DNA of 20,000 nt from an uncultured virus (IMG/VR IMGVR_UViG_3300044657_000873) (lineage: Duplodnaviria > Heunggongvirae > Uroviricota > Caudoviricetes), in the IMG/VR virus record IMGVR_UViG_3300044657_000873. One strand, written 5' to 3'. The translations under genes and the position numbers were made by a program. The notes beneath the pieces are model-generated. The model made no database searches and was not told where the DNA came from. It was given only the letters and a program-made list of their open reading frames with translations. Below, piece by piece: positions 1 to 20,000 of the stretch. Within the stretch, counting starts at the first letter, position 1, and each line of letters begins with the position of its first letter.

Positions 1-326
1 ATCGCGTCGAAAGTCTCATCAGGGAACCAACCCAACGCACGCCGAGACTTTGTCTTCTTCTTCTCAACCCGATGTGATTGCCCGGAATTAGCGATATTCA
101 AATCGAATCTACGCTCCCTCTCCGCACTCATACTCCAAGAATCAACACAGACCAACTTCGATGATTCATGCGTAAGCACTTTCTCCAAGAACCAAACCGC
201 ACTACGCCCCTCAAAACTGCCGACTTCCAGAAACTGGATATCAGGCTGTCCAATGAAATCCGCGAAGAGATCTAACCACTGCGGGATGCGATAGGTGACA
301 TAATCTTGAGTAAACTCATATCCCAT
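1..326 (-). CDS. Class I SAM-dependent methyltransferase (Methyltransf_24-like), 3' end outside the window
   Basis: Manual translation from ATG at 326 gives MGYEFTQDYVTYRIPQWLDLFADFIGQPDIQFLEVGSFEGRSAVWFLEKVLTHESSKLVCVDSW...FPDETFDA. It has a SAM motif I (LEVGSFEGRS) and an acidic end of beta-2 (CVDSW). The frame is open to the window edge. Confidence 0.8.
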   Translation of the reverse strand, partial: MGYEFTQDYVTYRIPQWLDLFADFIGQPDIQFLEVGSFEGRSAVWFLEKVLTHESSKLVCVDSWSMSAERERRFDLNIANSGQSHRVEKKKTKSRRALGWFPDETFDA

Positions 327-493
327 TATTCATCTTCCCTTTCATAGTTTTCCTGCCAACTTCTAAACAGGTGGTCATCTTCCGGTTCAACAAAACACAA
401 ATTATATTCTTGCTCAAACTTTAAAAAAAGCTCTTCTGGAAAGCTGATGTGAGTACCATTACTATCGACAACATGGCTAGCTTTCTTTAGCAT
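326..493 (-). CDS. Small hypothetical protein (55 aa from ATG; possibly extended to an ATC start at 532)
   Basis: Manual translation MLKKASHVVDSNGTHISFPEELFLKFEQEYNLCFVEPEDDHLFRSWQENYEREDE*. The stop overlaps the next start (TAATG) and the ORF fills the gap between two genes. Confidence 0.6.
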   Translation of the reverse strand: MLKKASHVVDSNGTHISFPEELFLKFEQEYNLCFVEPEDDHLFRSWQENYEREDE

Positions 494-542
494 TTCTCGG
501 TAAGTATTTTTAAGATCGTGAAACGAAACGATAATAACCTCC

Positions 543-1067
543 TCAAATAGTATAAACCTTAATACCAGATCCTATCTCGCGGGCGAGATTACAATTCTTA
601 TCGCAGTCGTCGTAAAAGTAAACCAAGTCAAACGCTTGGCACAGGGTTTCCAAAACCTTTTTCTTTTCCACTGCGATGTCTAGCTTGACCTCATCAGAAC
701 CAACACCAAAAACTTTCATTGGCCTAACATTGTGTCCTAACAAAAAGTCACCTATTGCAACAACCACATTATCTAACCTCGCAGTTAAGATATAAACAGC
801 GTGGCCCTCTCTGTAAACCTCTTCGGCAAGTGCCATGAGAAAAGTCGGATTTGCATTACGAATAAACTCCTCTGAATTAAATTCTGAGAAGTCATACTCC
901 TCACCATCCTCTAAAAAGTCGGAATTGTATTCGCTTGGGTTTAATCTGCGAACAGGTAAGCCTTGACTTCCGCGATTATTTTGGCGACGAACAATTACAC
1001 GACAGTCAGTAGTTGCCAGCGTGTCATCAAAATCAAATACAAATGCTTTTTTCATGTTTTTTCTCAT
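543..1067 (-). CDS. HAD-superfamily phosphatase-like protein
   Basis: HAD motif I FVFDFDDTLA, motif II ILTAR, motif III Lys (EKKKVL) and motif IV FYDDCDKN. Confidence 0.8.
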   Translation of the reverse strand: MRKNMKKAFVFDFDDTLATTDCRVIVRRQNNRGSQGLPVRRLNPSEYNSDFLEDGEEYDFSEFNSEEFIRNANPTFLMALAEEVYREGHAVYILTARLDNVVVAIGDFLLGHNVRPMKVFGVGSDEVKLDIAVEKKKVLETLCQAFDLVYFYDDCDKNCNLAREIGSGIKVYTI

Positions 1068-1073
1068 ATTACT

Positions 1074-1102
1074 ATTATAGTCTACGGTTGCTGATTTGTC
1101 AA
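1074..1102 (-). promoter_or_regulatory. sigma70-type promoter, perfect consensus
   Basis: TTGACA-17 nt-TATAAT, with the ATG of the HAD gene 6 nt after the -10 box. Confidence 0.8.
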
Positions 1103-1579
1103 GTGGGATTCTTTAATTTTTTCAAGAATTTGTCCAAGTGCCTCCTCCATAAAGATATGACCGAACCCCAAGGCTCGCAGTGACTGGTCAATTTCTCGTT
1201 GGTCTTTCAGTATTTGTTCATATGTTTCTGGTACATCGCCATCAGGAGTAAACTCTGCATACAATTTCCAGATAGATTTTTCTCTACCCTTATGTGGTTT
1301 GATGTTCAATTTTTGGTTATCAATCTGCATTGGGTGCTGGGTAACAAACTTCTCGTCTCTTAGTTCTTCCTTGATCTCTGCTATCAGATCAATAAAAATC
1401 GTCTGCATACTAGCAGTAACACCAATACCATGAATAATCTTAGAGTTACCGTCGATCATTTCCTTTACTGGTGCATTTGATGGTTCATTGGTTACTCTGC
1501 CCAGATAGAATCCTGCAACCGCAAAACCTATCAAAAAAACCCAACCCATAATAACATCTTTTGTTTTATATTCACTCAT
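1082..1579 (-). CDS. Hypothetical protein with N-terminal transmembrane helix
   Basis: 165-aa ORF, GGAG Shine-Dalgarno (SD) upstream, hydrophobic segment VIMGWVFLIGFAVAGFYLG. Confidence 0.7.
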   Translation of the reverse strand: MSEYKTKDVIMGWVFLIGFAVAGFYLGRVTNEPSNAPVKEMIDGNSKIIHGIGVTASMQTIFIDLIAEIKEELRDEKFVTQHPMQIDNQKLNIKPHKGREKSIWKLYAEFTPDGDVPETYEQILKDQREIDQSLRALGFGHIFMEEALGQILEKIKESHLTNQQP

Positions 1580-1607
1580 TTCTCAACTCCATAATAATAT
1601 CCATTAA

Positions 1608-1859
1608 TTAGCTTGACTCCAGACCTGATTTTGGAAGCCCCAAATGCACCAGTCTGACCTGATTCCCTACCTGATTCTCGACCTGATCCCTGACCTGATT
1701 CCTGACCTGATTCTCGACCTGACGCCTGACCTGACGCCTGACCTGACGCCAGACCTGATCCCAGACCTGATCCCAGACCTGATACAAGACCTGACCCCTG
1801 ACCTGACCCCAGACCTGATTCTCGACCTGATCCCAGACCTGATTCCTGTTATTTTTCAT
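1608..1859 (-). CDS. xxQV tetrapeptide-repeat mini-protein 5 (16 units plus a unique 15-aa tail)
   Basis: MKNN-(xxQV)16-RLVHLGLPKSGLESS. The start lies within the ATGAAAAATAA overlap with the upstream paralogue. Confidence 0.6.
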   Translation of the reverse strand: MKNNRNQVWDQVENQVWGQVRGQVLYQVWDQVWDQVWRQVRRQVRRQVENQVRNQVRDQVENQVGNQVRLVHLGLPKSGLESS

Positions 1860-2304
1860 TAGTTTGATCCCTGACCTGATTCCTGACCTGACGCCAGACC
1901 TGATTCTCGACCTGATCCCAGACCTGACCCCAGACCTGATCCACGACCTGACTCACGACCTGATCCACGACCTGATTCCTGACCTGACGCCAGACCTGAT
2001 TCTCGACCTGATCCCAGACCTGACCCCAGACCTGATCCCTGACCTGACTCACGACCTGATTCATGACCTGATTCCTGACCTGACGCCAGACCTGATTCTC
2101 GACCTGATCCCAGACCTGACCCCAGACCTGATCCACGACCTGACTCACGACCTGATCCACGACCTGATCCCAGACCTGATTCTCGACTTGACCCACGGCC
2201 TGATCCCAGACCTGACCCCTGACCTGATCCCAGACCTGATCCAAGACCTGACCCCAGACCTGATTCCTGACCTGATTCCTGACCTGACTCCAGTTATTTT
2301 TCAT
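1849..2304 (-). CDS. xxQV tetrapeptide-repeat mini-protein 4 (36 units)
   Basis: MKNN-(xxQV)35-xxQT-NEK (one unit reads QA). Contains three copies of an 8-unit, 96-bp higher-order block. Confidence 0.65.
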
Positions 2305-2485
2305 TAGTTTGATCCCAGACCTGACCCCCGACCTGACGCCAGACCTGATCCACGACCTGATCCACGACCTGACCCCAGACCTGACCCCTGACCTGACCCC
2401 TGACCTGATCCCAGACCTGACCCCAGACCTGATTCTCGACCTGACCCCTGACCTGATTCCTGACCTGATTCCTGTTATTTTTCAT
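2294..2485 (-). CDS. xxQV tetrapeptide-repeat mini-protein 3 (14 units)
   Basis: MKNN-(xxQV)13-WDQT-NEK, with 11-nt start/stop overlaps on both sides. Confidence 0.6.
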
Positions 2486-2558
2486 TAGTTTGATCCCAGA
2501 CCTGACCCCAGACCTGATTCTCGACCTGATCCCAGACCTGATTCCTGTTATTTTTCAT
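2475..2558 (-). CDS. xxQV tetrapeptide-repeat mini-protein 2 (5 units, 27 aa; below the ORF-track cutoff)
   Basis: Manual translation [27 protein letters not shown]. Confidence 0.55.
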
Positions 2559-2703
2559 TAGTTTGATCCCTGACCTGATTCCTGACCTGACGCCAGACCT
2601 GATTCTCGACCTGATCCCAGACCTGACCCCAGACCTGATCCCTGACCTGACTCACGACCTGATTCATGACCTGATTCCTGACCTGATTCCTGTTATTTTT
2701 CAT
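2548..2703 (-). CDS. xxQV tetrapeptide-repeat mini-protein 1 (11 units)
   Basis: Start placed at ATG 2703 (MKNN, as in the paralogues) rather than 2802, which would overlap the upstream gene. Confidence 0.6.
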   Translation of the reverse strand: MKNNRNQVRNQVMNQVVSQVRDQVWGQVWDQVENQVWRQVRNQVRDQTNEK

Positions 2704-2734
2704 TTTTAATCCGGCCCCACTGTTTTGTAGAAAT

Positions 2735-3181
2735 TTAGTCACGGGCACGATGTTCTCGTTCCTGTTCCTTATCATATTCACGTTGATATGTACAATGTAC
2801 ACTAAAACCAGCGGGAATAGTTACGGGGCCATGAATGGGATGCTCCACGGTACGTTCTTGATAAAGAATCAAGTAAGGTCCAATCAAACTTTCTTCATTC
2901 CAATTTTGTGGAATATACATTTTCACTCCATCCAAAGAATCAAGCACATGACGAGAACCAACATTCTCACCCGGAACCAACTGTAGGATTTTCTTCTTGG
3001 ATTTTGTATAACCTTCTGGAACCTTGTTGGAAATAGTCAGTGCCAAATCTCCTTGCCAGATACGATCATTAACCGTACAAGCCTCACTAAATCGCAAAGG
3101 TTGTCCCGGCTGAACCTTATCGTGTTTACCATTCTTGATCTTTGCCGCATGTTCAACAATTACCTGAATTGCATTCGTCAT
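2735..3181 (-). CDS. Conserved small His-motif protein ('QGD...H...HPxH...IPAG...QREY'), usual neighbour of DUF6745 genes
   Basis: Motifs WQGDL, GSRHVL, VEHPIHGPVTIPAG and YQREYD; SD AAGGAG. The family link is from recall, not from a search. Confidence 0.65.
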   Translation of the reverse strand: MTNAIQVIVEHAAKIKNGKHDKVQPGQPLRFSEACTVNDRIWQGDLALTISNKVPEGYTKSKKKILQLVPGENVGSRHVLDSLDGVKMYIPQNWNEESLIGPYLILYQERTVEHPIHGPVTIPAGFSVHCTYQREYDKEQEREHRARD

Positions 3182-3200
3182 AATTACTCTCCTTTAAAAT

Positions 3201-4073
3201 TTAAGTTCTTCCAATAACATTACACTTACGATCAACATCATTACCAAGCCACTTTTGAGCCTGTTCACAATTTTCTACATCATTATCTACCCCCATAACA
3301 AACACTCTACCAGTTGGGCAAGTTGCAACAAAACGTTTGCCAAAGATTTTTGTATTGTACAATGCCTCAATTGTATTTTCAATATCATTATGTCGGCTAT
3401 CAATACACTCGGCATCAGTTTCTTCAAGATATTTTGTCCAACCATAACGATTGATCATGATAGATCTAATATCTTGATTACTTTCACCGTGAATTTGATG
3501 CAAAGTTAGAGTTTCTGGACTCATAACAATTTGTTCAGTAACTCGATGTCCCTCGATACTCCATATACAAAATCCATCACTAAACTTTACCGAAGGTCCA
3601 TCTTCACAATGCAAAACTTTATCTTGCATACGGATCACTTCTGGTCTATCTTGAAATACAAGATATGTTTCGTCATTATGAGTATAGGACGACCACCATC
3701 CACAAACCTCTGCGAGCTTAAACAATGGGTAAATGCCATCAACTAGTTCCACATTAAGAACTTCACACATGTAAGAATAAAAGGAGAGCCACGCCTCATT
3801 ATATCCAAGCATCATACCGTTTAGTGTTTCATTTTTAGAAATATAAAATCCATTGTCAGTGTGAAATTTCTGTATAATTTCAATAGCTTCGATTGGAGAC
3901 TTAGCAAAGAAAATATGTTTGGCTTCGGGAAGTCCAGCGATGGTGTGGACTTCTTTAGCAAACTCAATGCATTTTTCTCGGTCGCAAGGTCCGGTGGATG
4001 TACCAATCTGAATCCAACGATCCACATGTTGTTTCATTTTTGCTTCTTGTTCGGATGTAAGACTTTCAATCAT
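3201..4073 (-). CDS. DUF6745-like protein
   Basis: N-terminal IESLTSEQ...WIQIGTSTGPCDRE...KSP; central AWLSFY...CGWW...DRP...LHCEDGPSVKFSDGFCIWSIEGHRV; IHGESNQDIRSIMINRYGW; C-terminal CPTGRVF. Confidence 0.7.
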   Translation of the reverse strand: MIESLTSEQEAKMKQHVDRWIQIGTSTGPCDREKCIEFAKEVHTIAGLPEAKHIFFAKSPIEAIEIIQKFHTDNGFYISKNETLNGMMLGYNEAWLSFYSYMCEVLNVELVDGIYPLFKLAEVCGWWSSYTHNDETYLVFQDRPEVIRMQDKVLHCEDGPSVKFSDGFCIWSIEGHRVTEQIVMSPETLTLHQIHGESNQDIRSIMINRYGWTKYLEETDAECIDSRHNDIENTIEALYNTKIFGKRFVATCPTGRVFVMGVDNDVENCEQAQKWLGNDVDRKCNVIGRT

Positions 4074-4112
4074 TTTTTACTCCAGTGGCTAAAGTTAGTA
4101 ATAATACCGTCA

Positions 4113-5339
4113 TCATACTAGTCCCTCAATTATTTTTCCGCCATTTGCAATCTTCATAGGTCTTCCTCTTTTACTTATATAAGTAGTATCAGCATCAATA
4201 CCAAGTGCTGCAACTGTACTAGCCATGAGATCTTGTGCGGTATACGCTAGACCATCAATCATCTTTCCATCTTTAGTCGTTGCACCAATAGCTCGACCCC
4301 CTTTGAATAAACCTCCAGATACAAATGCACTCCATGTCGCTGCCCAATGGTCACGACCAGCATTCTGATTAATTCGAGGAGTTCTACCAAACTCTCCCAT
4401 CATCATTATAGCAGTTGTATCCCACATGTCAAGCCTCTTTAGGTCAAGAATGAGAGTTGATACTACTTTATCTAATTCGGGAAGTTTAGTGTTTAAAGTA
4501 TCATGAGTCATTTGATGAAGATCCCATCCTCCAAATCCAATCTCAACAAATGGGACTCCTTGCTGTAGAAGACGACGAGCAATCAATGCACTATTGCCAA
4601 ATCCAGTAGCTCCATATGCGTTTCTTACTTGTTGAGGTTCCGTATTAATTTTCAACGCATTCATCTGCGGGGAAGTATTTAGTTTAATAGTTTTGTCATA
4701 CAGATTCTTATGGTCTATAGGAAGTTCCCCACGATTAGAATCAATAAAATTTTTCTCTAAAGTAGAAAGGAATTCTAGGCGATTTTTATTTAGATTTCCT
4801 CCCAAATTATTAATTTGACCATTAGAATTTACTAAAAAGGGATCATAAGTAGTTCCTAAGAATCCACCTCCAATACTTCTTGTGCCTACAGAAAAGAATG
4901 CCGGAATCTCAAGATCTTTCCTACTCCTGCCAAGCTCATAAGATACTACAGACCCCAAAGATGGATGAACAACTGTAGGATTAGGTTTAAATCCCGTGTG
5001 TATATGATATGTCCCTCGCATGTGATCAGCTTCACCAGTAGACATACTTCTTACGACAGAGAAATCTTTTCCAAGTTTTGCCAGTTCAGGCATGAGTTCA
5101 CTAATCTGGAAATCCCCTGCCGTATTGATCGGCATATGAGGACCACCCTCTTTAGTTCCGGGTTTCAAATCCCACATATCAATAGTTGGTGGACCGCCTC
5201 CCAACCAAATCAAAATTGCTCCCTTGCGGTCATTACGAAGTTGTGATGAGTTTTTAACAATGGTTTGACCAAAGGAAAGCGATGTGGAAGCAAGAGAAGC
5301 AAGTCCACCAGCGTGTTGTAAGAAGTGTCGTCTATTCAT
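4113..5339 (-). CDS. DUF1501 family protein with twin-arginine signal peptide
   Basis: Tat motif MNRRHFLQ; ILIWLGGGPPTIDMWDLKP, GGWDLH and GEFGRTPRIN...GRDHW are DUF1501 signature motifs. Confidence 0.9.
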   Translation of the reverse strand: MNRRHFLQHAGGLASLASTSLSFGQTIVKNSSQLRNDRKGAILIWLGGGPPTIDMWDLKPGTKEGGPHMPINTAGDFQISELMPELAKLGKDFSVVRSMSTGEADHMRGTYHIHTGFKPNPTVVHPSLGSVVSYELGRSRKDLEIPAFFSVGTRSIGGGFLGTTYDPFLVNSNGQINNLGGNLNKNRLEFLSTLEKNFIDSNRGELPIDHKNLYDKTIKLNTSPQMNALKINTEPQQVRNAYGATGFGNSALIARRLLQQGVPFVEIGFGGWDLHQMTHDTLNTKLPELDKVVSTLILDLKRLDMWDTTAIMMMGEFGRTPRINQNAGRDHWAATWSAFVSGGLFKGGRAIGATTKDGKMIDGLAYTAQDLMASTVAALGIDADTTYISKRGRPMKIANGGKIIEGLV

Positions 5340-5408
5340 GATTTCTCTCTCATTTAGTTAAAATAAAATTATTAGTCACAGAAGGTTGCTTGATGTTTAA
5401 CTTCCATC

Positions 5409-5436
5409 ATTGTATACGAAGAATGTTATTTGTCAA
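5409..5436 (-). promoter_or_regulatory. sigma70-type promoter upstream of the DUF1501 gene
   Basis: TTGACA-16 nt-TACAAT. Confidence 0.6.
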
Positions 5437-5677
5437 CTCCTTCAACAATCAGTCTTATCCAACTGTTTTGTATATCGTTAGTTAATCGTTCTCTATATTT
5501 ATCTGGTGTAAGATTTGTTCTATGAGCAACACCATCAACCCAACCATCCATATAAATATCATACACCATAATCTTCAATACTTTCATTTGTGTGTCGTTC
5601 AGACCCCAAGATTTAATAGCGTGAGCATAATGGTCTGCGTTCCAGTCGTCTAGTTTTATTCCCAATGGGTCACTCAT
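5426..5677 (-). CDS. Hypothetical protein
   Basis: 83-aa ORF, SD GAAGGAG, ATGA overlap with the upstream gene; ends EGVDK. Confidence 0.7.
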   Translation of the reverse strand: MSDPLGIKLDDWNADHYAHAIKSWGLNDTQMKVLKIMVYDIYMDGWVDGVAHRTNLTPDKYRERLTNDIQNSWIRLIVEGVDK

Positions 5678-5886
5678 TTATCAACTCCTTCATCTATCAT
5701 TGGGTTATCTGTCATATCATACAGTCCAAGTTCTTGGGACTGCTGGGTTAATTCTTTTAAAACTTCCTCTCTTTTTGTGAGAGAAACAAATGTTAAATCT
5801 GCTGGGTAATGCTCACACCCCGTAATATATCCATTAGGAGTATCGTAACATATTGTGCCGCATTTTTCACATTTAAAATTGCTCAT
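5674..5886 (-). CDS. Small Cys/His (CxxC...C...CEH) protein, paralogue of 6950-7237
   Basis: First 31 aa nearly identical to the 6950-7237 product; SD GGAG. Confidence 0.7.
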   Translation of the reverse strand: MSNFKCEKCGTICYDTPNGYITGCEHYPADLTFVSLTKREEVLKELTQQSQELGLYDMTDNPMIDEGVDK

Positions 5887-5889
5887 TTA

Positions 5890-6249
5890 TCAACTCCAAG
5901 TATCGCTTTCATACCATTCTAACATATAATTACCGCCCTCGTCGTATGTTCCATGACCTTCTGCCCCACAATGACTACAGGTTACAGAGTCTCCTGTTTT
6001 TGGGAATCTAGCAGCAAAACTATTTCCGCAAATAGAACATTTGATTATATCAACCTTCGTTTTCGCATAATTATAATTCTTGTACATGTCTACCCTTAAC
6101 TTTAATAGTTTTTCCCTATCTTCTTTTGAAATATAGATAGGGTTGGCATCCATTAGACTTACTGGCGGCACATTCCAGAATGGTATTTTAGCATTTAAAT
6201 GGGGAATGTCAATATATCCGTCTGGTTTTTTTTCTGACTTGTCAGTCAT
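5890..6249 (-). CDS. Hypothetical protein with C-terminal zinc ribbon
   Basis: CSIC...CSHC pair; coupled to its neighbours. Confidence 0.7.
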   Translation of the reverse strand: MTDKSEKKPDGYIDIPHLNAKIPFWNVPPVSLMDANPIYISKEDREKLLKLRVDMYKNYNYAKTKVDIIKCSICGNSFAARFPKTGDSVTCSHCGAEGHGTYDEGGNYMLEWYESDTWS

Positions 6250-6670
6250 TTATCTTTATCCTAACTTTCAAAAACCCATCTTTGTCTTGTTTGGATGATG
6301 CCCGACCTATAAGGTCACATTGTTTTCTCCAAGTTATTTTCCCCTTTTTGGAAACGTACATTGGTTGTCCACAGGGGATTTTATCATATTTTCTACGAAT
6401 ACAGATTTCACCATCTTGCAAAATCATTATTTTATTTCCTGTGTTTACTACGTTTAAATAAGCGTGATGATGATATTTTGTTAAATCAATCGTTGCCACA
6501 AATACGGTAGAGACGCCCAACAATTTATCTGACGGTTTCCTGTTTTTGAAACTTCGGGCCATCATAGGTTCATCATTACAGTCGCCATACAAAGGATCGC
6601 CAATCTCAATTTCATCTTCGCAGAACCATTGAATTGATTCGCTTAAACTTTTAGTAATTCTAACAGTCAT
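6242..6670 (-). CDS. Hypothetical protein, possible capsid cement/decoration-like fold
   Basis: 142 aa, SD GGAGGAG. The pattern LLGV...ILQDGEI...GQPMYVSKKG...IGRA...DGFLKVRI resembles DUF2190-like cement proteins. Confidence 0.45.
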   Translation of the reverse strand: MTVRITKSLSESIQWFCEDEIEIGDPLYGDCNDEPMMARSFKNRKPSDKLLGVSTVFVATIDLTKYHHHAYLNVVNTGNKIMILQDGEICIRRKYDKIPCGQPMYVSKKGKITWRKQCDLIGRASSKQDKDGFLKVRIKIND

Positions 6671-6673
6671 TTA

Positions 6674-6868
6674 TCAACTCCTCCATTCACCAGTTCGTTC
6701 ATAAATATCTTTAGGACAATCGGGTGAACATCCACGGTATTTTGTCCCACAATCTTTAGTATGATACATCCACCAGTTTTTAGGCGGCTTATTTGATCGT
6801 GATCTAATTATCATATAAAGAGGAAATAATGTAGCGAATGTAATAAGAACTACACAAAGTTCAGTCAT
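6674..6868 (-). CDS. Small membrane-anchored hypothetical protein
   Basis: N-terminal hydrophobic helix; H..C...C...C motif. Confidence 0.65.
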   Translation of the reverse strand: MTELCVVLITFATLFPLYMIIRSRSNKPPKNWWMYHTKDCGTKYRGCSPDCPKDIYERTGEWRS

Positions 6869-6966
6869 TTGTCACCTATTAGTGATATTATAATGCAGGT
6901 CAGACTGGAACCAATCAACATTCCAGAAAGAAATCCTCTAAGCCAGCGATCAAACGCCTTGCTCAT
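6865..6966 (-). CDS. 33-aa hydrophobic peptide
   Basis: Manual translation MSKAFDRWLRGFLSGMLIGSSLTCIIISLIGDK*. ATGA overlap with the next gene and a junction motif at its start. Confidence 0.5.
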   Translation of the reverse strand: MSKAFDRWLRGFLSGMLIGSSLTCIIISLIGDK

Positions 6967-7237
6967 TTATCACTGTTTTATAAGTATGCCACCAGACTTT
7001 ACATTTATGACACTCAGTTCTGTATTTTGGATCAATAATCATTTTAATGGTTTGTAGTGGAGTCGTAACCGTTTTTGTATCGTGGCACAAGGGGCAAATT
7101 TCTAATCTTGACTCAATACATTTATTTGGAACATCAATATATTTTAAGTCCGCTGGGTAATGTTCGCACCCTGTAATGTAACCATTAAGAGTATCGTAAC
7201 ACATTGTGCCGCATTTTTCACATTTAAAACTACTCAT
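6950..7237 (-). CDS. Cys-rich zinc-binding hypothetical protein
   Basis: CEKC...CEH module shared with 5674-5886, plus CPLC...CHKC. Confidence 0.7.
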   Translation of the reverse strand: MSSFKCEKCGTMCYDTLNGYITGCEHYPADLKYIDVPNKCIESRLEICPLCHDTKTVTTPLQTIKMIIDPKYRTECHKCKVWWHTYKTVINEQGV

Positions 7238-7240
7238 TTA

Positions 7241-7927
7241 TCAATTCCTAATTATTCCTGAATTCTCCCAAGCCTCAATGGTGTGCTTGAATGGTTCGCC
7301 CTCAATATCTCGCACTAACTGAAGCATCTGATCTGCGATTTCTCTGACCTCAAGCTGGGCGTGTGGAGAGCGTCTTAGCTTGACAAAGTTAGCAAAACTT
7401 CTCATATTGAACATAATGTCAGCCTGAATTTGACTATTATAAGTCTTGAAGAATCTCGCTGACTCTTTTGCTCTCTTGCGTCCCAATACTGGTTCAAGGT
7501 CTGCCAAGCAAGCATGATATAATCTATTACCTTCTTCTGTATATTCTGCCAGCCTTTGATGCCAGTCGTCAGATGGTGTATTTAAAGCCTCTCCATTATC
7601 TGAAATTCGGATGCCTTTCCAATCTTGCGGTAGGTAGTACTTATCTTCCTTCAATTCTTTATACCTAGCAGACTCTCCGTTAAAACTGCTCATGCGGTGT
7701 TTTAGCAGATGGATGTGCGTAGCCTGATCTACATTTACTAGGAAGTGAACGATAGCCTTCTCGAATGGAGTTTCGTGTCCGTTGACCCAAAGCGTCTCGA
7801 TCATAGCTGGGATTCTTGCTCTCTTTTCGTCCGTCAAATTTCTACTAGTGCTTGTCCAAGCTGAACACGCAATAGTTTCATCGTCGCCGTAAAATCCAAG
7901 CAATTCTACTTTATTTTCAGTTTTCAC
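7241..7927 (-). CDS. thyX: FAD-dependent thymidylate synthase
   Basis: GHETPFE; (R/K)HR-x7-S motif KHRMSSFNGESARY; AKESARF; NMRSFANFVKLR..PHAQLEVR. GTG start. Confidence 0.93.
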   Translation of the reverse strand: MKTENKVELLGFYGDDETIACSAWTSTSRNLTDEKRARIPAMIETLWVNGHETPFEKAIVHFLVNVDQATHIHLLKHRMSSFNGESARYKELKEDKYYLPQDWKGIRISDNGEALNTPSDDWHQRLAEYTEEGNRLYHACLADLEPVLGRKRAKESARFFKTYNSQIQADIMFNMRSFANFVKLRRSPHAQLEVREIADQMLQLVRDIEGEPFKHTIEAWENSGIIRN

Positions 7928-8100
7928 TTAATATTCCTTCGATATCTTCGGTGAGATGGATATAGTGGGTCAGGTGCGGTACTTCCAGCGAGATTCGTTT
8001 TTCTCCACTGAGGCTCGTCACGCCAACCGTCATTACTCGCGTCCACTTCATCGCCCTCTTGGATGAGTTCGTCTTTTTTGAGATAGTAATATTTAGTCAT
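7924..8100 (-). CDS. Hypothetical protein (58 aa)
   Basis: Manual translation MTKYYYLKKDELIQEGDEVDASNDGWRDEPQWRKTNLAGSTAPDPLYPSHRRYRRNIK*. Four-nt overlaps on both ends (ATGA, GTGA). Confidence 0.7.
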   Translation of the reverse strand: MTKYYYLKKDELIQEGDEVDASNDGWRDEPQWRKTNLAGSTAPDPLYPSHRRYRRNIK

Positions 8101-8312
8101 TTAGCTCTCCAGTTTAGAAGGTGGCATACTAAAAATCCGTTAACGGAACCAACCAGATACATAAGCAAAGGATGCGTCTCAAATGACCAGTGATTCAGTA
8201 CCGCACTTACTGTATAATCATCTCCCCATTGATACAACGCAAATATATCATAAAGTATTATAGACAGAACAACAATGCCCATAAGCAATACTGTTAAAGA
8301 TTTTTTATTCAT
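8097..8312 (-). CDS. Small two-TM membrane protein
   Basis: Two hydrophobic stretches; SD GGAGG. Confidence 0.7.
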   Translation of the reverse strand: MNKKSLTVLLMGIVVLSIILYDIFALYQWGDDYTVSAVLNHWSFETHPLLMYLVGSVNGFLVCHLLNWRAK

Positions 8313-9252
8313 TGGTTAACAATCCTCCAACCTCTATGGGCAGAGGACAATCTTGCGAAAGGCGGATCATTTCACGAATAGCAGCATCCTTGTTTTTTAA
8401 TTCGACATCATAATCTGCGTCAACAAGCGAGCTAATTAGTGGAACAAAGGTTGGCATATCTGCGTGGCATCTTGGATTGGGCTTGTCAGGATGACTCTCT
8501 GACAAGTGGAATACAGGCTTGATGCCGTTCCAAGTTGACTCGCAAAGCAATGCGGCATCTAGCTCTGACAGACTGGAAGGATTACACTGGTTATGTAGAT
8601 TATCAAAGATTACGGGAATGTCAAAGTGTTCGCACAGGTTTTCTGCGTTCCAGCATCCACGATCTTCTGTCTCTACAGCAAGGCGACTGACAACACTCTG
8701 ATCGCACTTTTTTAAGTTAGACATGAAGCGAGCAGCAATATCGGCAGGATCGCCTTTAGAGTTATTAACGTGCAGGCACATTACATTGTAGTAGTTACGC
8801 TCGCAACCCAGCATGTCCATAACCCAGCCGTGATGGTTGAGTTCTGCGATGGACTTATCTATAGCATCTTGATTCTCACTAGCAAGGACTACAAACTGCG
8901 AAGGGTGTGTGGACAAACGAACCTGCCATGTCTCGTTGTAGTACACAGTGTTACGAAATTCCTCCACGATCTGCTCGTACTGAGGCACATTCTGTACGCT
9001 ATACTCAAACTCTGGATGAGTAAGACAAGGGAATAGTGAGGACGACACACGATAGCCCCAACCGTTGTCTGAGCAGTGTTCTATGCACAGGCGGGTAACT
9101 TCTATGTTGTTGAGCCAACGCTGGCCTAGCTGATCTAGTGCGTACTCTGCTCCATGCTGATCACGCAGTTGATCAAACCGTTTCCAAGTCATAGTCTGGA
9201 ACTGGTAGCCTTGCTCTTTGAGTTCGTTACTGATACAGCATAAGTTATACAA
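8305..9252 (-). CDS. uvsE: UV DNA damage endonuclease (UvsE/UVDE family)
   Basis: YRVSSSLFP, RLSTHPSQFVVLAS, RLAVETED, PVIFDNLHNQCN, PVFHLSES, HAD and DVELKNKD match UVDE motifs. Confidence 0.9.
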   Translation of the reverse strand: MYNLCCISNELKEQGYQFQTMTWKRFDQLRDQHGAEYALDQLGQRWLNNIEVTRLCIEHCSDNGWGYRVSSSLFPCLTHPEFEYSVQNVPQYEQIVEEFRNTVYYNETWQVRLSTHPSQFVVLASENQDAIDKSIAELNHHGWVMDMLGCERNYYNVMCLHVNNSKGDPADIAARFMSNLKKCDQSVVSRLAVETEDRGCWNAENLCEHFDIPVIFDNLHNQCNPSSLSELDAALLCESTWNGIKPVFHLSESHPDKPNPRCHADMPTFVPLISSLVDADYDVELKNKDAAIREMIRLSQDCPLPIEVGGLLTNE

Positions 9253-9285
9253 TTGAAATCCTTGGTTAAGTGTGATTGACTACCT

Positions 9286-9314
9286 ATTATAGTCTACGAA
9301 TCGTCATTTGTCAA
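9286..9314 (-). promoter_or_regulatory. sigma70-type promoter for the uvsE/thyX cluster
   Basis: TTGACA-17 nt-TATAAT. Confidence 0.85.
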
Positions 9315-9343
9315 GCGTTAACTTTAATATTTCTTTAGATTAT

Positions 9344-9504
9344 TGCGTACCGACCCCACATTATACCTGTGAAGAAGTAATAAAGCCTTCACCAAGTAAT
9401 TAAGTAGCGTTAATAGACGGTATCTTACGAGCTAGTATATTTTCAATGCTGGATAATTTCTGTGTTTCTTCACAGGACTATGTTGACAGTGGTGGGTCAG
9501 AGCA
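9344..9504 (-). ncRNA. Candidate 6S-RNA-like long hairpin with central bubble
   Basis: Perfect 11-bp pairing CCTGTGAAGAA/TTCTTCACAGG (9466-9476 with 9366-9376), outer CTGACCC/GGGTCGG, a 13 x 15 nt internal bubble, then short inner helices. Confidence 0.4.
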
Positions 9505-9656
9505 TAGATTTTTAATCTTTTGCGATACCTTGGAGTGGTCGTACACTCCGCTGCAATCTATTGTCTCATAATGGGTAAGAAAGCAAAACTTCACCCAATA
9601 ACTTTTTTATACAAATTCTTACGAGACTGTGGCACTGGGCTACCATTACCACAAAG

Positions 9657-9730
9657 TAGGAATGGCGGGATTCGAACCCGCACTTGACGAGGCTTAAACT
9701 CGTTGTCTCTGCCAGTTGGACTATATTCCC
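9657..9730 (-). tRNA. tRNA-Leu(TAA) with short variable loop
   Basis: GGGAATA...; anticodon arm ACGAG-TTTAAGC-CTCGT; T arm GCGGG-TTCGAAT-CCCGC; discriminator A; no encoded CCA. Confidence 0.85.
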
Positions 9731-9810
9731 AAAAGTGTCTATACTAATATTCTGATTTAAGTTTAGAAGATTTTATTTCCTTATGTCAGTCAGTAGTTGA
9801 TAATTTTAAG

Positions 9811-9882
9811 TAGCTCTATTCCGATTCGAACGGAAATCAACTCTTTAGAAGAGAGTTATGTTATCCCTTACACCATAGAGCC
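9811..9882 (-). tRNA. tRNA-Arg(TCT)
   Basis: Acceptor GGCTCTA/TAGAGCT; anticodon arm ACTCT-CTTCTAA-AGAGT; T arm TTCCG-TTCGAAT-CGGAA. Confidence 0.9.
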
Positions 9883-9887
9883 ATAAG

Positions 9888-9931
9888 TAGACTGGGAGGG
9901 AATTGCACCCCCGTAAGCTCTACGAGCTACA
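9888..9931 (-). pseudogene. Orphan tRNA-like 3' half (variable-arm hairpin, T arm, acceptor strand)
   Basis: AGCTC-GTA-GAGCT hairpin, then GGGGG-TGCAATT-CCCTC, then CCAGTCT-A. No 5' half fits between it and the upstream tRNA. Confidence 0.5.
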
Positions 9932-9936
9932 TCAAA

Positions 9937-10011
9937 TGGGGTTGCTCGGATTCGAACCGAGAACATCATCCGTTATGAGCGGAGTCCTCTAACCAATTGA
10001 GGTACAACCCC
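9937..10011 (-). tRNA. tRNA with CAT anticodon (probably Ile2; elongator Met not excluded)
   Basis: Acceptor GGGGTTG/CAACCCC; D arm CCTC/GAGG; anticodon loop CTCATAA; T arm CTCGG-TTCGAAT-CCGAG. Lacks initiator features. Confidence 0.9.
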
Positions 10012-10049
10012 GAAAATGCAGATAAAATGATATCTATACGTTATAAACT

Positions 10050-10078
10050 ATTATAGTCTACAAACTTCGGTTATGCAA
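10050..10078 (-). promoter_or_regulatory. sigma70-type promoter upstream of the tRNA cluster
   Basis: TTGCAT-17 nt-TATAAT, with the same GTAGAC pre--10 sequence as the promoters at 1074 and 9286. Confidence 0.6.
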
Positions 10079-10133
10079 CCAAATTATTCATAATCAGTCT
10101 CTCTCAAGCGTGATTAGTGTGTTGCACCCTATT

Positions 10134-10161
10134 ATTATAGCATAGTATCGGCAAATGTCAA
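10134..10161 (-). promoter_or_regulatory. sigma70-type promoter upstream of the tRNA cluster
   Basis: TTGACA-16 nt-TATAAT. Confidence 0.75.
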
Positions 10162-10182
10162 AGGGTAACTTTAGAAAAATCC

Positions 10183-10214
10183 AAAAAAAGGCCAGAATCT
10201 TTCGACCCTGACCT
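10183..10214 (-). terminator. Rho-independent terminator
   Basis: AGGTCAGGGTC-GAAA-GATTCTGGCCT followed by a T run. Confidence 0.85.
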
Positions 10215-10244
10215 ATTAAAGATAATTTAGTGCTAGAACTTTAG

Positions 10245-10652
10245 TCAATACAGCGTAATAGACTGATGACTCTCTAGTGAACGGTACAGAGGAGGCACCA
10301 TACGCTTAGGATCGCTCGCTGGAGCCTTTTTAATTTTAGGTACATATAGATGTACTCTTTTTAAAACGGGTGGCTTATAGTGCCACTCAGCAGGCTTATA
10401 GATCCATACCTGTGGTTCAGGCAGACACATCTTTGCTTTAAACGGTGCTGACAAAATCATACCTGCACCATGAGCAGTTCTACACGTTGCATCTTTTATA
10501 TAACATTCAACACCCCTGAATACATCACAGGGCGAAAGGCATCTAAATTCAACAACCTTGCTAGGCTTTGAACATGAACAGTCCTGTGCTTGAACATCGT
10601 TACTCACAACACATCCAGCTAAGATGGCGACCACCATCAAAATTACTTTCAT
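10245..10652 (-). CDS. Secreted Cys-rich hypothetical protein
   Basis: Signal-peptide-like N-terminus ending ...VQAQ; SD GGGAG. Confidence 0.65.
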   Translation of the reverse strand: MKVILMVVAILAGCVVSNDVQAQDCSCSKPSKVVEFRCLSPCDVFRGVECYIKDATCRTAHGAGMILSAPFKAKMCLPEPQVWIYKPAEWHYKPPVLKRVHLYVPKIKKAPASDPKRMVPPLYRSLESHQSITLY

Positions 10653-10764
10653 TTATTTCTCCCAAAAATTTTTAAACCATAAGATTTAGATTCACGACTT
10701 GTGTCTCTAAAGATTCCTCGACTAGTAGTTCTTTTACGTTCCTCCTTGATTAAAACAGGTTCAC

Positions 10765-10896
10765 TTACTCAACAAACTCTTCATAAAGTTTTTCGACATT
10801 TACCGCATCTTCCTGATCTGGTAAAGGTGCTTCAACTATTTCTTCCAATGGCAAAGGTGGTAGACTTGATTTGCCTTCTTCGGCAAAGACAGTCAC
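10765..10896 (-). CDS. Possible 43-aa acidic peptide
   Basis: GTG start with a GAGGGG SD; translation (M)TVFAEEGKSSLPPLPLEEIVEAPLPDQEDAVNVEKLYEEFVE*. Confidence 0.4.
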   Translation of the reverse strand: MTVFAEEGKSSLPPLPLEEIVEAPLPDQEDAVNVEKLYEEFVE

Positions 10897-10922
10897 CTCT
10901 GCTTCCCCTCAATAACTTGTAT

Positions 10923-11327
10923 TTAATTTTCTGTGTAAAATCTCCAAAACAATTCCAGAGGTGGTGCAAAATAATCGGTCTCTCCACAAAAACTTCCTGA
11001 AGGTGTGTAAAAGGTTAGATAATAAAAGAGTAAGGACTGAAAGATGAATACTGGTATTATCACAACCCTATACTTTGTGAAACTTAAAACACACATCAGC
11101 AAAACAGCCAGAATAGTTGTGACCGCTTTGATATAAACCAAACCCACAACACCAATATGGTCTATGATTTTAGATGCCATAGGATTTTGTTCATTTACTG
11201 GCAAGGTTTCCATGAAAACTACGCTCAGTACGTTGTCATAGACAGAAATCAATCCGGCAGCAAAAGACATTAACAAAAACAAAAAGGCTTTACAAGGCTT
11301 AAACATGGAAATAGCTCCCAAGAGCAA
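10923..11327 (-). CDS. Membrane protein, DUF5658-like (start possibly 11306)
   Basis: About three hydrophobic helices with a D...EQNP...K pattern. Confidence 0.6.
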   Translation of the reverse strand: MLLGAISMFKPCKAFLFLLMSFAAGLISVYDNVLSVVFMETLPVNEQNPMASKIIDHIGVVGLVYIKAVTTILAVLLMCVLSFTKYRVVIIPVFIFQSLLFYYLTFYTPSGSFCGETDYFAPPLELFWRFYTEN

Positions 11328-11384
11328 GATACGCGACTCCTAACAATATCCACGTTCCCACTCCATTATACACTATTCCCAGTC

Positions 11385-11603
11385 CTACTCTTCTAAAGTC
11401 TTCTCATCAAAAAATACAAGGTCTTCACCATCTTCTAATAAATAGCTGTAAGGGGAGTAGTCTTCTTTTGATTTTCTGAACGCCTGCAATTCGTAGTAGG
11501 TTGTATCAAATGCGTTTTCCATCAACTTCTGTTGAATCTGTGTTCGCTCACTCTTCATAACGCAATCCCCATTCAATATCAGACATTTGTTCTTGTCTTG
11601 CAC
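11385..11603 (-). CDS. Hypothetical protein (alternative start ATG 11558)
   Basis: 72-aa ORF; SD AGGAG before the GTG, and GGGGA before the internal ATG. Confidence 0.55.
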   Translation of the reverse strand: MQDKNKCLILNGDCVMKSERTQIQQKLMENAFDTTYYELQAFRKSKEDYSPYSYLLEDGEDLVFFDEKTLEE

Positions 11604-11622
11604 AACAAAGTCTCCTAGAAAG

Positions 11623-11652
11623 AAAAAAAGGGGCAGAGCGAATCATACCCCT
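11623..11652 (-). terminator. Rho-independent terminator after rIIB
   Basis: GGGTA...TGCCC stem plus T8, preceded by a second hairpin (AAAGAGGTT...AACCTCTTT, 11653-11699). Confidence 0.65.
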
Positions 11653-11715
11653 AAAGAGGTTCTGGGAAATAAACCGTAGTTTTAACCAAAAACCTCTTTG
11701 TCTAACCAACCACGA

Positions 11716-12540
11716 TTAGAAGCCTACCTCTGATTCGTAAAACTCTAATTCATCATCGTCATCGTAATTCTCATAAACCGCTTCTTCAAGTTGTTCACGG
11801 GCGATAGCGATGACTTCGTACTCCGACACTCGCATCTTCTGACAGCTACAGTCAGATGGGACACTGACAATATCTTTTGGGTTAAACTTTACCAAGACAA
11901 CAACGCCAGCGTTTCCTGCCCAATCGCAAGCGTACTCGTAAGTACCGACATGCAGACCACCAGCACAAGATTGTCTATGGTCATCACAAACTTGTCGTCG
12001 TTTCATACCGCACTTGTCACCGACATTATTACGGAATGTTTTGCCAGTATAAATGTCAACTAGGTCTCCTTCGTTAAGTTCACCATTCTTGACATCAATA
12101 GTATCGCCACGATAAGATCGAACACCTTTGTAGCCAACCATCATACCATCATCAGTAATCGGCAGACCCTTGTGGCTTGACCAATTGTAGGATTCCTGAA
12201 CCGCACGTTCGCTCACGTTATCATAAAGATTTGTCAAATAGTTAAGCATGGGCTGATGAGGAAAACCTTGCTGGATCATCTCAATGACCCGACTGGTAGG
12301 TTGATTGGCAACCTGCTCGCCCTCAAAGTGCAAGAACCCATCACGAAACTCAAAGCTACCCTCTGACCAGTTCTCGATCTCGCTACCAGTATTGATTAGA
12401 CGAACAAACTCGTCAGAGTCACCAACATGTACGCACTCTACAAGACCAGTGTACTGCGGGTGGGTATGGTCAAACATATGAGGCTGACCATTAAAAACTA
12501 CAGTCCAGTGATTGTCGTTAGATTTAGTGTGAATAAGCAT
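11716..12540 (-). CDS. rIIB: rIIB-like protein
   Basis: LPITDDGMMVGYKGV, CAGGLHVG and VKFNPKDIVSVPSDCSCQKMRVSEYEV are typical of the rIIB C-terminal domain; lies downstream of rIIA. Confidence 0.85.
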   Translation of the reverse strand: MLIHTKSNDNHWTVVFNGQPHMFDHTHPQYTGLVECVHVGDSDEFVRLINTGSEIENWSEGSFEFRDGFLHFEGEQVANQPTSRVIEMIQQGFPHQPMLNYLTNLYDNVSERAVQESYNWSSHKGLPITDDGMMVGYKGVRSYRGDTIDVKNGELNEGDLVDIYTGKTFRNNVGDKCGMKRRQVCDDHRQSCAGGLHVGTYEYACDWAGNAGVVVLVKFNPKDIVSVPSDCSCQKMRVSEYEVIAIAREQLEEAVYENYDDDDELEFYESEVGF

Positions 12541-12581
12541 AATTTTCCTCGCTAAAGTAAAGTAATTGGTTCGACTATTCT

Positions 12582-12609
12582 ATTATAGTTTATTTATCGT
12601 CATTGTCAA
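12582..12609 (-). promoter_or_regulatory. sigma70-type promoter for rIIB
   Basis: TTGACA-16 nt-TATAAT. Confidence 0.8.
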
Positions 12610-12613
12610 GGGG

Positions 12614-12961
12614 TTACTTTAGATTTTTAGAAATTTCCTCACTTTCAACTCGTCCAAGGGTTTTGTCGGCAATGGTTTGCTCTTTACGATTGTAGTGTAG
12701 AAACCAAGTGTAGCCAATATAGATCCTATTACAAAACGCACCGTCAATTCTTTTCTCCATCCAGATATTGACTCGGTATCTTTCTACACCATTCTTTTCC
12801 CAGAGGAATTCATCTTTTACTTGTGTAATATTTTTTACATCTTCCCTAGTGACATTACGATCAAGGAAAACCTTTAAAATATCATTAGGGATAGTGGGCT
12901 TATGTGGTTCTTTTGGCTTAACATTATGTTTTTGTGTGTTTTTTTTGGCTTTTGTTCTCAT
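12614..12961 (-). CDS. Hypothetical protein between rIIA and rIIB
   Basis: 115-aa ORF with SD AGGAG. Confidence 0.7.
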   Translation of the reverse strand: MRTKAKKNTQKHNVKPKEPHKPTIPNDILKVFLDRNVTREDVKNITQVKDEFLWEKNGVERYRVNIWMEKRIDGAFCNRIYIGYTWFLHYNRKEQTIADKTLGRVESEEISKNLK

Positions 12962-13062
12962 GGTAATCTCCTGTGGTTGAAAGAAAAGAGGGGTGGGAAT
13001 CCAACTTCATCGGGTTATGGTTTGGACGACACCCTGAACGCCGCCTCACCCGCACACTCTTA

Positions 13063-15006
13063 TTATACTGTACACATAGGGCGGGATGTTGAGGATTTCA
13101 AAGTCCCAGAAATATATTCTGCAACAATCGCCTTGTTTGACATGATCTCAGATTTAGAAAGAATTGTCAACATTTTATGACGATCATTCCATTCGTCCAT
13201 CATTTCTTGCAGCGTGTCACACTTGGTCATCTCAACAGCAACGCCAAGACTCTTACAGATGTCTGCAACCTCAGTGTTCTCGCAGGTTTTTGCAAGCTCA
13301 ACGATCTCACGAACTTCATCATCATCATGGTCAACGTATTCGTTGATCGACTTGAACCTATCCAGATCACTACTATTGAACTCGAAAAAAGTTTTTGGTG
13401 CTTTCTTTGCGTACTCTCTCGTAAGGTAATCATCCAGATGGATAAAGTCACCCTTACGAAATGCTGCGGTCTTGAGGAAAGCAGTCTTGAGTCCAATCAA
13501 ATTGATCTCACCGATATGCTCCTTGGAAATCTTGAGTGTAGAACTGATCTGATAATTATTACCAGTAAGCCCACCACTACCACCAACAGGCTTGTTGCGA
13601 TTAATCTCAACGTACACAATCTCAGAACCATCAATCTCGATCTCTGTTTCAAGCCAGTATCCGAGATCGCTGTATCCCCAACCCACGCGATTGGAGTTGA
13701 ACCGTAAAGTTTTACACTTACTTGTTGTTCCAGAAGATACACGATGAACTTTTGGTAGATTATCCAAGTCCTTTAGCATTTCTACTGGAATGTTACACTC
13801 CAACGCTTGTGCCAAGTCCTTGAAGATATATAAGGTATGACCACTTGGCATATCTTTTAGGTATGACTTAATACGAGTCTGCATACGATCTTTGTGCAGA
13901 TAATACTCAGCATTAACATTTGCACTGATGTTTTTCGTATGATACTTCTCGCTGCCGCGATAGTTGGACTGCCAGTACGTCACCGATTCTGCTGGTTCGG
14001 GCAGTGCATAGCAATCTAGGTTGTTGCGACCCACGAAATGACCAAGGCGATGCTGGCCAAGAGTTTCTGCTAGTGCTGCCTTCTTGAACGGAGTATCCTC
14101 TGCCTCGATCTGGTCAATAGCAATCTCGCTGAGACTATCTTTTACTGACGCAAACTTAGCCTTGAGTGCTGCTTTGGTCTTGTCGGTCATCGACAGATTC
14201 TCACGAGCAGTATCAAACTCTAACTCTCCAAGGTCAAATTTTAAGTAACCGTCAACGTCGAACTCATCTAACGAATCTGGAATCTTGTAGGCGATGTTAC
14301 CCATGAGAGCATACATGCTACCCCAAGATGGAGTCAGGCCGAAGTTATCACCCTTGAAAAAGTACTTGTCACGCATCTCTTGACACTTACGAATTACATG
14401 CTGGTTGTTGATCTTTGGAATTGTTCCATCCCAAAATAAGAATACTTTTTCAGCGGCAGTCTCGAACTCGTTAACCTTACCGTTGACAGTCAACTTGACC
14501 TCAAGACCATTAGGCTCGTCAGTTGGTGCTGACCCTAGAGGTAAAACCTTTGGCACTCGCTTCTCGTCACGCATACATTGATATGTTCTGACTACTCCAT
14601 TTTTGAAACTACGAACGGTGAACGCATCGCACAAAGCGTATGGAGACAATGATCCCACACCAAATGCACCGATCAATTCATTGGTATCTCGCTTGGTGCT
14701 GACCCCAATAGCACTGTAAATATCAGCAATCTCATTGTCTGCTAGACCTGTACCGTAATCCCTGACACAGAACCAAGGTTCAAGCTGGGTAGGTAGATGA
14801 ATGTCAAACGGTACGTCCTGAGTACCAGCGACAACGTGACTATCGTGAGCATTACAGGACAATTCTCGGATGACCGCTAATTCTTTATCAGAATAGATTT
14901 TATCACTCAGCAAATCCAGAATGAACGCGACATCTCCAATAACTACGTCACGCTGCTCAAAATTGTCTGCGATCACTACGTCTTGTGGTGGGGTTTCTAA
15001 CTTCAT
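13063..15006 (-). CDS. rIIA: rIIA-like protein with N-terminal GHKL/Hsp90-like ATPase domain
   Basis: LSDKIYSDKELAVIRELSCNAHDSH, RDYGTGL, STKRDTNELIGAFGVGS, TDEPNGLEV and ARENLS. ATG 15006 has a GGAG SD. Confidence 0.9.
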   Translation of the reverse strand: MKLETPPQDVVIADNFEQRDVVIGDVAFILDLLSDKIYSDKELAVIRELSCNAHDSHVVAGTQDVPFDIHLPTQLEPWFCVRDYGTGLADNEIADIYSAIGVSTKRDTNELIGAFGVGSLSPYALCDAFTVRSFKNGVVRTYQCMRDEKRVPKVLPLGSAPTDEPNGLEVKLTVNGKVNEFETAAEKVFLFWDGTIPKINNQHVIRKCQEMRDKYFFKGDNFGLTPSWGSMYALMGNIAYKIPDSLDEFDVDGYLKFDLGELEFDTARENLSMTDKTKAALKAKFASVKDSLSEIAIDQIEAEDTPFKKAALAETLGQHRLGHFVGRNNLDCYALPEPAESVTYWQSNYRGSEKYHTKNISANVNAEYYLHKDRMQTRIKSYLKDMPSGHTLYIFKDLAQALECNIPVEMLKDLDNLPKVHRVSSGTTSKCKTLRFNSNRVGWGYSDLGYWLETEIEIDGSEIVYVEINRNKPVGGSGGLTGNNYQISSTLKISKEHIGEINLIGLKTAFLKTAAFRKGDFIHLDDYLTREYAKKAPKTFFEFNSSDLDRFKSINEYVDHDDDEVREIVELAKTCENTEVADICKSLGVAVEMTKCDTLQEMMDEWNDRHKMLTILSKSEIMSNKAIVAEYISGTLKSSTSRPMCTV

Positions 15007-15041
15007 CGTAATCTCCAAAAAAGTGGTTGGTTGTGCAGCCT

Positions 15042-15069
15042 ATTATACAGTACAATATCGGAATGTCAA
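15042..15069 (-). promoter_or_regulatory. sigma70-type promoter for rIIA
   Basis: TTGACA-16 nt-TATAAT. Confidence 0.8.
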
Positions 15070-15100
15070 TGGGTAAACTTAAACAATCTTCAATTGTCTT

Positions 15101-15286
15101 TTAATCAAGGTCATCTACGTCTGTTTGGTAGTAATGGCCCCCATCGAGTTTACCACCATTCTCTTTACGTTCAGCTTCATTTAAGTGGCTGCACGCATCA
15201 ATCGCCTCTTGTTTGTTCTCGTGCCGACTAACAACTGAATATCGACCATTGCTGCATTGGTAGACTCGGTATTGATCAGTAATCAT
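15101..15286 (-). CDS. Hypothetical protein
   Basis: 61-aa ORF, GGAG upstream, co-oriented with its neighbours. Confidence 0.6.
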   Translation of the reverse strand: MITDQYRVYQCSNGRYSVVSRHENKQEAIDACSHLNEAERKENGGKLDGGHYYQTDVDDLD

Positions 15287-15300
15287 TATATCTTCCTCCG

Positions 15301-15705
15301 TTATTGATTCACAGTATTATCTAATTCCTCAATTTCAATAAGTAATTTCCTCGCATCAATAAAAAGATGTGCCAGTTTTAAAAATCTCTCCCCGAAAATG
15401 TCCTCCATTGTTTTCTGCTGTTTGTGGCTTACAATCTCGACAATGATCTCGATTAGATCATCGCTCAGGTCATCACACCATTCGTCATAACAGGCTTGAA
15501 ATAACTGGTTGATAACGATTTCTTGGCGGTCTTTGATGGTCATTTTCTTTTTTCCAAACATTTGTGTCTCCGGTGGTACGAGTTTAATTATACCATAAGT
15601 ATCGTCAATGTCAATCCTCCTCTTGAATGTTTTTTCAAAATTCTTGATCGTTTGTACGATTAACCCTTTGTATAACAAAACACTGGTTAATATCTTCTCG
15701 TTCAA
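15301..15705 (-). CDS. Hypothetical protein (start uncertain)
   Basis: 134-aa ORF; the TTG start overlaps the upstream ORF by about 70 nt. Confidence 0.6.
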   Translation of the reverse strand: MNEKILTSVLLYKGLIVQTIKNFEKTFKRRIDIDDTYGIIKLVPPETQMFGKKKMTIKDRQEIVINQLFQACYDEWCDDLSDDLIEIIVEIVSHKQQKTMEDIFGERFLKLAHLFIDARKLLIEIEELDNTVNQ

Positions 15706-15838
15706 TTATCTCCCACGTTACACCGTTGTGGTTGAATGTGTCTGCTACCTTCAGCGTATCACGCAGCGAGCCAAGGCCAGCAATATCAGACTGAAAATCA
15801 TAATAATAACGCTTGTCGTCGAAAAGATCACGTTGCAT
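15635..15838 (-). CDS. Hypothetical protein
   Basis: 67-aa ORF with SD AAGGA. Confidence 0.55.
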   Translation of the reverse strand: MQRDLFDDKRYYYDFQSDIAGLGSLRDTLKVADTFNHNGVTWEIIEREDINQCFVIQRVNRTNDQEF

Positions 15839-15857
15839 AACTCTTATCCTTTAAATA

Positions 15858-16409
15858 TTAACAACTCATTTCTGTCCATTCAAGTTCATCACAATTCCCA
15901 AACAGTTTTTTGACCGCCTTGCCTTGATCGGACAATTTACGCTCGTAACAACTATCTGAGTCAAAAACTACACAAGCAACACCTTTTGGTACATCCCAAC
16001 CATTGTTGCGACCTGAACCCCAAGCGGTAACTTCTTGGATGTGTGGCAGATCATTTGCATGTGGGCAAGCATCAAGAATACTGACAAATAAATCTTGCAC
16101 CAAGCTATCTTTCTTGACCCAACACTCGCCGTACTTGGAGACCTCGCCACCAACCTCTACCGTGGATTCGATGACTTCTCTGATCTCGTCCAATTTCATG
16201 GACCTTTTTAGATCGCCAAGAGGCTTGAAAGTTGATGCAATCTCTTGTTTCCACTCGTCCTCAAGATTCTGGTTTGCGTCTACTACAAGGTTTTGGTGGA
16301 AAGTTAGACAAGCAGCAACAACACTTGCCTTGCTCTTGCCGTTGATAACACGCAGAAATTCGTCTAAGGTGAAGATAACACCACGACCAGAAAAAATATC
16401 CAATCCCAT
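15858..16409 (-). CDS. Hypothetical protein (start likely ATG 16409, MGLDIF; alternative GTG 16460)
   Basis: Long ORF, AAGGA SD before ATG 16409, promoter immediately upstream. Confidence 0.7.
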   Translation of the reverse strand: MGLDIFSGRGVIFTLDEFLRVINGKSKASVVAACLTFHQNLVVDANQNLEDEWKQEIASTFKPLGDLKRSMKLDEIREVIESTVEVGGEVSKYGECWVKKDSLVQDLFVSILDACPHANDLPHIQEVTAWGSGRNNGWDVPKGVACVVFDSDSCYERKLSDQGKAVKKLFGNCDELEWTEMSC

Positions 16410-16467
16410 AATACTGTCCTTTGCTAAGTCGTTAAAAAAAGCGTGACAATTGCTTGCCACGCTATTT

Positions 16468-16495
16468 ATTATATCATACTTATCGTCGAAGTCAA
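16468..16495 (-). promoter_or_regulatory. sigma70-type promoter
   Basis: TTGACT-16 nt-TATAAT. Confidence 0.7.
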
Positions 16496-16505
16496 GGGGT
16501 CATCT

Positions 16506-16856
16506 TTAGAATTTTCCTTGTTTTTGGTGATTTTGATAAATAACCTTGGTTTCTTCATCATTTAAGACCAATTCTTTAGCTTGCTCAATGGTGATTTTCA
16601 ATCTTTTTGCTCTTCTAAGATGATCTGCCATATTATTAAGTGTAGTTCCAGACACCCAACCTTCGCCCTTTTGAACAGGAGCAGGTTTTGGTGCTGGTTC
16701 TGGTGCAGGTTCTTCTGCTACTGGTTCAGGTTTGGGTTTTGTTTTTTTAGCGTCCCAGTGACCAAATCTTGAACTGGATGTTGCTGATGCGGATTCGACG
16801 CTCCAAATCTTGTCTACGTTCTTACCAGCGGGGTTTCTTTTTTCTTCATTAGACAT
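16506..16856 (-). CDS. Hypothetical protein with Pro/Glu/Lys-rich linker
   Basis: 116 aa, SD AAGGAG. Confidence 0.7.
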   Translation of the reverse strand: MSNEEKRNPAGKNVDKIWSVESASATSSSRFGHWDAKKTKPKPEPVAEEPAPEPAPKPAPVQKGEGWVSGTTLNNMADHLRRAKRLKITIEQAKELVLNDEETKVIYQNHQKQGKF

Positions 16857-16874
16857 ATTTAGTCTCCTTATAAG

Positions 16875-17132
16875 TTAGTTGGACTTTTTCCACGAAAATA
16901 AATTGTTGAGCCACTTTTTACGCTCTTTACAGTTGCACTCTTTTAAGTTAAACCACGATTTAAATCGCTCTTCTGTGACACCAAAAGACTGCAAAGTTGA
17001 TTCCACAATGTCACCCAATCCGGTGACTTCTGATTCTGTGCTGTTAAATTTTACTCCCTTTTTCTTCAGATCATCAATTACTGGTTGCATTTCCTCTTTT
17101 AATTCTTGATTTTGCTGTGGAGTAATCGACAT
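16875..17132 (-). CDS. Small phage hypothetical protein with a GLGD...CxC..R...LN motif
   Basis: GLGDIVE...ECNCKERKKWLN; G-rich SD. Confidence 0.7.
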   Translation of the reverse strand: MSITPQQNQELKEEMQPVIDDLKKKGVKFNSTESEVTGLGDIVESTLQSFGVTEERFKSWFNLKECNCKERKKWLNNLFSWKKSN

Positions 17133-17549
17133 TTTTCCCCCCTAAAGATTAAGTTTTCTTCTTTTTATGTTACACTCAAAGAAAATTACGTTTATGTTTT
17201 TAGGAATTTCTAAGAGAGTATACACAAAACAGGGGAGTTACCAAGCTATATACTTACAAGTCCATAAGATCAAAATAATCAATAAATACAGGTAATATAC
17301 TAATAACAATACTATATATACTAATAACAGAAGTATGATGAATATGTTTAACTGGTTTGTTGTTCATAATATGTTAATACACCACCTCAACAAACAACAA
17401 GTAAATTATAATTATGCTAAAAACACAGTAAAAACGCATCATTTAGCTCTATTTAGTGTGTAAAAGCCTCTTTTTGTATAGTGTGTATGGTACATGTATT
17501 AGTAGATATATAACTCATATTTGCCTGACTATGCTCATGCTTGCGACTG

Positions 17550-17605
17550 GGATGGATAGGGCTAAGACTATTCGGATGGATAGGGCTAAGACAATCGGTA
17601 TGGAT
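17550..17605. repeat. About 2.4 copies of a 23-24 bp tandem repeat
   Basis: GGATGGATAGGGCTAAGACTATTC / GGATGGATAGGGCTAAGACAATC / GGTATGGAT. Confidence 0.85.
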
Positions 17606-18045
17606 TAGGTGCGACTAGATTTTCGTCGTTTCGGGGCCGGATCAGTCATATTTTTTAACAGCAAAATTTTACATGGTGATCTTATGATACTGTCTAAAAG
17701 AGGAGAGGGGCAACTTTTACCCATGTAAAGATAATTATATCCAGAATCTCCATGAGCATGTATACCTTGATTGTCAGTATACTCAACTTTGTATTTTCCT
17801 CTGTTAACGAAATATGCTCGCTCACCTTCACTATCTTCATAGTATGGCCCAGAGCCGCCCACAACTTTGATCCAATCGCCTTTTTGTAGAGTCTTAAAAT
17901 TTTCTACTTGTTTTTTACGGATGCCCTTTGGTTTTTTCTTCATTGTAAATTCTTGCCCACAACTCTTACATTCATAACTACGCACACCATTGGCTGTATT
18001 ACAATGTGAACATATCTTTTGACCACGCTTAACTTTTACTGTCAT
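17605..18045 (-). CDS. Basic hypothetical protein with N-terminal zinc ribbon
   Basis: CSHC...CKSC; SD AAGGAG. Confidence 0.75.
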   Translation of the reverse strand: MTVKVKRGQKICSHCNTANGVRSYECKSCGQEFTMKKKPKGIRKKQVENFKTLQKGDWIKVVGGSGPYYEDSEGERAYFVNRGKYKVEYTDNQGIHAHGDSGYNYLYMGKSCPSPLLDSIIRSPCKILLLKNMTDPAPKRRKSSRT

Positions 18046-18588
18046 TTAATTATCTCCTTTTAAAAAAGCCCTCGCCCAAGTGCAATAAAAACTGCCCATG
18101 ATACATAGCATATACATACTATAAGGACAGGGAAATATTTACGAAACCGCTGGCTGTAGCTATCTTGGCAATCTTTATTGTTAGAGTGCGACATATTATT
18201 AATCATATATTCTTTGTTAGGTGGCTCGTGTACACCATTTTGTTAGCGTCAACAATATGGTTTTGAAATACAAATTACAGCATGATACTTAATCTCTTTG
18301 ACCCACGACTCTTCCCGGATCGATCTAAACAGAGCCATCTTAAATATCTCCCAGTTCACGCCATCTAGCGACCACACTACCGGAGTGTCACCACACTCAT
18401 CGCGGTCAAGGTTTGGCGGGCCTTTCTCAACTTTAATTTCCTGCAATTTACTCACCTCCATTATGATATTTGAAAGGGTTCTTTATGTTCTTTGAGATCT
18501 TATAATTGTGCTATTCTCACTGACTGTTAAACATGTTTCGATTGGTATTGTTAGAGTAAGACGAATCCTTGTAAGGTACTGTTCTACT

Positions 18589-18617
18589 ATTATAATGTAT
18601 GTATCGTCATATGTCAA
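18589..18617 (-). promoter_or_regulatory. sigma70-type promoter
   Basis: TTGACA-17 nt-TATAAT. Confidence 0.8.
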
Positions 18618-18859
18618 GGGGGTACTTTAATAAAATATTGAAAATGGCTGACTATAGATAACTTGGCGATATTATTAGTTAGGCTAATACATAGATACTC
18701 TCGATTTGAATTGTGTCTCGAAATCAGTCGAAAACGAGACACAAAGTGTTTTGTGTCTTACAGACGAGACACTATGCACAATAACCTAGAATTCGCAACA
18801 CACGAAAACCGCTGGCTGTGCGTATCTGTGCGATATGTGTAGATAGAGTGCGACACTCT

Positions 18860-18887
18860 ATTGTACCATATTGTTCCTAGATGTCAA
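18860..18887 (-). promoter_or_regulatory. sigma70-type promoter
   Basis: TTGACA-16 nt-TACAAT. Confidence 0.6.
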
Positions 18888-18920
18888 GGGGTCTACATTA
18901 TCGGCGGTATAAATAGTACG

Positions 18921-19053
18921 TAAGTCTATACAGGACATATACTTAGATATACACATAGTTTTTTTGATATTGACGTAAGTTGTTGATATATAAGGACTTA
19001 GGTGTAGTGAGGCCCGCCCCGCTCGACGCAAGTCCTTTGCTGGTAAGGACTTA
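18921..19053. repeat. Three spaced palindromes (T/C)AAGT-N15-ACTTA
   Basis: Copies at 18921-18945, 18976-19000 and 19029-19053. Confidence 0.8.
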
Positions 19054-19102
19054 CGGCGATTCGGGAAAAATTGGAAAAAAGTGTGGATTTGGGGTTGACA
19101 GC

Positions 19103-19174
19103 CTACGGCCAATCCTTCTCAGCTACCCCGTGAACAACGATAAAAATCACGCACAAAATTACAAATTGGGTCAT
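19103..19174 (-). CDS. Possible 23-aa hydrophobic peptide
   Basis: SD GGAGG, then MTQFVILCVIFIVVHGVAEKDWP*. Confidence 0.4.
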   Translation of the reverse strand: MTQFVILCVIFIVVHGVAEKDWP

Positions 19175-19188
19175 GCTACCCCTCCAAG

Positions 19189-19217
19189 AAAAAGCCCCAC
19201 CCCCGAAGGGGTGAGGC
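19189..19217 (-). terminator. Rho-independent terminator
   Basis: GCCTCACCCC-TTCG-GGGGTGGGGC followed by TTTTT; cUUCGg tetraloop. Confidence 0.9.
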
Positions 19218-19236
19218 GACTCACGAAAGGGTAAGA

Positions 19237-20000
19237 TTACGCCGCAAGTTCTAGTGCCAGAGTCTCAGCCGCGAGGACGTAGCGATCAGAGGACGCACGA
19301 AGGATTCTAGCGAAGTCGGACTTGAAGCCTTTCTTGGCTTGTGCATCGTGCTGAACGTAACCCTGAACAGCATTGAACGCTTCCCAAGCGGAGACGATCT
19401 TCTTCTCGCCAACTTGGAACGCATCGCGTCCAGTGGTTTCACGTTCTGCAACAACGCGATCCATAATAGCTTCCATCATATTCTCGAACGTGGTCACGGC
19501 ACGTTGTTTCTTCTGCTCGTGCAGAATCAACTCCTCTGCGGATGGAACGCGATCAGCGTACACCTCACGCACAAACTCGGACAGGTTAACATCACGCTGC
19601 TGCATCGCTTGAGCGGCAACAGTCATATTTTCCCAACCTTCCTCAAGTTGGCTGAAAGTCTCGACCAACTCAGTCATGCGATCACGCAAGCCGGAAGTGT
19701 GACGAATCGACACAACGCAACCGGAAACCTTCCGCATCATGGCGAGATTGTCGCAAGCGTCACGCCAGTAGCCCATGCTACCGTGGAAACCCTTACCGTC
19801 GAATCCACCGCGAATAATTACGCGAGGGAAAATGTTATCGTTAGTGCCAAAGATAGCACGACGACGATCACGGGTTGGAGCAACGGACACATAGTGGCCC
19901 TTGTTCCAATGGGTTTTGCACTCAATCTCACCATCGAACATGGTGGAAGCTGCCTCAACCAACGCACAAACGTCATCGGTGGAATGCGTAACGTAACGGG
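19237..20000 (-). CDS. DUF932/DUF945-like phage/plasmid protein, 5' end outside the window
   Basis: The frame stays open past 19962 (RYVTHSTDDVCALVE...). Motifs FDG, RDACDNL, SIRHTSGL and SAWEAFNAV. Confidence 0.65.
   Translation of the reverse strand, partial: RYVTHSTDDVCALVEAASTMFDGEIECKTHWNKGHYVSVAPTRDRRRAIFGTNDNIFPRVIIRGGFDGKGFHGSMGYWRDACDNLAMMRKVSGCVVSIRHTSGLRDRMTELVETFSQLEEGWENMTVAAQAMQQRDVNLSEFVREVYADRVPSAEELILHEQKKQRAVTTFENMMEAIMDRVVAERETTGRDAFQVGEKKIVSAWEAFNAVQGYVQHDAQAKKGFKSDFARILRASSDRYVLAAETLALELAA

Follow-up and report, generated by a model that had tools for sequence, protein, structure and literature searches.

In the phage DNA analysed here, a DUF6745 gene and a small His-motif partner gene are followed by five short genes of four-residue repeats, and we think it probable that these mini-genes are the detached tetrad module of DUF6745, assembling on the DUF6745 core in trans. 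That the repeat module has been externalised into trans-acting peptides was the reading of the original prediction, and it is supported by the mutual exclusivity of internal tracts and free arrays among relatives, by the switches between the two states in a tree, and by a model of the complex.

The repeat-less DUF6745 gene, its partner and the mini-genes

The window is the whole 20,000-nt stretch that we analysed, and its source is an uncultured phage from an estuary. Every element of the predicted layout (DUF6745, partner and five chained mini-genes) is in place on the minus strand at the coordinates listed in Table 1. The partner gene starts 19 nt downstream of the DUF6745 gene, and we infer an operon from gene order. 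An independent recount of the repeat units agrees with the predicted count for each mini-gene and with the total of 82, mini-genes 1-4 have the QTNEK end that had been claimed for four of the ORFs, and the four junctions do share one overlap, which is 11 nt each time (ATGAAAAATAA) and thereby puts each next gene in the +1 frame. Mini-gene 4 holds three copies of an eight-unit block that is also the body of mini-gene 1, and within it exact repeats 70-115 nt long recur 96, 192 and 603 nt apart. A 95-kb phage record, G001 (57% complete), is 98% identical to window positions 2354-4300 and is used for comparison below. A terminator scan of positions 900-5500 gave no sites. An Rfam scan gave three tRNAs and nothing else; tRNA supply for the array was considered and dropped, as these phage tRNAs (Leu-taa, Arg-tct, Met-cat) do not match the Q/V codons of the array.

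Table 1. Features of the DUF6745 locus in the window
Feature	Position	Strand	Remarks
Repeat-less DUF6745 gene, 290 aa; proposed core/scaffold	3201..4073	-	PF20530 and phrog_31813 match; no internal tract
Partner, 148 aa, His-motif	2735..3181	-	Iterated HMM; same strand as adjoining DUF6745
Mini-gene 1, 51 aa, MKNN + 11 units, QTNEK end	2548..2703	-	Identical copy in G001
Mini-gene 2, 27 aa, 5 units, QTNEK end	2475..2558	-	Absent from G001
Mini-gene 3, 63 aa, 14 units, QTNEK end; chosen for complex model	2294..2485	-	Absent from G001
Mini-gene 4, 151 aa, 36 units, QTNEK end	1849..2304	-	Absent from G001
Mini-gene 5, 83 aa, 16 units, own tail RLVHLGLPKSGLESS	1608..1859	-	Identical copy in G001
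12-nt tandem array, sense-strand unit NNG NNT CAG GTC	1656..2687		TRF period 12, 85.7 copies
143-nt exact direct repeat, copy 1: mini-gene 1 end, junction, mini-gene 2 start	2499..2641		
143-nt exact direct repeat, copy 2: mini-gene 4 end, junction, mini-gene 5 start	1800..1942		

The DUF6745 protein of the window matches PF20530 over residues 111-228 (E 1.4e-18; 67.4 bits, where the cut-off is 27) and phrog_31813 (E 4.4e-07). It keeps the family-wide columns W20, P60 (SP motif), G90/W95/Y99 (YGxHxAWL), H155/G159 (LHxExGP) and T254/R256, where family-wide means invariant or at least 90% conserved in the 46-sequence alignment A1 and the numbering is that of the window protein. The claim that this copy has no tract holds, in that the sequence reads KSPIEAIEII... 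and the stretch from the SP helix to YGxHxAWL has no run of at least five four-residue units in phase, so this is the repeat-less form. The family is large, with 17,391 cluster representatives at E <=0.001 and 10,431 at E <=1e-10. Our literature search found no paper on DUF6745, PF20530, phrog_31813 or phage mini-gene arrays, the only papers it gave being on Ma-LMM01 or on tetrapeptide repeats of an unrelated kind, and a DNA search of both conserved genes (window 2735-4073) against deposited phages gave no match.

The partner protein has the motifs WQGD, H78, HPIHG and YQREY, and its invariant columns (alignment A3) are QGD, H78, G101-P102, H114-P115, H117-G118 and the C-terminal D148. An iterated HMM places a homologue of it adjacent to DUF6745 and on the same strand in 73 of 86 loci. 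The AF2 models of the two proteins have a pLDDT of 86.3 with pTM 0.71 (DUF6745) and a pLDDT of 89.2 (partner), and Foldseek against PDB gave no match at E <=0.001 for either. The best hits of a VIA wide structure search fell under the noise level of the tool (DUF6745, Z 5.0 with 55 residues aligned at rmsd 3.3; partner, Z 3.6 with 93 aligned at rmsd 4.6). In the ESM Atlas there was nothing at 0.8 or above for DUF6745 after skipping its own family, and the partner matched unnamed viral clusters only. The partner has no match in Pfam, PHROG or PADLOC, and neither protein matches an enzyme family in Pfam or PADLOC, or a solved fold. PADLOC, whose library covers defence systems only, returned no families for eight proteins of the region at E <=0.01.

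Coding signature and copy number of the array

Over 77 units of the array, variation is limited to nucleotide positions 1, 2, 4 and 5 (entropy 0.96-1.58 bits), and third-codon positions are identical in 306 of 308 cases. The variation at the two variable residues, x1 and x2, is wholly non-synonymous, the residues are mostly W, R, E, V and D, N, G, and TAG is found at x1 in none of the 77 units although T, A and G all occur there. The fixed synonymous codons differ by lineage, with CAA GTT in L004 (50/50) and CAA GTC in L017 (108/109), while L061 fixes AGC GTG (34/34). What is new here is that variation within a genome falls only on codon positions 1-2 of both x residues and that the synonymous Q/V codons that are fixed differ between lineages. 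We regard this as a clean case of repeat evolution under diversifying selection, with frozen synonymous sites beside hypervariable first and second codon positions.

The antisense frames of the array, which read DLIPDL, are also open, so an open frame alone is weak evidence of coding. The predicted coding frame is fixed by in-frame homology to internal tracts, conserved ATG starts, the lack of TAG at x1 and the placing of variation at codon positions 1-2. If the array were a non-coding satellite with a 12-nt unit, or acted at the level of DNA as iterons that bind a protein do, its open frames would be by-products; the CAGGTC hexamer is indeed frozen at the nucleotide level in 76-77 of 77 units, and the consensus unit is open in five of six frames. 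We find this barely credible, given that other lineages hold the amino-acid pattern with different codons and even with different dipeptides (SV, KV, NI, NL, AV, QL), that the repeat lies in frame inside thousands of DUF6745 proteins, and that not only is TAG avoided at x1 but starts, leaders and tails are conserved.

The restriction of variation to four nucleotide positions, all of it non-synonymous, could also be the mark of a targeted mutator, of the type found in diversity-generating retroelements or another, rather than of selection on slippage products. Like the array, these retroelements and other hypervariable-protein systems of phages vary a few codon positions on a binding-type surface and produce no stops. 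We consider a mutator very unlikely, however. At unit position 8 all 77 units have an A, a poor fit to adenine-directed mutagenesis; RVT_1 is absent from the 27 window proteins (Pfam) and from G001, incomplete as that record is; and G001 has no second array that might serve as a template. Unlike the retroelements, then, the array comes without a reverse transcriptase, template repeat or adenine rule in the DNA scanned, and its diversity would lie in a large set of expressed paralogues and of repeat units.

Each junction adds exactly 25 nt, or two units and one base, so a +1 shift would continue the tetrad phase, and the array could be read as one long protein through programmed +1 frameshifting at each AAA-TAA-C junction, with the register ..DQT NEKN RNQV.. 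kept. This seems extremely unlikely when an ATG and the same MKNN leader stand at every junction, and when other lineages use ATGA or other overlaps or 4-nt gaps, with no common slippery site and the start codon always kept. There is an SD-like AGGGA 15 nt upstream of the AAA codon, which is too distant for a stimulator of the prfB type. The complex model described below also puts a free N-terminal leader in the predicted interface.

In at least 20 other loci, too, the array consists of successive mini-genes that each start with ATG. Their leaders and tails are particular to the lineage and their overlaps are of -4, -11, -14 or -17 nt, and chains like that of the window are present in L004, L006, L008, L017, L018, L022, L044, L047, L049 and others. 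Related loci as a rule have arrays of several genes, and a single locus can hold as many as 10 tract-bearing frames. The mini-gene lengths in the window (27-151 aa) are far more uneven than the ~50-80 aa of other lineages, and this unevenness may come from assembly error.

G001 has only mini-genes 1 and 5 against five in the window, and the 699-nt difference is bracketed by the 143-nt exact repeats, which are about as long as a short read. Four read runs correspond to Logan contigs that all fragment inside the array, and none bridges it. The layout of five genes could thus be partly a product of assembly, the true array having fewer or reordered mini-genes, which we hold to be possible but doubtful. 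Exact unitigs from parts of mini-genes 3 and 4 occur with zero differences in runs X1 and X2, which come from different studies and years, so the middle sequence of the array does exist; G001 is at least as likely to have lost sequence by collapse as the window is to have gained it by expansion, and the multi-gene state is, as noted, normal for related loci. The joints reported for the read contigs were discounted, as their sides are shorter than 30 letters or their depth is low. The RNA run X15 has contigs that cover DUF6745, the partner and some of the array; these may stem from DNA carry-over and are no proof of transcription. In the salt-marsh runs X12 and X15, 18 of 19 listed differences in the array fall at unit positions 1, 2, 4 or 5; we rejected these as evidence because short contigs can sit on a paralogous unit.

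Internal tracts and free arrays among relatives

The original prediction held, subject to confirmation, that many DUF6745 homologues carry a QV-like tract internally just after the SP motif, and this is borne out by four of the seven longer homologues that we read. The tetrads directly after the motif are xxQV in P0090, xxSV in P0081 and P0085, and xSQ[LI] in P0079. At least five in-phase units are present in 34 of the best 150 DUF6745 cluster representatives, and BLAST clustering groups the mini-ORFs of the window with tract-bearing DUF6745 proteins. For the locus search, alignment A1 was too diverse as a seed and the closer alignment A2 was used instead. A locus search from one protein alone returned one locus.

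We compared 65 DUF6745 clusters, dereplicated at 90% identity. A free array on the same strand lies within 5 kb in none of the 31 internal-tract clusters, whereas 24 of the 34 repeat-less clusters have one (Fisher p 3.4e-10, a value that overstates independence because the clusters are related). When only clusters flanked by 3 kb or more on each side are counted, free arrays accompany 0 of 10 internal-tract and 11 of 17 repeat-less clusters (p 0.001). This association, which the original prediction had put forward as a check, spans several independent switches: there are 11 changes between internal and not-internal in a quick maximum-likelihood tree (an LG+G4 search with support <80 on 26 of 64 inner branches), at least five of which are forced by well-supported (starred) branches. 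Because short-read assemblies break in tracts, as in 17 of 32 internal-tract loci that begin at a contig end and whose upstream flank is unseen, databases under-represent them.

Ten of the 34 repeat-less clusters have no array within 5 kb, and eight have none anywhere in the DNA examined. Two further repeat-less records have distant arrays, at ~20 kb in G006 and ~8-10 kb in G008, while G007, a 100%-complete record of 53.5 kb, has no match to the QV pattern at all. Many relatives have a non-repetitive insert at the tract site. From these array-less clusters, G007 and the non-repetitive inserts, we conclude that the tetrad tract is not obligatory.

In a reverse test, 80 loci were seeded with a five-unit CARGT pattern. 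Eighteen of these had no QV tract in the protein frame, 11 were internal tracts, and 48 were scored as free without DUF6745, although on reading most of the latter were monotone microsatellites (LQQV, MSQV, EQVQ etc.) and four were genuine arrays; L133 and L159 are doubtful and were left uncounted. There are seven genuine free arrays in total. Three of them have DUF6745 within 8 kb, one, on a complete 190-kb record, has it 16 kb off and with a non-repeat insert, and the remaining three are on fragments that are 4-11% complete.

The predicted complex and comparison with other systems

The modelled complex of the mini-gene 3 protein with the window DUF6745 reached an ipSAE of 0.80 (0.80-0.81 over three runs), against 0.00 for the best of three controls, among them one in which the mini-protein was kept and the core swapped. 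As a rough guide, since the alignment was self-made, 116 of 157 solved complexes attain the ipSAE mark, and so do 2 of 215 mismatched pairs. The three runs have at least 98% of their contacts in common, with a pLDDT of at least 88 for the partner chain of the complex. In the model, contacts are made by Q in 14/14 units, V/T in 14/14, x1 in 11/14 and x2 in 4/14. The multimer check suggested at the outset, run with these controls, therefore favours a predicted docking of the mini-protein on the DUF6745 core.

We propose that the five mini-genes are free-standing copies of an (x1-x2-Q-V)n module. In many DUF6745 proteins this module is internal and follows the N-terminal 'SPxEA' helix, ahead of the 'YGxHxAWL' helix. 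The split-off module would be expressed as several small proteins from one co-directional string of genes with stop/start-overlap junctions, each with a constant MKNN leader, a body of variable length and a constant QTNEK tail. Each mini-protein is predicted to bind the repeat-less core in trans, where the leader would contribute a strand to the core beta-sheet, the invariant Q and V would lie at the interface, and the hypervariable x1/x2 residues would face outward. A single core with its His-motif partner could in this way present several alternative surfaces, and the array would change rapidly by slippage of units and by recombination between the long exact repeats.

The mini-proteins might also be real and not bind DUF6745, serving as substrates of the partner (a RiPP-like panel of precursors), as decoys or as independent small effectors, so that the exclusivity would reflect a shared pathway only. 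The invariant Asp/His motifs of the partner suggest a metal site or an enzyme, the partner is the most constant neighbour (in the 73 of 86 loci given above), and the leader-body-tail layout of the mini-genes resembles that of precursor peptides. We judge this unlikely, though, because most relatives have the tract covalently within DUF6745, so that being physically joined to the core is the ancestral or else the common condition, because the complex model passes where all three controls fail, and because no known family of modifying enzymes was detected in Pfam or PADLOC.

The proposed assembly in trans can be set beside the covalent type, represented by P0090 and by gp38 of the Mycobacterium phage prophiGD102-1, which has its partner, gp37, upstream. 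The core domain is the same, as are the partner gene with its QGD..H..HxxHG..QRE..D motifs and the x-x-polar-hydrophobic repeat, whose variable places are taken by W/R/G and D/A/N. The difference is that this type has one covalent insert of ~5-71 units, whereas the window has an insert-less core and a tract spread over five genes. When a module occurs fused in one set of genomes and separate in another, and the two states are mutually exclusive, the parts generally work together (the 'Rosetta-stone' principle). The window is like such pairs in its fused/separate exclusivity and unlike them in that the detached part is a tandem family of diversified copies of variable length, so that the split creates a repertoire. 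The split form amounts to a natural experiment, as core and variable module may be produced separately and then put together again.

A more distant comparison is with Ma-LMM01, a Microcystis phage, whose gp174 matches PF20530 (E 1.3e-14) and is 26.5% identical to P0090 in the C-terminal part. Its gp175 aligns with the partner profile (hhalign probability 64.6%, E 6.2e-05) and has motifs in common with it. These genes are neighbours amid replication genes (UDG, polymerase, clamp loader) and share middle-class expression; their log2 FPKM rises from 0 to 11.6 and 12.6, and they belong to middle subclass B5 (PMC5780444, Supplementary Table S3). A middle-phase, non-structural function is likely for the window genes. 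In contrast to the window protein, gp174 carries an insert without repeats where the tract would be, and no mini-gene array lies within the 6.5 kb read.

Our best guess, which is speculation, is a role in host-phage conflict, because what the variable face encounters would itself be changing. We tentatively picture a germline-encoded repertoire, in which a DUF6745 and partner machine would be armed in trans by an expanding and contracting library of mini-proteins, the Q-V face plugging into the core and the face rich in W/R/D/N recognising changing targets such as host defence proteins; though possible, this is doubtful. The library would be stored as tandem expressed mini-genes, as opposed to mutagenesis or cassette switching. 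If docking is as modelled, phages would make many alternative surfaces from one scaffold without a mutator or DNA rearrangement at the time of use, with a bearing on phage-host arms races and a possible compact binder scaffold.

Orphan cassettes behind polymorphic toxin genes (rhs/cdiA) and pilin/VSG cassettes are for the most part silent, and it is by recombination that they take the place of part of an expressed gene. The array resembles both in having tandem alternative modules beside a constant core gene, and repeats through which recombination is possible. Unlike them, each cassette in the window comes with a start, leader and stop of its own and is predicted to be made as a separate protein.

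The repeat array and its codon signature

The original prediction described a DUF6745-like gene and a small partner followed by five MKNN-(xxQV)n open reading frames, and every particular of this was accurate, on the minus strand: a recount gave the same 11, 5, 14, 36 and 16 units, and the QTNEK ends (first four frames) and identical junctions were both found. All four junctions are the same 11-nt overlap, so each mini-gene is in the +1 frame of the preceding one. At 1656-2687, Tandem Repeats Finder detects 85.7 copies of a 12-nt period. Openness of a frame is weak coding evidence in such an array, since the antisense DLIPDL frames contain no stops either. The partner has no match in Pfam or PHROG profiles.

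Genes of the DUF6745 locus, rII genes, and relatives' loci that begin inside an internal tract
Feature	Position	Strand	Basis
DUF6745 gene, 290 aa	3201-4073	-	Pfam match, E 1.4e-18, 67.4 bits vs cut-off 27
Partner gene, 148 aa	2735-3181	-	Open reading frame
Mini-gene 1, 51 aa, 11 units	2548-2703	-	MKNN start, QTNEK end
Mini-gene 2, 27 aa, 5 units	2475-2558	-	MKNN start, QTNEK end
Mini-gene 3, 63 aa, 14 units	2294-2485	-	MKNN start, QTNEK end
Mini-gene 4, 151 aa, 36 units	1849-2304	-	MKNN start, QTNEK end
Mini-gene 5, 83 aa, 16 units	1608-1859	-	MKNN start
rIIB	11716-12540		PHROGs
rIIA	13063-15018		PHROGs
Loci starting in tract: L050, L051, L054, L056, L058, L062, L065, L070, L071, L074, L076, L078-L080, L083-L085	1

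Free arrays, that is, separate tetrad-repeat mini-genes, have the same layout in other lineages but different words: ATG-started genes of ~50-80 aa, with leaders such as MKNLK, MKSVK, MKLKSV, MKTLGK or MTPVK, tails such as QVKKDLK, KELK, QVKTLHQ, SVRGIK or QIKSKMQ, and junctions of -4 (ATGA), -11, -14 or -17 nt or 4-nt gaps. This gene grammar of start, leader and tail is kept in phages whose DUF6745 proteins are only 30-48% identical, which is hard to explain unless the mini-genes are translated, as those of the window probably are too.

The 77 QV units of the window vary only at 12-mer positions 1, 2, 4 and 5 (entropy 0.96-1.58 bits), the first and second codon positions of x1 and x2, while third codon positions are identical in 306/308 cases. 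Q is CAG and V is GTC in 76/77 units each; the other genes of the window use CAA 52 and CAG 50 times, and GTC for only 31/193 valines. Other lineages freeze different synonymous codons (CAA GTT, 50/50, in L004; CAA GTC, 108/109, in L017; TCA GTT in L018; AGC GTG, 34/34, in L061; TCC GTG, 36/36, in L066), so the Q/S-V pattern reflects conservation at the protein level between lineages and homogeneity at the DNA level within a genome. The differences among units are all amino-acid-changing, and TAG never occurs at x1 in the 77 units, although T, A and G all occur there. Our reading is that slippage and recombination have probably driven concerted evolution of the units, with diversifying selection acting on x1x2. 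The x1/x2 alphabet is mostly W, R, Y, D, N, G and S, residues that make up protein-binding hot spots. This codon signature is new in this analysis.

A DGR-like origin is considered unlikely. DGRs follow an adenine rule that is absent here (A is invariant at unit position 8), and a reverse transcriptase was found neither among the 27 window proteins scanned with Pfam nor in G001, a near-identical 95-kb phage record. Unlike silent cassette systems, this one gives every cassette its own start and stop.

Internal tracts and free arrays in the DUF6745 family

The window protein is a DUF6745 member in repeat-less form, and close homologues (~280-296 aa, among 95 of similar length) have no tract either. 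The original prediction placed an internal QV-like tract after the SP motif in many homologues; reading seven longer homologues individually bore this out for four, where the tract follows that motif directly (23 xxQV units in P0090, xxSV tracts in P0081 and P0085, an xSQ[LI] tract in P0079), and the other three have non-repetitive inserts at the same site. A profile search of 1.84 billion cluster representatives put the family at 17,391 members for an E cut-off of 0.001 and at 10,431 for one of 1e-10; 34 of the best 150 have at least five in-phase tetrad units (QV 16, SV 7, AV 4, others 7). On these sequence counts we consider the site a hot spot for insertion, with the tetrad tract as its commonest repetitive filling, and the tract is clearly not obligatory in every member. 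Because short-read assemblies break in tracts, tract lengths are minimum values and many DUF6745 proteins in databases are N-terminally cut; 17/32 internal-tract loci begin inside the tract at a contig end, with the upstream flank absent.

We scored all six frames of 86 loci (80 viral and 3 MAG loci around relatives, locus L002 from a single-protein scan, the window and G001). In 73/86, an iterated HMM placed the partner immediately next to DUF6745, on either side and in the same orientation, and no other conserved neighbour was found in the loci compared. One 486-aa open frame (L077, 2802-4259) matches both DUF6745 and, over residues 379-486, the partner; it is a possible core-partner fusion, which if true would be further Rosetta-stone evidence for the two acting together.

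Dereplication at 90% identity left 67 clusters, two of which, N-terminally truncated, were set aside. The predicted exclusivity of internal tracts and free arrays was recovered: free arrays lie within 5 kb in 24/34 complete repeat-less clusters, counting L023, scored as free after reading of its xxRV array, vs 0/31 internal-tract clusters, whose flanks (201.5 kb) contain no free array on the same strand (Fisher p 3.4e-10, for clusters that are related and therefore not independent). Restricted to clusters with at least 3 kb of sequence on each side, the counts become 11/17 and 0/10 (p 0.001). Two of the 10 remaining repeat-less records have arrays farther away on the same contig; eight, including one complete 53.5-kb genome, have none on the available sequence. 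No genome among the loci compared has both an internal tract and free arrays. A complete 190-kb phage (L111; L232, G011 146337-149954) encodes a DUF6745 protein whose insert is non-repetitive and, 16 kb away, free xxQV mini-genes, so free arrays may, from sequence, accompany such cores too.

In the reverse test, of 80 loci seeded by the repeat pattern, we found 11 internal tracts and seven genuine free arrays, four with DUF6745 on the same record and three on small fragments; two doubtful loci were left out of the counts, and the rest were unrelated monotone microsatellites or lacked a QV tract in any protein frame. A quick LG+G4 tree built from the 205 C-terminal residues shows repeated switching between states: 11 changes of the internal/not-internal label are needed, at least five of them forced by well-supported branches. 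In this tree, MAG sequences with internal tracts (L083-L085) surround the window's clade (L001, L003, L004, L007).

Expression context and a predicted complex

The best supported reading, which we consider probable, is that the mini-genes would be the tetrad module of DUF6745 in detached form, its separate protein products binding back to the repeat-less core. Of its parts, the homology, the exclusivity, the switching between states, the gene grammar and the codon signature are shown by sequence comparison. The system resembles a Rosetta-stone split but differs in that the detached half is here a diversified tandem family, predicted to be expressed.

The multimer modelling proposed in the original prediction gave a passing model of the core with the 63-aa mini-protein, scoring 0.80 in three runs (0.80-0.81) vs 0.00 for the best of three controls, one of which kept the mini-protein and swapped the core; the score mark is reached by 116/157 solved complexes and 2/215 mismatched pairs, rates that apply only roughly because we supplied our own alignment. 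At least 98% of contacts are common to the runs, and the pLDDT of the partner chain in this two-chain model is at least 88. Leader residues 2-5 of the mini-protein are paired with core strand 128-131, and contacts per unit are 14/14 for Q, 14/14 for V/T, 11/14 for x1 and 4/14 for x2, so that the model buries the constant face and exposes the most variable position. Binding with an outward-facing variable surface is thus predicted; we speculate that this surface would meet a changing target in host-phage conflict. The individual folds are confidently predicted (pLDDT 86.3 for DUF6745, 89.2 for the partner); Foldseek found no solved relative at E up to 0.001 for either, and the best VIA scores (Z 5.0 and 3.6, respectively) give no convincing one.

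In phage Ma-LMM01, gp174 matches PF20530 (E 1.3e-14) and its neighbor gp175, which shares the partner's motifs, matches that profile with 64.6% probability; both lie between uracil-DNA glycosylase and DNA polymerase. The infection transcriptome lists them in middle subclass B5, and its Supplementary Table S3 gives a rise in log2 FPKM between 0 h, when it is 0, and 6 h, when it is 11.6 and 12.6 (PMC5780444). In Mycobacterium phage prophiGD102-1, gp38 has ~50 xxQL units and gp37 is partner-like, in an early region beside Gam, ERF, RepA-like and WhiB genes. From these contexts, the module is non-structural and expressed with replication genes. We found no paper on the DUF6745 family in a search whose scope excluded the supplements of bioRxiv preprints and of subscription journals.

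Array dynamics and genome setting

G001 (57% complete) is 98% identical to window 2354-4300 and has just two of the five mini-genes, 1 and 5, both with the same sequence as in the window; no second array was found in the record. The 699 bases it is missing lie exactly between 143-nt exact direct repeats (2499-2641 and 1800-1942), and the 8-unit block that makes up the body of mini-gene 1 occurs three times in mini-gene 4, with exact repeats of 70-115 nt. The difference is either recent recombination or assembly collapse, between which public contigs do not discriminate because all break inside the array, and the five-gene order is given as assembled. Two runs from different studies contain unitigs that match parts of mini-genes 3 and 4 exactly. 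The public runs in which the stretch occurs are metagenomes of estuaries and salt marshes, and 15 runs contain at least half of the window's sampled words.

The window belongs to a large T4-like phage and also encodes ThyX, UvdE and three tRNAs at 9656-10011 (-), Leu(taa), Arg(tct) and Met(cat), none of which decodes the array codons CAG and GTC. Genes around the DUF6745 locus all run in one direction, and a scan of 900-5500 found no terminator-like site. A full-length DUF1501 gene (4113-5339, -; Pfam E 1.5e-83) with a twin-arginine-like N-terminus lies 39 nt upstream of DUF6745 and looks host-derived; together with the closest MAG relatives of DUF6745, from Isosphaeraceae and Phycisphaeraceae, it hints at a Planctomycetota-type host. 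A 165-aa protein with an N-terminal hydrophobic segment (1082-1579, -) is encoded immediately downstream of the array; Pfam, PHROGs and PADLOC gave no family match for it, and it is not kept beside the module in the other loci compared. Matches of 12/12 to the sigma-70-like promoter, consensus matches only, occur at 1102-1074 (-), just upstream of a HAD/PNK-like gene, and at 4432-4405 (-), inside DUF1501. Two small CxxC proteins at 5674-5886 and 6950-7237 (-) are a paralogous pair, nearly identical over the first ~30 residues (MS.FKCEKCGT.CYDT.NGYITGCEHYPADL) and then divergent.
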